Positions 1-64,000 of a stretch of 64,000 nucleotides of DNA are shown here, in pieces. The stretch lies in the NCBI GenBank assembly GCA_963848295.1, contig CAWKDB010000010.1:992001-1056000 (forward strand), given 5' to 3'. A program made the translations under genes and the position numbers. A model generated the notes under the pieces. That model saw nothing but the letters and a program-made list of their open reading frames with translations. It was not told the DNA's origin and made no database searches. Position 1 is the first letter of the stretch. The number at the start of each line of letters is the position of its first letter. Source of the stretch: an uncultured delta proteobacterium (GTDB lineage Bacteria > Myxococcota_A > Polyangia > Haliangiales > Haliangiaceae).

Positions 1-523
1 GCTGGCTGCAATGCTCCGCTAGCTGTACGCCGAGCTCGCGATAGCCGAGCACCTCGTTGTGGTCGCGCCGCCACGAGCCGAGATGGACCTCGTAGATGCT
101 GATCGGCGCCGAACGCTGCGCGCGAGCTCCACGGGACTTCATCCAGTCGGCGTCGCGCCACTCGTGATGGGCTTGCCAGACGATCGAAGCGGTCGCCGGC
201 GGATGCTCGGCGCGCGCCGCGAACGGATCGGCCTTGTCGAACGTGCGGCCATCGCGCCCGACGATCGCGAACTTGTAGCGCGTGCCGTGCGCGACCCCGT
301 TGATCACACCTTCCCAGATCCCGCTCGAATCGCGCGGCACCAACGGGTCGGCTCCGGCGCGCCAACCGTTCCAGTCACCGACGACCGAAACCGCGCGCGC
401 GCTCGGCGCCCACACCGCGAAGTACACCCCGGTCGGTACGACGTGGGCCCCGAGCTTGTCGTGTAGCCGGTAGTGCGTGCCTTGGTTGAACAGGAAGAGG
501 TCGTCGGAGGTCAGCAGCGACAC
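1..523 (-). CDS. glgB: 1,4-alpha-glucan branching enzyme, N-terminal part (runs off the window)
   Basis: Hand translation from GTG 523: SLLTSDDLFLFNQGTHYRLHDKLGAH...FAVWAPSA...DKADPFA...ISIYEVHLGSWRR, typical GlgB motifs. Missing from the ORF track because the stop lies outside the window. Confidence 0.95.
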   Translation of the reverse strand, partial: MSLLTSDDLFLFNQGTHYRLHDKLGAHVVPTGVYFAVWAPSARAVSVVGDWNGWRAGADPLVPRDSSGIWEGVINGVAHGTRYKFAIVGRDGRTFDKADPFAARAEHPPATASIVWQAHHEWRDADWMKSRGARAQRSAPISIYEVHLGSWRRDHNEVLGYRELGVQLAEHCSQ

Positions 524-609
524 GCGGCGAGAGGTAGCACGTTTCGCGTAGTTACGCGGCGACGCAGATCGCACGCAACCGCGGCGCGGCGCGGCCGATA
601 CGACCGCCC

Positions 610-2379
610 ATGCCAATGAAGAACACGATGCGAAAGACCCTAGTCGCCGCCGCGATCGCGGCCATTCCTGCTTGTGCGAAGCAGGTCAAAGACATCGGGT
701 GCTCGACCAGCGCCGAATGCGCCGCCGGGGACGCCTGCCAGCTCGATACCCAGGTCTGCGTCGCCGGTGCGATCACGATCGACCCTGGAGCATTCTACGA
801 CGATGGTTCGCGCTGGTTGTCGGCGCAGAGCGGTCCGGCGATCACCGGGGCGATCGACGCGAGCGGTTCCCTCGTCGCGCTTGTCTCCGATCAGGTCGTC
901 GCGACCGCCACGGTCGATGGTTCGGCTTGGTCGCTGACGCTTCCCGACGGCACGCTCGCCGCGGCGGACACCGCGGTGGTGTTCCGGCTCACCGGCGCGG
1001 ATGGCCACACGTACGAGCTGTCGCAGGCGTTCGCGTACGACGATTCGATGCCGTCGGTCCAGCTCTCGAGCGCGACGCTACACGACGAGCGCGGCGATCA
1101 GATCGATTTCTCGTCGGGGGTTCCGCAACACACGCACGCCGGCGCCGTCGTCTCGCTCGGTGGAACCACGATCTGCCCCGACGTCTACAAGTACGCGTAC
1201 CTGATGGACGAGAACGAGCCGATGTTCGGCGGCGAGACGTCGCGGAATCCGCTCGCGTTCACGTTCGATGTCCGGGAGCCCACGAAGCTCGACGCGGCGA
1301 GCTCGGCCTATCGCGTGCGCGCTGCCGATGGCACTCCGCTCCTCGACTGGACGACGTTGCCCGCCGCGGACGCGAACGGCGCCTATGACATCGCGCTGTA
1401 CCGCCACGGCGATACCTCGATCCCCGCGCTCGGAACCTACGAAGGCCAGTTGACCCTCGACGTGCGCGTCCGAGATTGGGCCGGCCGCGAGGCGGATCTC
1501 AGCACGTGCTGGGTTCATCACCCGCTCGCCGCGCCGCTGCAGGTCTCGCCGTCCGAGACCGGGTCGATCGCCAACCTCTCGCTGTCGCCTCACACCCCGC
1601 TCGCCGCGTTGTTCAACGCTTCCACCGCGAATCAGGCGCCGTCGCTGTTCGACGTCCCGATCGTCCAACAGACGAGTGAGCCGATCTTGCTGTCGCTGAC
1701 CGTCCCGGAACTGGCGGGGTCGTTCACCGAAACGACGGTCGCGACCTCGAAGGCGACCGCCACGAACGGACCGGAAGTGTCCTGCCCGGTGACGTGTCCG
1801 GGCGGCGTGAAGGTCAACTGTTACCTCTCACCGTCCGACGATCCGCGGTGCGCCGGCGCCGCGAATCCGAGCTCGACGACGACGCCGTACGCCGGTCCGA
1901 TCACCAGCTACGACGAGTACACCATGCTCGTCGACGACGTCACCGGCGACGCGATGCCTTTCTCCCACGCGCTCGACGGCTTCACGATCCCCGGCCGCAC
2001 CGCCGCCGATCCACCGCACGGCTATCATCTGGTGGAAGGCATCGCCGCGCTCGGCGGACTCGAACCGGTGCGCGCGGAGGACTACGCGATCGCGAGCATC
2101 AACTATACAGGTACCGCACCGACCGGCACTCCGACGTATCGCTGCGACGGACTCGTGATCACGCAGACCAGCTCGGGCTTCCTCGGCGCGTGCACGTCCT
2201 ACTCGACCTTTCAGGCGATCACGGCCGTGCAGACGCTGCAGGTCGCCTTCCAGCCGGTCGCGATCCAGTTCTCGACGGCTCCGACCGCAGCCAACACCGC
2301 GCTCCCGGTCCCCTACCTCCCGAGTGGCGTCTTGACCGCGACGGGCGTGGCGTGGAACGCGGGGAACGCCGGGCTGTAA
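610..2379 (+). CDS. Large secreted lipoprotein of unknown function (Cys-rich N-terminal module, beta-rich body)
   Basis: 589-aa ORF with lipobox-like AIPAC followed by CSTSAECAAGDACQLDTQVC; Thr/Ser-rich. Confidence 0.75.
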   Translation: MPMKNTMRKTLVAAAIAAIPACAKQVKDIGCSTSAECAAGDACQLDTQVCVAGAITIDPGAFYDDGSRWLSAQSGPAITGAIDASGSLVALVSDQVVATATVDGSAWSLTLPDGTLAAADTAVVFRLTGADGHTYELSQAFAYDDSMPSVQLSSATLHDERGDQIDFSSGVPQHTHAGAVVSLGGTTICPDVYKYAYLMDENEPMFGGETSRNPLAFTFDVREPTKLDAASSAYRVRAADGTPLLDWTTLPAADANGAYDIALYRHGDTSIPALGTYEGQLTLDVRVRDWAGREADLSTCWVHHPLAAPLQVSPSETGSIANLSLSPHTPLAALFNASTANQAPSLFDVPIVQQTSEPILLSLTVPELAGSFTETTVATSKATATNGPEVSCPVTCPGGVKVNCYLSPSDDPRCAGAANPSSTTTPYAGPITSYDEYTMLVDDVTGDAMPFSHALDGFTIPGRTAADPPHGYHLVEGIAALGGLEPVRAEDYAIASINYTGTAPTGTPTYRCDGLVITQTSSGFLGACTSYSTFQAITAVQTLQVAFQPVAIQFSTAPTAANTALPVPYLPSGVLTATGVAWNAGNAGL

Positions 2380-2393
2380 GCCGGCCGTCGGCT

Positions 2394-5390
2394 TCAGTCC
2401 CAACCGGGCTCGTCGATGCCGTCGCCGCCGGTCGCGCTGTCGCCCGCCATCTCCGACGATGACGGCGGAGACTTCGCGGCTTCATCGGCCTTCGCGGTCG
2501 GATCGGGCGCATCGAGGTCCCACGCGGTGTCGAGCTCGTCCATCGGCGGCAACGTCGACATCGACTTCGGGCGCGGCGGCTGGCTCGGTGGTGCGACGAC
2601 GACCGGTGCCGGCGGCGGCGGCAGCGGCTCGAACGGCAGCTTCGCGGGTGCGGTGATCGCATCGTGGACGAGCGTCGGGGTCTCGGTCTGCGGCGCGGCC
2701 GCGGCGACGACCGGTTGCTCGGCCGACCGGCGGTCGCGGCGACGCCTGCGGCCCTCGCCGCCTTCGTCGCGTTCGCGGCGCGGCTCGGACGCCGGCTGGT
2801 CGCGGCGCGAACCGACGGCTTCGATCACCTTGGCGCACGCAGCCTCGAACGCATCGAGCTGCGCCTGGTCGGTGTCGTCGAGCATGGGCCCGGCATCTGC
2901 GATCTGACCGCGCAGCTCGTCGATCACCTCGATGGGATCGCGACCCGACCACCGGAGCTCGCCGAACGCGTTCTTGCGCATCGCCTCGCGCAGCTTCGCG
3001 GCGACCTCGGCCGGATTGCCTTCGGTCGACACCGGCGCTTCGGCCTTCGGCATCAACGCGACCACCTTGGCGATCAGCTTGTCGCGGCGCGCGCGGATCG
3101 TGGTCGGATCGAGCTCGGTGCCCTTCACCGCTTCGGGGTTCGCGGCGATCACTTGCTTGGTCATCGCGACGACGCGCTCCGACAGCTCGTGGTTGCCGAG
3201 CTCCGCGACCTTGGCGCGCACGGCGAGCGCGGCCGCGATCACGTCGTCGCCACCGGCGAGCACGTCGGCGATCTCGCCTTTGATGTCGTCGATCACGGCG
3301 CGATGCGCGTCGGCTTCGGCGTCGCGGGCGCCATCGCGCTTCGCGAACAAAGCGTCGCACGCCGCGCGGAACGCCTTGTAGACCGCGTCGGCGTCGCGCC
3401 GCGGCACGTAGCCGACTTCTTTCCACTCGGCCTGGAGATCCTTGATCTGGCCGATCGCCTTGCCCCAACCACCGGGCCCGGGCGCGCCGTCGACGACTTG
3501 CTGCGCGCGCGTGATCAGCGCCTGCTTCTTCGCGAGATTGTCGGCTTCTTCGGAGTGGCGCGCGTCGAGCAGCGGTTTGCGTTGCTCGAAGAACTTGTCG
3601 CACGCGGCGCGGAACCGCTTCCACAGCTCGTCGCCCAGCTTGCGCGGGAGATGACCGGAGTCCTTCCACTTCGCTTGCAGCGCCTTGAGCTTGTCCGCGT
3701 TCGCGGGATCGAAGCTCGCCGCGATGCCTTCTGCCTCGGCGATCAGCGCCTCCTTGACCTTCGTGACCTCGTCGAACTTCTCGGCCTCGACCGCGCGGAC
3801 GCCGCGGACCTTCTCGTAGACCTGATCGCAGGTCGACTTGAACAGCTCCCACAGCTCTTTGCTGCGGCGCTGGGGCATCGCGCCGACTTCTTTCCACAGC
3901 GCCTGGAGCTGGCGCAGCCGATCGCCGAGATCCGGCGTCGCCGGCGCCTCGGCCATCGCCTTCGCGGTCGCGATCAGCGCTTCGGCCTTCGGTACGTTCG
4001 CCCACCGCTCCCAGTCCTCGGCTTCGCGCAGCTCGCTGATCCGGATGACGAGCTTTCCGCGCACGGCCTGATAGCGATCCGCGATCGCATCGCGCTCGGT
4101 CGACGCGACCTTGCCGATCTGATCGAACGCCCTCCCCGCTTGTTGCAGCAGGCGATCGATCGCCTTGCCGTCTTTACCGCCCGCGGCGGCGAGCGCCTCC
4201 ATGTCGTCGCACAGCGCTCGGAGGCTCGCGGCGATCGCGACCGCGCGCTCGGCGTCGTCTTTCTTGCGCGCTTCGCGCTCGGCGGCCTCGGCGGTGCGCC
4301 GGGTCTCGTCTTCGACCCGTTTGCGCTCGCGCTCCTCCGCGCGCAGCTTCGCCTCGGCCTCTCGCGCTTCGCGAGCCGCGTCGGTCTCGGCCACGGGCGT
4401 GACGACCGGCGCCGGTGTCGCCGCGGCGCGCTCGGCGGCCGCGCGATCCTTCTCGGCTTTCGCTTCGCGCTCGACGACCCGAAGCTCGTCCGCGGTGCGC
4501 GCCTGCTGGTCATGCAGCTGCTTGCGCTTCCAGAACCGCTCGACCGCTTTGCCGAACCGGTCGTCGCCGTCTTCGCCCCCACCACCGACCTCGGCCCACG
4601 CCGCCTCGGCGGCCTTGACGCTCGGGGCGAGCTTGTCGAAGTCGAACGCGTCGGCGACCGCCTCGACCTGGCGAATCAGCTGCGCCTTCTCCGCGCGCCG
4701 GCGCTTCACCTCGTCGGGCACGCCCGGCGTGCGCTTGCGCTCGGCCTCGTTGATCTCGGTCGCGATCTTGCGCGCGCGTTGCCGCACCGCTTTGTTCTTC
4801 GCCTTTTGCGCGACGTTCTCGAGCCGCTCCGCATCGTCGAGCTTGTCGACGGCGGCGAGCCCGACCTCTTTGAGCGTCGTGTCGATCGCGAGCGCGCGCA
4901 GCACGTCGCCATCGTCGATCCGGCCGACCGCGGCGAGCCGAATTTCGTGCGGCGCTTCACTCTTGGCGAGGTCGGCGAGCGCGCGCGGATCGCGGACTTC
5001 GCCGAACGCGCGCTTGCGCAACGCCGGCAGGCTCGCGTCGACGACGACCTCGACGAGCGCTTGCTGGTCGCCGAGCTTCATGATCCCGGCAAGCGCAGCG
5101 CTCGCATCGTCGGCGTCATCGCCACAGGCGATTTGCGCCCACAATTCAGCCGCGCGCTCGCCCGCATAGTCGCGCAGGCTGCGTTCGCTCTCGGCCGCGG
5201 CGATGTCCGCGAGCACCTCGGCTTCTTCGATCTTCGCGATCGCGAGTCGGCGCACGCCGATATCGCGGTCGGTTCGAGCTACTTGGGTGAGAACGGCAGC
5301 GTCATCCGCAGTCATAGCCCTGACGGCTTCGGTGCGAACGCGGACGTCGCTGTGGCGGTACTTCGGGCGGAAGAGATCAGTGATCCCCAT
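2394..5390 (-). CDS. DUF349-domain protein with N-terminal HEAT-like repeats
   Basis: Repeated LQALWKEVG...ELWELFKSTCDQ / LQAKWKDSG...ELWKRFRAACDKFF / LQAEWKEVG...FRAACDALF units; N-terminal RHSDVRVR helical repeats. Start MGITDLF assumed. Confidence 0.85.
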   Translation of the reverse strand: MGITDLFRPKYRHSDVRVRTEAVRAMTADDAAVLTQVARTDRDIGVRRLAIAKIEEAEVLADIAAAESERSLRDYAGERAAELWAQIACGDDADDASAALAGIMKLGDQQALVEVVVDASLPALRKRAFGEVRDPRALADLAKSEAPHEIRLAAVGRIDDGDVLRALAIDTTLKEVGLAAVDKLDDAERLENVAQKAKNKAVRQRARKIATEINEAERKRTPGVPDEVKRRRAEKAQLIRQVEAVADAFDFDKLAPSVKAAEAAWAEVGGGGEDGDDRFGKAVERFWKRKQLHDQQARTADELRVVEREAKAEKDRAAAERAAATPAPVVTPVAETDAAREAREAEAKLRAEERERKRVEDETRRTAEAAEREARKKDDAERAVAIAASLRALCDDMEALAAAGGKDGKAIDRLLQQAGRAFDQIGKVASTERDAIADRYQAVRGKLVIRISELREAEDWERWANVPKAEALIATAKAMAEAPATPDLGDRLRQLQALWKEVGAMPQRRSKELWELFKSTCDQVYEKVRGVRAVEAEKFDEVTKVKEALIAEAEGIAASFDPANADKLKALQAKWKDSGHLPRKLGDELWKRFRAACDKFFEQRKPLLDARHSEEADNLAKKQALITRAQQVVDGAPGPGGWGKAIGQIKDLQAEWKEVGYVPRRDADAVYKAFRAACDALFAKRDGARDAEADAHRAVIDDIKGEIADVLAGGDDVIAAALAVRAKVAELGNHELSERVVAMTKQVIAANPEAVKGTELDPTTIRARRDKLIAKVVALMPKAEAPVSTEGNPAEVAAKLREAMRKNAFGELRWSGRDPIEVIDELRGQIADAGPMLDDTDQAQLDAFEAACAKVIEAVGSRRDQPASEPRRERDEGGEGRRRRRDRRSAEQPVVAAAAPQTETPTLVHDAITAPAKLPFEPLPPPPAPVVVAPPSQPPRPKSMSTLPPMDELDTAWDLDAPDPTAKADEAAKSPPSSSEMAGDSATGGDGIDEPGWD

Positions 5391-5450
5391 AGAGGGGTCG
5401 GAATCTATGCGCAAGATCTCGTCGGGACAAGCGAAACCGAGGGCGGGTTG

Positions 5451-6029
5451 CTATTCGTCCTCGTCGTCGCCGAACAGCACGCCGAGCCGCAGCTCGATCG
5501 CATCGAACGGCTCGGCGCGGACCCGGTCGTTGCGCTCGGCGATCAGCACCTCGACGTAGCCGTCGGCATGCCAGCGGTAGACCGCGAGCGTCTCCTCGAT
5601 CGGATCGATGATCCAGTAGTGGGCGACGCCGGCACGATGATACGCGCGCTTCTTGAGGATGAGGTCGTTGCGCTTGTTCGTGGACAGGATCTCGCACACT
5701 CAATCGGGCCGGACCGTGGTCGGGAGCTCGGCGGGGAGCGCCGGCAGTCGGTCGCGCCGCCAGCCGAGGACGTCCGGCCGTAGGATCTGAGTCTCCTCGA
5801 ACAGGACTTCAACCTCGACCGCGAACCACCAGCCTCCCGGCCAACGCCCCCCTGATCGTCGGTCGTAGGGGCCGAGCGTACGACCCAACCGGAGCTGTGC
5901 GTGGCCATGGCGTCCGCTCGCCGCCTCTTTCTCGACCAGCACGCCGTCGATGATCTCGTGCCGGCGATCCTCCTCCGGGATCGCGAGCAGGTCCGCCAGC
6001 GTCGCCTTGGCCTTCGCGGGTTCGGTCAC
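5451..6029 (-). pseudogene. Uma2-family (PD-(D/E)xK) putative endonuclease with an internal TGA
   Basis: Two ORF-track pieces are in one frame: ...RHEIIDG...LRPDVLGWRR...VRPD*VCEILS...KKRAYHRAGVAHYWIIDP. TGA at 5700-5702 sits where the family normally has Trp (PDWVCE). Confidence 0.85.
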
Positions 6030-6038
6030 GTCACCATT

Positions 6039-7991
6039 TTATCGTACGAGCTCGACCAGCGCACCGACGATCTCGACGAGCTTGTAGTCACTCGGCGTGA
6101 AGATCTGCGCGACGCCGAGCGCGCGCATCGCGGCGTGATCGCTCGTCGGGATCGTGCCACCGACGACGACCGCGATGTCGCCACCGCCCCGTGCGCGCAG
6201 CTCGGCGACGACCGCCGCCGCGAGCTCGACGTGAGAGCCCGACAGCACGGACAGCCCGACGACATCGACGTCTTCCTGCACCGCGGCCGCGGCGATCGCG
6301 GCGGGCTCGAGCCGGATCCCGGCGTACACGACCTCGAACCCCGCATCGCGCGCCGCGACCGCGATGACCTCGGCGCCGTTCGAGTGACCGTCGAGCCCGG
6401 GCTTGCCGACGAGCAACTTCGGGCGACGCGGCAGCGCCGCGACCCGCGCGCGCAGCTCGGGCCAACCCGCGGCCGCGCTCGCATCGGCGATCCGCGCACC
6501 CGACACGCCGCCGAGACCTGTGGCGGCGCGGTACTCGCCCCACACCGTGCGCAACGCATCGGCCCATTCGCCGGTCGTGACTCGCGCGAGCGCGCACGCG
6601 ATCGACGGTTCCATCACCGGCTCGCCGGCGCGCGCCGCGGCGGAGAGCTGATCGAGCGCGTCGCGGACCCGGCTCGGATCGCGCCGCTTGCGCGTCTCGT
6701 CGAGCGAACGCAGCGCGAGCGCAGCCGCGGCCGGATCGACGTGGAACACGCCGCCGTCATCGCCGATCAACGGCGACGGCAGGCCCTCCGTCCACCGGTT
6801 GACGCCGACGACGATCTGGTCGCCTCGCTCGATCCGCGCCATCCGCGCCGCCATCGCGCGCACGAGCTCGCCCTTGCAATAGCCCGAGTCGATCGCGGCG
6901 CGAATCCCACCCATCGCATCGATCGCGGCGAGCTCCATGCGCGCCGCCGCGCACAGCTCGCCGACCTTGGCCTCGACGACCGGGTTGCCGGCGAACAGAT
7001 CGCCGTACTCGAGCAGGTCAGTCTCGAACGCGAGGATCTGCTGCAAGCGCAGCGACCACTGCTGATCCCATGGCCGCGGCAGCGACAGCGCTTCGTTCCA
7101 CGTCGGCAGCTGGAGCGCACGGCAGCGCGCATCGCGCGACAACAACACGCCGAGCGTCTCGATCGCGATCCGCCACGTGTTGTTCTCCGGTTGCTGCTCG
7201 GTCAACCCGAGCGAGTTGACCTGCACGCCATAGCGGAACTGGCGCAGCTCGGGATCGGCCACGCCGTAACGGTCGCGACATAGCTCGTCCCACAGCCGCG
7301 CGAACGCGCGCATCTTGCACATCTCCTCGACGAACCGCATGCCCGCGTTGACGAAGAACGACACGCGACCGACGCACTGCGCGAGCTGCGCGGCATCGAC
7401 CCGGCCTCGCGCGCGCACCCGATCGAGCACGCCGATCGCGTCGGCGAGCGCGAACGCGAGCTCTTGCACCGGCGTCGCGCCGGCTTCCTGCAGGTGATAG
7501 CTGCACACGTTCGACGGGTTCCACCGCGGTAGCTCGGCGACGCAGAACTCGTAGGTCTGCGCGATCAGATCGATCGATGGCTCGGGCGGGAAGATGTACG
7601 TGCCCCGCGCGAGGTACTCCTTGACGATGTCGTTCTGGGTCGTGCCGCGCAGCCCGCGTGGATCGACGCGGCGTTCCCGCGCGAGCGCGACGTAGAGCGC
7701 GAGCAGCCACACCGCGGTGCCGTTGATCGTCATCGACGTGTTCATCCGCTCGATCGGGATGCCGTCGAACAGCGCGTGCATGTCGTCGAGCGACGCGATC
7801 GGCACGCCGACCTTGCCGATCTCCGGACGCGCGAGCGGATGGTCGGCGTCGTAGCCGCACTGCGTGGGGAGATCGAACGCGATCGACAACCCGGTCTGGC
7901 CCGCCGCGAGGTTGCGCCGATAGAGCTCGTTCGACGCGCGCGCGCTCGAATGCCCCGCGTACGTCCGAAAGATCCACGGAGGATCGGCCAT
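6039..7991 (-). CDS. meaA: B12-dependent mutase of MeaA / ethylmalonyl-CoA mutase type
   Basis: PWIFRTYAGHS...GQTGLSIAFDLPTQ; C-terminal B12-binding KPGLDGHSNGAE. Confidence 0.9.
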   Translation of the reverse strand: MADPPWIFRTYAGHSSARASNELYRRNLAAGQTGLSIAFDLPTQCGYDADHPLARPEIGKVGVPIASLDDMHALFDGIPIERMNTSMTINGTAVWLLALYVALARERRVDPRGLRGTTQNDIVKEYLARGTYIFPPEPSIDLIAQTYEFCVAELPRWNPSNVCSYHLQEAGATPVQELAFALADAIGVLDRVRARGRVDAAQLAQCVGRVSFFVNAGMRFVEEMCKMRAFARLWDELCRDRYGVADPELRQFRYGVQVNSLGLTEQQPENNTWRIAIETLGVLLSRDARCRALQLPTWNEALSLPRPWDQQWSLRLQQILAFETDLLEYGDLFAGNPVVEAKVGELCAAARMELAAIDAMGGIRAAIDSGYCKGELVRAMAARMARIERGDQIVVGVNRWTEGLPSPLIGDDGGVFHVDPAAAALALRSLDETRKRRDPSRVRDALDQLSAAARAGEPVMEPSIACALARVTTGEWADALRTVWGEYRAATGLGGVSGARIADASAAAGWPELRARVAALPRRPKLLVGKPGLDGHSNGAEVIAVAARDAGFEVVYAGIRLEPAAIAAAAVQEDVDVVGLSVLSGSHVELAAAVVAELRARGGGDIAVVVGGTIPTSDHAAMRALGVAQIFTPSDYKLVEIVGALVELVR

Positions 7992-8001
7992 CGCGCGATC
8001 T

Positions 8002-8874
8002 TTACCTGCGCACCAGGCTGACCGCGAGCCCGGCGAGCGTGATCGCGGCGCCGAGGTACGCGCGCGGGCCGAGCGTGATCTCGCTCTCGAACAGCGCGTC
8101 GGTCGCGAGCGCGACGAGCGGGAACACGAACACCAGCGTGCTGGTCAGCAACAACGACGTCCGGCCGAGCAGCCAGAAGTAGCTGAGAAACGCGACGACC
8201 GAGCCGATCACCGCGAGATAGAACAACGCGAACGTCGCGACGCCCGGCGGCGGCCACGGAATCGGCTCGTACGCGACGAGCGCGATCACGCCGAGGACGA
8301 CCGCGGTCACCGCGATGAAGATCGCGGTCGCGACCACGCCGTGAACGCCCTGGTTATGGCGCTTCATCACCATCGAGTAGCCGGTCGCGACGACGACCGA
8401 GCCGAGCACCATCGCGACGCCGCTCGCCTGTCGCGTCGACACGTCGAGCCGATCGAAGAAGATCACCGCGACCCCCGCGATCGAGATCACCGCGCCGACG
8501 ACGTGGCGCCAGGTCAGCCGCTCCATCCGCGTCGCGGTCAACATCACCGCCAGGATCAGCGGCTGCGTGCCGTAGACGACCGCGGCGATGCCGCCCGAGA
8601 CACGCTCTTCACCGACGTAGACGAGCAAGTAGCCCGCGGCATCGAGCACGCCGGCGACCCCCAGGTACAGCCACGTCCGCCGGCTCGGCCACGGTCGAAA
8701 TCGCGCGGCGATCGGGACGATCACGATCGCGGCGATCGCGAAGCGCAACGCGAGCGCATCGAGCGTGGGGAACCCCGCCTCGCCGCCCTCGCCGATGCAG
8801 CGACGGATGGCGTACCAAGTCGTGCCCCAGATCAGGGCGCACGCGAGGTACGCGGCTGCAATCGTTCGTTGCAC
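8002..8874 (-). CDS. EamA/DMT-family transporter
   Basis: LIWGTTWYAI...ALRFAIA and about 10 hydrophobic segments; GTG start at 8874 assumed. Confidence 0.9.
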   Translation of the reverse strand: MQRTIAAAYLACALIWGTTWYAIRRCIGEGGEAGFPTLDALALRFAIAAIVIVPIAARFRPWPSRRTWLYLGVAGVLDAAGYLLVYVGEERVSGGIAAVVYGTQPLILAVMLTATRMERLTWRHVVGAVISIAGVAVIFFDRLDVSTRQASGVAMVLGSVVVATGYSMVMKRHNQGVHGVVATAIFIAVTAVVLGVIALVAYEPIPWPPPGVATFALFYLAVIGSVVAFLSYFWLLGRTSLLLTSTLVFVFPLVALATDALFESEITLGPRAYLGAAITLAGLAVSLVRR

Positions 8875-8928
8875 GACTGTCGCAGTGTCGCATCTTGCGA
8901 CCGTTCTCCACTCGGGTATGTTCCGCGG

Positions 8929-9369
8929 ATGCGAACCATGCTCTTTGCGCTCGCGCTCGCCGCGGCCGCCGGTTGTGCCAAGTCCAACTCCAACGACAAG
9001 CAGGCGAGCGACAACGCGCCGACCGCGAAGGCCGACAAGGCGCCGGTCGCGACCGTCACGCCGGATCAGCTCGAGCAAGCGCTGACCGCCGGTGACGCGC
9101 AAGCCGTCGACGCGAACGGCGACGCGACCCGCAAGCACGAGGGCGTCGTGCCCGGTGCCGTGCTGTTGACGAGCTCGACCGACTACAAGCTCAGCGAGCT
9201 CCCCGCGGACAAGGCGAAGAACCTGGTGTTCTACTGCGCGAACACGTCGTGCGGCGCTTCGCACATGGCGGCCGATCGCGCCTTGCAAGCCGGCTACACC
9301 AACGTCAAGGTCATGCCGGTCGGCATCGCCGGCTGGGTCAGCGCGGGCAAGAAGGTCCAGACGATCTAG
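8929..9369 (+). CDS. Rhodanese-domain lipoprotein
   Basis: Lipobox AAGC; VPGAV...VFYCANTSCGAS...GIAGWVSAG rhodanese motifs. Confidence 0.88.
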   Translation: MRTMLFALALAAAAGCAKSNSNDKQASDNAPTAKADKAPVATVTPDQLEQALTAGDAQAVDANGDATRKHEGVVPGAVLLTSSTDYKLSELPADKAKNLVFYCANTSCGASHMAADRALQAGYTNVKVMPVGIAGWVSAGKKVQTI

Positions 9370-9438
9370 CGCTGCCCTCCCCGATCTTCCGGGGCGCGCT
9401 CCGGACCACGCCGGCGGGGTTCGTGGTCTGGTCTCGCC

Positions 9439-10521
9439 ATGGCGCTAGATCACTACGTAACTCTCGGTCGCTCCGGGCTGCGCGTCAGCCCGATGTGTCT
9501 CGGCACGATGACGTTCGGCGAGGATCTCGGCTGGGGCTCGTCGGAGACCGACTCGAAGGCGATCATCGATCGCTACCTCGAGCGCGGCGGCAATTTCATC
9601 GACACGGCGAACGCGTACACGCTCGGACACTCCGAGGTGATCATCGGCAACCACCTCGCGCACACGAAGAAGCGCGATCGCGTCGTCCTGGCCACGAAGT
9701 TCTACAGCAACATGTTCCCGGGCGATCCGAACGGCGGCGGCACCGGTGCGAAGTCACTCCTCACCGCGTGTCACGAGTCGCTGCGCCGATTGAAGACCGA
9801 CTACATCGACCTGTACTGGATGCACGCGTGGGATCGCCACACGCCGATCGAAGAGACCTTGCGTGCGCTCGACGATCTCGTCCGCGCCGGCAAGGTTCGC
9901 TACCTCGGCTTCTCCGACACCCCGGCATGGAAGCTCGCGCAGGCTCAGACCACGTCGCACTTCCGCGGCTGGGCGCCGCTCGTCGCGCTGCAGATCGAGT
10001 ACTCGCTGCTCGAGCGCACGGTCGAAGGCGAGCTCGTCCCCGCCGCGCACGAGCTCGGCCTCGGGATCACGCCGTGGTCGCCGCTCAAGGGTGGCGTGCT
10101 GACCGGCAAGTACACGCGCGCGAATGCCGGCACGGTCAAGGCCGACCGCGGCGCGATGGTCAACGCGAACCTGACCGACAAGGCCTACACCGTGATCGAC
10201 GCGCTCGTCGCGATCGGCAAGGAGCTCGCGACGACACCCGCGTCGGTCGCGCTCGCGTGGTTGCTCGGGCGGCCGGGCGTGACGAGCCCGATCTTCGGCG
10301 CTCGCTCGCTCGCTCACCTCGAGGCGAACCTCAGCGCGTTGACCGTGGCCCTCACGCCGTCGCAGCGCGCGAAGCTCGACGAGCTGTCGACGCCCGAGCT
10401 GCCGTTCCCCGCGAAGTTCATGGCGCGAGCCGGCAGCTACATGCACGGCGGGCTGACCGTCAACGGCGACACGGCTCCGCTCTGGCAGACCGGCGCCCCG
10501 CCCGACGCCAAGCGTTACTGA
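9439..10521 (+). CDS. Aldo/keto reductase
   Basis: LGRSGLRVSPMCLGTMTFG, IDTANAY, SLRRLKTDYIDLYWMH. Confidence 0.95.
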   Translation: MALDHYVTLGRSGLRVSPMCLGTMTFGEDLGWGSSETDSKAIIDRYLERGGNFIDTANAYTLGHSEVIIGNHLAHTKKRDRVVLATKFYSNMFPGDPNGGGTGAKSLLTACHESLRRLKTDYIDLYWMHAWDRHTPIEETLRALDDLVRAGKVRYLGFSDTPAWKLAQAQTTSHFRGWAPLVALQIEYSLLERTVEGELVPAAHELGLGITPWSPLKGGVLTGKYTRANAGTVKADRGAMVNANLTDKAYTVIDALVAIGKELATTPASVALAWLLGRPGVTSPIFGARSLAHLEANLSALTVALTPSQRAKLDELSTPELPFPAKFMARAGSYMHGGLTVNGDTAPLWQTGAPPDAKRY

Positions 10522-10539
10522 CCGTACCCGAGCGCGAGA

Positions 10540-11463
10540 TCAAGCGAGCGTCGCCCGCAAGCCGTCGACGAGCGGCGTCTCCGCGACGACGCCGAGCGCG
10601 TCGCGCAGCCGCGCCACGGCCGCGCGCGACTTCACGATCTCGCCGGCGCGCGCGGGCGCGTGATCGATGGTGCTCTTGCCGCCGCATAGCTCGACGATCG
10701 TGCGCGCGAGCTCTACGACCGTGATCTCACCGCCGGTGCCGACGTTCGCGACGAGGCGCGAGTTGCCATCGCCTACCGCCGCGACGATCGCGCGCACGAC
10801 GTCGCCGACGTAGACGAAGTCGCGCGTTTGCTCGCCGTCGCCGAAGATCGTCAGCGGTTTGCCGGCGCGTGCGCGGTCGCTGAAGATCGAGATCACGCCG
10901 GAGTAAGGGCTCGATGGATCCTGGCGCGGACCGTAGACGTTGAAGAACCGAAGCGCGGTCGTCGCGACCCCGTGCACCGCCGCGTAGTAGTCGAGCGCGT
11001 GCTCCGAGGCGAGCTTGTCGATGCCATAGGGCGACACCGGCTGGCAGCGCGTCTCTTCACGCACCGGGAGGTCGGTAGCATCACCGTAAACCGCGGCGGA
11101 TGAGGCAAACGCGACCTTCTTGCATCGCTGCGCGCGCGCGTACTCGAGCACGTGGAGCGTACCGCCGTAGTTGACCTGCATGTCGACGAGCGGGTTCGCG
11201 ATCGAAGCGACGACCGAGACCTGCGCCGCGAGATGGACGATGCGCTCGACCGGACCGTGCCCCGCCAGCGCGGCGAAGATCCCGTGGCCGACGTCGCAGG
11301 TCTCGATCGCGAGGTTCGCGTTGCCCGCGTGCTGCGCGAGGTTCGCGCGCTTGCCGGTCGAGAAATTATCGAGCACCACGACGCGATGGCCGAGCGCGAG
11401 CAAGCGATCGACGACGTGCGATCCGATGAATCCGGCGCCGCCGGTGACTGCGATCAACCCCAC
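10540..11463 (-). CDS. NAD-dependent sugar epimerase/dehydratase
   Basis: TGGAGFIGSH, SSAAVYG, YGIDK, FFNVYGPRQDP. Confidence 0.95.
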   Translation of the reverse strand: MGLIAVTGGAGFIGSHVVDRLLALGHRVVVLDNFSTGKRANLAQHAGNANLAIETCDVGHGIFAALAGHGPVERIVHLAAQVSVVASIANPLVDMQVNYGGTLHVLEYARAQRCKKVAFASSAAVYGDATDLPVREETRCQPVSPYGIDKLASEHALDYYAAVHGVATTALRFFNVYGPRQDPSSPYSGVISIFSDRARAGKPLTIFGDGEQTRDFVYVGDVVRAIVAAVGDGNSRLVANVGTGGEITVVELARTIVELCGGKSTIDHAPARAGEIVKSRAAVARLRDALGVVAETPLVDGLRATLA

Positions 11464-11484
11464 CCGGCGAGCGTACTAGGTTAG

Positions 11485-12123
11485 TCAGTGGTCCCACAAC
11501 ACGCCGACGCCGAGCTGGATGCCCAGCGCGTCGTCCAGCGAGCTCGAGAACCCGGGCTCGGCGTAGATCTGCGTCAACATCGCGAGCTCGGGCAGGATCG
11601 ACACGCAGCGTGTGATGCGATACGCGAAGCCGATCGATGCGCCCGCGTACATGAAGCTCACCGGGCCACTGACGCCACCGACGCCGACGTGGTCTTGATA
11701 GACGAGGCGCGCGCTCGCGATCAGCTGGTGGCCGCCGGTGAAGTTCCAGCCGACTTGCACCGGCAGCTCGAGCGCCGGCTTGTCCGGGAACGTGAATTCC
11801 ACCGCGGGCGCGAGCGCGATATCGATGCCGGAGTCTACCGTCGGCGCGCGTAGCAGCTGAATGCGTGGCCCGAGCTCGAGCCCGAACGTGCCGACCCGTG
11901 CGTCGAGCTCGAGGTGATCGGTCGCGCCATAGCGCACGCCACCTTCGGCGACGCCTCGCGGCGTGACGCCGAACTCGTGGGCGCCCGTGCTCGGCGCGAC
12001 GACGAGGTAGCCCTCGGGGGCGGCCCACAGCTCGACGTGACCGGGGCGCTGGATCCGCGCGCGCGCCATCGTTGGAAACGAGTAGCAAGCTGCGGTGGCG
12101 AGCAACGCGACCGCGCACTTCAC
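11485..12123 (-). CDS. Hypothetical exported protein, probably a small beta-barrel or lipoprotein
   Basis: Lipobox-like TAAC; alternating beta-strand pattern ending IQLGVGVLWDH; GTGA overlap with the upstream gene. Confidence 0.65.
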   Translation of the reverse strand: MKCAVALLATAACYSFPTMARARIQRPGHVELWAAPEGYLVVAPSTGAHEFGVTPRGVAEGGVRYGATDHLELDARVGTFGLELGPRIQLLRAPTVDSGIDIALAPAVEFTFPDKPALELPVQVGWNFTGGHQLIASARLVYQDHVGVGGVSGPVSFMYAGASIGFAYRITRCVSILPELAMLTQIYAEPGFSSSLDDALGIQLGVGVLWDH

Positions 12124-13106
12124 GGGCAGGCCTCGAGATCGAGCACCCACGCATCGTCGAGCGTGCCGAGCCCATCCCCGAGCGTGCCGCCGCCGAACAG
12201 TACGAGTCGATCGCGTTTGCCGTCGAGGATGAGCGACGCGTGATCGCGCGCGGGCGGCAGCGTCGAGGTCACCAGAGGAGAGAACGTCGCGTCGTCGAGG
12301 CCGAATCCGGTCGTCAGCGCGGTGTCCTCGTTGTCTAGATTATCGCCGCCGACGAGATCGATGCGGTCGCAATCGGGGTCGAGCGCCGCACCGAAGTGCG
12401 CCCACGCCGTCGGGCTCGATACGATGGCGAGCTTGGTCCACGCCTGCGCAGCGAGATCGTAGCGCCACGCATCGCGCTTGACCGACACCGTGTCGTGACC
12501 GCCGACCAGATACAGCCCGCCTTGCCAGTACTCGAGCGCGTACGACGTCCGCCCCGACGGAACCGCTCCGGACTCCGGCAGCTCGGTCCACGTGTTCGTC
12601 GCGAAGTCGAACTGCCAGAGATCGTCGAGCGAATCGAGGAAGCTGCTCGCGCCGCCGAAGATCCAGGCATGCGCGCCATCGCTGGCCGCGCTGACGTCGA
12701 GCCGCGCGCTCGGTCCTTGCGGCAGCTGCGTGACCTCGAACGTCGTCAGATCGACGCCGACCACCTCGGAGATCGCCGACGATAGCCCTTGGTTGCCGTC
12801 GATCAACACGAGCCGATCGTTCGCGACGTCGATCGCGCTCGCGAGGTTGGTGCGCGGCGACAACATCGACGACAGATCGATCGTGTCCCAGCTCAGCGTG
12901 TCGAGGTGGAGTGCGACGAGCTCGCCGACCAAGCCCGACGAGCTGTTACCCCCGTACATCCACATCTGATCGCGAGCCACGTCGAGCACGGCGGTCTGGC
13001 CCCACCGGCCCGCGACTCCGCCGGTGCTGATCTCGGTCCACGCCGGCGCACCGGCTCTCGTCGGCGACACACACGCGGTCACGCACAGGATCGCGGCAGC
13101 GCGCAC
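12120..13106 (-). CDS. Kelch-repeat lipoprotein
   Basis: Repeated (MY/IF/LV)GG...D(L/A)W units; lipobox VTAC. Confidence 0.88.
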   Translation of the reverse strand: MRAAAILCVTACVSPTRAGAPAWTEISTGGVAGRWGQTAVLDVARDQMWMYGGNSSSGLVGELVALHLDTLSWDTIDLSSMLSPRTNLASAIDVANDRLVLIDGNQGLSSAISEVVGVDLTTFEVTQLPQGPSARLDVSAASDGAHAWIFGGASSFLDSLDDLWQFDFATNTWTELPESGAVPSGRTSYALEYWQGGLYLVGGHDTVSVKRDAWRYDLAAQAWTKLAIVSSPTAWAHFGAALDPDCDRIDLVGGDNLDNEDTALTTGFGLDDATFSPLVTSTLPPARDHASLILDGKRDRLVLFGGGTLGDGLGTLDDAWVLDLEACP

Positions 13107-13135
13107 GGGCGAACGATAAGCGCTAGCGTCGCGAC

Positions 13136-14113
13136 ATGAAAGTGCGCGCTATCCAGATCACGGAGCACGGCGGCCCCGACGTCATGCACCTCGCCGACAT
13201 CGAGGTCGGCGAACCAGGGCCCGGCCAGGTCCGCGTGCGCCACCACGCGTGCGGCATCAACTACCTCGACACGTACTACCGCAGTGGCTTGTACCCGGCC
13301 CCGCTGCCGCTCGTGCCAGGCACCGAGGCCGCGGGCGTGATCGAGGCGGTCGGCGCCGGCGTGACCCGGCTCGCGGTCGGCGATCGCGTGACCTACGCGG
13401 CGATGGGACCGGGCAGCTACAGCGAAGCGCGCGTGCTCGACGCCGGCCCCGTTGTCCGGCTGCCGGACAGCATCGACTTCGAGCGCGCCGCCGCGATGAC
13501 GCTCAAGGGCATGACGGTGCAGTACCTGCTGAAGCGCACGTGGCCGAATCTGCGCACCGGCGATGCGATCCTCTGGCATGCGGCGGCCGGCGGCGTCGGC
13601 CTCATCGCCTGTCAGTGGGCGGCGGCGCTCGGCTACGTCGTGATCGCGACCGCCGGCTCGGCCGAGAAGTGCAACCTCGCGCTCGCGCACGGCGCGACGC
13701 ACGCGATCGACTATCACCGCGAAGATGTGGTCGCTCGCGTCAAGCAGCTCACCGGCGGGCGCGGGGTCGCGGTCGCGTTCGATTCCGTCGGCAAGGACAC
13801 GTTCGAGCGCTCGCTCGACTCGACGCGTCCGCTCGGGCTCGTCGCCGTGTTCGGCAATGCCTCCGGGCCGGTACCACCGCTCGACGTCCTCGGCTTGATG
13901 CGGCGCGGCTCGCTGTTCGTGACGCGTCCGACGCTCGGGACGCACCTCGCCACCGGCGCGGCCCAGGACATGGCCGACGATCTGTTCGCGATGGTCACCT
14001 CGGGCAAGCTGCGCATCGATCCGCCGCGCACGTATCCGCTCGCCGAGGCAGCGCGTGCCCATCGCGAGCTCGAAGCCGGCCAGACGACCGGCGCCGGCAT
14101 CCTCGTCGTGTAA
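13136..14113 (+). CDS. qor: NADPH:quinone oxidoreductase (MDR family)
   Basis: GINYLDTYYRSGLY, HAAAGGVG, GSLFVTRPTL. Confidence 0.93.
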   Translation: MKVRAIQITEHGGPDVMHLADIEVGEPGPGQVRVRHHACGINYLDTYYRSGLYPAPLPLVPGTEAAGVIEAVGAGVTRLAVGDRVTYAAMGPGSYSEARVLDAGPVVRLPDSIDFERAAAMTLKGMTVQYLLKRTWPNLRTGDAILWHAAAGGVGLIACQWAAALGYVVIATAGSAEKCNLALAHGATHAIDYHREDVVARVKQLTGGRGVAVAFDSVGKDTFERSLDSTRPLGLVAVFGNASGPVPPLDVLGLMRRGSLFVTRPTLGTHLATGAAQDMADDLFAMVTSGKLRIDPPRTYPLAEAARAHRELEAGQTTGAGILVV

Positions 14114-14175
14114 CGCGAGACACGCAGCGCGTGCGTTCCGCGACACACGCGCGAGCTCCTCGTCGGAGACAACGC

Positions 14176-14191
14176 TGGCTCGCGCCATGCA
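14176..14191 (+). promoter_or_regulatory. Possible sigma54 -24/-12 promoter
   Basis: TGGCTCG-CGCC-ATGCA has correct GG-N10-GC spacing just before the SPFH start codon. Confidence 0.35.
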
Positions 14192-14205
14192 CTCGCTGCG
14201 AGCCC

Positions 14206-15432
14206 ATGCGCATGATCTTCGGGAAGCTCAAGAGCTCTATCCTTCGCGTCGGCTATCTCGCAAAGGCGATGGTGCTCGCGGCGTTGCTCGGCGTCATCGA
14301 GCTCGTGCAGAACGCGAAGGGCCGACGGTTCCTCGGCGTGCTGACGCTCGTCGCGTTGGCCGGCGGCTTCGTGATCGCCCGACCGATTCGTTCGATCGCG
14401 GCCGGCGAAGCCGCGGTCCGCATCAACAAGCTCACCGGCAGTGTCACCGTGCTCGACGAAGGCTGGGCGCTCGACCTGCCGTTCATCCACCAGCTCCGCA
14501 CGTATCCGTTGCACGATCAGGTCTATCGCCCCGCCGACGCGGCGAAGGCGACCGGCGCCGGCGCGTTCCAGTCCGGCGAAGGCCTGACGATCGGCATCGA
14601 CGTCGCGGTGCGGTGGGCGCTCGATCCCGAGAAGATGTCGCATGCGGCGCGGTTGCGGCCCGATGACATCGGCGAAGAAGTCGTGCGGCCGACCGTCGAT
14701 GGCGCGCTGCACCGCGCGTTTGCGTTGCACAGCGTCCGCGAGATCTTCGCGACCCAGCGCGGCGCGATCCAGAAGGGGCTCGAGGACGAGCTGCGCACCG
14801 CGCTCGCGGGCGAGGGCGTCGTCGTCAAGTCGGTCGAAATCGGCAGCGTCGATCTGCCGCCGCAATACAAGGCGGGGCTCGAGGCGTTACTCGAAGAGGA
14901 GCTCGCGTCCGACAAGATGAAGTACACGCTCGAGCTCAAGGAGAAGGGCATCAAGCAGTCCGAGCTCGAAGCCGACGCCGACAAGGTCCGCCGCGAGAAG
15001 GCCGCAGAAGCCGCCGGCGAAGAACAGGTGATCGCCGCGAAAGCACAGGAAGAGGCGATGCAGCACGTGCTGCCGCTCAAGCAGAAAGAGATCGAGCAGA
15101 AGCGGCTCGAAGCCGAAGCCGCGAAGGTCGAGCGGATCACCCAGGCCGAAGCGACGGCGGAGTCGCGCCGGATCGAGGCGAGCGGTGAAGCCGATGGCCG
15201 GCGCAAGCTCGCCGACAGTGAAGCGTATCGGCTCGACGTCACCGGCAAGGCGACGAGCGAGCAGATGGCGCGCGAGGGCGCGTTGATCCAGAAGAACCCG
15301 CTGCTGATCCAGAAGACGCTGGCCGACAAGCTGTCCGACAAGATCTCCGTGATCATCGCGCCGCCTCAGGTCGGCGGGTTCTTCGCGAGCGGCTTGCTCG
15401 GTGGCGCGGCCTACGGCGGCGGAGCGAAGTAA
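14206..15432 (+). CDS. SPFH/prohibitin (band 7) family protein with coiled-coil tail
   Basis: TM helix, then FQSGEGLTIGIDVAVRWALD...SVREIFATQR and EAEA-rich repeats. Confidence 0.88.
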   Translation: MRMIFGKLKSSILRVGYLAKAMVLAALLGVIELVQNAKGRRFLGVLTLVALAGGFVIARPIRSIAAGEAAVRINKLTGSVTVLDEGWALDLPFIHQLRTYPLHDQVYRPADAAKATGAGAFQSGEGLTIGIDVAVRWALDPEKMSHAARLRPDDIGEEVVRPTVDGALHRAFALHSVREIFATQRGAIQKGLEDELRTALAGEGVVVKSVEIGSVDLPPQYKAGLEALLEEELASDKMKYTLELKEKGIKQSELEADADKVRREKAAEAAGEEQVIAAKAQEEAMQHVLPLKQKEIEQKRLEAEAAKVERITQAEATAESRRIEASGEADGRRKLADSEAYRLDVTGKATSEQMAREGALIQKNPLLIQKTLADKLSDKISVIIAPPQVGGFFASGLLGGAAYGGGAK

Positions 15433-16826
15433 TGCTGCCGCTCGCGCTGACCGCGGCGGTCGTCGTCGGCGATCACGTCGCGTTGCGCGCGGCACCGGAG
15501 CGCGTCGCCGCCGAGCAGGCGGTGCTGTGGAAGGGCGACTGGCTCGAGGTGCGCGGCGCGCGGCGCGGTTGGTTGCAGGTCTACGACCATCGCCACGAGC
15601 GCCCGGGCTGGATCGCGGAGCGCAACGTCCGTCAGGTCGAGCTCGAGGACAAGTCGGCGCCAGCCCTGCGCGCGGTCGTCGATTTCCTACGCGATACGCC
15701 GGGCAGCGAGTCGCTCGGCATCGCGTACGCCGCGATGTACTTGAAGGTCGCGGGCAAGCCCGCGATCGACGGCGCGATCATGGTGTCGCTCGGCGTGATG
15801 GCCGATCGGCTCGCACATCGCGCGTCGGCGGCCGGCACGAACGACACGAGCGTGTCGGAGCAGCTCGAGGTCGCGAAGAGCTGGGGCGTGGCGTTCAGCT
15901 CGATCGAGCGCGACGACGGCATCATGGTTTGCTACGACGGCGACGCGTTTCACGCCGCGCTGGGGCTGTCACCGACGCCCGCCGATGCGGCGACCGCGGT
16001 GCTCGCGCTCACCGATCCGACGTGCACGCCGCCGCGCCTGGGCGCGACCGAGCGGCAAGCGCTCGACGAGGCGCGGCTCGCCGGGCTCGATCGAGTGGCG
16101 ACGAAGGGCGCACCTCCGCCGCTCGCGAACGCGTTGCGAATCCGCCGCGCGATGCTCGCGGCAGATCTCGCCTGGACGGCGGCGCGCCGCGGCGATAACG
16201 CGCTCGCTGCGACGCGAGCCGCGGAGGCGATGGGCGCGTTCGTCGCGCTCGATCACGCCGAGCTCGCCGAAGAAGACCTCGCCGCCGCCGATGCCGCGGC
16301 GCTGCAAGTCGCGGCCGCACGCTGGGCCGGCGAGTCGGCACATCCAGTGCCGGCGCTCGCGCTGAAGGTCGACGCCGGCCAGCCCGGCGAGACCTGCGTC
16401 GCGGTCGTGCCCAAGCAAGGCGCGGCGAGCACGCCGAAGTGCACGTTCGGTCAAGTCTGGCCGGCGTCGTTCGCCGTATCGCCCGACCGGCACGACGCCG
16501 TGGTCGCGGTCGAGCCACTGCCCGGCTGGCTCGAGCTGTGGCTGTTCCGCCGCGGCGACGACGGCGGCTGGATGACCGACGTGCTCACGCCGTCGACCGA
16601 CGATCCGGATCTCGGGTACGTCGAGCTCGCGGGGTGGTCGGCCGATAGCCGCCACGCGCTGATCGTGCGCGAGGCGCGGACCGCGGGGACGGTGCATCGC
16701 TCGTTCGAAGCGATCGCGCTCGGGACGCTCGCGGTCGACCGTCAGGCCGCGACGCTCGGCGGCGTCGGCGCAGCGAAGAAGTGGGCGGCGGCGGAGTGGC
16801 GCAAGGGCACGCTCGCGTTGCGCTGA
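15432..16826 (+). CDS. Exported protein with N-terminal SH3b-like motif
   Basis: ALRAAP...LEVRGARRGWLQV...GWI; coupled to the SPFH gene by a TAATG overlap. Confidence 0.7.
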   Translation: MLPLALTAAVVVGDHVALRAAPERVAAEQAVLWKGDWLEVRGARRGWLQVYDHRHERPGWIAERNVRQVELEDKSAPALRAVVDFLRDTPGSESLGIAYAAMYLKVAGKPAIDGAIMVSLGVMADRLAHRASAAGTNDTSVSEQLEVAKSWGVAFSSIERDDGIMVCYDGDAFHAALGLSPTPADAATAVLALTDPTCTPPRLGATERQALDEARLAGLDRVATKGAPPPLANALRIRRAMLAADLAWTAARRGDNALAATRAAEAMGAFVALDHAELAEEDLAAADAAALQVAAARWAGESAHPVPALALKVDAGQPGETCVAVVPKQGAASTPKCTFGQVWPASFAVSPDRHDAVVAVEPLPGWLELWLFRRGDDGGWMTDVLTPSTDDPDLGYVELAGWSADSRHALIVREARTAGTVHRSFEAIALGTLAVDRQAATLGGVGAAKKWAAAEWRKGTLALR

Positions 16827-16879
16827 GTTGTTGCAAATATCGCGTGCGTCGGGCCGGTGGTCGCGCCATGACATCTCGC

Positions 16880-17830
16880 ATGAAACGGGTGATCGCCGCT
16901 GCCTTGCTCTTCGCCTCGTGCGGCCGAGGTCCGGACGAGCGCATCGCGCGCGAGTATCGCGAGCTGTGGGCCGCGCGTGGCCCCGAGCCTGTCGTGCGGC
17001 CATGCGCCGATGCGAACGCCAAGTCCGCGAGGCTGATGCCGCTCCTCGAGCTGGCCGACGCCGCAAGCACGTGGCATTCGTTCAGCGACCCCTTGCCGCC
17101 GCCGCTCGCGGCGCAACTGAGCTCGCTCGTGCCCGACGCTACCGCGGCCGACGATCTCCGCTGCACGGCCGAAGACCCGAAGTCACGAATCGACGTCTGG
17201 TCGGGGCTCGGAAAGCTCGGCGCGTTGCTTTACCTCAAAGGCGAGGCCGTAGCAGCGACCGATGCCGACGGCGGTTGGCGTCAGATCAGCGAAGCGCTGC
17301 GCCTGTTTCGCGATCCGCCCGCGTTCGAGTATCTGTACTTCTTCACGCCGGGGTGGATGCTCGAGCGCGCCTCGGCGCTCGCGGCGAGCCACCCGCCGCC
17401 GGACGACCTGCGCGCATCGGTGCTCGCAGCAGCCGCGACCGCGGTGATGCCGAAGGCGGCGCTGTGCGCGGGCCTGCGCGAAGAGATGCTCGTCCAGAGC
17501 GGGATGTTGTTTTATCCCAACTTCGCCGGGCTGCACGACGCGTTCATCACGCGCTGGCCCGGGCTCGAACCGTTGCTCGATGGCGACTCGTTGCAACGCC
17601 GGAGCTACGACGAGTGGCAGCCGTTCCATGCCATCGCGGGCGCGATCACCCGCGATTGCGATGTGGCGAGCACGTCCGATCTGCGCCGAGAGCTCGTTCC
17701 TCTCGGTGCCACGCTCGAGCAGCGCTCCCCGGATCTGGCGGTGATCTTCGACGCGCTGATGCAGCGTATCGATAACTACGACAAGGTCGTCGCGAGCGCC
17801 GCCGCATTCCGAGCCGGCCTCGCGCGTTAG
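16880..17830 (+). CDS. Hypothetical lipoprotein
   Basis: MKRVIAAALLFASC lipobox; coding-like helical sequence. Confidence 0.65.
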   Translation: MKRVIAAALLFASCGRGPDERIAREYRELWAARGPEPVVRPCADANAKSARLMPLLELADAASTWHSFSDPLPPPLAAQLSSLVPDATAADDLRCTAEDPKSRIDVWSGLGKLGALLYLKGEAVAATDADGGWRQISEALRLFRDPPAFEYLYFFTPGWMLERASALAASHPPPDDLRASVLAAAATAVMPKAALCAGLREEMLVQSGMLFYPNFAGLHDAFITRWPGLEPLLDGDSLQRRSYDEWQPFHAIAGAITRDCDVASTSDLRRELVPLGATLEQRSPDLAVIFDALMQRIDNYDKVVASAAAFRAGLAR

Positions 17831-18687
17831 CCGAGCAGCGACCACACCGGAGCGACGAGCACCATGAAGCCGGCGGTGACGCCGATGAAGCCTTGCGCCG
17901 ACGACCAGCGCGCCACCGCTGCGAACCGCGCGATCGCGATCCCAGCGGCGACGGCGCCGATCGCGATGGTCGCGCCGCCGACCGCGCCGGTGCGGACATC
18001 GACCGCGACCGTGCACAGGGCGAACGCGACGAGCGCGGCGGCGGCGATCCGGCCGCGCACCGCGGCGAGCACGAGCCCGGCCAGCACGGCGAAGGCCGCC
18101 ACCGGCTGCAACACATCGCCGATCGATGCGAGCGATCCGCGGTGATCCGCCCGGGCGGTCCACGCCGACCACAGGCGCGCCAGCGGACCGTCGTGCGCGA
18201 GCCCACACGCGATCGCGAGCCCGAGCGCGAGCACCGCGACGATCGGCGCAAACACCGCGGCGCGGGGGCGCCGCCACGGTCCCGACGTGACGCGAACGCT
18301 GGCGAGGACCGCGAGCACCGCGAAGCTGGGATCGAGCACGGCCGCGAACAACGCCGCGCCGAAGCCGGGCAACGGCGACGCTTCCGGTGGCATCGGCCGT
18401 ACGAGCTCGGCGATCGCGAACGCACCGGCCGCGACCGCGAGCGCCGTGCGAACCAAGGCGACATCGCACGTCAGCTCGAGCCCGCAGGTCGCGAGCAAGG
18501 CGGCCGTGACCGCCGCGACCAACGCGGCCGGCGAGCTGCCAGCGAAGGCACGCACCGCGGCGACGACGGCGGCGCCGCACGACGCGAGCGCGACGATCGC
18601 GATCGGAGATGCGTCGGCGAGCCAGCCGAGGCCGGCGCATGCCGCCGCCGCACCGAGCACGATCAGCCAAGGGCGGGCACGAGCCAT
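17827..18687 (-). CDS. Hypothetical integral membrane protein
   Basis: Highly hydrophobic, Ala/Leu-rich, many TM-like segments. Confidence 0.65.
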   Translation of the reverse strand: MARARPWLIVLGAAAACAGLGWLADASPIAIVALASCGAAVVAAVRAFAGSSPAALVAAVTAALLATCGLELTCDVALVRTALAVAAGAFAIAELVRPMPPEASPLPGFGAALFAAVLDPSFAVLAVLASVRVTSGPWRRPRAAVFAPIVAVLALGLAIACGLAHDGPLARLWSAWTARADHRGSLASIGDVLQPVAAFAVLAGLVLAAVRGRIAAAALVAFALCTVAVDVRTGAVGGATIAIGAVAAGIAIARFAAVARWSSAQGFIGVTAGFMVLVAPVWSLLG

Positions 18688-18839
18688 CGAGAGCTCGACG
18701 CTAACTGGCCCGGAGCGCGTGCGCCAAAAACCGGCGGTGGTGCGCGCGGCCCGGTGAGCGGTCCACATCCGTAAGTTGACAATAGTTACTCCGTCCCCGG
18801 GTAACTGCTCGCGATCGTTGGGTGGCGGCGCTATCCTGG

Positions 18840-20909
18840 ATGGAGATGACGACCGCTCCGGGGGCCGCCCAGGACCTCGCCCGCGCGCACTTGTCGCGGT
18901 TCTTGGTGGCTCATGCGCAACGCAAGCGGATGTCGGGCGGCAGCGCTTTCGGTCCGTCGAGCGAGGAGGTCGCGCGCACGTTGACGCCCGCGACGGTCGC
19001 GACCGGCGACGAGCTCGCGGTTCACAACGACAAGGTCGCGGCGGCCGAGGCCGCGCTCGATGCCGCTCTCGCTGCGACGCCCGAGCCGTTGCTTGCTCGG
19101 TTGCGACGCGGGTTTTCGCTCAGCCGGCTCGACCTCACGATCATCGCGATCTTGCTCGCGCCCGAGCTCGACCACGAGCTCGAGCGCGCTTACACGTTTG
19201 CGGTCGACGACTTCACGCGCAAGCGCGGCGACGTCGGCTTCATCACGCGGCTGATCGGCGCGGGCGATCCGGAGACGGCGGATCTCACGTTGACGCGGTT
19301 CGACGACGGCGCGCCGCTGCGCCGTCACGGCGTCGTCGCGCTCGCCGCAGCGGGTGAAGCAGCGGCGACGATGCGCGCGGCGAGACTCACCGATCGGATC
19401 GCGTCGTTTCTGCGCGGCCACGATACGATCGACGAGCTCGTCCGCGGCTTCGTTCGCCCGAGCACGCCGCAGCCGGTCGGCAGCATCGTCATGCCGCAGG
19501 ACACGCTCGGGCAGATCGTGCGCGCCCTCGATCCTCGGCGCGGGCCTGCCCGGTTGCTGCTCGCCGGTCCCGACGGCTCGGGGCGCGCGTTAGCGGTCGA
19601 AGCGATCCTCGCGGCCTCGGGTCGGCGGTCTTTGCGCGTCGATCTCGCTGGCATCGTCGCCGAAGGCCGAGTCGGCGAACGGCTCGCGGCGGCGCTGCGC
19701 GAGGCGGCCCTCCGCGATGCCGCGGCGATCCTCGAGGGCGGCTCGACGATTCGCGACGAGGTCCCGCGCGCGCTCGTCAACGCGATCACCGACGGCGTCG
19801 ACGGCCTCGCCGTGCCGATCGTGCTGACGCTCGGGTCTCGCCCGGCGTGGCTCGCGCAAGCCGTGCCCGAGCTGCTCGAGCTCGACATCCCGGCCCCGAC
19901 GTTTCGCGAGCGCGTCGAGCTGTGGACCCGCTCGCTGCCGCCCCCGCTCGCCGATTCAGGCGATCTCGAGACCGTCGCGGCCCGTTACGGCTTCACCGGC
20001 GCGACGATCGCACGCGCCGCCCGCCGCGCCGCCGCGACCGCACGGCTGCGCGATCCGGACGGGCCGAAAGTGTCGCTCGACGACCTCGGCGACGCGGCGC
20101 GGTTGATGTTCTCGCATCGGCTCGGCGGGATGGCGCAGCGGATCCCGACCGGCTTTCGCTGGGACGACCTCGTGCTGCAGAAAGAGACGCTCGACGCGGT
20201 GCGCGAGGTCACCCGGTTCGCGCGGTTCCGGCCGTTCTTGCTCGAAGACTGGGGGTTCGCCGCGAAGCTGCCCTACGGCCGCGGCGTCTCGGCGATCCTC
20301 GCGGGGCCGCCCGGCACCGGCAAGACGATGGTCGCCCAGCTACTCGCGAAGGAGCTCGGGTACGACCTCTATCGCATCGATCTCTCGCAGGTCGTGAACA
20401 AGTACATCGGCGAGACCGAGAAGAACCTCGCGAAGATCTTCGACGAGGCCGAGTCGTCGCACGCCGTGCTGTTCTTCGACGAAGCCGACTCGCTGTTCGC
20501 GAAGCGCACCGACGTCAAGTCGAGCAACGATCGCTACGCGAACCTCGAGGTCAACTACCTGTTGCAGCGGATGGAGACCTACGACGGCGTCACGCTGCTC
20601 GCGACGAACCTCGAACAAGGCATCGACGAAGCGTTCAAGCGCCGCGTCCGGTTCTCGATCATGTTCGAGCTCCCCGAAGAGGACGAGCGCCGCAAGCTGT
20701 GGGTCAGCATGTTCCCGAAGCAAGTCCCGCTCGACGCGAACATCGACTGGGACCTGATCGCGAAGCGGTTCGAGATGGCCGGCGGCTACATCAAGAAGGC
20801 GGCGCTACGCGCGGCGCTGACCGCAGCCGAGGCGAATCGCGCGATCTCCACCGCCGACATTCTCGAGGCCGCGCGTCAGGAATACCGCGAAATGGGCCGC
20901 ATCATCTGA
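18840..20909 (+). CDS. AAA+ ATPase of Afp15/Pvc15-like type (degenerate AAA1, intact AAA2)
   Basis: GPDGSGR (degenerate Walker A); [44 protein letters not shown]. Confidence 0.9.
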
Positions 20910-20917
20910 GCGGAGAC

Positions 20918-22957
20918 GTGACGAGGTCCGCGAAGTTTCGTGCGCGCGCGCGTGCCGCAGCCGAGTGGCTCGGCCCGAGCGTGATCGCGGCGTGCGGCGG
21001 CGCGCTGCTCGCGGGTGGTCTCGAAGGGCTCGCGATGAAGACCCCGTTCGGCGCGATCGTCGCGTGTGGGTTCCTCGCGATCATGGCGTTGCCCCTGCTC
21101 GTCGTGACGAGCGCGCTCGGGCGCGCGCTGTGGAGCGCGTGGCGTCCCGCCGAGCTCGCCGCTCACATGATCGAGGATGGCGGCGGCGCGCCGCGACTCG
21201 CGGGCTGGGTGCTCGCGCTCGGCGCTTTGCTCGCCGGGCTCGGGTGGGCGATGTTTCAGGGCACGTGGCTGCTCGCGAGCTGGACCGCGTTCAAGCCGCT
21301 GTCGATGGCCTTCGCCGAACCGTTCCTCGCGGTCACCGTCGTCGTCTTGCTCGTCGTGTTGTCGCGTCCGCTCGCGCGTGGCTTGACCGCGGTCGTCGCC
21401 GGCATCGATCGCCGGTGGCAGCACGAGCACGAATCATCGCTCCTGACCCCGTTCAAGATCGCGACCGGCAGCGCGGCCTTCGCCGGCGTGATCGCGTTCG
21501 CGCTGTGGCACTGGTTCATCCGCACCCGGATCGGCCCACTCGACCTCGGCGTCCTCGCCGCACCGGTCGTCGGCGTGATCGCGACCGCCGCGGTCCATCT
21601 CGTGTGGCATCGCTTCGCCCGCTGGCGCGGACCGATCGCGGCGGTGCTCGGTGGCTGCGCAGGCGCGACGATCGCGTGCGCGGTGTTCGCGCTCGAGGCC
21701 AGGCCTGGTCTCACGCTCGAGATCTGGGGTGACCGGCCGATCGCCGGGCTCGCGATCGATACGCTGTTCGACCTCGATGCGATCCGGGCGGGCATGTCGC
21801 TGGAGGGGTTTCGGCCGGTCGCCCACCCGGGCGCACCTCACCCCGACATCGTGCTCGTCACGATCGACACCGTACGCGCCGATCACACGCCGCCCTACCA
21901 CGGCACCGCCGACATGCCCGTGCTCTCGGAGCTCGCGCAACGCGGCGTCGTGTTCGACTGGGCGTTTTCGCCGAGCAACGTGACTCGGCGATCGATTCCA
22001 TCGATGACGATCGGACTGCAACCGAATCGGGTGCACGGTCGCGTCGTCGGCTGGGCGTTGCGGGTCGACCCGCGCCACGTGATGGTCGCGGAACGGCTCG
22101 CCGCCGGCGGCTACGAGACCGCAGGCTTCATGTGCTGCGAGGGGTTCTGGGGCACGAAGTTCCACACCGGCATGCAGCGCGGACTCGAGCACCTCGAGCT
22201 CGAGACGAACGGCCGCGAGCTCGCCCGGCGAGGCAAGGAATGGATCGAAGCGCGCGACAAGGCCGGAGATCACAAGCCGCTGTTCGTGTGGATGCACTTG
22301 CTCGAGCCGCACAACTGGACACAGTCGACCGGCGAACCCCACAACGACGAGGAGCGGCGGCGCTACTACGATCGCGCACTCGCGGAGGCCGACTCCGCGC
22401 TCGGCGAGCTGATCGGCGCGTTCGCCCAGCGCGATCCAGACCGCGCGCCGATCATCATCGTGACCGCGGATCACGGCGAGGCGCTCGGCGACCATGGCCA
22501 ACCATTTCATTCGACCGACTTGTACGACTCGCAGATCCACATCCCGCTCGTGATCGCGGGCCCCGGGATCAAACCGGGGCGGATCCCCGAGACCGTCAGC
22601 CTCACCGACTTGACCCCGACGCTGCTCGAGCTCGCCGGCTTCGATCCCCCGCGCGGCCGCGACATCGACGGCGGCTCGTTCGCGCCGCTCGCGACCGGAG
22701 CGCGCGCCCCGAGCGCCGAGGGCGGGCTCGCATTCGCAGCGATGATCAAGGATCGCTCCAACCCCGGCGGGATCACCGCGCTGATCCGCGGCCGGTGGAA
22801 GCTGATCAAGAACAGCTCCTCGTACGAACTGTACGACATCCACTCCGATCCCGACGAGCGCGCGAACGTGATCGCGAGCCGGCCGCAACTCGCGAACGAG
22901 CTCAAGGAGCTGTTGCGTAAGCGGATCGATGCCGGCGACGTCTCGCCGTTCGAGTAG
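20918..22957 (+). CDS. Multi-TM protein with C-terminal sulfatase/alkaline-phosphatase-superfamily domain
   Basis: About 7 TM segments, then LVTIDTVRADH, HLLEPH, TADHGE, ELYDIHSDPDE. Confidence 0.88.
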   Translation: MTRSAKFRARARAAAEWLGPSVIAACGGALLAGGLEGLAMKTPFGAIVACGFLAIMALPLLVVTSALGRALWSAWRPAELAAHMIEDGGGAPRLAGWVLALGALLAGLGWAMFQGTWLLASWTAFKPLSMAFAEPFLAVTVVVLLVVLSRPLARGLTAVVAGIDRRWQHEHESSLLTPFKIATGSAAFAGVIAFALWHWFIRTRIGPLDLGVLAAPVVGVIATAAVHLVWHRFARWRGPIAAVLGGCAGATIACAVFALEARPGLTLEIWGDRPIAGLAIDTLFDLDAIRAGMSLEGFRPVAHPGAPHPDIVLVTIDTVRADHTPPYHGTADMPVLSELAQRGVVFDWAFSPSNVTRRSIPSMTIGLQPNRVHGRVVGWALRVDPRHVMVAERLAAGGYETAGFMCCEGFWGTKFHTGMQRGLEHLELETNGRELARRGKEWIEARDKAGDHKPLFVWMHLLEPHNWTQSTGEPHNDEERRRYYDRALAEADSALGELIGAFAQRDPDRAPIIIVTADHGEALGDHGQPFHSTDLYDSQIHIPLVIAGPGIKPGRIPETVSLTDLTPTLLELAGFDPPRGRDIDGGSFAPLATGARAPSAEGGLAFAAMIKDRSNPGGITALIRGRWKLIKNSSSYELYDIHSDPDERANVIASRPQLANELKELLRKRIDAGDVSPFE

Positions 22958-22974
22958 AGTATGATGGACGAGAC

Positions 22975-24681
22975 GTGGGGAACACCGATCGCGCTGGCTC
23001 GACCACCGCGTTGCTTCCGATCGAGAGCATCGGCGACGAGCTCAACCTCCTGATCGCGGGCGATACCGTGTTCTCGACGGAGCGCATTCCCAGCACGGGC
23101 TCGCTCGCGATCGGCCGTGGCGGCGATTCCGACGTGGCGATCGATCACGGGTCGATCTCGCGCAATCACGCCGTGCTGCACCTCGGCGCGCCGATGCGAA
23201 TCGAAGACGTCGGCAGCGCGAACGGCACGTGGATCGGCGACACGCGGCTCGAGCCTAACGTCCCGCACGAGCTCAAGCTCGCCGAACCGATCCGGCTCGG
23301 GGCGATCACGATCATCGTCCAGCGTCGGCCCGAACAAGTCCGCACCCGACGGCTGCGCACGCACGAGTATTTCGAGAGCCGGCTCGAGGACGAGTGTGCT
23401 CGTGCGGCGCGCACGAACGGCAGCTTCGCGGTCATCCACCTCCTGCTCGACACCGCAGACCCGGCGGTCCATGCGCAGGTCGGCGCGACGCTGCGCGACG
23501 GCGACGTCGTCGCGCGCTATGCCCCGCAAGAGCTCGAGCTGTTGATGATCGACACCGCGCCGGGAACGCGCGAGCTCGCACTGCAACGGCTGCACCGAGA
23601 GCTCGCCGCGGCCAAGATTCACGTGCGCAGCGGCGCCGCGTGGTTCCCACAGAACGGTCGTGACCCGAGCGCGCTCGCAGACTTGGCGCGAGAGCGCGCG
23701 CACGGCAGGCTGGTCGGCGACACCGACACGCGCGGCGTCGTCGCAGCCGACGCGCAGATGCAGGCGCTGCACGAGATGGTCAGCCGGGTCGCGCTCACCG
23801 AGATCACGGTGTTGTTGCTCGGCGAGACCGGGGTCGGCAAGGAAATCGTCGCCGAGATGCTGCATCGCCGTTCGCCGCGCGCCAACAAGCCGTTCCTCCG
23901 GCTCAACTGCGCGGCGCTGACCGAGACGTTGCTCGAGAGCGAGCTGTTCGGCCACGAACGCGGCTCGTTCACCGGCGCGGTCGCGACGAAGCTCGGCTTG
24001 TTCGAGGCGGCGGACGGCGGCGTGGTATTTCTCGACGAAGTCGGCGAGCTCAGCCCGTCGACCCAAGCAAAGCTGCTGCGAGTCCTCGACGAACGGATGG
24101 TGCTCCGGGTCGGCGGGATCAAGCCGATCGCGATCGACGTGCGGTTGATCGCGGCGACGAACCGCGACCTCGAGCGCCAAGTCGCACGCGATCAGTTTCG
24201 GCTCGACCTGCTGTACCGGCTCAACGCGATGTCCATCGTCATCCCGCCGTTGCGCGATCGCATCGCCGACATCGCTCCGCTCGCGACGGCCTTCCTGCGT
24301 ACGGCCGCGGACAAGCTGAAGCGCCAGGCGCCGGTCCTGACGCCGGCGGCGCTCGCGGTGCTCGAGGGCTACGGCTGGCCTGGCAACATTCGCGAGCTGC
24401 GCAACGTGATCGAGCGCGCCGTGATCCTGTCGCATGGCGAGGTGATCGACGTCGCCGATCTGCCGGTCGACAAGATGCGCTCGACCTTCATCACGACGTC
24501 GCCGCCGAAGCCGGATGCACGGCCGGCACCCAGCGCGCCCGACCAGCGACAACGCGTGATCGCCGCACTCGAGGAGTCCGCCGGCAATCAGACGCACGCC
24601 GCGCGCCTGCTCGGCGTATCGCGCCGCACGTTGATCACCTGGATCGAGAAGTACGACGTGCCGCGACCGCGCAAGCGCTGA
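22975..24681 (+). CDS. Sigma54-dependent activator: FHA, degenerate GGDEF-like region, AAA+, HTH
   Basis: IGR...SISRNHA...GSANGT (FHA); GETGVGKE; GSFTGA; WPGNIREL; Fis-like HTH. Confidence 0.93.
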   Translation: MGNTDRAGSTTALLPIESIGDELNLLIAGDTVFSTERIPSTGSLAIGRGGDSDVAIDHGSISRNHAVLHLGAPMRIEDVGSANGTWIGDTRLEPNVPHELKLAEPIRLGAITIIVQRRPEQVRTRRLRTHEYFESRLEDECARAARTNGSFAVIHLLLDTADPAVHAQVGATLRDGDVVARYAPQELELLMIDTAPGTRELALQRLHRELAAAKIHVRSGAAWFPQNGRDPSALADLARERAHGRLVGDTDTRGVVAADAQMQALHEMVSRVALTEITVLLLGETGVGKEIVAEMLHRRSPRANKPFLRLNCAALTETLLESELFGHERGSFTGAVATKLGLFEAADGGVVFLDEVGELSPSTQAKLLRVLDERMVLRVGGIKPIAIDVRLIAATNRDLERQVARDQFRLDLLYRLNAMSIVIPPLRDRIADIAPLATAFLRTAADKLKRQAPVLTPAALAVLEGYGWPGNIRELRNVIERAVILSHGEVIDVADLPVDKMRSTFITTSPPKPDARPAPSAPDQRQRVIAALEESAGNQTHAARLLGVSRRTLITWIEKYDVPRPRKR

Positions 24682-24710
24682 CCCGGCACGGTTCACGTAT
24701 ACTGACGGTG

Positions 24711-26048
24711 ATGGCCGCCGCTGATGTCATCGCTCGGCGCTTCGCGCTGATCGAGCGCGTGGCGCAAGGCGGGATGGGCACGGTGTTTCGCGCGACCGAT
24801 CTCGAGACGTCGAAGACGGTCGCGGTCAAGGTGCTCGGGCTCGACCAACCGTTCGACGTCGTGCGGTTCGGCCGCGAGGCCGCGATGATCGCGGCGTTGC
24901 ATCACCCGAACGTCGTCGATTACGTGGCCCACGGCGAGGCCGACGGCGTGCGCTATATCGTGCAGGGCTGGGTCGACGGCATCACGCTCGAGCAGCTGAC
25001 GCGCACGCAAGGAGCGACCGCGCGCGAGGCTATCGCCGTCGGGGCCGCGATCGCGAGCGCGCTGCACGCGATCCATGCCCAGGGCATGATCCACCGCGAC
25101 GTCAAGCCCGCGAACATCATCCTCACCGACGGCGATCCAGCGCGGGCGGTGCTCGTCGACTTCGGCATCGCGCGGCTCGAGCACGAGACCGGCGTCTTGA
25201 CGCGCGCCGGTGCGGTGCTCGGAACGCCGAGCTTCATGTCGCCCGAGCAAGCGCGCGGCTCGATCAAGATCTCGGCGGCGGCCGATGTGTGGGCGCTCGG
25301 CTGCGTGCTCTACGAGATGTTGTCCGGGCGCGTCGCGTTTGCGGGCAAGACGCCGATCGCGATTCGCGCGAAGTTGTTGGTCGCCGAACCCAAGCCACTC
25401 GGGCCGTTGTGTCCCGAGGCGCCGCCGGCATTGCTCACGCTCGTCGGCCAGATGCTGCGCAAGGAGGTCGCACTCCGGCCGCAACACGGCGGCGAGGTCG
25501 TCGACCGCCTCCTGGCTCTGTCGCCGGTGCCGGCCGGGCCGCGTCGAGTCGTCGGCGCCGCCGCCGGCCCGACGCTCGCGCTGCCGGTGCAGACGCGCGA
25601 GCGCACGACCTCTGCCGATGCGAACAGCTACGTGCTGATCTCGACCGCCGAGCCCGGCGCCTTGATCGGCCTCACCGATCGGCTCGTCGAGGTCGCAGCG
25701 ATGCACCAACTCGACTTCGACGTGCTCGAGGACGGCTCCGCGCTGCTGACCGCGCGCCAGCCCGGCAAGGCCGGCGCGATCTCGGCGACCCGCGCCGGCA
25801 TCGCCTTGCGCACGCTCATTCCGGATGGCGCGCTCAGCGTGTTCGGCCGTGCCCATGCCGACGACACGCTCGACTCGGTCGTCGACCGCGGCGCCGAGTT
25901 GCTCGACCAAGCCACCGTCGTCGGCTTGTTCGGCGACGCGGAAGGCGAAGGCATGCTGCTCGTCGACGACGTCGTGGCCGACCTCGTGCGCGAGGAGGTC
26001 GAGCTCGAGCACACGCCGCACGGCAACACAATCAGGCGCCGGAGCTAG
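24711..26048 (+). CDS. Ser/Thr protein kinase with C-terminal degenerate cyclase-like region
   Basis: GGMGTVF, VAVK, HRDVKPAN, DFG, MSPEQ. Confidence 0.92.
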   Translation: MAAADVIARRFALIERVAQGGMGTVFRATDLETSKTVAVKVLGLDQPFDVVRFGREAAMIAALHHPNVVDYVAHGEADGVRYIVQGWVDGITLEQLTRTQGATAREAIAVGAAIASALHAIHAQGMIHRDVKPANIILTDGDPARAVLVDFGIARLEHETGVLTRAGAVLGTPSFMSPEQARGSIKISAAADVWALGCVLYEMLSGRVAFAGKTPIAIRAKLLVAEPKPLGPLCPEAPPALLTLVGQMLRKEVALRPQHGGEVVDRLLALSPVPAGPRRVVGAAAGPTLALPVQTRERTTSADANSYVLISTAEPGALIGLTDRLVEVAAMHQLDFDVLEDGSALLTARQPGKAGAISATRAGIALRTLIPDGALSVFGRAHADDTLDSVVDRGAELLDQATVVGLFGDAEGEGMLLVDDVVADLVREEVELEHTPHGNTIRRRS

Positions 26049-26149
26049 GGCGAGCTGATCGCGACGAACCAGTGGAACGCCAGCTGGATGCTGCCCGGCA
26101 CGTACCCGATCGGGTCGGCGCCGCCGATCGTCGGCGTATCGCCCGGGGG

Positions 26150-28025
26150 CTACGATAGCCGCGCCAGCTCGGTCTGGATCAACAAGTACGCGAGCCGCAG
26201 CAGGTTCAGCCGGGCTTCGGCCGAACGTACCCGCCCCGCGAGCTCGCCGAGCCGGGTCCGTCCGTCGAGCAGGCTGTAGACGCGCAGCAGCGCTTCGCCG
26301 AGCCCGAACTGCGCGAGCTCACCGTCCTGCACCGGCTCGCGCGCGATGAACGAGCGCGTGTTCGCGGCCAGCCACTCTTCGACGAGCGGCTCCGATAGCT
26401 GCGCGGCGCCCGCGCCGATCACGCGGTACGCATCGAGGTGCAGCGCGCGGGACTTGTACGGGTTTGGATGGCGCGGCGTCCAGGAGAACCGGCCCTTCTG
26501 CCAGCTGAACGTCTCGATCAGCTTCGCCGCGACCTGCTTCGCGAGCAGGCGATAGGCTTCGAGCGGATCGAGCAGGTCGAGACCGACGAGCGTGTCCGCG
26601 AGCCGGCCGCCGAAGTGGTGCATCACGGACAGCGCGCGCTGGAGCGCTTGTGGCGTCAGCGCCTCCTGCTCGAGCAGGAAGTTGCCGAGCCGCTCGCTCT
26701 CGAGGTTCGAGCTGACGAACTGCGGTTGACCGTCGGTGAGGTACGCCTCTTTGAGCACGCCTGCGCGGCCTTCGAGCCACAGCATGCCGGTCGACTTCTG
26801 CTTCGCGAGCTTGTAGACGACCTTGAGGATCGGCGACTCGCGGACATCGCCGAGCTCGCGCGGGCCGGAGACATGCTCGACCGGCTCGGGCTCGACGTCG
26901 TCGTGACCGACCGTGATCGTCCCGCTCGAGCCTTCGTTGCTCGTGACCCCGGCGGGAATCGCATCACTCGCGATGAACTCGGCCCGGGCGGTGCGGGCGT
27001 CGGCCTCCGCCTTCGCCATCGTCATCCGGGTCATCGGACCGGACAACGACAGACCCTCCGGGACTTCCTCGGCGACCGCGCCCTCGAGATCGGCGGTCGG
27101 TGCGTTGATCACGCGCCCGACGAGGCTCGCCGAGATCGCGCGAGGTCACGCGCGTCGTCTTGCGCAACCACTCGTCGAGTGCATCGCGAAAGTGCGCCGC
27201 GGTTTGCCAGCGATCTTCGGGTCGGCGTTGCAGGGCGCGTACGGTCAGCACGCGCAGCTCCATCGGGAACTCGGCGGCGTACTTGTTGAGCCGATCGAGC
27301 CGCGCGTCGCGCACCATCAACAAGATGTCGAGATCGTTCGTCGACGTGAACAGCCGGCGTGCCATCACCATCTCGGCGAGCAGGATGCCGACCGCGAACA
27401 GGTCGGAGCGCTCGTCGACCTCGGCGCCCGAGACTTGCTCCGGCGACATGTAGCCATACTTGCCCTTGAGCGTCCCCGCCTCGGTCTTGTGCCGGCGCTC
27501 TGCCGCGCGCGCGATGCCGAAGTCGGTGAGCTTGACGTCGCCGCGCCACGACAGCAGCACGTTGCCCGGCGAAACGTCGCGGTGGACAATGCCGAGCTTG
27601 CGACCGCGCGAGTCGACCGCGTTGTGCGCATAGTCGAGCGCGTCGAGCACGTCTCGTGCGATCAGCGCCGCGAGGTCGGCGGGCAACCGGATCTGGGCGC
27701 GCGCGCACTCGCGAAGCAGCGCGAGCGTATCGACGCCGTCGACGTACTGCATCGCGATGTACGGTGTATCGGCGTCGGTGCCCAGCTCGAACACCTGAAC
27801 GATGTGCCGGTGATCGAGCTGCGCGGTGATCCGCGCTTCATCGATGAACATCTCGACGAACGACTTGTCGGTCGCCAGGTGCGGCAGGATCTTCTTGATC
27901 GCGACCAGCTTCTCGAAGCCCAAGTTGCCGATCAGCTGGGCCTTGAACAGCTCCGCCATGCCACCCACGGCGAGCCGATCGAGGATTTGGTACCTCCCGA
28001 TCTGCTTGGGTGTGGGTGCGGTCAC
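26150..28025 (-). CDS. Ser/Thr kinase fused to a DUF4388/PatA-N-like domain; frameshifted near 27124
   Basis: Kinase motifs GGMAELF, HRDVSPGN, DFG, GKYGYMSPEQ. Removing one G at 27124-27125 joins ...SRDLGELVGRVINAPT... to the 26150..27112 ORF (TGMLWL...RLGNFL). Confidence 0.85.
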
Positions 28026-28163
28026 AGGTACGACATCATACATGCAGCCGCGCGATTGCGGCGCGCTGTCACGTTGACACATCGGGTGTTTCGACGCTCG
28101 CCGCCCTGGCGAAACGAGGCGCACGGCCCGACGAGGCGCCGCGCAGTTGCACGCGAAACCCGG

Positions 28164-28179
28164 TGGCACGCGAGTTGAT
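28164..28179 (+). promoter_or_regulatory. Sigma54 -24/-12 promoter
   Basis: TGGCACG-CGAG-TTGAT: perfect -24 box with a variant -12, ending about 24 nt before the GspC-like start. Confidence 0.6.
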
Positions 28180-28202
28180 AGAGCTGCGTCCCGAGACCGC
28201 CG

Positions 28203-29102
28203 ATGCTAGGACCTGCGCTTCAAAGGATCATCGGTGGTCTCGTTCGTCGGACCTGGCTCGTCGCGCTGATGACGGTCGCGGTGTGCGCGGTATTCACCGC
28301 ACATGCTGTGGCCGCCTTGGTCGAAGCGCGCTACCTGGAACCTACGCTGCGCGGTGCTCCTCCTCGGCCGTCGCAGCAAGCTCCGGTAGCGCGTCCGGCA
28401 CACGCGAAACCAGATGGCAGCGGGCTCGTCGCGCGGAATATCTTCTGCTCGGAGTGCACGGTGTCGTCGGAGCCAGGTCCGGCGGACGCGGCCTATTCAG
28501 GGGCACCGGCCACGCTGATCGCGACCAGCATCGGCATCGACCCGGTGGCGACGGTTCGCGTCCTGGACAGCGGTGTCCAGGGCTCGTGGGGTCTCGGCGA
28601 CGCGATCCCCGGCGTCGGTGCGATCGCCCACATCGGCTTTCGCTCGATCGAAGTGATCGATAGCCACGGCCACCACGGCCGTCTGTCGCTGCTCGACGCG
28701 GCGGCGGCAAGCCCGGCGACCGTCGCGGCGGCAAACGCGACGGCCGCCGATGAGCCGTGGGCCGACAAGATCAAGAAGGTCGACGACTACACGTACGATG
28801 TCGACCGCGATTTGATCCGGGAGCTCGTGTCGGGGTCGGCCAAGACCAGTGGTGCGCGAGCGATGCCGATCATCGATCACGGCGTGGTCAAGGGCGTACG
28901 GTTCGCCGCGATCCGCCCCGGCATGCTCGCGGCCGCGCTCGGGATCAAGAACGGCGACCAGATCGCGACGATCGACGGCGAGCCGATCAAGAGCGCGCAG
29001 CAACTCCTCGATCTCTACGCGAAGCTAGATCAGGTCAACGGGTTCGAGCTCGCGGGCACGCGCGCCGGCAAGCCGCTCGCTCTGAAGTTTCAGCTGCGAT
29101 AG
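28203..29102 (+). CDS. GspC-like protein (TM, HR domain, PDZ)
   Basis: N-terminal TM, RNIFCSEC, ATLIATS, C-terminal PDZ (ALGIKNGDQIATIDG). Confidence 0.8.
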   Translation: MLGPALQRIIGGLVRRTWLVALMTVAVCAVFTAHAVAALVEARYLEPTLRGAPPRPSQQAPVARPAHAKPDGSGLVARNIFCSECTVSSEPGPADAAYSGAPATLIATSIGIDPVATVRVLDSGVQGSWGLGDAIPGVGAIAHIGFRSIEVIDSHGHHGRLSLLDAAAASPATVAAANATAADEPWADKIKKVDDYTYDVDRDLIRELVSGSAKTSGARAMPIIDHGVVKGVRFAAIRPGMLAAALGIKNGDQIATIDGEPIKSAQQLLDLYAKLDQVNGFELAGTRAGKPLALKFQLR

Positions 29103-29173
29103 GCAGCTGCGACGCGCTGTAACGCAATTCCTACCGATCGGTAGAGGCCGGTGAGGTATCGTCACACCGAAAC

Positions 29174-30295
29174 ATGCGCGTGACGGCGTACCTGCTCCTG
29201 ACGTCCCTCGTCGGCGCATGTGGTCGCGTCGACTTCGATCACTTCGCGGACGCGAGCACATCGGGACCGCTCGTGTTCGTGGATCGTACGCCGACTGCGC
29301 CGATGTTGACCGCTCCGCTCGCGATCACGGGCGATTGCGGCAAGTACCTCGTCGGGCTCGGCGCCTACGGGCTCGCCGGCGAGACCTGGCACCCGAGCAC
29401 GGTCACGGTCGGAACGAACGTGTACCTGACGATGCCCTGCAAGTACGCCGACACCGGCGGTTGGGATCTCGGTCTGGCGCGAGTCTCGCTCGGGCTCGCC
29501 GATTACAGCAACGCTGGCGTGTGGCTCGATGGCAACGCGTCGATGTCGGGGGTGAACGAGTTCGTCAACGCGACCGATCTTGACGTCAACGGTACCGCCC
29601 TCGGCTCGCTCGGGTTTCTCGCGCTCGGCACCGACGGCACCGGGCTGTTCGGCATCGGCGGCGCGTTCCCGACATTCGACGTGTTCTCGATGCTGCCGCT
29701 GACGCTCGGACAGCCCGAGGACCTGGCGAGCACTCGCTATGACCTGTCGCGCATCGGCACGTTCGACTTCGCGAACAACGACGGGACCTGGCGCGGAGCC
29801 ACGGCAGCGGATCGCGCGATCCTGTTCACCGACGGCGTCTATAACGTGTTCAACGTCACCTATGACGAGCCGGCCGAGACCTCGACGTTCCTGTCGGTCA
29901 CGACGACCAGCGACGGCGTGACCCCGCAGCTCGCGACCGCGCCGCTCCGCTCCGACATCTCGAATCCGGTGGTCACGATGCAAGGCTCGCAGATCCTGCT
30001 GATCGGGACCGACGACACCGTCGGTCGGTACGTCCTGATCCGCGCAGATTCGATCGCGGAGCTCGCGACCGCACCCTCCGTGCCGCTCGGTCTCGACGTG
30101 TTCCGCGGTCCGCCGGGGAGCTGGAACTACGATCTTTACGCATACACGCCGAGCGGCGAGCCGCGCATCATCGGCGCGGCGGTCGATGGCAACACGCTGC
30201 TGCTGTTCTACTGGGCCGGCACCGGCGAATACACCGCGGCGACTGCGCCGTACACCGCGTCGCGATCGATCGGCGTGCTCGCGGCGACGATCTGA
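29174..30295 (+). CDS. Hypothetical lipoprotein (CGRVDFD-type N-terminus)
   Basis: LVGACGRVDFD lipobox; beta-rich body. Confidence 0.75.
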   Translation: MRVTAYLLLTSLVGACGRVDFDHFADASTSGPLVFVDRTPTAPMLTAPLAITGDCGKYLVGLGAYGLAGETWHPSTVTVGTNVYLTMPCKYADTGGWDLGLARVSLGLADYSNAGVWLDGNASMSGVNEFVNATDLDVNGTALGSLGFLALGTDGTGLFGIGGAFPTFDVFSMLPLTLGQPEDLASTRYDLSRIGTFDFANNDGTWRGATAADRAILFTDGVYNVFNVTYDEPAETSTFLSVTTTSDGVTPQLATAPLRSDISNPVVTMQGSQILLIGTDDTVGRYVLIRADSIAELATAPSVPLGLDVFRGPPGSWNYDLYAYTPSGEPRIIGAAVDGNTLLLFYWAGTGEYTAATAPYTASRSIGVLAATI

Positions 30296-30341
30296 CCGAG
30301 CTCGGACAGGTCGTGGTCATCACCCTCAGATGCGCGCCCGG

Positions 30342-32081
30342 TCAGTTACCGCCGCTCGGGTCGCTGCGACGTGGCCGGCCCTTGCGCGGCCGCGGCATGT
30401 CGAATTGCTCGAGCCGGTTGATCAGAGTCCGGCGCGAAACGCCGAGGAGGGTCGCGGCCTGGCCTTGGTTGCCGCCGGCGCGCTCGAGCGCGTCGAGGAC
30501 TCGAGCGCGTTCATCGACGGCCGTGAGCTCGCCGCGGCTGCGCGGCGGTTGCTCGCTGCTGGCCGCGACCCGCACGTACGTGCCTCGCATCTTTTCGACG
30601 GGAAGGTGCTGGGCCAAGATCGGGCCGTCTCCCGACAGGACTACGGCGCGCTCCATGACGTTGCGGAGCTCGCGGATGTTGCCGGGCCAGCTATAGCCAC
30701 GCAGCAGCGCCAGCGCATCGCTCGTGATCTCCTTCGGTGTGCTGGACGCCCGAGCCGCGGCGCGCGTGGCAAATCGCCGACTGAGTGCGTCGATCTCGCA
30801 CGGCCGCTCGCGCAGCGGCGGAACTACGAGCGTGGCCGCGCTCAAGCGGAAATATAGGTCCTCGCGAAACGTACCCCGGGCGATCGCATCCTCGAGATCG
30901 AGGTTCGTCGCGGCGACGAAGCGAACGCCGGTCTGGAGTGGCTTGAGCCCGCCGACGCGACGCACCTCACCGTCCTCGATGACCCGCAACAGCTTCGCCT
31001 GAAGCGCGAGCGACATCTCGCCGATCTCGTCGAGGAACACGGTTCCTCCGGCGGCGGACTCGAGCAGGCCGGACTTGACTGCGTGGGCCCCGGTGAACGC
31101 GCCGCGCTCGTGACCGAACAGCTCGCTCTCGAGCAGGTTCTCGTTAAGTGCGGCGCAGTTGATCGCGACAAACGGCTTGTCCACGCGCGGCGAAAAGTCG
31201 TGAACCGCACGCGACAGCCTCTCCTTGCCGACGCCGGTCTCACCGAGGATCAAGACCGGCAGATCGGAAGCGGCGATCCGTCGCGCGAGCGCGTACAGAT
31301 CGCGCATGGACTGCTCTGCGATCACGAGGTCATCGCGATCGCTCTCGTCGGTGGTACCGGCGATGGTCGTCATGAGCGCATAGGCGCTCCGGCCGTCGGT
31401 CGGAAAGTGTGCGATGACGTACGAGGCGGTGCCGATGGTCTCCAGCGACGCGACGAGACGCCGCGCGACCAACTCCGCGTGCTCGCGCGGCGTATCGAGT
31501 AGCAGCAGCTCGTGGACGTGCTCGCCGAATTTCGCGATGACGTCCGATTGTCGCAGCGTGGCCAGCAGTGCTTCCACGATCGCGTTGTCCTCCGCACCCG
31601 GCGGCATGCGGACCCCGATCACGGCGAACTGGATGTTGTTGCGGCCCGCGCGGGCACACTCTTCCTCGACGCGGCCCTGAAAGTAGTCGTGTGTGGTGAC
31701 GCGATTCGTCAGTGCCGGCGCGAAGCGCGCTTGGATGATCAACGTCAGCGAGCCGACGGTAACCAATTCGTTGACCTCGAGCTCGAGCGGTTGATGCGGT
31801 GGAATCGCGATGTCTCGGACGGTCGTGCCATTCGAGCTGCCGACGTCTTCGATCGCGATCGTGCGCCCGACGTGCAGCACGGCGTGGCTTCGCGAGATCG
31901 ACTCGTGGTCGATATGGATCGCGTTATCGAGATCACGCCCTATCGTGACACTACCTGATTCGGGCAACGCATGAGTTGCGACAATCTCTGTATCGGCCAT
32001 AACGACGAGGCGGAATCGTCCTCCGACTCGCTGTCTGACCAGGGAGATGGGCACAGTAACTCTGTCCGGACGGCGACCCAC
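30342..32081 (-). CDS. Sigma54-dependent activator: FHA, degenerate GGDEF-like region, AAA+, HTH
   Basis: IGR...SISRSHA...GSSNGT; GETGVGKE; GAFTGA; WPGNIREL. Paralogue of 22975..24681. Confidence 0.93.
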   Translation of the reverse strand: MGRRPDRVTVPISLVRQRVGGRFRLVVMADTEIVATHALPESGSVTIGRDLDNAIHIDHESISRSHAVLHVGRTIAIEDVGSSNGTTVRDIAIPPHQPLELEVNELVTVGSLTLIIQARFAPALTNRVTTHDYFQGRVEEECARAGRNNIQFAVIGVRMPPGAEDNAIVEALLATLRQSDVIAKFGEHVHELLLLDTPREHAELVARRLVASLETIGTASYVIAHFPTDGRSAYALMTTIAGTTDESDRDDLVIAEQSMRDLYALARRIAASDLPVLILGETGVGKERLSRAVHDFSPRVDKPFVAINCAALNENLLESELFGHERGAFTGAHAVKSGLLESAAGGTVFLDEIGEMSLALQAKLLRVIEDGEVRRVGGLKPLQTGVRFVAATNLDLEDAIARGTFREDLYFRLSAATLVVPPLRERPCEIDALSRRFATRAAARASSTPKEITSDALALLRGYSWPGNIRELRNVMERAVVLSGDGPILAQHLPVEKMRGTYVRVAASSEQPPRSRGELTAVDERARVLDALERAGGNQGQAATLLGVSRRTLINRLEQFDMPRPRKGRPRRSDPSGGN

Positions 32082-32110
32082 GGGCCTCAAGGTATCACGC
32101 GCATGTCGAA

Positions 32111-33374
32111 TCAGAGCGCCGATAGGAACGCGACGAGATCCGATTCCTCGGAGGCCGTGAAGCTAAAGCCGAACGTCTCGTAGAAACGCACGACATCGAG
32201 CAGGGTCTGCGCGGATCCGTTGTGGAAGTACGGGGCTCGTGCCGCGAGGCCGCGGAGCGATGGCACCTTGAACTTGCTCATGTCCTTCCACAGGCCGGTG
32301 ATGAGTGCGCGACCCGGATCCGTCGTTTGCACCGTCTCGCTGGTAGCGATGTTCTGGAACGTGTAGAGCGGCAAGTCCGGAGTCCGCACGTCGGCATCAC
32401 TCTGGCCGATCGAGAAGAACGAGCCCTTGAAGCTCGTGCCCGAGTTCTGCGTGCTGTGGCAGCCGCTGCACGGGCCGCCGCCGGTAGTGCGTTCCCGCGT
32501 GTTGAACAGCTCCTGGCCCCGGTAGACGGCCTGCCGGTTCGGGTCCGGACTGGTCTGCCAGGCGTCGAACAGATCAAACGGGGCGGCGACGAGCGCCTGG
32601 CTCGCGATCGCCTCGGCACCGCCGTTCGCGCCACCCTTGTCGAGGAGGCCGCCGCGCCAGACGAACATCTGAGCGTTGAACAGTCCGGTCTCGAACCCGA
32701 CGACCGATGCGTCGACGTCATCGGACAGCGGCTGGGTCGCCTGTGCGTGCCCCAGCGTCGCACCGTCTGCCTGGGCGCCGAGCGCGTCATCCACGGTGGC
32801 GCCTGTGACCCGGCCGTCCCACATGACGGTCGAGATCAGCGCGAGGTTCGCCGCGGGCAGCGGGCGACGGAACAATGACAGCTCGTTCGCCGACGCGTAG
32901 CCGTACGGATCATCGACCGCGATGAGGTCGAACTCCGCGCCGGCCGGTACGCCGATGCCGACTGCGGATCGTTCCGCGGTTCAGCAGCATGTTGTACGCC
33001 GCGCGACGAGCCCTTACCGTCGAGACATCGTCGTTCGGGTTATTCGTACCGTCGACGGGCCGGAAGATCGGATCGAGGCCGGCCGTGAGGTCGAAGCGGA
33101 GACGAACGCTCTCCGCCGACACCGTCCAACCGTCGGTCGGCGTGTGGCAATGACCGCAGGTACGACCGTTGGTCCCGAAGCTCTGGAAGAACTCGTTCCC
33201 GAGGTCGATGGAGCCGGCGGTACTCCAGGTCGTGGACGCGCCGAGCCCGTCGAGGAAGGGCAGGTTGTTCGGGATGCCGTCGTGATGGGTGATGGACTCC
33301 TGCGCCTCCGTGCTGACGGCGTCGGTCGTACACGCAGTGACAAAGAATGTCGCGAACAGCCAGTGGTACTTCAC
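32111..33374 (-). CDS. Di-heme cytochrome c peroxidase/MauG-family lipoprotein; frameshifted at about 32963
   Basis: Lipobox VTAC; CGHCH and CSGCH; MWDGR; FKVPSLRGLAARAPYFHNGS; SD AAGGAGG. Removing one base at 32963 gives ...GTIRVGIGVPAGAEFDLIAVDDPY.... Confidence 0.85.
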
Positions 33375-33607
33375 CGCATCCTCCTTGGTTGGAGACCCAA
33401 CACACACCCCAGCCACCCCCCGGTCCGTCGTTTCGAGTGCTCGAAGCGGGCCATTCAGTGCGGTAGTCGTTCTAGTCGCTTACAATGTGCTTTCACCCAG
33501 AAATGCACTTAGCTTGTGCAACGAGTTGTGCAATTCATTCGAGCTTACACAATCGGCTTTTATTCTCGTTAGATCACGTACTCTTCTCGCGCGCGCAGAT
33601 CACAGGA

Positions 33608-33976
33608 TCAGTTCGCGAGAAAACCGTGAGGCTCGATCCAGCTCGCGAGCGCGGTGCCGTCGCCATACGGCTGCAGACCGGACATGTCGGTGCGATAGAG
33701 CAGGCAATGCAGGATGACGGCGGCCTCGTACGGGCGGATCGTGCTCCCGGGCATCTGCCGCATGCGTTCGATGGTGGCGCTCCATTCGTCGCGGCTCTTG
33801 CGCGCGTCGAGGAACCGATCGCGATCGTGACACGCCGTGCACCGCCGCTCGGTCAGCGAACACGCGTCGCGGATCTCCGGCGGCGCACTCGGCGTGTACA
33901 TCGGCGCGGGTGCCTGGCACGCGACGAGCGCGATCCAGGTACCCACGAGCACGTAGCGTGGTGACAACAACGACAT
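33608..33976 (-). CDS. Monoheme cytochrome c lipoprotein
   Basis: Lipobox LVAC; CTACH; WSATIERMRQM. Confidence 0.8.
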   Translation of the reverse strand: MSLLSPRYVLVGTWIALVACQAPAPMYTPSAPPEIRDACSLTERRCTACHDRDRFLDARKSRDEWSATIERMRQMPGSTIRPYEAAVILHCLLYRTDMSGLQPYGDGTALASWIEPHGFLAN

Positions 33977-33985
33977 CTGATCTAC

Positions 33986-34444
33986 CTAGTTGTCCAGGGC
34001 GCCCTCGGCGATCCAGTCGCGGACGAGCTGAAGCTGCGGGGCCGAGAAATACGGCGGACCGTTGAACGGCATCCGCGAGCCGAACGGTGGCGTCCTGCTG
34101 AGCTTCTGCTCCAGGATGCTGTCGCACGGCCGCGCCGGGATGATGATGTTCGTTCCCGAGTTCACGCCGCCGCGCCGCATCGAGTCGTACGAGCTGAGGT
34201 CGAGCCCGGAGGTCACACGGCCGAGATGGCACGGCGTACAGCCACCCGGCGATTGCAACATCAGCGGGCGGATGTCTGCGGAGAACGAGATCATGACGGC
34301 GGGATTGCTGTCGGTGTTGGTGCACCCGACCGCCTCTTCGTTCTCGGGCTGGGCGTCCACCGGCGCCGCCAGGATCCGGCCGACGTCCGGATCATAGTCG
34401 AGCGTACAGCTCGCCAACACGAGGAGGAGCAAGACTGACTTCAT
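33986..34444 (-). CDS. Monoheme cytochrome c lipoprotein (planctomycete-cytochrome-like)
   Basis: Lipobox LASC; SFSADIRPL...CTPCH...GLDLSSY...RMP...WIAEGA. Confidence 0.85.
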   Translation of the reverse strand: MKSVLLLLVLASCTLDYDPDVGRILAAPVDAQPENEEAVGCTNTDSNPAVMISFSADIRPLMLQSPGGCTPCHLGRVTSGLDLSSYDSMRRGGVNSGTNIIIPARPCDSILEQKLSRTPPFGSRMPFNGPPYFSAPQLQLVRDWIAEGALDN

Positions 34445-35485
34445 GGCGACCCATCCGCGAACTGCAGCTGCAGGTTGTTGGTCGTCGTGTCGACCGTGTA
34501 GCTCGCGACATTGTCGACGTAGTAGCCGGTGATCGCGCCGCCAGAGCTCCGCTTGAATAGGTCGCTGTCGCTCGTGATCGCGCTCGGTGCGATGCCGTCC
34601 GCGAGCCGCACCGTCACGTCGGTCGCGAGCGGCGAGTAGCTCGGGGTCGTGGCCGGAGGCGTTGTCGGGATCGCGTACTGGAACACGAGCTCCGGATCGG
34701 TCGCCGTCGACAGGAGTGGCGGACTTCCGGTCGCGACGCCGGATTGCAGGCCCGAGGCTTGGCCGACCGGCACCATTCCGTTCTTCAACGGCTGGCGCCC
34801 GAGACTGGTGCCGAGCTCGAAGACGTCGACGAGATAGCCGAGCCCATAGACCTGCTGCGTCGGCAACGCCGGATACATGGCAGGATCACCGACCTCGAGC
34901 GTCGTGCCCGGCAGCACGACCGGCATGTTCACCCACGTCCCATCGGGAACCGGATCCCCGACGAGCCCGAGATCGATGGCATCGGACAGCGCCGCCGTCG
35001 TGGTGATTAATTCGCCGGCGTACTTGTCGGTCACCGGCACGTCGGTCACACGCCGGATCGGGCTGTAGCGAACATCGCCGCAGATCGTATCGATGAGTGG
35101 CGGATGAGTTGGCAGCGGTGTGAAGACGCCGGACGTGTCGAGCGTACCGAACACATACAGAGGCGCCAGGACCGCGATCGTCCCCTCCATCGGGGACGGG
35201 ACCGAAGCTCCAGTACTCCACCGTCGCGCCGCCGGACTTGCCGAGCGTGCGCGTGACGACGCCGCCGCTGGTCATCAGCGCGGCATCGTTCAAGCCGTCG
35301 TTGATCTGGATCTGGATCAGCAACTCCGAGTTCTCCGAGATGCTCGGCACCACCGTCCCGGGTGGCAGGATGTTCGTCGATGCCAGTGCGTCGGAGCTAG
35401 CATCTGCAGGAGTGTCCGAAACGAGTGGGTGGAGGTGGCAGCCTGCGAGGGAGACGACGACGACGAAATACTTGGTAATCATCAT
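34441..35485 (-). CDS. Lipoprotein with duplicated YSP motif (DUF7482-like); frameshifted at 35192-35195
   Basis: Lipobox LAGC. Removing one base from the G4 run joins VEYWSFGPVP to MEGTIAVLAP. Motifs YSPIRRVTDV, VNMPVV, YSPLATDVTV. Confidence 0.75.
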
Positions 35486-35496
35486 GACTGTTCTCC

Positions 35497-36867
35497 TCAG
35501 AAAGGACCTGCGAGCCCGACGTGGATGACGTCTTCGTCCTGGAAGTCCGAGAAGTCGTAGCGTTCGTAGCTAAGCTTGATGCGAATCGACCGCGCGACCG
35601 CGATCGCCAGCGCGACGGTGTGGCGGACGACCTCGCTGTCCGATCGCAAGGGGCTACTCTGGATGACGTTGCCGCGGCGTCTCATCCCATCCTCGCGCCA
35701 CACGACCGTTACCCGCGAGGTGATCGGAGCCTCGACCTCGACGTAGCCGCCGTCCTTGACGAACCACGGGTCGTAGACGCCGTCCTTGCCGGGGCCGTAC
35801 TTGAACTCGCTGGCCGGGTCGTCTCCCATGTCCATCTTGGTGCGGCGATTCAGGTACTCCGCTCGGAGGAACACGTCCTTGATTCGCAGCACGAAGTGCC
35901 CGCCGTAGATCCGGAATGGGAGCTCGTGGTCGGGATCGTAGGTGCCGCCCATGCCGGAGACACCTACGGTCGCACTTACCTTGCCGGAGGTGTAACTGGC
36001 GACGAGCTGACCTCCGAGCACCGGACGAGAGTTGTTATCTATGTAATAGCTGTCACCAGATCTGGACAGCTTGAAGTCGAAATCAACAGGATCGGATGCC
36101 GCGCGCGGGCCGCCCATCGCATATACCGCGTACGACGTCTGCACGTGGTCACCGAAATAGTGAGTGCCGTTGATCTCGATCCCGTTGTCGACCCACGGCG
36201 CCGGCAGGACGCCCTCATTCCATTCGGTCATCCGCACCATGCGCCCCATGTCGTAGATCAGCGGGGCGTCGCTCGTGCGGTGGTTCGCGGGATCGTGACG
36301 CAATGGGTAGTCACCGAACGCCGGGGTGAACCGACCAACGCGAACGTCGAGTTCGTCGACCGCGCGCACATCGAAGTAGGCCATGCCGGTTTCGAACCCA
36401 TGGCACGCGTAGCAGACCTTCACACTCGCGCTGACGTGGCTGTTGAAGTCCATCGCGAGCTTTAGCGACACCTCGGTCGTTGCACCGTCGAGCGCGACGT
36501 CCCGACCCGTCTTCTCCGTCGGGATCGCCATGTAATCGAGCTGGATCGAGCCAGCGAAGTTGCGTTGAAAGCCGATTGCTTCCGCGGCACCGGTTTGTCT
36601 GGCCGCGGCGGCGGCGCCGCCGGCGCTGTCTGATCGGTCGGCGGAGCAGGCAGGGGCGGCGGTGCTGGATTCGCCGGCTGCGATCGATCAGCCGGTGGTG
36701 CTTGGTCCGGCGGCGTAGTTGGATTCGGCGGTGCGTCCGGCGTTGGTGTCGCTGCGGGGATAGCGTTGCTGCTGCGGCGCCGGCACGGGAGCGGGCTGCG
36801 CGAGCGCAGCGGACAGCACGACCAGTTCGGCGACGCTTGCAAACAAAGCAAAGCGAAAGATCCTCAT
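35497..36867 (-). CDS. Predicted outer-membrane beta-barrel with a CxxCH motif; N-terminal region interrupted
   Basis: Signal peptide MRIFRF...AALA, Pro-rich linker, amphipathic strands (GSIQLDY, VRVGRFTPAFG, FLRAEY), C-terminal Phe. CYACH at 36400-36414. ATG 36867 is in frame with the 36531 ORF but interrupted by a stop at 36688. Confidence 0.78.
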
Positions 36868-37006
36868 CGTACCCCCGATAGTGTCGTAACACGCTGCGCG
36901 TGATAGTCGGTACTCCACATTTGAGTCTCATCGTCGAATTCGTTCTCTCGCGTTAACTCACGTACTCGCGCTCACGCTCAAGCTTCCAACGTCCGACATG
37001 TCGTGA

Positions 37007-39055
37007 GTGCTTTGCGAGAACGTTGTGTCGAGCGCCGTCGAGCGCGCGCTATACTCGTCGAACAAATGGTGGGTACTTCTAGCGCAGAAGACTGATCCGC
37101 TCGTCGGATCGAAATTGGGCAAGGACTACCTAGTCCTCGAGCGAATCGGCGTAGGCGGCATGGCGGTCGTCTATCTCGTCGAGCATCAGACCCTGCTCAA
37201 GCAGTTCGCTGCGAAGGTGCTCTCGAGTCAGCACGCGTCGAGCGCCGAAGCACGCGCGCGCTTCACACAAGAGGCGCACGCTGCATCGCAGCTCGATCAC
37301 GAGAACATCGTCACGATCTCCGACTTCGGGCTCACGACGGATAGTCGACCGTACTTCGTGATGGAGCTCCTGCGCGGCAAGACGCTCGCCGATCGTCTCG
37401 ACGAAGGCCCGATGACCCTCGAAGAGGTCGTCGCGGTGAGCGTGCCAGTCGCGCGTGCACTCGCGCATGCGCACGCGGAAGGGATCATCCATCGCGACGT
37501 CAAGCCCGAGAACATCTTCCTCGTCCAGCGCAGCCAAGGACGCTGGGGCGTGAAGGTCCTCGACTTCGGCATCGCAAAGGTGTCGCTCAGCAACGACCGC
37601 ATGACGAAGACCGGCGAAGCGCTCGGCAGTCCGATGTTCATGTCGCCCGAAGCATGTCGCGGTGATGAGGTCGACCAACGCGCCGACGTCTATTCGTTCG
37701 GCATCGTCCTCTACTTGATGCTCGCGGGACGCGTGCCGTTCTCCGACGAGAATCTTCTGAAGGTTCTCCAAATGCAGGTCATGGCGCCCCTGCCGCTTCC
37801 GACCTCGTTCAACCCCGACCTTCCGGCCGAGCTCGAGCACGTCCTCATTCGCGCCCTGTTCAAGGATCCGAACGACCGTTACGCGACGATGGAAGAATTC
37901 CTGTTCACTCTCGAGGCCGCGCTGCCCGATGGCGCGGACGCGTTGTTGATCCAGGGCCAGTTCGGCACGCACACCACGCCGTTCCCCGGCACGCTCGAGC
38001 GTCTTCGCAACGCGCGCGCGTCGTCGAAGCCGCCGTTCGGCGCGACCGGCGAGCACGAGATTTCGCCGGCGTCCTCGCAAACCGCGGTGCGGGCCACGTC
38101 GCTGCCGCTCGCGCCGGCCAAGAAACGCGGGCGCGCAGCGCTCGTCGTGGGAGCGCTGGTCACGCTCGGCGCGGCCGGCGCAGCGGCGTATGTCTGGCAG
38201 AGCTCGACGACAGAAACGACCGCTGCCGACAAGCGAGTGGCCGCCCCGGTTCCGACTCCGTCACGGGTGGCGACGGCGGCGGTCACCGATCAGCCTGCGC
38301 GGGTCGAGCTCCCGCCGGTCGATCCGCCGGCCCCGGTCAAGACGGCCCCGGTCGAGACGGCCCCGACCGAGACGCCCGCCCCGACCGAGACGGCCCCGCC
38401 GGCGGCCGCGATCGCGACGAGCTCCGTGAGGGACACGAAGGCTTCGAAGACCAGGCATCCAGCGCCCGCACGACGAGGTACTCGCGCCTCGGTGACCACC
38501 AGGTCTACCGCCACCAAGTCGCGGCCCGCACCGTCGACGACACCGGCCGTGGCCGCCATAGCAGAGCCCGAGCCGGATCCAGAAACGCCGGCCGTTGTCG
38601 CGACGACGCCGCCGAAGGTCGAGACACCCGCGCCGACGGTTCGCGGCGTGCCCGCGCCCCCGACGCCACCGCCCGCCCCGAGACCAGCCCCGGTATTGAA
38701 GCCGGCCCCGGTTGTTGTCGGATCGATGGACGCGATGCCGGCGATCGCCACCCTCGATGTCAACGGGCCTCTCCCGGCGTCGGTCGTGCGGCGTGGCGTC
38801 GAGCGCGTGCTCCCTGCCCTGCGCGCGTGCTACCGCACCGCCGCGGCCGCGCAGAAGAAGACGCCTGCGCTCAACGTGTCGCTAACCTTCGAGGTCGACG
38901 AGAACAGCGCCGCCACGAACGTGGCCGGCGCCGGTACGAAATTCGGTTCGCTTTCATCCTGCACGAGGAGCGCGATCGGGGAGATCCAGACGCAACAGGC
39001 GCCCGATGTCGGCATCGCGCAAGTCGGTCTCACGATCCGGTTCACGCCGATCTGA
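37007..39055 (+). CDS. Membrane Ser/Thr kinase with Pro-rich linker and C-terminal AgmX/TonB-C-like domain
   Basis: GGMAVVY, HRDVKPEN, DFG; TM ALVVGALVTLG; ALRACYR...LSSCTRSAI. Start uncertain. Confidence 0.9.
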   Translation: MLCENVVSSAVERALYSSNKWWVLLAQKTDPLVGSKLGKDYLVLERIGVGGMAVVYLVEHQTLLKQFAAKVLSSQHASSAEARARFTQEAHAASQLDHENIVTISDFGLTTDSRPYFVMELLRGKTLADRLDEGPMTLEEVVAVSVPVARALAHAHAEGIIHRDVKPENIFLVQRSQGRWGVKVLDFGIAKVSLSNDRMTKTGEALGSPMFMSPEACRGDEVDQRADVYSFGIVLYLMLAGRVPFSDENLLKVLQMQVMAPLPLPTSFNPDLPAELEHVLIRALFKDPNDRYATMEEFLFTLEAALPDGADALLIQGQFGTHTTPFPGTLERLRNARASSKPPFGATGEHEISPASSQTAVRATSLPLAPAKKRGRAALVVGALVTLGAAGAAAYVWQSSTTETTAADKRVAAPVPTPSRVATAAVTDQPARVELPPVDPPAPVKTAPVETAPTETPAPTETAPPAAAIATSSVRDTKASKTRHPAPARRGTRASVTTRSTATKSRPAPSTTPAVAAIAEPEPDPETPAVVATTPPKVETPAPTVRGVPAPPTPPPAPRPAPVLKPAPVVVGSMDAMPAIATLDVNGPLPASVVRRGVERVLPALRACYRTAAAAQKKTPALNVSLTFEVDENSAATNVAGAGTKFGSLSSCTRSAIGEIQTQQAPDVGIAQVGLTIRFTPI

Positions 39056-39177
39056 GGTCGACCGTGGGCGAGTCGACAGCGTGACTCGAGTCGTGAGGGC
39101 GGAAGGACTCGAACATTCCGCCCGGCTCGGGCGTTGGGTTTCTTGCCGTGGTGGGCCTCGCGCACGACAATCGGCCG

Positions 39178-40767
39178 ATGCCCGACGCCGTGCCACGGCA
39201 ACGCCGGTTCGGCGGCGCTCTCGCCGTCGGGCTCGGGATCTTTCTGTCGCGCATCACCGGGCTGATCCGCGAGCGCGTGCTGTCGTACACGCTCGGCCTG
39301 ACGCCGGCGGCCGATGCGTTCCGCGCAGCGCTGCGCATCCCGAATCTGCTGCAAAATCTATTGGGCGAGGGCGTGCTGTCCGCCTCGTTCATCCCGGTCT
39401 ACGCGCGGTTGTTGGCCGAGGGTCGCACCGAGGACGCCTCGCGGGTGGCGCGCGCGGTCGGGACGCTGCTCGCGCTCGCCGCGAGCGTGATCGCGCTGGC
39501 CGGCGTGCTCGCCGCGCCGCTGCTGGCCTACCTGCTCGTCCCCGGCTGGCACGGCGAAGAGCGCGAGCTGACGATCGTGCTCGTGCGGGTGATCTTCCCG
39601 GGCGTCGCGCTGCTCGTGATGTCCGCGTGGTGCCTCGGGGTGCTCAACAGCCATCGCAAGTTCTTTCTTAGCTACGTCTCGCCTGTGCTGTGGAACACCG
39701 CGCTGATCGCGACGACGATCGTCGCAGGACGGCGGCTCGCGGGCGACGACTTCGACATCGCCGTGTGGATCGCGTGGGGAATGGTGATCGGCTCGGCGGC
39801 GCAGTTTCTCGTCCAGCTGCCGACCGTGGCCGCGCTGCTAGGCTCGCTCAAACCATCGCTCGCGGTACGCGACGACGGCGTGCGCACCACGCTGCGCGCA
39901 TTCGCGCCGGTCGTGCTCGGCCGCGGATCGGTGCAGTTGTCGGGCTATATCGATCAGGCCCTCGCGAGCTGCCTCGCGACGGGGACGGTGGCGGCGATGT
40001 CCAGCGCGCAGGTGCTCTATCTGTTGCCGGTCAGCCTGTTCGGCATGGCGGTGAGCGCGGCCGAGCTCCCCGAGCTATCGAGCGTGCTCGGCGCAGACGA
40101 CGCGCGGATCGCGCAGATCCAGGTGCGGCTCGCCGCGGCGCTGCGCCGGATCGTGTTCCTCGTCGTACCTTCGGCGGTCGCGTTCGTCGCGATCGGCGGC
40201 TCGATCGTCGCGCTGCTGTTCCAGACCGGCCGATTCGACGCGCACGACACGCGGCTCGTGTGGCTCATCCTCGCCGGTTCGGCGATCGGGTTGTCGGCGG
40301 GCACGCAAGGGCGCCTGCTGGGGTCGGCGTTCTACGCGCTCGGCGATCCGAGGCCGCCGGTCCGGGCCGCGCTCGTGCGAGTGGCGATCACCGGCGTGGC
40401 GGGCTACGCGCTCGCGCTGCCGCTGCGCAAGGCGCTCGGATACGCATCGGAGTGGGGCGCGTTCGGGCTGTCGGCGAGCGCCGGGGTCGCCGCATGGATC
40501 GAGTTCTTGCTGCTGCGCCGGTGGTTGAACGCGCGGATCGGCGCGGTCGCGATTCCCGGCAAGCTCGGGCTCGGCGCCCTCGCCGCCGCGGTCGCCGCCG
40601 GTTCCTCCGGCTTTGGCGCCGGCGAGCTCGCCGCGCGTTGGTTCGTCACGCCGATCTCCGCGACCGCAGCGATCGTTGTCTTCGGGGGCGTCTATCTCGG
40701 CATCATGATCGCGGCGAAGGTGCCCGAGGCCGCGCCGTTCGCGCGCCGGCTGCGGCTTCGCCGGTGA
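39178..40767 (+). CDS. murJ: Lipid II flippase
   Basis: SRITGLIRE...ADAFRAALRIPNLLQNLLGEGVLSASFIP. Confidence 0.95.
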   Translation: MPDAVPRQRRFGGALAVGLGIFLSRITGLIRERVLSYTLGLTPAADAFRAALRIPNLLQNLLGEGVLSASFIPVYARLLAEGRTEDASRVARAVGTLLALAASVIALAGVLAAPLLAYLLVPGWHGEERELTIVLVRVIFPGVALLVMSAWCLGVLNSHRKFFLSYVSPVLWNTALIATTIVAGRRLAGDDFDIAVWIAWGMVIGSAAQFLVQLPTVAALLGSLKPSLAVRDDGVRTTLRAFAPVVLGRGSVQLSGYIDQALASCLATGTVAAMSSAQVLYLLPVSLFGMAVSAAELPELSSVLGADDARIAQIQVRLAAALRRIVFLVVPSAVAFVAIGGSIVALLFQTGRFDAHDTRLVWLILAGSAIGLSAGTQGRLLGSAFYALGDPRPPVRAALVRVAITGVAGYALALPLRKALGYASEWGAFGLSASAGVAAWIEFLLLRRWLNARIGAVAIPGKLGLGALAAAVAAGSSGFGAGELAARWFVTPISATAAIVVFGGVYLGIMIAAKVPEAAPFARRLRLRR

Positions 40768-40777
40768 CTCGAAGGGC

Positions 40778-42127
40778 TTAGTCGACCTCGACCGCTTGAA
40801 CGTCGCCCCGCTTGATCGCGGCACACAGCTGTTCCCAATCGCCGTTGACCTGATCCGCACCCCCAAACGCGAGCTTGGCGAATGCGCGATCGAGCTTGTC
40901 GCCGCGACCCGCATAGCCGGACATCACGGCCGCGTCGGCGGTGCGTGCGAACGCCTTCGCGAACGTCTCGCCGCACACGCGCGCGTACTCGACGAGCGAC
41001 GACCGCTTGAGATCCGCGGGATCGATCGCCGCTTTGTGATCGGAGAGCTGGCGCACGTAGCACGGGTCGCCATCGATCGTCGTCCAGCCGAGAAACGGAT
41101 CGGTCCACGTCTGCATCCGGTGTTGCCCTTCGGCGACGCGCTTGCCCTCGTGCGCCGACACCCGCGCATCGTGTACGACGACTTTCTGCGCGAGATAGCA
41201 GCTCGGCAGTGCCTGCTTGATCTGCAAGATCAGCGGATCGTCGATGCCGTTGCCTACGCACAACACGGCGTAGTTACGCGCACCGACCGAGCCGGTGCCA
41301 GCGATCTTGAACGCGACGTCGATCGGCTTGTAACAGTCGAGTACTTGCTGCCGGTTCGGGCCGAGCGTGTCGCGATAGTCGCGCAGCGACGCGAAGATCT
41401 TGTCGCGCTCCGCGGCATCGACCGGCACGAGCTTCGGCGGCATCGCCGCGAACTTCGGCTCGCCGTCGTGGCCGGTGACGGTGAGCTCGTCGCGGGCCGC
41501 GTGAGGCGACATCCGCTCCGATTTGCGCAGCACGCGCCCCACTGGGCCGTCGGGCTCGAACCGATGCACGCAGTAGCGCGCGAGGTCCATCGCCGGCATG
41601 TCAGCGAGGGCGTGCAGCGTGTCGCGCCACATTCGCATCATCGCGGTCACCGCGTCGCGCGCGACTTTGTCCGAGGTCCCGGCGTCGCGGCCGGCGACCA
41701 CGATGCTGATCGCGAGGCGCTTGAGATCGAATTCCCAAGGCGCGTAGCAGGTCTCGTCAAAGTCGTTGACGTCGAACACGATCCGGCCCTCGGGGCTAGC
41801 AAACGCGCCGAGGTTGCGAATGTGTGCGTCGCCGCAGATCTGCACGCTGTAGCCGGTCGTCGGCAGCGCCGCGAGATCCGAGGCCATCACCCACGCGCCG
41901 CCGCGCAGGAACCCGAACGGGCTCGCCGCCATCTTGCCGTGGCGAACCGCGAGGTACTCGGTGCGCCGACCGACCTCGCTCGCCTTGAGCCGGCCGAGCA
42001 TGTCGTGATCGCCGGTGACCCATTGCGCCTGATCGACGCGCTTGGCGCGATCGCGCAGCGACCGGCCGTACTGCTCGCGTTCGACCCGCGGCAGGTAGCG
42101 CGGTGGTTCGGCGGCGGCAGGCGTCAC
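40778..42127 (-). CDS. DUF2252-family protein
   Basis: RHGKMAASPFGFLRG, QICGDAHIRNLG, FDVNDFDE, GTGSVG; GTGA overlap with the SDR gene. Confidence 0.92.
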   Translation of the reverse strand: MTPAAAEPPRYLPRVEREQYGRSLRDRAKRVDQAQWVTGDHDMLGRLKASEVGRRTEYLAVRHGKMAASPFGFLRGGAWVMASDLAALPTTGYSVQICGDAHIRNLGAFASPEGRIVFDVNDFDETCYAPWEFDLKRLAISIVVAGRDAGTSDKVARDAVTAMMRMWRDTLHALADMPAMDLARYCVHRFEPDGPVGRVLRKSERMSPHAARDELTVTGHDGEPKFAAMPPKLVPVDAAERDKIFASLRDYRDTLGPNRQQVLDCYKPIDVAFKIAGTGSVGARNYAVLCVGNGIDDPLILQIKQALPSCYLAQKVVVHDARVSAHEGKRVAEGQHRMQTWTDPFLGWTTIDGDPCYVRQLSDHKAAIDPADLKRSSLVEYARVCGETFAKAFARTADAAVMSGYAGRGDKLDRAFAKLAFGGADQVNGDWEQLCAAIKRGDVQAVEVD

Positions 42128-43704
42128 CACGGCGCCGGTTTGTAGTCTTTCAGGAATAGCCCCCATGCGTGGTTCCCCGTGTTCAGCCCGTCGAAGATCG
42201 GATCGACGATCCGCGCCGCGCCATCGACGATATCGAGCGGCGGATGAAATCCGTGGATGCGTTGCTTGCGCTCGGCGTGATGCTGCGGATCCTCGTCGGT
42301 GACCCAGCCGGTGTCGACGCTGTTCATGTGGATGCCGTCGCGCACGTAGTCCGCCGCCGACGTCCGCGTCATCATGTTGAGCGCGGCCTTCGCCATGTTC
42401 GTGTGCGGATGCTTGTCGGTCTTCCACCGGCGGTAGAACTGACCTTCCATCGCCGAGACATTGACGACGTGCGCGTCGCGCGTCGGCACCGCCGCGAGCA
42501 ACGGCCGCAACCGCGCGTTGAGCACGAACGGCGCGACCGCGTTGACGAGATGGACCTCGAGCAGCTCGGCGGTCGGCACGTCGGCGAGCGTCATCCGCCA
42601 CGTGTTGAAGTCGCGCAGGTCGACCTGCTGCAAGTCCTGATCGAGCCGGCCCTGCGGATACAACGCGCCGCCGCGCTCGAGATCCTCGGCGAGCAGCGGC
42701 ACCTGCGAGAGCACCGCGGACTTCCACAAGCCGGTCGCGCGGATCTCGGCCGCCGGCTGGCCCGCGAGCGCATGGCCGCCCTCACCGCTCGGCAGCTCGC
42801 CGCGCAACGCGCGATTGCGCTCGAGCACGGCGCGCTCGAACGGCGTCGTCGCGAGCTCGTCCTCGCCCTTGACGACGTGGTCGTACCACCCCGACGGCCG
42901 GCGCACGGTCTGGCACGCGTTGTTGATGATCCCGTCGAGCCGGCGCTGGGTCTCGAGCAGGTGGCGCGCGAGCAGCTCGACGCTCGGCGTGTGGCGCAGA
43001 TCGATGCCGTAGACGTGCAGCCGGTCCTGCCAGTCGCTCGCGTCCTGCTCGCCGGAGAACCGCCGCGCCGCGTCGCGGGGAAATCGCGTCGCGACGATCA
43101 CGTCGGCACCGGCGCGCAGCAACTTGATCGCCGCTTGGTAGCCGATCTTGACGCGCGCTCCGGTGACGAGCATGACCCGGCCGCGCAGATCCGCGGACTC
43201 GTCGCGCTTGCGATAGTTGAGCTCGGCGCACGCCAGGCACAGCTGGTCGTAGAAGAAATGCAGCTCGTGGAAGTGGCGCTTGCAGATGTAGCAAAACCGC
43301 GCGTCCTCGACGACCCGCGGCGCGCTGTCGCCGCGCTGCGCCTCGGCCGCGGCCCACGGATCGTCGCCGCCCTCGTCGTCGCGCACCGGCGCCTCGAGCG
43401 GCTGGTTCGGCATCGGCAACGGCGTGCGAAACACCGGCTCGCGGCGCAGCGCGCGAATCCCGGTCTGATCGAGCACCGCGTTGTCGGCCTCGCGCCGCGC
43501 CTTGACCCGCGCGCGCATCAGCGCCTTGCCGAGCGCCTTGCGGCGATAGCGGTCCGGCCGCGACAGCTGGCCGGCCGCCGCGACGAGCCGAACCCGCAGC
43601 TCCTCCGACAGCTCCGCGAGCTTCGGCAGATCACCGCCGAGCTCTTCGATCAGCTCGACCGCCGCGCGCACGCGGGCCGAGAGCTCGTCGTCAGCGGTCG
43701 ACAT
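42124..43704 (-). CDS. Extended SDR-family oxidoreductase with Cys-motif N-terminus
   Basis: CYICK...LCLAC; VTGARVKIG; HPHTNMAKAALNM. Confidence 0.9.
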   Translation of the reverse strand: MSTADDELSARVRAAVELIEELGGDLPKLAELSEELRVRLVAAAGQLSRPDRYRRKALGKALMRARVKARREADNAVLDQTGIRALRREPVFRTPLPMPNQPLEAPVRDDEGGDDPWAAAEAQRGDSAPRVVEDARFCYICKRHFHELHFFYDQLCLACAELNYRKRDESADLRGRVMLVTGARVKIGYQAAIKLLRAGADVIVATRFPRDAARRFSGEQDASDWQDRLHVYGIDLRHTPSVELLARHLLETQRRLDGIINNACQTVRRPSGWYDHVVKGEDELATTPFERAVLERNRALRGELPSGEGGHALAGQPAAEIRATGLWKSAVLSQVPLLAEDLERGGALYPQGRLDQDLQQVDLRDFNTWRMTLADVPTAELLEVHLVNAVAPFVLNARLRPLLAAVPTRDAHVVNVSAMEGQFYRRWKTDKHPHTNMAKAALNMMTRTSAADYVRDGIHMNSVDTGWVTDEDPQHHAERKQRIHGFHPPLDIVDGAARIVDPIFDGLNTGNHAWGLFLKDYKPAPW

Positions 43705-43873
43705 CGGTCGTACAGCCTATACCTCCGGACCGCCTCATCGGCGTAGGCACGTGTTGAGAGTCGAGGTGCCCGGGCCTTTGGCCATCGGCGTGACTGGCAC
43801 GTGCGCTCGTCGGGTCCGCGTCTGAAATTCGAAAGCACCTTGCCGATCCACCACGCAAGACGGAGACTGTTGC

Positions 43874-45028
43874 ATGCACTGGCTGCGGCACGCAGGCGTT
43901 CTGCTCGTTGCCTGCAGCCCCGTTCCAACGAGCGCCCTCATCACCGCGCCGCCGGCGACGACGACGCCCTGCGTCGGGACCACGCTGGAGCCACTGGCGC
44001 CGGATCCCCTCGGATGGGTCGACCACCTCGTGTGGCTAGACTCCACGACGCTCGTCGCGTTCGTCGGCGGCGGGCCGAACTTGCAAGCGAACGGCCTGCT
44101 CGTCCTCGACGTCCCCGCCCGGACGATCCGGCGTGCGTTTCGCGGGCTCGGGCCGATCGGAAATGCAGCATTCCGCGTGGGCTCCCGCGGCGAGCTCCTG
44201 TTCTCTGATCAGCTCTACCGCGACACCAGGTGGGAACACCGTGTCGGCACGCTGGATCTGGCCACCGGCTGCGTCCGCGCGTCGCGCGACATCGGGACCT
44301 GGAACGTCGCGATCGATCCGGCAAACGACGGATTCGTGGTGGCAGCCGACTCCACCCCCGATGGCGGCTCGACGGCGCTCGTCCGCTACGACGCTGCCAC
44401 GCTAACGCCCAGTCCCAAGCGAAGCGTGCCTCGGTTCGATGCGCTCAGCTATGACCCTACGAGCAACCGACTCGTCGCGTCGAGCTATGGCGACGACCCG
44501 ATCCGCACGCGCGATCCGATCACGCTCGACGAGCGCGAGGCGAAGTCGCTCGCCGTTAGTGTTCGCACGGGGTTCTCGCTGCGCCCGGCGCATGCGGAGA
44601 TCGCGATGGGGTACACGAAGTGCACCCCGACAGGGCGTCCGACTCGTAGGCCGAGCATGCGCGTCGCTTGCCGCGAGGGCACGCAGGAGGTCGGCTGGGT
44701 GACCGTCGGCCTTGATCCGCTTGTCGAGGTCAGGCGAGTCGAGCGTCCGGTCGACGCATGGAACTGTGACGATCGCCGAATCTCGTGGACACCCGACGGC
44801 GCGCGCGCGTTCATCCCGTGTCACGGCGTGAGCCAATGGATGGAGTGGACGCCGGACACCGGCGCGTTTCGCTTGATCCCAGCGCCTCCGCTCGACTACT
44901 GGGCGCGCACCGCCTGGGCACCCGACGGCGACACCTTCGCTGGCTTCGGGGCCGGCGACACGATCGACGTGCGATCGATCTCGACCGGGAACCTCCTGTG
45001 GCAGATCCCGTTGCGAAAGAGCCCGTAG
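43874..45028 (+). CDS. Beta-propeller-like lipoprotein
   Basis: Lipobox LVAC; SWTPDG and AWAPDG repeats. Confidence 0.7.
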   Translation: MHWLRHAGVLLVACSPVPTSALITAPPATTTPCVGTTLEPLAPDPLGWVDHLVWLDSTTLVAFVGGGPNLQANGLLVLDVPARTIRRAFRGLGPIGNAAFRVGSRGELLFSDQLYRDTRWEHRVGTLDLATGCVRASRDIGTWNVAIDPANDGFVVAADSTPDGGSTALVRYDAATLTPSPKRSVPRFDALSYDPTSNRLVASSYGDDPIRTRDPITLDEREAKSLAVSVRTGFSLRPAHAEIAMGYTKCTPTGRPTRRPSMRVACREGTQEVGWVTVGLDPLVEVRRVERPVDAWNCDDRRISWTPDGARAFIPCHGVSQWMEWTPDTGAFRLIPAPPLDYWARTAWAPDGDTFAGFGAGDTIDVRSISTGNLLWQIPLRKSP

Positions 45029-45118
45029 CTCGCGTGCGGTCGGTCGGGCGGCCACTGCGTGTGCAGGCGACCACCCGCGCCTACGCTTACGCAGTCGGAA
45101 TCTAGTAGGGTGCCTGCG

Positions 45119-46444
45119 ATGATCATCGGCAAGCGGATCCTCGGAAAGGCGATCGCGACGTATCTCGGGCCGACCGGCGAGGCAGCCCGCCGCGCCGTCT
45201 CCCAGGTCCGGCAGCGGGTCGCGGGCACCTCGAAGACGCGGGTCGATTTCTACTTCGACATCGCGGATGCGTGGAGCTACGTCGCGGCGCAGGCGGCGAG
45301 CCGGCTCGCCGAGGCCTATCCGATCGAGCTCGCGATCCACATCGTCACGCCCCCCGCGTCCGACGTCGACCCGATGCCGCTGCTGCGCGCGAGCCAAGCG
45401 GTGCGCGATTGCCAGCAGCTCGCCGACTACTTCGACATCGACTTCCCCGGCAAGAAGCCCGCCGACGGCAACGCCGTGCGCGATGCCGGTACCGTGCTGA
45501 TTCGCGATCGGCCCGCGCGCGACCAGCTGCGCGCAGCGCTCGAGCTCGGTGCCGCGACGTGGGCCAACGATCGCAAGGCGCTCACGAAGTTGCAGGGCGT
45601 GTGGGGCACCGAGGCGCACGTCTCCGTGCCGCCGATCCTGAGCAGCAAGTACGCCGAGCTGCGCAAAGCCGGCCACTACATGGGCGCGATGTTCCAGTTC
45701 GCGGGCGAGTGGTACTGGGGCATCGATCGCTTGCCGTACCTCGAGTCCGCGCTCGCTCGCGCGCTGGGCTGCGACGTCGCCCATGTCGTGACGCCGCGAC
45801 CGCAAGGGGATCGTGGGCCGGTCGCGCTGTCCGCCAAGCCGCTGACCTGCGAGCTGTGGTTCTCGTTCCGCTCGCCATATTCGTATCTCGCGGTCGAGCA
45901 GATCGAGGCGGTGCTCGCGCCGTATGGCGTGCCGCTCGTGCTCCGGCCGGTCGCGCCGATGATCGCGCGCGGCCTGCCGATGCCGACGGTGAAGAAGATG
46001 TACATCGTGCGAGACGCGAAGCGCGAAGCCGATCGGCTCGGCATCCCGTTCGGCGAGCTCTGCGATCCAGCGGGCGCCGGCGCCGAAAATTGCATCGCGA
46101 TCGCCGCGCTCGCCGCCGAACGCGGCAAGCTGCTGGAGTTCACGAAGTCGGCGATGCGCGGGATCTGGTCGGAGGCGCGCGATGTCGCGGAGTACGTCGA
46201 CTTGCGTTACCTGACCGAGCGCGCCGGTCTGGACTGGACCGAAGCGCGCGCGGCGCTCGAGCGCAAGGCCGCCGCGATGAAGGGCGCGCAAGGGAATGCC
46301 ACCGATCTCGCGGTCGTCGGCTTGTGGGGCGTTCCGTCGTTTCGGATCGGAGACCTGGTCGCGTGGGGTCAGGATCGCCTGCCGCTGATTGCCGATCGGT
46401 TGCGCCGGCACGCGGCGGCGCCCGCAGTGGGCGCGATTCCGTAG
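45119..46444 (+). CDS. Tandem DsbA-like / HCCA isomerase (GST-kappa) protein
   Basis: Two domains: FYFDIADAWSY...WGIDRL and WFSFRSPYSY...WGVPSF...WGQDRL. Confidence 0.88.
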   Translation: MIIGKRILGKAIATYLGPTGEAARRAVSQVRQRVAGTSKTRVDFYFDIADAWSYVAAQAASRLAEAYPIELAIHIVTPPASDVDPMPLLRASQAVRDCQQLADYFDIDFPGKKPADGNAVRDAGTVLIRDRPARDQLRAALELGAATWANDRKALTKLQGVWGTEAHVSVPPILSSKYAELRKAGHYMGAMFQFAGEWYWGIDRLPYLESALARALGCDVAHVVTPRPQGDRGPVALSAKPLTCELWFSFRSPYSYLAVEQIEAVLAPYGVPLVLRPVAPMIARGLPMPTVKKMYIVRDAKREADRLGIPFGELCDPAGAGAENCIAIAALAAERGKLLEFTKSAMRGIWSEARDVAEYVDLRYLTERAGLDWTEARAALERKAAAMKGAQGNATDLAVVGLWGVPSFRIGDLVAWGQDRLPLIADRLRRHAAAPAVGAIP

Positions 46445-46461
46445 TACAAAGAGGGACCGGG

Positions 46462-47094
46462 ATGTACCGCGCCGTCGTACTCGGATTGCTGCTCGGCGCT
46501 TGCCAGAGCGACGTCCACACGCCGTTCCCCGCCGGACTCGAGCCGCTCGAGGACAACCCGGTGCCGATCCAGGACGCACCGTACACCGAGACGCTCGCGC
46601 TCCAGACCGACACGACCGACTACCTCAAGGCGTATGGCGTCGGCTACGTCCTGCTCGACCCGGGCACGGTGTGGGCGATGGTCAAGAACCCACAGGCGAT
46701 GGTCGCGGTGTGTACGACGACCACCCAGACGATCACGCCGGACGACGAACCGGAGTACGAGTTCAGCTTCCTCGTCGACTACGTCGTGAACGACGTGCTC
46801 ACCGTCGAGTGGGACGACGCGTGGCGCTACGGCACGATCACCGGACCCGAGACCGAGCCGACGCTCGCGATCATCAAGCACCAGAAGACCGACGGGTCGA
46901 GCTTCATCAAGCTGAGCGAAGGCACGATCGAATTTTCGCCCACCCCGGATGACCCGAACGTCACCGAGGTCTCGATGGTCGAGCACCTCAACGCGGTCGG
47001 CAGCACGATCGATGATCTGGTCGCCGGCGTGAACCATACGTACGCGTCGATCGTGGCTATTTCTCACGGCAATCCGGTCCCGGCCTGTCCGTAG
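46462..47094 (+). CDS. Hypothetical lipoprotein (possible START/SRPBCC-like fold)
   Basis: Lipobox LGAC; SD-like GAGGGA upstream. Confidence 0.75.
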   Translation: MYRAVVLGLLLGACQSDVHTPFPAGLEPLEDNPVPIQDAPYTETLALQTDTTDYLKAYGVGYVLLDPGTVWAMVKNPQAMVAVCTTTTQTITPDDEPEYEFSFLVDYVVNDVLTVEWDDAWRYGTITGPETEPTLAIIKHQKTDGSSFIKLSEGTIEFSPTPDDPNVTEVSMVEHLNAVGSTIDDLVAGVNHTYASIVAISHGNPVPACP

Positions 47095-47106
47095 TACGCT
47101 GGGGGT

Positions 47107-48462
47107 ATGGGCGAGCAGTTCGGCCCGTACCTGGTGTACGAGCAGATCGGCATGGGCGGCATGGCGTCGGTCCATCGCGCCGAGACGCAGGGCATCGCCG
47201 GGTTCACCCGGCCCGTCGCGCTCAAGCGCATGCTGCCCCACGTCGCCGCGAACGAAGAGCTGGTCAAATCGTTCGTGCGCGAAGCCCGGCTCGCGAGCCA
47301 CCTCCGCCACGAGAACGTCGCGCAGACCTACGAGCTCGGCAAGGTCGACGACATCTACTTCATCGCGATGGAGCTCGTCGAGGGCCGCACGCTGCGCGCC
47401 CTGCTCCGCCAGTGCTCGAAGGTCGGAGCGATGCCGTTGCCGATCGCGCTGAATCTGTTGAACCAGATCTGCGACGCGCTCGACTACGCGCATAACCTGT
47501 GCGACGAGACCGGCCAGAAGCTCGGGATCATTCATCGCGACGTCTCGCCGACGAACATCATCGTGTCGGAAGGCGGCGTCGCGAAGCTGATCGACTTCGG
47601 CATCGCGAAGGCGTCGGGGCTGGGCATGCAGACGATGTCCGGCCTGATCAAAGGCAAGTTCGGCTACATGGCGCCGGAGTATCTCGAGGGGCGAATCGAT
47701 GCGCGCGCCGATCTGTTCGCGCTCGGCGCGATCGCGTTCGAGGTCCTCGCGAACAAGCCGCTGTTCCTGGCCGGCGACGACATGGGCACGCTCAACAACC
47801 TGCGCGAGATGTCGATCCGGCCGCCGTCGACGGTCAACCCCCAGGTCCCGCGCGAGGTCGACGACATCATCATGACCGCGCTGCAGCGCGATCCGGACCG
47901 GCGCTGGCAACAAGCGACCGCGCTGCGCACCGCGATGACGACGGTGACCAAGCGGCTCGGGCTGGTCGTGATGAACAGCCAGGTCGTCGATTGGATCGAC
48001 TGGGCGTTCCGCCAGACCGACGACGCGGCGACCACGCGCAACGTGGCGGACGAACCGAGCATCTCGATCGAGCGGATGACGAGCGCGACCGAGCCTAGCT
48101 CGACGTGGAACGCGCCGACGACACCGCGCAACCGCGGCGAGACCCCAGCGATGAACGCGCTGAGGCCGGCCGAGGCCTCGTCGACGACCCCGACCCAGAT
48201 GAAGACGCTCGCGTACGTGCCGGCGCCGCGCCACCCACCGAGCGCACCGCCGCAGCCCGCGTTGGCGTCGTCGGAGATCCTCCGGCCGAGCGCGCAGATT
48301 TCAACGTCCGCAGCGCCCATGGTGCCCGCGGTATCTGCTGCGGATACGACCGAGCCGGTCCGAGCGCCGCGCGATCAGCCGAGCACGGTCGGGGTGTGGA
48401 TCGCAGCGCTGCTCGTCCTCCTCCTCGCCGCCGGTATCACGTACGTGGTTTACTTCGGTTAG
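47107..48462 (+). CDS. Ser/Thr kinase with C-terminal membrane anchor
   Basis: GGMASVH, HRDVSPTN, DFG, GKFGYMAPE. Confidence 0.93.
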   Translation: MGEQFGPYLVYEQIGMGGMASVHRAETQGIAGFTRPVALKRMLPHVAANEELVKSFVREARLASHLRHENVAQTYELGKVDDIYFIAMELVEGRTLRALLRQCSKVGAMPLPIALNLLNQICDALDYAHNLCDETGQKLGIIHRDVSPTNIIVSEGGVAKLIDFGIAKASGLGMQTMSGLIKGKFGYMAPEYLEGRIDARADLFALGAIAFEVLANKPLFLAGDDMGTLNNLREMSIRPPSTVNPQVPREVDDIIMTALQRDPDRRWQQATALRTAMTTVTKRLGLVVMNSQVVDWIDWAFRQTDDAATTRNVADEPSISIERMTSATEPSSTWNAPTTPRNRGETPAMNALRPAEASSTTPTQMKTLAYVPAPRHPPSAPPQPALASSEILRPSAQISTSAAPMVPAVSAADTTEPVRAPRDQPSTVGVWIAALLVLLLAAGITYVVYFG

Positions 48463-48466
48463 CCGG

Positions 48467-48997
48467 ATGACGAAGCGACGCATCGCGCTGATCTCGACGG
48501 GAGGCACGATCGAGAAGACGTACAACGAGCTGTCCGGCGTGCTCGCGAACCAGCTCTCGGTGCTCGACATCATGCTCGCCGCGCTCGAGCTGCGCGGCGT
48601 GGCGATCGATCGGATCGCGCTCATGAACAAGGACAGCCTCGACATGTCGAACGACGATCACTCGCTGATCGCCGAGACCGCCGCGCGACTCGCCGCGGAA
48701 CGCGATGGCGTCGTCGTCGTCCACGGCACCGACCGGCTCGCGACGACGGGCGACCGGATCGTCGAGCTCGTCGGGACGCCGGCGTCGCCGATCGTGCTGA
48801 CAGGCGCGATGCGCCCGTACGAGCTGAAGTCGACCGACGCGTCGCAGAACCTGACCGAGGCGTTGCTCGCGGTGCAACTCGTGCCGCCCGGGGTGTATGT
48901 CGCGATGCACAACCAGCTGCTACGATTCCCGGGCGTCGTGAAGGATCGCGTACTGGGGACTTTCGTGGGGACGGGCGATGGCGATTCCATCGGCTGA
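48467..48997 (+). CDS. Short asparaginase N-terminal-domain protein
   Basis: STGGTIEK, KDSLDM, HGTD, LTGAM. Confidence 0.88.
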   Translation: MTKRRIALISTGGTIEKTYNELSGVLANQLSVLDIMLAALELRGVAIDRIALMNKDSLDMSNDDHSLIAETAARLAAERDGVVVVHGTDRLATTGDRIVELVGTPASPIVLTGAMRPYELKSTDASQNLTEALLAVQLVPPGVYVAMHNQLLRFPGVVKDRVLGTFVGTGDGDSIG

Positions 48998-50087
48998 CGA
49001 GCTACTCGACAGCACGTTGCCCGCCGTGCTCGATGCGCTGTCGCGAGCCGACATCGGCGTCGTCGTGTTCTCCCAGCGAGAGGGCAAGTTCGAGAAGCGC
49101 CACGCGAACGAGCCGGCGATCCGCGCGCTCGGCTACACCGTCGAAGAGTGGCTCGCGACTCCGGTCTTGCACTCGATCGCACCGGAGCAACGCGAGCTCG
49201 CGGCGCGGTTATTCAACCGGATCGCCTCGGGCGACCACACGATGCCGCCGATCATCGAGCTCCGGTTCGTGCGCAAAGATGGCGTCGAGCTCAGCGGCGA
49301 GATCATCGCGGGCCGAGCGGACATCCCGGGTGGCTCGGCGATCGCGATGATCGTCGGCGACCACGCGCACTCGCCGGCGCAGCTGTCGTTGCTCGAGGCG
49401 GACCGGATCGGTGTCGTCGGCGCCCTCGCGGCCGGCTTCGCGCACGAGATCAACAACCCGCTGACGTCGGTGCTGCTGAACCTGCGCTCGCTGCGCCGTC
49501 AGCTCGCGAGCCTGCCGGAAGCCGCGCGCGATCCGGCGTTGCGTTGCGTCGAGGACATCACGATGGGCGCCGAGCGCATCGCCGGCAACGTCCGAGCGCT
49601 GCAAGCGCTCGCGACACGCGCCGCGACCCAGCGCATCGACCTCGCGGCGGTCGTGTCGGCGTCGCTCCGGCTCGCGGCGCCGACGCTGCACCCGCGCGCA
49701 CACGTCGAGAAACAGATCGGCACCGTCCGCGCGGTACTCGGCGAAGAGGCGCGCATCGGCCAAGCGGTGCTCGCGATGCTGCTGTTCTCCGCGTCGGGGT
49801 TCGACACCGATGCCGCGACCGGCTCGAATCGAATCGCGGTGTCGGTCGCCGATCGCGACGGCTCGGTCGTCGTTCAGGTCTCGGACAACGGCCATCCGCT
49901 GACGATCGAAGAGGCCCGGCGCGCGTTCGATCCGTTCTTCCGCACGTCGTCGCGAGGTGCGGGCGTCGGCGTCGGCCTCGGGATCGCGCGCTCTGTGGCG
50001 ACCGCGCTCGGCGGCGATGTCGCGCTCGCCCCGGGCGCGACCGGCGGCGCGGTGATCACGATGCGGTTACCGGCGGATCCCGTTTGA
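48978..50087 (+). CDS. PAS-domain sensor histidine kinase with atypical N box
   Basis: AHEINNPL H-box; SDNG; FDPFF; GVGVGLGI. Confidence 0.88.
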   Translation: MAIPSADELLDSTLPAVLDALSRADIGVVVFSQREGKFEKRHANEPAIRALGYTVEEWLATPVLHSIAPEQRELAARLFNRIASGDHTMPPIIELRFVRKDGVELSGEIIAGRADIPGGSAIAMIVGDHAHSPAQLSLLEADRIGVVGALAAGFAHEINNPLTSVLLNLRSLRRQLASLPEAARDPALRCVEDITMGAERIAGNVRALQALATRAATQRIDLAAVVSASLRLAAPTLHPRAHVEKQIGTVRAVLGEEARIGQAVLAMLLFSASGFDTDAATGSNRIAVSVADRDGSVVVQVSDNGHPLTIEEARRAFDPFFRTSSRGAGVGVGLGIARSVATALGGDVALAPGATGGAVITMRLPADPV

Positions 50088-50511
50088 CCAAGCAGATCGC
50101 GTGCGCGGTCGCGACGAGCGAGCCGCGATCGGTCTGCCACGCCTCGACGCGAAGGTTCGTGACGCGCCGGCCGCTGCGCGTGATCACGCCGCGCGCGTGC
50201 GTGTCGATCGCCGCACCCGAGCGCAGGAAATCGATCGTGATCGTGATGATCTTCGGCAGCACGATCGTCTCCGCGCGCCACAGCAGCTCGTAGATCGCCG
50301 CGGATTCGAGCAACGCGCCGAGCGTGCCGCCGTGCAATGCGGGCAACGCAGGATTGCCGATCAGATGCGGGCCGAACGCCATCGTCGTGATCAGCTCGTC
50401 GCCTTCGTGGCGAGCCGTGAGGCCGAGGAACGTCGCATAGGGTACGGCGTTGACCAGCCCCGCGAGATCGCCCGTGCGCTTCGCTTTGGCGAGGCGTTCG
50501 ACCAGCGTCAT
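50056..50511 (-). CDS. PaaI-family thioesterase
   Basis: GNPALPALHGGTLGALLE; ITIDFLR. Confidence 0.9.
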   Translation of the reverse strand: MTLVERLAKAKRTGDLAGLVNAVPYATFLGLTARHEGDELITTMAFGPHLIGNPALPALHGGTLGALLESAAIYELLWRAETIVLPKIITITIDFLRSGAAIDTHARGVITRSGRRVTNLRVEAWQTDRGSLVATAHAICLVKRDPPVTAS

Positions 50512-50954
50512 GGCTGCGCCTTGGGTTGCGTGCCGGGCTTCGTGCCGAGCATGAACGTTCCAGCGGACGACGCGATCGGGTTCGCCTCGTCGTCGTGGTA
50601 GGCGACCGCGCGGGTGAAGGCGACCGAGTGCGTGACCTTGTAGCAGGTCGCGCGACATACGACCGTGCGATTCGGCTCGGCGGCACGCAGGTAGTCGATG
50701 CGCAGATCGAGCGTCGCGATCGGCGCCCAGCTGGTCAGCGAGCTGAACACCGCCGCCCCCGAGCACGCGTCGAGCAGCGCCGTGATCACGCCGCCGTGCA
50801 GGACGCCGGTGTCGGGGTTGCCGACCAGCTTGAGATCGTACGGAACCTCCATCACCGCGACGCCGCGGTCGAGGCTGATCGCGCGCATCCCGAGCGCGCG
50901 ATTGTGCGGGATCCCGTGGATAAACGTGCGGAGACCGGGCGCGCCGTCGGACAT
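50508..50954 (-). CDS. PaaI-family thioesterase
   Basis: GNPDTGVLHGGVITALLD; ATLDLRIDYLR. Confidence 0.92.
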   Translation of the reverse strand: MSDGAPGLRTFIHGIPHNRALGMRAISLDRGVAVMEVPYDLKLVGNPDTGVLHGGVITALLDACSGAAVFSSLTSWAPIATLDLRIDYLRAAEPNRTVVCRATCYKVTHSVAFTRAVAYHDDEANPIASSAGTFMLGTKPGTQPKAQP

Positions 50955-50992
50955 CGTGGCCGCGCCCAGTCTATCAGTGTATGTATCCACCG

Positions 50993-52039
50993 ATGTCGCT
51001 ACGGCTCGGCTGGGACGCAGGCTGGAACGCCGTGCGCGACGCGGTCGATTCCGCACGCGCGCTCGAGCCGGTCCGAGTCGCGGCGGAGCATCGCGGCGCG
51101 TACCACGCGGTCGGCGACGGCGGGGTCGCGTGGGTCGAGCTCACCGGCCGAGCGTTCCACCGCGCCGCCGACAAGCGCGAGCTCCCCACGGTCGGCGACT
51201 GGCTGCTCGTCGAGCGCTGGCGCGAAGCGGTCGGCGGCAACGGCGCCGCGGTGATCCGCCACGTGTTGCCGCGCCGTAGCTTGCTGGTCCGCCGCGCCGC
51301 CGGTGAAGCGACCGCACCGCAGCCGCTCGCCGCGAACGTCGATGTCGCGATCGTGATGACCTCGGCGAACGGCGATCTGTCGCCAGCGCGCCTCGATCGC
51401 TACCTGGGCCTGGTCCGCGACGCCGGCATCGCGCCGGTGCTCGTCCTGTCGAAGGTCGACCTCGTCGCCGATCCGGGACCGGGACTCGCAGCCCTGCGCG
51501 CGGTCGGTGGCGACGCGCCCGTGCAAGCGGCGTCGACGATCACCGGCGCCGGCATCGCCGAGGTCCGCGCGTTCGCGGGCGCGGGCAAGACCGTGGTGTT
51601 GCTCGGCAGCTCGGGCGTCGGCAAGTCCTCGCTGCTCAACGCGGTCGCCGCGACCGCGCAGGAGATCCAGCCGATCCGCGACGACGATCGCGGGCAGCAC
51701 ACGACGACGCGGCGCGAGCTGTTCGTCACCGCCGACGGCTTGTGGATCGACACGCCCGGGATGCGCGAGCTCGCGCAGTGGATCGACGAGGGCGGTACGC
51801 CCGAGATCTTCGACGACATCGCCGAGCTCGCCACGAGCTGCCGGTTTCGCGACTGCACGCATCGCGACGAGCCGGGCTGCGCGGTCCGCGGCCATGTCGC
51901 GGTCGATCGGCTCGCAAACTTTCACAAGCTCGCCGGCGAGCAGGTCGTCGCGGTGGCGAATCAGCAGGCGGCGCGCCGGATCGCCGAGACTCGCAAGGCG
52001 AAAGCCAAGCGTTACCCGAAGAATCGCAAGCAGCCATGA
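50993..52039 (+). CDS. rsgA: Ribosome small subunit-dependent GTPase
   Basis: Permuted G motifs SKVD, GSSGVGKSS, DTPG; Zn motif CRFRDCTHRDEPGC. Confidence 0.95.
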   Translation: MSLRLGWDAGWNAVRDAVDSARALEPVRVAAEHRGAYHAVGDGGVAWVELTGRAFHRAADKRELPTVGDWLLVERWREAVGGNGAAVIRHVLPRRSLLVRRAAGEATAPQPLAANVDVAIVMTSANGDLSPARLDRYLGLVRDAGIAPVLVLSKVDLVADPGPGLAALRAVGGDAPVQAASTITGAGIAEVRAFAGAGKTVVLLGSSGVGKSSLLNAVAATAQEIQPIRDDDRGQHTTTRRELFVTADGLWIDTPGMRELAQWIDEGGTPEIFDDIAELATSCRFRDCTHRDEPGCAVRGHVAVDRLANFHKLAGEQVVAVANQQAARRIAETRKAKAKRYPKNRKQP

Positions 52040-53655
52040 TCGCGTTCGCCTCGGTCACCAAGCAGTACGGCGCGCAGTTGTTGTTCGTCGACGCGTCGAT
52101 GCAGATCAACGCGGGGGAGAAGGTCGGGCTCGTCGGTCCGAACGGCGCCGGCAAGAGCACGGTGTTCCGCCTGATCGTCGGCGAAGAGCAACCCGACGAC
52201 GGGACGATCGAGCGGCCGAAGAAGCTCGCGATCGGCTACTTCCGCCAAGACGTCGGCGATCTGCGCGGTCGCACGATCCTCGCCGAGACCTGCGCGGGCG
52301 CCGGCGAAGTCGCAGAGCTCGCGGCCGAGCTCGCCGTGCTCGGCACGAAGCTCGAGGCGGCGGGCGATGATCTCGACGAGGTCGTGACCCGATTCGGCGA
52401 CGTCCAAGCGCGCTACCAGGACCTCGGCGGCTACGAGCTGGAAGCGCGCGCGCAGACGATCTTGCACGGCCTCGGCTTCACCGACGATCAGATGGCCAAG
52501 GACGTCGGCACGCTGTCCGGCGGCTGGAAGATGCGCGTCGCGCTCGCGCAGATCCTGCTCGCGAAGCCCGACGTGTTGCTGCTCGACGAGCCGACGAACT
52601 ACCTCGATCTCGAATCGATCCTGTGGCTCGAGGCATTCCTGCGCGACTACGCCGGCACCGTCGTGATGACCTGCCACGATCGCGAGATCATGAATCGCGT
52701 CGCGACGAAGATCGTCGAGATCGACGGCGGCGAGCTGCGCTCTTACACCGGCAACTACGACTTCTACGAGCGCGCGCGCACGATCGAAGCAGAGCGGCGC
52801 GAAGCGGAGTACGCGCGCCAGCAGGCGATGCTCGCGAAGGAGAGCCGGTTCATCGAGCGGTTCAAGACCCACGTCGCGAAGGCGGCGCAGGTCCAGAGCC
52901 GGATGAAGAAGCTCGACAAGATCGAGAAGGTCGAGCCGCCGAAGCGGATCATCGAGAAGACCTACGACATGAAGGTGCCGCCGCGCTCCGGCGATGATGT
53001 CGTCAAGCTCGACAAGATCGCGAAGGCGTACGGCTCGCGCGTCGTCCACAAGGGCCTGACGATGACGGTGCAACGCACCGAGCGCTGGGCGGTGATGGGC
53101 GAGAACGGCGCGGGCAAGTCGACGCTGCTCAAGATCATCGCGGGCGGCCTGCCGCCCGACGCCGGCAGCTCGACGATCGGCGCCTCGGTGACGATGGGTT
53201 ACTACGCTCAGCACGTGATGGACGGGCTCGGCAGCGACCGCACCGTGCTCGAGGAGCTCGAGGCGCACGCGCCGCTCGCGAATCAGGGCACGCTGCGCGG
53301 CCTCGCCGGTGCGTTCGGGTTTCACGACGACGACGTGTTCAAGCCGATCCGCGTGCTATCCGGCGGCGAGCGCGCCCGCGTCGCGCTCGCGAAGCTGATG
53401 CACGACGCGCCGAATCTGCTCGTGCTCGACGAGCCGACGAACCACCTCGACATCGTCACGAAGCGCGCGCTCGTCACGGCGCTGGCCGACTACACCGGCA
53501 CGCTGATCTTCGTGTCGCACGATCGCCAGTTCCTGCGCGCGCTCGCGACCCGCGTGCTCGAGCTGACGTCGGCGGGACCGCGCGTCTACGGCGGCAGCTA
53601 CGAGGAGTACGTCGCGTCGACTGGCCGCGAAGCGCCCGGCATGCGCGAGGCGTGA
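52036..53655 (+). CDS. ABC-F family ATPase
   Basis: Two ABC domains (GPNGAGKST, LSGGW; GENGAGKST, LSGGE) and no TM domain. Confidence 0.95.
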   Translation: MIAFASVTKQYGAQLLFVDASMQINAGEKVGLVGPNGAGKSTVFRLIVGEEQPDDGTIERPKKLAIGYFRQDVGDLRGRTILAETCAGAGEVAELAAELAVLGTKLEAAGDDLDEVVTRFGDVQARYQDLGGYELEARAQTILHGLGFTDDQMAKDVGTLSGGWKMRVALAQILLAKPDVLLLDEPTNYLDLESILWLEAFLRDYAGTVVMTCHDREIMNRVATKIVEIDGGELRSYTGNYDFYERARTIEAERREAEYARQQAMLAKESRFIERFKTHVAKAAQVQSRMKKLDKIEKVEPPKRIIEKTYDMKVPPRSGDDVVKLDKIAKAYGSRVVHKGLTMTVQRTERWAVMGENGAGKSTLLKIIAGGLPPDAGSSTIGASVTMGYYAQHVMDGLGSDRTVLEELEAHAPLANQGTLRGLAGAFGFHDDDVFKPIRVLSGGERARVALAKLMHDAPNLLVLDEPTNHLDIVTKRALVTALADYTGTLIFVSHDRQFLRALATRVLELTSAGPRVYGGSYEEYVASTGREAPGMREA

Positions 53656-53716
53656 GTCACAGCGCGTAACACCGTTGTTCGTACGACGAGCACGCGAACG
53701 CGAGATGCTGCGCCCG

Positions 53717-54679
53717 ATGCGAACGGCAGCGATCCTCGTTCTGGTCGGTGCAGCGTGCCAGTCCAAGCACGCGGTGCACGAGCCCAGCCCGAACCGGCGC
53801 GCCGCGGACGACGCGCTGCTCTATCGGCTCGATCACGTGCTCACCACGTATCGCGTGCCGATGTGCCACGAGCTCGACCTCGCGCTCCCGAACCTGGCAC
53901 CGCCGCCACCTCGATCGATCGAAGCGATGACCGCAGCATGCGACGGCGGTGATGCGGCAAGCTGTTATGCGCTCGGCCGACTGTGGGAGCCACACGATCA
54001 CAGCGACATCGAGCACCAGGTGATCTTCGGCGCGAGACCGGACCTCGAACACTTCTTCGGCCGCGCTTGCGACCTCGGTTCCGACGCTGGCTGTCGCGCC
54101 CTCGACAGCGTGTTCGATCGCGAGGACAAGCCTCGAGCGCGACTCGCACTGACGTTCGCGCTGTTCTACGCAGGCCGGACCGAGATGTCCGCCGGGCTGT
54201 GGCTCGGGTTGCCTCCGGCCGAGCGCGCGGTGTTCGCCCCATCGCTCGCGGCGCTCCGCACGAAGCTCGAGGCCGACTGCGCCTCCGGCAACGCGACGGC
54301 GTGCGAGGCTCGCGCCGGGTTCGAGCCCGGCCCCGATGCGTCGTGGCAACCCGGCCCGTGGGATCCGAAGAAGCGGCCTTGGTTCATCAAGGGTTGCCTC
54401 GCGGGGTCGCTCTACGCGTGCGAGTGGGCGCTCGCAGGGCTCGATCCGACCGCGGTCGACCGCACCGAAGCGATCGTCGATCGCGTGTGTCATGGCCCGA
54501 CGTGCGATGGCCTGGTCGCCGCGCTCCGCGACAGCTGTCGAGCCGGCGTGTGGTCGTCATGCTACCTCGCTGCCGACGCGTGCAAGCAGGGCGGAACCGT
54601 GCCCGGACCGTCGCCGGCGCCGGCGCGGCCCGACGTCATCTTCATTCCGGCCGATCCGCCCGCGCGCTCGATCGACTGA
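53717..54679 (+). CDS. Sel1/HcpB-like Cys-repeat lipoprotein
   Basis: Lipobox GAAC; ACDGGDAASC, ACDLGSDAGC, CASGNATAC repeats. Confidence 0.75.
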   Translation: MRTAAILVLVGAACQSKHAVHEPSPNRRAADDALLYRLDHVLTTYRVPMCHELDLALPNLAPPPPRSIEAMTAACDGGDAASCYALGRLWEPHDHSDIEHQVIFGARPDLEHFFGRACDLGSDAGCRALDSVFDREDKPRARLALTFALFYAGRTEMSAGLWLGLPPAERAVFAPSLAALRTKLEADCASGNATACEARAGFEPGPDASWQPGPWDPKKRPWFIKGCLAGSLYACEWALAGLDPTAVDRTEAIVDRVCHGPTCDGLVAALRDSCRAGVWSSCYLAADACKQGGTVPGPSPAPARPDVIFIPADPPARSID

Positions 54680-54735
54680 GGCAGCGCCGGAACTATTCCG
54701 CGGCCGATCGCGCGGTAGTAAGGCACACTCGGCGC

Positions 54736-55239
54736 GTGTCGGCCAAGAAGCTCGCGATCGTCCTCGCACTCGCCGCGGTCGCTGCAGGCGTCTACTTCTG
54801 GGAAGACGCGAAGGCGCGCAAGACCGAGGACATGCTCGCCGCGCGCGAGCTCGCTGGCCGCGACATGAAGGCATTCAACGAGCACGAGAGCGACGCCGTA
54901 TTCGCGCCGAGGCTGAACGCTGCGGCGGCGCGCGTAGATCTGCTGTCGCCGGTCCGCGCCGGCGCCTCGTTGACCCGCGAGGTGCTGCCGGTCATCGACG
55001 AGTACCTCGAGCGTCTGCACCGGGCGCTCGCCTCGTCCGACGCGTACGTCGCGCTCGACTCCGAGGCCGGCGCGGCGGTTGCTAAGAGCCTGGCCAAGCT
55101 GCACACGCGGGAGATCACGATGCGAAAGCTCCGGGCCCAGCTCGCAGATCTCGCGCAACGAGCCTCCGCCGGCAAGGTCGACAGCGATGCGCTGTGGAGC
55201 GAGATGACCGCGATCGCGCTCCAGATCGGCCAGACCTGA
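54736..55239 (+). CDS. Hypothetical membrane-anchored helical protein
   Basis: N-terminal TM KKLAIVLALAAVAAGVYFW. Confidence 0.6.
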   Translation: MSAKKLAIVLALAAVAAGVYFWEDAKARKTEDMLAARELAGRDMKAFNEHESDAVFAPRLNAAAARVDLLSPVRAGASLTREVLPVIDEYLERLHRALASSDAYVALDSEAGAAVAKSLAKLHTREITMRKLRAQLADLAQRASAGKVDSDALWSEMTAIALQIGQT

Positions 55240-55240
55240 T

Positions 55241-56302
55241 TCACGAATCCGAGTCGGTGACCGGCTTGGCCTTCTTCTTTTTCTTCCGCGAGTGCCTGGC
55301 GGTCTTCACCGGCGGCGCGTCGTCTTGCTTCGCCCCCGGCAGCGCGGGCGCCGCGATCTTCTTGAACGCCGCGCCGGCGCCGGGTTGGTCGATCGCGAGC
55401 GCCTCTTGCAGCGCGATCATCTTCCACTCGCCGTTCGAACGCTCGTAGATCGCGAACGCACGCAGCGGCAGCGGGTCGTCTTCTTCGGTGAACTTCACGA
55501 CCGGCGCCGACACCCACGCGAGCTGGCCGTCGCCGGTCGCCGCTGCGGTGACCTCTCCGGCCGCGACCTCGCGGGTCCCGGCCTTGACCCGCTTCTTCCA
55601 CATCTTCCGGATCGCCGATTTTCCGCGCGTCACGTCGCCGATCGCCGGTCCGATGACGACCGCATCGCTGCGCCTCGCCAGCTCGGCTCCCCACATCGCC
55701 TGATCGGCGAGACCCTTCTGGAACTTCTCGACCGCACCGCTCGCGGCATCGGCGACCATCGGCGTGCCGGTCATGCCGGGGGGCACGACCGAGTCGGACT
55801 TCAGTCCATGACGGACCGCTTTCATCGCCGGCGTCTTGGCGATCGCGGCCGCGCTCACGACCCACATGTCATCGCTGTTCGACAGCACCGCGGTCACCGC
55901 GAGCGGTTGGCCGCTGACATCGACGACATCGAAGGCCCACGCGGAGTGTCCGCCGGGCGACGGCGTGACGTCGAGTTGGCTCGACTCGAGCGGCGTCTTG
56001 TTCTTCGCGTCGATCACCTTGCGCAGCGACACCAGCGCATCCGATCGGTTCGACGTGGCATCGCCGCGGCGCGGCCCGAACACGACGAGTGGCTCGGCGA
56101 GCATGGTCATCACACCATCGGTGTCGCCCTTGCCGAGCGATTGGTAGATCTCGGTGATCATTCCCTTCGCGTCGTTCTCGGCGGTGTTCGCGTCGACCTT
56201 TCCGCCCTTGGGGGCTGGCGCCGCCGCCATCTTGACGGTGGTGTCGGTGTGGCCGAATCCGCAGCCGACGAACGCGAGCATCGCGATCAACCCGTTGCGC
56301 AT
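55241..56302 (-). CDS. Lipoprotein with tandem NTF2/SnoaL-like domains
   Basis: Lipobox FVGC; two similar units (LVVFGP...SAWA / AVVIGP...LAWV...WKMI). Confidence 0.75.
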   Translation of the reverse strand: MRNGLIAMLAFVGCGFGHTDTTVKMAAAPAPKGGKVDANTAENDAKGMITEIYQSLGKGDTDGVMTMLAEPLVVFGPRRGDATSNRSDALVSLRKVIDAKNKTPLESSQLDVTPSPGGHSAWAFDVVDVSGQPLAVTAVLSNSDDMWVVSAAAIAKTPAMKAVRHGLKSDSVVPPGMTGTPMVADAASGAVEKFQKGLADQAMWGAELARRSDAVVIGPAIGDVTRGKSAIRKMWKKRVKAGTREVAAGEVTAAATGDGQLAWVSAPVVKFTEEDDPLPLRAFAIYERSNGEWKMIALQEALAIDQPGAGAAFKKIAAPALPGAKQDDAPPVKTARHSRKKKKKAKPVTDSDS

Positions 56303-56314
56303 GTCCCCTCGTAG

Positions 56315-56330
56315 TGCACCGTGCGGGCCA
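56315..56330 (-). promoter_or_regulatory. Possible sigma54 promoter
   Basis: Minus strand TGGCCCG-CACG-GTGCA with correct spacing, just before ATG 56302. Confidence 0.4.
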
Positions 56331-56388
56331 GCTCCGGCCCGCGCAAGTACGCGTTCCAAGGTGCCCCGAATGGGGGAGAAGCTCCCAC

Positions 56389-56490
56389 CCTGGGGACGCT
56401 GTCTCTATTGTCTCCTCGAGCTCTTCGACCCACCGAGGATCACCGCGGAATCTAAGCAACTTCCTGGGGACGCTGTCTCTACTGTCACCT
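56389..56490. repeat. Two-copy 28-bp direct repeat (REP-like)
   Basis: cctggggacgctgtctctattgtctcct (56389-56416) and cctggggacgctgtctctactgtcacct (56463-56490); 2 mismatches. Confidence 0.85.
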
Positions 56491-56527
56491 TGCACGTGCC
56501 GGCAGAAGTCCGCGCGACCCGGTCGGG

Positions 56528-57304
56528 CTAGCGGCCCAAATAACGCGGGGGACGGCCCTCGGCGAATGCCGCCAAGCCCTCGTCTCGATCAGCGCTCATC
56601 AGCGTGACGTCGTAGCACTCGCGCTCGATCGCGAGCCCGTCCTCGAGCGCGCGACCATGGCCGCGCTCGATCGCGGACTTCGCCGATGCAACCGACAGCG
56701 GTGCGCACGTCTCGAGCTCGGCGCAGATCGCGTCGACCGCCGCCCGCAGGGCTTCGCGCGCCACGATCTGATGGACGAGCCCGATCTCGAGCGCACGAGC
56801 GACCGGGATCTTGCGACCGAGCAAGATCATCTCCTTCGCGCGCGCCTCGCCGATCAGTCGCGGCAAGCGTTGCGTGCCACCCGCGCCCGGCATGATCCCG
56901 AGCTTGACCTCGGTGAGGCCGAGCTCGATGCCCGCGACCGCGATCCGGAGATCGCACGCGAGCGCGAGCTCGAGCCCGCCGCCGTACGCCGAGCCGTTGA
57001 GCGCGCAGATCGTCGGCTTGCGCAGCTCGCCGATCCGGTTGATCGCGCCTCCGATCGCGTCGATGAACGAGCCGGACTCGATCGCGGGCACGCCGCGGCG
57101 CTCCTTGAGATCCGCGCCCGCGCAGAACGCCTTGTCACCCGCGCCCGTGACCACGACGGCGTGCACGTCCGCGCGAGTCGCGAGCGACGCCGCGAGTTGT
57201 TGCAGCTCCAGGTTCACCGCGCGCGACAGCGCGTTGCGAACATCGGGACGGTTGAGCGTGATCCACAGCGCCGCACCGCGCTGCTCGACGAGGATGTCGG
57301 CCAT
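56528..57304 (-). CDS. Enoyl-CoA hydratase, probably methylglutaconyl-CoA hydratase (LiuC-like)
   Basis: AFCAGADLKER, GGGLELALACD, PGAGGTQRL; adjacent to HMG-CoA lyase. Confidence 0.92.
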   Translation of the reverse strand: MADILVEQRGAALWITLNRPDVRNALSRAVNLELQQLAASLATRADVHAVVVTGAGDKAFCAGADLKERRGVPAIESGSFIDAIGGAINRIGELRKPTICALNGSAYGGGLELALACDLRIAVAGIELGLTEVKLGIMPGAGGTQRLPRLIGEARAKEMILLGRKIPVARALEIGLVHQIVAREALRAAVDAICAELETCAPLSVASAKSAIERGHGRALEDGLAIERECYDVTLMSADRDEGLAAFAEGRPPRYLGR

Positions 57305-57313
57305 CCGCCGAAG

Positions 57314-58252
57314 CTACACCGAACCGAGCTCGGCTCGCCGCCGCGCACGCGCTAGCTTGCCGAGGTGCGCCTTCAGGTACTTCGACGGCAGCTCGTGGCC
57401 GACGAACGTCGACGCCGTGCGCGATGCGTCGACCAGCTTGTCGAGATCGATGCCGGTCTTAACGCCCATCCCGTGCAGCATCGCGACGACGTCCTCGGTC
57501 GCGAGGTTGCCCGCCGCACCCGGTGCGTACGGACATCCGCCGAGCCCGCCGGCCGCGGCATCGATCGTCGTGATCCCGAGCTGCATCGCCTCGACGCAGT
57601 TCGCGAGCGCGGTGCCCTGCGTGTCGTGGAAGTGAACCGCGAGCGCGCTCGCCGGATGTTGCGCGAGGATGCGGGTCAGCACGTCCTCGACCTGGCGCGG
57701 GTTCGCGACGCCGATCGTGTCGCTGATCGAGGCCTGATAGACGCCCATGTCGCGCAGCCGGCCGGTGAGCTCGACCACCTTCACCGGATCGACCTCGCCT
57801 TCGTACGGGCAGCCGAACGCGGTCGAGACGTACGCGCGCACCTGCAGCCCGGCGGCGAGCGCGGGCGGAATGACCTCGCGAAATGCCTCGATCGTCTCGT
57901 CGACCGTCTTGTTCACGTTCTTCTTGTTGTGCGTCTCCGACACCGAGATGAACACCGCGATCTCTTTCATCCCGGCGGCGAGCGCGGTGTCGAGCCCGCG
58001 GCGATTCGGGACGAGCGCGCTCATCTTGACGCCGGGCGGGCGCTGCACGCCGCGTGCGACCTCGACGTTATCGGCGAGCTGCGGGATCCACTTCGGCGAC
58101 ACGAAGCTCGTGATCTCGATCGCGCGGATCCCCGACGCGACGAGCGCATCGATGAACCGGATCTTCTCGGCGGTCGGCACGCTGCGCGCTTCGTTCTGCA
58201 AGCCGTCGCGCGGGCCGACCTCGTAGATCGTGACTTCGGACGGGAGCTTCAT
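57314..58252 (-). CDS. Hydroxymethylglutaryl-CoA lyase
   Basis: EVGPRDGLQNE, HFHDT, GLGGCPYAPGA. Confidence 0.95.
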   Translation of the reverse strand: MKLPSEVTIYEVGPRDGLQNEARSVPTAEKIRFIDALVASGIRAIEITSFVSPKWIPQLADNVEVARGVQRPPGVKMSALVPNRRGLDTALAAGMKEIAVFISVSETHNKKNVNKTVDETIEAFREVIPPALAAGLQVRAYVSTAFGCPYEGEVDPVKVVELTGRLRDMGVYQASISDTIGVANPRQVEDVLTRILAQHPASALAVHFHDTQGTALANCVEAMQLGITTIDAAAGGLGGCPYAPGAAGNLATEDVVAMLHGMGVKTGIDLDKLVDASRTASTFVGHELPSKYLKAHLGKLARARRRAELGSV

Positions 58253-58923
58253 CTCGCCCCCGAACCATAATCCCGAGACAGCTGCTCGACCAGCGCGGGG
58301 GTCAGCTCGGCGAGCGTGTCGATCACCTGGTGCGCCGCGCTCTGGTCCCAGCCGCCGAAGTTGCCCGCGCGCACCGCGACGACGATGCACCCCGCCGCCT
58401 TGCCGGCCTCGATCCCCGCGCGTGAATCCTCGATCACTAGCGCTTCGTGCGGGTGAAGGCCGAGCGCTGCCAGAGCGGCCAGGTAGCCGTCCGGGGCGGG
58501 CTTGGAACGCGCCACATCCTCGGCCGCGAACACCGCGTCCCACGTGAACATCGGGCCGAAGTGGCGCCCGATCTGGGCGACCTCGCCGCGCGAGCTCCCG
58601 GTGACCAGCGCCCGCTTATAGCTGCGGGTCCACTCGAGGGTCTCTCGCGCTTGCGGCAACACCGTCACGCCGCGCTCGGCGAACACCTCGTCGCGCATCG
58701 CCTCGGTGTGGGCGATCGTCTCGGCGCGGGTCCAGGTCAGGTGCGGATAGCGCGCCTTCAAGTTGTCGTAGATCGCGACCCACGACCGCCCGACGATGAA
58801 GTCGCGGTCCGACTGTTCGACCACGACGCCGTGCCGGTGGAGCGCGCGGGCCATCGCCTCGGCGGTCTCTCGCTCGGAATCGACGAGCGTGCCGTCGAGG
58901 TCGAACAAAAAGCCCCTGATCAC
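58249..58923 (-). CDS. HAD-family phosphatase
   Basis: FDLDGTLVDSE, KPAPD, IEDS. Confidence 0.93.
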   Translation of the reverse strand: MIRGFLFDLDGTLVDSERETAEAMARALHRHGVVVEQSDRDFIVGRSWVAIYDNLKARYPHLTWTRAETIAHTEAMRDEVFAERGVTVLPQARETLEWTRSYKRALVTGSSRGEVAQIGRHFGPMFTWDAVFAAEDVARSKPAPDGYLAALAALGLHPHEALVIEDSRAGIEAGKAAGCIVVAVRAGNFGGWDQSAAHQVIDTLAELTPALVEQLSRDYGSGAR

Positions 58924-58977
58924 GTTGTCAGAACTTGTAACACGCTGGCTACGCGAGCTGTGTTACGCCTCGGCGGG

Positions 58978-59898
58978 ATGAGACTTAGTCATCTCCTGAT
59001 CCCGGTCGCAATCCTTGGCGCGTGCTCGAAGAGCCCGGATGGCGGAGCCGATGCCGGGTTCCCGCAGTTGAGTCCGCCACCGCCGGCCGGCGGTCAGCAG
59101 CTTGCCTCGGACCCGTTCACGCTGCAGCCCGGGCAAGAGATCTACATGTGTTACCAGTTCTATTCGCCGGCGAGCGGGCCGGTCGCGATCACCCAGGTCG
59201 ACGGCATCGAGATGCCGGGCATTCACCACCTCGTGGTCTATCAAGCGTTCGGGCTCGACGAAGACCCAGCGCCTCACGAGTGCGCGTCGCTCATCAAGGA
59301 GACCTGGCTGCCGATCTTCGGGACGGGCACCGAAGCGCAATCGCTGACCTTGCCATCCGGCGTCGGCTTCGTGATCCAGCCGAGCACGCAGTACATCCTC
59401 CAGCTCCACATGCTGAACGCGACCGATAGCCCGATCACCGTGCGAGGTGGCGTCAACTTCACGTACGAGACCGACGTCACCGGGCTGCAGCAAGCCGGCA
59501 TCTTCGCGCTCGGCGATATGACCCTCGACATCCCGCCGAACTCCACCGACTACCAGGACAAGGTCGACAACTGCAAACCCGGTTACGATCAGATGAACGT
59601 GTTTGCGGTGTTCCCGCACATGCACTTCCTCGGCACCGAGCTCGACGTCACGCACTCGGTCACGACCGAAGCACCGACCAACTACTTCACGGTGTCGCCG
59701 TGGGTGTTCGGCGCCCAGCCGCTCACCGAGATGACCAACACGTTCGGGCCCACCGACACGCTCAACCTGACGTGTCATTACAACAACCCGAACACGACCG
59801 ACGTCGTCTACGGGGAGAGCTCCACGAACGAGATGTGCTACTTCATCTTGTTCTACTATCCGTTCCAAGGCTTGAACGGCTGCGTCACGGGCACATGA
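58978..59898 (+). CDS. Copper type II monooxygenase (PHM/DBH-like) lipoprotein
   Basis: Lipobox LGAC; GIHHLVVY, LQLHMLN, PHMHFLG, NEMCYF. Confidence 0.88.
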   Translation: MRLSHLLIPVAILGACSKSPDGGADAGFPQLSPPPPAGGQQLASDPFTLQPGQEIYMCYQFYSPASGPVAITQVDGIEMPGIHHLVVYQAFGLDEDPAPHECASLIKETWLPIFGTGTEAQSLTLPSGVGFVIQPSTQYILQLHMLNATDSPITVRGGVNFTYETDVTGLQQAGIFALGDMTLDIPPNSTDYQDKVDNCKPGYDQMNVFAVFPHMHFLGTELDVTHSVTTEAPTNYFTVSPWVFGAQPLTEMTNTFGPTDTLNLTCHYNNPNTTDVVYGESSTNEMCYFILFYYPFQGLNGCVTGT

Positions 59899-60263
59899 GT
59901 CGGTGGGTTGTTCTGGCGCTCGCCTTGGTGGCGTCCGCATGCAGCAAGTCGCCTTCGGGACCGGATGCCCTGACTTGCTCCGGGCCGCATGCCGCCGGCA
60001 GTGCGTGCGGCGATCCGTGCGAGATCGGCAACGAGAAGGGCGTCGGCGCCTACTGCACGTCCACGGGCGGCGAATGCGGCAACAACACCGCGCCGTTCAT
60101 CTACTGCACGATCCTGTTCGATGCGACCGCCGATCCGTATTGCACGGGTCCGTGTACCAAGGACAGCGACTGCGGGACCGACGCTTATTGCAGTGGCGGT
60201 AGCACTGGCGCGATGGGCTGCGTGCCGGCCGCGTGCGGAGGCACGCCGACCGCGCGTGATTAG
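59895..60263 (+). CDS. Small Cys-rich lipoprotein
   Basis: ATGA overlap with the upstream gene; lipobox ASAC plus 12 further Cys in about 105 aa. Confidence 0.8.
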   Translation: MSRWVVLALALVASACSKSPSGPDALTCSGPHAAGSACGDPCEIGNEKGVGAYCTSTGGECGNNTAPFIYCTILFDATADPYCTGPCTKDSDCGTDAYCSGGSTGAMGCVPAACGGTPTARD

Positions 60264-60287
60264 AACGGATCTAACCTTTTGGGTGCC

Positions 60288-61220
60288 ATGACGAAATTCC
60301 TCTACCTCGCATTCATCGCCGGCTGTACGTCGAGCCCGTCGCCTTCGTTCGTCGCGGGCTTTTCTCCGCCGGACGCGGCCCCTGGATATCAACGGCTGGT
60401 CGCGCCAGCGGTCATGGATGTCCAACCCGGCGACAACCTGAACTTGTGCCAATGGCTCGGCACCCCGACCACCGCCGATGCGCAGGTGGTCGACATGATG
60501 GGCTACCAGTCGAAGGGCGGACACCACTTCACGTTGTATGCGACGACGCTGCACGAGCCCGTCGGCACCAGCCGGATCTGCACGCAGGCCGACATGCTCA
60601 GCGTGAGCTTTCTCGGCGCGATCGGCGGCGAGGGAAATGGGTCCAATGTGGTCAAGCTGCCCGACAACCTCGCCTTCGAGCTGCCGGCCGGCATGTCGCT
60701 GATGGCGAACGCTCACTACATCAACGCCACCGACAGCGTCTTCGACGCGCAATCCGTCGTGGACATCAAGTACGGCGACCCCGCGCACCCGGAGCAGGCG
60801 GTTGGCTACGTCGCGGTCAACTGGGATGGCTTCTCGATCCCGCCGAACAGTACGTACACGACCGATGCTTATTGCCAGGCGACGCAGGACCTCAGCTTCT
60901 TCATGTGGGGCGACCACATGCACGAGTACGGCACCAGCGAGACGTCGGAGTTGATCCGCGCAGACGGCACGCACGTGCCGATGGCGATGGACATGGGGTG
61001 GACGAGCGAGCAGACGTTCAACACGCCATGGGTGCAGTGGGATCCGACCACACCGTTCGCGGTCAGCTCCGGCGACACGTTCCACCTGAGCTGCTCGTGG
61101 ACGAACACGACCGACCAGGCGGTCACGTTCCCGACGGAGATGTGCGTCGGCAGCGGGTTCGTGCTGCAGGCGATGCCGCAATCGGTCTGCGGCGCCACCG
61201 CCTCGCCGACCGGTACGTAA
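60288..61220 (+). CDS. Copper type II monooxygenase (PHM/DBH-like) lipoprotein
   Basis: Lipobox IAGC; GGHHFTLY, ANAHYIN, DHMHEYG, TEMCVG. Confidence 0.88.
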   Translation: MTKFLYLAFIAGCTSSPSPSFVAGFSPPDAAPGYQRLVAPAVMDVQPGDNLNLCQWLGTPTTADAQVVDMMGYQSKGGHHFTLYATTLHEPVGTSRICTQADMLSVSFLGAIGGEGNGSNVVKLPDNLAFELPAGMSLMANAHYINATDSVFDAQSVVDIKYGDPAHPEQAVGYVAVNWDGFSIPPNSTYTTDAYCQATQDLSFFMWGDHMHEYGTSETSELIRADGTHVPMAMDMGWTSEQTFNTPWVQWDPTTPFAVSSGDTFHLSCSWTNTTDQAVTFPTEMCVGSGFVLQAMPQSVCGATASPTGT

Positions 61221-61266
61221 CCGCCCGCGCAACGCGGTGCACCGTCCCCGTGTCATGCTCGCCGTG

Positions 61267-62670
61267 ATGCGTTTGGCCCTCCTGTTTGCCCTCACCGCGT
61301 GCGCCGACCACGCGCAGCACTCGGTCGCGCTCTACGACAACGGCGATTACTCGGGCGCCGCCCACGCCGCCGACGAAGGGCTCGCCACTCACCCGGATGA
61401 CGATGGGTTATGGGGCATGCGGATCCGCGCCGCGCTCGCCGAGGGCGATGCCGCGGCCGTCCGCAAGGCCTATAGCGCGTACCGCACCGAGCGCGGCGAC
61501 GACGACAAGGAGCTGCTGCGCGACCTCGTGACCGCGACGCTCGACCAAGCGCTGGAGTCGCCGTCGGTCCCGCTCAAGATCGCCGCGATTCAGGCGGTGC
61601 AGGAGATCGAGCTCGAACCGCTCGCGCTGACCGTCGCCAAGCGGATGGAAGATGACGACGATCGCGTCGCCGCGACGGCGGCGATCGCGGTGTTGCGCGC
61701 GTTTCCACAAGCGCCGAAGGTCGCGAGCCAGATGCTCGATAGCGACAACCCGGAGGCGCGCCGGATCGCGGTCGACGGCATCGGCAAGAAGGTCGGCAAG
61801 CTCGCCGCCGGCGACCTCGAGAAAGCGGCGAACGACGTGGACCCGCGCGTCCGGCGTGCCGCGGTCTACTGGCTCGGCGAGATCAAGGACCGCGACGCCG
61901 GCGACGTGCTCGGCAAGCGCCAGACCGATCCGGACGAGGCGGTGCGCGCTGCAGCGGCGACCGCGATCGCGCAGATCGCGACCGGCGATCTCGAGGCCGC
62001 GGCGAAGACCGCGCTGGCCGACAAGGCGCGCTCGGTGCGGGCGTCGGGCGTCGCGATCCTCGTCGCGGCCCATCGCGATGCCGAGCTCGTCGCGCTCGCG
62101 GCCGATGCCGATCCGGTGGTCGCGCTCGAGGCGGCGATCGCGGTCAAGCGGACGCGGCCCGAGCTCGCGGCGCAGGCGATCGAGCGCGCGATCGGCGATG
62201 ACGATTGGGCCATCCGCGCCGGCGCCGCGAATCAGCTGATGCGCGCGGTCGGCAAGACCGCGGCGCTTCCACTCGCGAAGCGGCTGATCGCGGACAAGGA
62301 TCGCCGGGTCCGCGCTGCGGCGGCGCGCGTCCTCGCTCATGCCGGCGACGCTCCCGACGCGATCGCGGTGTTCGCCGCGATCGCTGCGACCGACCTCCAC
62401 GGCGAACCGCACACGCCGGGCGCACCGCGGGTCCGAGACGTGATCGAAGCGTGGGCCGATCTCGCGGCGCTCGACGACGCCCGCGGGATCCAGGGTCTGT
62501 CCGACCTCGTCAGCGATAGCGCGGCCCCGCAGGCGCAGCGCGTCGCGGCCGCGAACGCCCACCGTACCGCTCGCCGCGTGACGGCCGGCCTCGTCGCGGC
62601 GCTCGCCGACCAGAGCGCGACCGTGCGCGTCGCAGCGGCGACCGCGATCGGCATGCTCGCGAAGCACTAA
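61267..62670 (+). CDS. HEAT-repeat lipoprotein
   Basis: Lipobox LTAC; repeated D.DP.VR.AA units. Confidence 0.85.
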   Translation: MRLALLFALTACADHAQHSVALYDNGDYSGAAHAADEGLATHPDDDGLWGMRIRAALAEGDAAAVRKAYSAYRTERGDDDKELLRDLVTATLDQALESPSVPLKIAAIQAVQEIELEPLALTVAKRMEDDDDRVAATAAIAVLRAFPQAPKVASQMLDSDNPEARRIAVDGIGKKVGKLAAGDLEKAANDVDPRVRRAAVYWLGEIKDRDAGDVLGKRQTDPDEAVRAAAATAIAQIATGDLEAAAKTALADKARSVRASGVAILVAAHRDAELVALAADADPVVALEAAIAVKRTRPELAAQAIERAIGDDDWAIRAGAANQLMRAVGKTAALPLAKRLIADKDRRVRAAAARVLAHAGDAPDAIAVFAAIAATDLHGEPHTPGAPRVRDVIEAWADLAALDDARGIQGLSDLVSDSAAPQAQRVAAANAHRTARRVTAGLVAALADQSATVRVAAATAIGMLAKH

Positions 62671-62686
62671 GTAGTGATATCGTCGC

Positions 62687-62755
62687 GGTGGGCGGCTCCG
62701 GCTGCGCTTCGCTTCCATTCGATCCGGTAGCGCAGCCACTCTCCGCCCACCTTTT
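62687..62755 (+). ncRNA. Structured 5' leader (nested hairpin followed by a U-tract)
   Basis: ggtgggcgg (62687-62695) pairs with ccgcccacc (62743-62751); ggctgcgct (62700-62708) pairs with agcgcagcc (62729-62737); then tttt and ATG 62758. Confidence 0.55.
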
Positions 62756-62757
62756 CC

Positions 62758-64000
62758 ATGGATCGGATCCGCACGCTTCTGCTCGCGCGCACGAGCACGG
62801 TCGTCCTCGATCCGGACAGCGTGGCGAGCGCGGCGACGCGGCCGTCGCGCGACGTCGACATCGACAAGCTCGAGGAGGATCTCGTCCAGCTCGGTTACGT
62901 GTTGAGCCTCGATCTCGCGATCACGATCCGCCGGCTGCCTCATCAGGCGATCCAGGAGCTGCGCGAGTGGCTGGTCGCGACGCTGTCGACACACACCGGA
63001 ATCGCGCGCCCGGTCTCGCGGGTCCGAGCCGCGTCGCCGACGTTCGGCGTCGATCCTCCGAGCGCTTACGCGGCGCGAATCGTGGGCTGGCTGCGCGCGC
63101 GACCGAAGCAGCCGTGCCCGTGGTGCGGCGAGCACAAGACGATCGGCGCGCTCGATCCGTGCGGCCATCTCGTGTGCAAACGCTGCTGGGACAGCGTGAG
63201 CTACGGCGGATGTCCGATCTGCCATCGCCGGGTCACCGCCGCCGAGCCGTTCCTCGCGCTGCCGTCGCCATCCGGCGATCACCGCGCCGGCCACAGCCAG
63301 CTGACGTTGCTCCACCTCGCGATCGATGTCGCGGCCGTCGCGCAGGCGAGGTTCGGCAAGCTGCTCTCCCGCCACGCACCGGGGTCACCCGACGAGCGCA
63401 CCGAGATCGAGGCCATGATCGACACGATGGGCGACAAGGCGATCGCGTGGCTGCCCCCGCGCATCCCGAATGCCGCGCGGCGCGCTCACGCCCTCGCGCG
63501 GATCTGGTTGGTCAGCGCCGATCGATCGGCGGCCGCGGTCGCGACGGCCTCGCACGTACGCAGCGCGACCGACGTCCTTCGCGTGGCGGTCGCCCTCATG
63601 CAAGGTGATCCGGCGCTGGCGTCGCCGAACCGGCTGCGTTCGATCGGCCGAGGACTGCGCCGCGCGGTGCTCGAAGCGCTCGACCGCCTGCCACTGGAGC
63701 AGGTCGTCGATCACATGCGGCGCGATCGCGGGTCGTGGAAGCGCGTCGGCGAGCGCCTGCACCCGTTCGAGTTCGCCGAACGGTTGCCGAGCGCCGCGCT
63801 CGCGTTTGCGGTCGTGCGCGCGACCGACTTGTCGATCGCGAGCTTCGGTCCAGCGCTGATCGAACGTGCGCAGACGGTGCCGACCATGCGCGTCGTCGCC
63901 GGTCGGGTGCTGTCCGCGGCGTGGGCTGGACAGGCCGAGGGCGACCTCGCCCGCGGAGATGTGATCGCGGCGGTCGAGCACCTCCGCGAGCGCCCCACCC
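62758..64000 (+). CDS. Prokaryotic RING-finger protein, MXAN_6230/SCO0854-like (runs off the window)
   Basis: Hand translation: CPWC-x11-CGHLVCKRC-x8-CPIC (C3HC4) at 63115-63222; also SATDVLR and WKRVGERLHPFE. Missing from the ORF track. Confidence 0.88.
   Translation, partial: MDRIRTLLLARTSTVVLDPDSVASAATRPSRDVDIDKLEEDLVQLGYVLSLDLAITIRRLPHQAIQELREWLVATLSTHTGIARPVSRVRAASPTFGVDPPSAYAARIVGWLRARPKQPCPWCGEHKTIGALDPCGHLVCKRCWDSVSYGGCPICHRRVTAAEPFLALPSPSGDHRAGHSQLTLLHLAIDVAAVAQARFGKLLSRHAPGSPDERTEIEAMIDTMGDKAIAWLPPRIPNAARRAHALARIWLVSADRSAAAVATASHVRSATDVLRVAVALMQGDPALASPNRLRSIGRGLRRAVLEALDRLPLEQVVDHMRRDRGSWKRVGERLHPFEFAERLPSAALAFAVVRATDLSIASFGPALIERAQTVPTMRVVAGRVLSAAWAGQAEGDLARGDVIAAVEHLRERPT

Follow-up and report, generated by a model that had tools for sequence, protein, structure and literature searches.

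In a window of 64 kb (the whole stretch of DNA analyzed here), four adjacent genes, termed A to D, are predicted to encode an outer-membrane (OM) electron conduit. As the model we favor, with reasonable though far from full confidence, electrons would pass between a surface cytochrome (C), a heme held in the porin (A), and a periplasmic cytochrome (D), probably in the inward direction, with lipoprotein B being optional. A short three-heme wire formed by A, C, and D is the likely route across the OM. More tentatively, at slightly under even chances, we propose that these proteins define a third class of OM conduit, one whose porin doubles as the cytochrome; a heme with His/Met ligation, built into the barrel wall, would replace the MtrA wire and act as a modular socket, accepting a FoxE-like C or an MtrC–C fusion on the outside and one or two D hemes on the inside.

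The gene cluster and its predicted heme barrel

Genes A to D occupy the minus strand at the positions that an earlier note on this DNA had assigned to them (Table 1), and its 11-nt gap, 4-nt overlap (ATGA), and 9-nt gap were found again upon re-reading. In-frame CYACH, CTPCH, and CTACH motifs were also located in the sequence, in keeping with its description of a CxxCH-bearing barrel (A) and two monoheme lipoproteins (C and D). Across the window, CxxCH strings occur just 10 times in six frames; five of these belong to the reading frames of A, C, D, and E, the last being the gene downstream. Lipoboxes, assigned by eye, read LAGC in B, LASC in C, and LVAC in D; among alignment rows, 104 of 108 for C (the others being three gaps and one Ala) and 77 of 79 for D retain the lipobox Cys. 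Neither a σ70 promoter nor a terminator was found at the locus. The source genome (G000) encodes heme c maturation proteins, namely, CcmE and three PF01578 members. Gene A hence combines the sequence hallmarks of a c-type cytochrome: a CxxCH motif, a signal peptide (by eye), and maturation genes in the host.

Table 1. Features of the cluster and its flanks, numbered from the start of the window
Feature	Position	Strand	Remark
Gene A, predicted barrel porin	35497..36867	-	ATG 36867, TGA ends 35497
Gene B, repeat lipoprotein	34441..35485	-	ATG 35485
Gene C, monoheme lipoprotein	33986..34444	-	152 aa, one heme motif
Gene D, monoheme lipoprotein	33608..33976	-	One heme motif
Gene E, diheme CCP/MauG-like lipoprotein	32111..33374	-	Downstream of D
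CYACH heme-attachment motif, gene A	36400..36414	-	C51, C54, H55 of barrel
Met106 codon, gene A loop 3 (PLxYxMG)	36247..36249	-	Candidate distal heme ligand
CTPCH heme motif, gene C	34240-34226	-	
CTACH heme motif, gene D	33841-33827	-	
Heme motifs, gene E	CGHCH 33158, CSGCH 32470	-	
Ser/Thr kinase flanking cluster	37007-39055		
FHA/sigma-54 regulator flanking cluster	30342-32090		

As assembled, gene A contains an in-frame TGA (36690-36688) flanked by two compensating shifts in the region encoding a Pro-rich linker, while the frame of B is shifted near 35190 and that of E near 32965. These breaks are probably assembly indels. Relatives are intact, although breaks are denser in the cluster (3/5 genes) than in the remaining tested genes (2/27). 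Pseudogene decay was judged unlikely based on (i) split-gene counts (4 of 30 testable genes in the source genome versus 1 of 90 in the loci of relatives), (ii) pairwise dN/dS values of ~0.2 to 0.5, and (iii) the mere 1 to 2 deviating conserved columns per protein.

Following its signal peptide and Pro-rich linker, A (barrel, 35500-36564) is predicted to be an OprP-like 16-strand OM porin. The AlphaFold2 model displays 16 barrel strands (pLDDT 84.3, pTM 0.84), and no structure matches it better than OprP (2o4v; Z 27.3, rmsd 2.7, 297 aligned residues, 15% identity). By sequence, A scores 14.8 against PF07396, below the cut-off of 20.9, and a PF07396 match at E<=0.01 was obtained for 5 of 37 family members. 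The window barrel matches no Pfam or NCBIfam family at E<=0.01, and among the 37 members there are zero matches at this threshold to the porin families of NCBIfam, a collection that includes Geobacter ExtI-type models. A search of PDB sequences with the barrel profile yielded nothing at E<=1, while ESM Atlas returned Myxococcota clusters plus weak Porin_O_P matches. In the model, CxxCH sits inside the barrel, at the end of strand 3 in the loop 2 hairpin; standard porin topology would place CYACH at the outer rim.

For this family, a first search yielded 1,506 homologs and the genome collection contained 248 relatives, with ~37 of 401 phylum genomes matching the barrel at E<1e-60. CxxCH is present in 121/121 proteins examined, of which 119 are relatives and two derive from the window, in 119/119 Anaeromyxobacter-clade matches, and in 117/120 planctomycete-clade matches, the remaining 3 of which begin downstream of the motif. 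H55 is invariant among 37 sequences with identity down to 25%, as is the loop 3 Met106 in 126/126 alignment rows and its counterpart M263 in 102/102 rows of the fusion alignment; CxxCH and the loop 3 Met are retained from Haliangiales to Anaeromyxobacter and Planctomycetota. Because the locus rows of the barrel alignment were filtered for CxxCH, the invariance of C51, C54, and H55 therein is partly circular. Loss of CxxCH conservation, which the earlier note had named as grounds for abandoning its proposal, was not seen, the motifs being conserved. In a quick tree, a branch with support of 79 separates the heme barrels from 17 heme-free relatives.

Partner proteins, synteny, and fusions

Synteny holds in other genomes, the outcome on which the original proposal had staked itself: in a scan of 80 loci, searched with a motif-bearing pattern, all four genes co-occur in 56, in the orders ABCD, DABC, and BCDA. 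Phylum-wide, C is the most constant partner: in various Myxococcota families, it adjoins 29/34 heme barrels, as against 14/34 for D and 11/34 for B; the four-gene unit is thus a conserved cluster but not an obligate one, and B is best read as an optional component. Heme barrels without C number 5 of 34, two of which (L191 and L192) have full flanks.

The profile of C matches both domains of FoxE (5MAB; E 1.6e-16), extending to the RMP Met of the second domain, and by this measure its closest solved relative is this Fe(II) oxidase; the C domain is promiscuous, with two further C-like domains being encoded in the source genome. That of D matches 1JJU (QH-AmDH), 3A9F, and 2BLF (SorB), and D is similar to the heme domain of QH-AmDH, to chlorobial cytochrome c, and to SorB. 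C and D each contain an invariant Met (Met125 in C, Met72 in D). B has no heme motif and carries two diverged DUF7482-like repeats (a weak match, below cut-off), with ESM Atlas leads all below 0.9; its designation as a repeat protein holds since hhalign finds the two halves to be homologous (probability 93.9, E 1.6e-7).

Fusions lend support to a physical coupling of these components. In the planctomycete clade, for which the NCBI labels are Planctomycetota, 110 of 120 proteins carry D-type domains, either one or two, ahead of the barrel with its further CxxCH, suggesting a periplasmic location for D. An AlphaFold2 model of such a D–barrel fusion reaches a pTM of 0.83, versus a rough bound of 0.70 to 0.74 for an undocked domain; in fold searches with both models, the top matches listed were common porins and further barrel proteins, a cytochrome-porin not being among them. 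Metagenome loci L163 and L164 encode a lipoprotein in which MtrC/MtrF heme domains (PF22113, E 7.6e-36 and 1.1e-40) precede a terminal C-type domain, and its gene is followed by those for the heme barrel and D; the same MtrC–C arrangement, truncated, is found in L162. Based on this fusion in three loci of one clade, C is likely located on the surface side. Barrels from L162 to L164 are 55-61% identical to the Anaeromyxobacter dehalogenans 2CP-C homolog ABC80694.1, and the Anaeromyxobacter gene neighborhood would be as read from these loci; among loci fetched from a 400-genome draw, no barrel exceeded ~41% identity to the Anaeromyxobacter-clade proteins. No separate C or B was detected in 43 planctomycete-type loci (many on short contigs), so that such barrels would function with no partner on the surface. 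The "all-monoheme" architecture first put forward describes this genome, but not the two- and three-heme fusions of the planctomycete clade or the decaheme of the Anaeromyxobacter clade.

Proposed electron route and competing explanations

In the favored model, the Ccm system would load A with heme in the periplasm while the protein is still unfolded, prior to membrane insertion. With C51 presumably facing the lumen, the heme would occupy the outer vestibule, its ligands being His55 and, from the infolded loop 3, Met106. D would plug the periplasmic mouth of the barrel, analogous to the presumed position of the Cyc2 cytochrome domain, while C, or the MtrC–C fusion, would dock onto the outer face; B may act as an accessory scaffold or a substrate-binding lipoprotein. 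Electron uptake from external reduced donors, e.g., Fe(II), humics, or minerals, is likely, albeit by a modest preference; the inward direction is favored on account of the apparent His/Met ligation of all three hemes and the resemblance of C to FoxE. As counterpoints, (i) three monohemes may be too far apart to bridge the membrane within tunneling range, (ii) C and D, both lipoproteins in this genome, could both face the periplasm, and (iii) ligands do not fix potentials, a Cyc2 having been measured at -130 mV according to the available text of PMC13692758.

It is unlikely, yet deserving of consideration, that A functions as a substrate-entry redox pore in the manner of Cyc2 or FoxE, with a small donor or acceptor, such as Fe(II), a chelated metal, or a quinone, reacting at the barrel heme, and with C and D as periplasm-facing carriers and no surface partner. 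Planctomycete-type fusions lacking a separate C would suit such a pore, and FoxE, the nearest solved relative of C, is periplasmic; C is, however, fused in L162 to L164 to a lipoprotein of the MtrC family, which is surface exposed. The barrel fold of A is also the one predicted for Cyc2 in the available text of PMC8406198. Conserved charged residues (E31, K35, K49, R78, R89, and R168), if lumen facing, could line a selective pore, but the invariant Lys/Arg residues are equally compatible with binding of heme propionates.

Improbable in our estimation is a barrel CxxCH that binds no heme and instead forms a disulfide or Cu/Zn site gating an OprP-like nutrient channel, leaving the cytochromes to a separate periplasmic job. 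A tight β-hairpin would be an unusual place for heme c, and in a sister clade (L194, L198, and L199) CxxH plus His replaces CxxCH plus Met, which suggests that the site can take another cofactor. Against this stand the exact CxxCH spacing, kept across phyla together with a His and a distant Met that are both invariant, and the association of motif-bearing barrels with adjoining or fused cytochromes; of 20 weak heme-free barrel relatives, none (0/20) has C alongside and two (2/20) have D-like domains.

A redox or metal sensor signaling through the flanking Ser/Thr kinase or FHA/sigma-54 regulator is decidedly improbable: the two regulators lie beside the cluster in this window as well as in the nearest relatives, but no signaling domain was seen on A to D, kinases and sigma-54 regulators are common throughout the window, and no regulator is present among the most recurrent neighbor clusters (as compiled for planctomycete-type loci only). 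Least credible is a dedicated feed of electrons from A–D to the diheme enzyme E, a role that the earlier note had tentatively extended to the cluster; although E comes after D, with matching orientation, both here and in 6 close relatives, it adjoins the cluster in just 6/80 loci and 1/34 phylum-wide heme-barrel loci (being absent from 74/80 and 33/34, with some contigs truncated or short), and a 233-nt gap and its own ribosome-binding site precede it, such that E is adjacent to the cluster rather than a core part of it. The proposal of a distinct OM heme conduit, unlike MtrAB, Pcc, and Cyc2, survives the checks on synteny and motif conservation, although an all-monoheme design holds for this genome alone, the four genes do not form an obligate unit, and a general role in supplying E lacks support.

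Significance and comparison with known systems

In the conduits described so far, either a heme-free barrel surrounds a multiheme wire or, as for Cyc2, one heme domain hangs on the periplasmic side, a layout that leaves unexplained how electrons traverse the remainder of the membrane. A heme in the barrel wall with small cytochromes on both faces would constitute a minimal alternative. If true, this would afford Haliangiales, other Myxococcota, Anaeromyxobacter, and Planctomycetota a route for extracellular electron uptake outside the conduit families compared here. The heme-barrel family, large and unannotated, would also supply a marker of extracellular electron transfer for Myxococcota and Planctomycetota and possibly a small component for connecting cells with electrodes. 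Direct testability is provided by homolog ABC80694.1 in the cultured, metal-reducing A. dehalogenans 2CP-C. A full-text literature search found no title or abstract opening describing the family, most subscription papers lying outside its scope. Two candidates for the same system were set aside: Slit_1321-1324 of Sideroxydans, which has a cytochrome b and no porin, and a Methylobacter cluster, which is of the MtrAB type.

OprP and OprO (PF07396; PDB 2O4V, 4RJW) share the barrel fold predicted for A, whose PF07396 score is below cut-off, but are not known to have a heme or partner cytochromes. In MtrCAB, MtoAB, and PioAB, a large MtrB sheath surrounds the decaheme MtrA. The predicted likeness lies in a porin with cytochromes on both faces and, for the Anaeromyxobacter-clade version, an MtrC-family decaheme; A differs in being small and in carrying its own heme motif. 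MtrB/PioB (PF11854) was absent from 37 family members (E<=0.01) and from the source genome, and no adjacent MtrA-type decaheme that could thread the barrel is encoded in the window, the decaheme of L162 to L164 being MtrC-type.

Geobacter Pcc (OmbB-OmaB-OmcB) and PCC3/PCC4 are clustered porin and cytochrome genes for which OM electron transfer has been proposed or shown; in the available text of these reports, such porins are paired with 4- to 14-heme or larger cytochromes, and the Anaeromyxobacter pcc cluster consists of two genes, for a porin and a 12-14-heme cytochrome (Adeh_3392) (PMC4245776, PMC5566968). By that account, the Adeh_3392 cluster is unlike the heme-barrel layout, in which the partners are the monoheme C and D rather than an 8- to 14-heme periplasmic cytochrome; no multiheme is encoded in the window and none with at least 8 hemes in the 34 heme-barrel loci. 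FoxE of Rhodobacter ferrooxidans (PDB 5MAB) is described in the accessible portion of PMC10654088 as a diheme Fe(II) oxidase with His/Met hemes, in which a Met near the C terminus ligates the heme of the first domain; C may hence need to dimerize or use its own Met. Compared with FoxE as described there, C is a single-domain, one-heme lipoprotein, and its linkage is with a porin instead of foxYZ.

The closest parallel in shape is Cyc2, for which the available text of Keffer et al. 2021 (PMC8406198) predicts a 16-strand OprO/OprP-like barrel with a c-type heme, its one CXXCH residing in an N-terminal domain with an AXPXFAR[Q/K][T/Y] motif upstream. The predicted A protein is likewise a motif-bearing 16-strand OprO/OprP-like barrel, and the planctomycete fusion also places an N-terminal cytochrome domain before the barrel; the AXPXFAR[Q/K][T/Y] motif is found in 0 of 450 CxxCH-bearing family proteins. 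Set against Cyc2 as portrayed there, the CxxCH of A follows three strands within the barrel instead of lying in an N-terminal domain. Moreover, family fusions carry two to three hemes, and the barrel is joined by C, D, and B as lipoproteins in their own right.

Gene cluster and neighbourhood

All four genes described in the earlier note are present in the window, with the same spacings (11 nt, a 4-nt overlap, and 9 nt) and the CYACH, CTPCH and CTACH motifs it reported; homologue searches returned names from Kofleriaceae/Haliangiales, Myxococcota. The Pro-rich linker of the predicted heme-motif barrel (A) contains an in-frame TGA flanked by two compensating shifts, while the repeat lipoprotein gene (B) and the downstream diheme CCP/MauG-like gene (E) each carry one frame shift. 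Assembly error appears the likelier explanation, as (i) the cluster genes are intact in close relatives, (ii) split genes are in excess in the genome containing the window (G000; 85% complete, 11 contigs), at 4 of 30 testable versus 1 of 90 in relatives, (iii) the frameshifted-cluster proteins display dN/dS of ~0.2-0.5 versus relatives, and (iv) only 1-2 conserved columns deviate. Against this, shifts affect 3/5 cluster genes versus 2/27 elsewhere.

Among the best 80 of 248 genomic relatives taken as loci (many contig-truncated, mutually kin, and some perhaps duplicating the handle-based locus set), gene content was ABCD in 50, ABC in 9, ABCDE and AC in 6 each, ACD in 5, and ABD, AB, AD and A in one each, where C and D are the monoheme lipoproteins. 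Gene order varied among ABCD, DABC and BCDA; linkage thus outlives rearrangement. Across the phylum, 79 of 401 sampled genomes match the barrel at E<=1e-8. From 40 strong and 20 weak match sites came 34 loci with a heme barrel, of which 29 also encode C, 14 D, 11 B and a single one E; the 20 weak, heme-free relatives had C in none and D-like domains in 2. Four-gene synteny, which the earlier note set as a test, therefore holds in 56 of the 80 loci (with or without E), but phylum-wide the core consists of A and C, which D frequently joins; B is an optional addition and E is incidental. The system is real, widespread and conserved.

In two loci with distant, heme-free barrels, the barrel has a small diheme protein with a D-like domain as its partner (table). 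GspC of type II secretion (NF041515, above cut-off) is encoded ~4.5 kb from the cluster; MtrC is exported by type II secretion in Shewanella.

Features of the window and of loci (L) from relatives or elsewhere in G000
Feature	Location	Strand
A, predicted heme-motif barrel	window 35497..36867	-
B, repeat lipoprotein	window 34441..35485	-
C, monoheme lipoprotein	window 33986..34444	-
D, monoheme lipoprotein	window 33608..33976	-
E, diheme CCP/MauG-like	window 32111..33374	-
GspC	window 28203-29102	+
CxCH-type C	L039:10115-10531; L043:5621-6079; L054:9821-10261	
Tandem D, two genes	L039:10531-11278; L053:10536-11283	
Tandem D, two domains	L037:7753-8445	
Heme-free distant barrels	L217:4200-6648; L219:4168-6061	
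CxxH + His barrels	L198:3513-4934; L199:7721-8950; L194:8043-9284	
Loci with homologous gene after D-barrel fusion	L123:9389-10969; L125:2331-4145	
B-like DUF7482 stretch	L229:6026-6988 (G000:C10 near 1.976 Mb); L230 (entry also covers two other C-like domains)	
Multiheme cluster	L228 (G000:C10:4192000-4210000)	
28- and 23-heme ORFs	G000, near C10:440 kb	

Predicted barrel fold and heme site

Profile searches placed A in no Pfam or NCBIfam family above cut-off, and no solved structure matched it by sequence. AlphaFold2 (137 sequences) predicts 16 strands (pLDDT 84.3, pTM 0.84), with OprP as the top structural match (Z 27.3, rmsd 2.7, 297 aligned), followed by other general porins. In the model, strand 3 (44-52) ends at C51, strand 4 spans 58-69, and C54 and H55 occupy the short loop between them. 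With both termini periplasmic, the porin standard (PMC8406198), this would be extracellular loop 2. Residue alternation along strand 3 would turn K49 and C51 towards the lumen. Met106 lies within long loop 3 (80-125), which folds into the pore in 16-strand porins.

The motifs survive the earlier note's conservation test, with CxxCH kept in 121/121 close barrel proteins (2 window-derived) and in 65/65 D proteins. The barrel motif also occurs in 119/119 Anaeromyxobacter-clade matches and 117/120 planctomycete-clade matches, the 3 exceptions starting downstream of it. H55 is invariant across 37 barrel sequences (identity down to 25%), as is Met106 in 126/126 rows and in 102/102 rows of the fusion alignment. 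The 80/80 motif count is biased by a search pattern that favoured the motif, as are the Cys/His columns of barrel alignment A7 by a motif filter; neither is independent evidence. A quick midpoint-rooted tree of 85 barrels separates the 68 heme-bearing ones from the rest at a branch with support 79, compatible with what may be a single origin. In a sister clade of the heme barrels, CxxH + His replaces CxxCH + Met; in L198 and L199 this barrel adjoins a hexaheme protein, with genes resembling C and D beyond it, an arrangement that may represent an intermediate stage of the conduit.

Partner proteins and their predicted placement

Met125 is invariant in C. FoxE (5MAB) heads the solved structures matched by the C profile, at E 1.6e-16; a cytochrome c555 construct comes next, followed by hydrazine synthase alpha. 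Contracted CxCH motifs (GCSCH, GCGCH) occur in 22/77 C proteins, with Met125 retained (table examples from among loci L039-L118). A functional CKCH motif has been described from Kuenenia (PMC7096707). CxCH-type C proteins would escape standard CxxCH screens. D has an invariant Met72 and resembles, by profile search, three His/Met carriers: the heme domain of QH-AmDH, a chlorobial cytochrome c (3A9F) and SorB. B comprises two homologous halves with a sub-threshold DUF7482 match; sequence inspection revealed no heme motif and no recognisable conserved catalytic set.

Elsewhere, remote from any heme barrel, G000 encodes another protein in which a DUF7482 stretch resembles B, as well as two other C-like domains (L229/L230 entry). 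Its heme maturation genes include CcmE and three PF01578 proteins. A separate cluster (L228) combines two 10-heme ORFs, one of them a 737-aa decaheme lipoprotein of the MtrC family, with a 27-heme ORF and a NapC/NirT-like protein; further multiheme ORFs are tabulated. A search for PF11854 found no match in this 85%-complete genome.

Distant barrel matches comprised 317 representatives at E<=1e-3; in some of them, labelled Planctomycetota where named, a D-type domain is fused N-terminal to the barrel. Among 120 planctomycete-clade matches, 73 have one D and two CxxCH, 34 two D and three CxxCH, and 3 one detected D and three CxxCH; tandem D elsewhere (table) echoes the two-D form. As a porin's N-terminal domain is periplasmic, D is predicted to sit at the inner face. 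For one fusion, AlphaFold2 gave a pTM of 0.83 over 509 residues, above a rough bound of 0.70-0.74 for an undocked domain, which suggests that D would hold a defined position on the barrel. Separate C or B genes were found in 0/43 planctomycete-type metagenome loci. In 9 planctomycete-type loci, homologous genes follow the D-barrel fusion; the 4 scanned are all BBP7 (PF07585) barrels.

The 3 remaining loci of that scan (L162-L164) encode, in order, a lipoprotein with MtrC/MtrF heme domains and a terminal C-type domain, the heme barrel, and a D protein without lipobox; the two lipoproteins that are complete carry 10-11 CxxCH. MtrC-family proteins being surface cytochromes, these three related loci suggest that C lies outside. 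Their barrels are 55-61% identical to the homologue in cultured Anaeromyxobacter dehalogenans 2CP-C (ABC80694.1), in the same tree group; the gene also occurs in Anaeromyxobacter 2CP-1, strain K and A. oryzae.

Proposed mechanism and known systems

We moderately favour a conduit in which electrons would be relayed along surface C, the barrel heme and periplasmic D, the barrel heme being held in the outer vestibule by His55/Met106. Flow is somewhat more likely inward than outward: the kinship of C with FoxE and the putative His/Met ligation of all three hemes point to high potentials, downhill from MtrC-type bis-His hemes. Ligands do not set potential, however, a Cyc2 having been measured at -130 mV (PMC13692758). 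A substrate-entry redox pore with all partners periplasmic is unlikely, set beside the MtrC/MtrF-C fusions. It is quite improbable that the barrel motif forms a non-heme metal or disulfide gate, and slightly more so that the cluster is a sensor, as the earlier note also offered. Its further suggestion, a feed for E, has hardly any likelihood, E being incidental (6/80 loci; 1/34 heme-barrel loci).

Parts of the system are already annotated automatically (an Anaeromyxobacter barrel is 'cytochrome c domain-containing' in UniProt; that of A. oryzae is 'porin' at NCBI), and no description of the whole was found. The open-access main texts searched held no account of this barrel-cytochrome family, nor did the accessible portions of 10.1101/2023.01.26.525709, PMC8788666, PMC13322032, 10.1101/2021.03.22.436458 and PMC13741234 describe it. 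That literature offered no precedent for the central element of the system, a porin that would itself serve as the cytochrome, and we tentatively entertain, at somewhat less than even chances, a third class of outer-membrane conduit used for electron uptake.

The cluster is predicted to work like porin-cytochrome conduits. A shares a barrel fold with Cyc2 but carries its heme motif within the barrel, and the Cyc2 motif occurs in 0/450 family proteins; Cyc2 identity was thus rejected. Its 16-strand OprP-like model sets A apart from MtrAB/MtoAB/PioAB, while Pcc and PCC3/4, as described in PMC4245776 and PMC5566968, likewise differ from the cluster.
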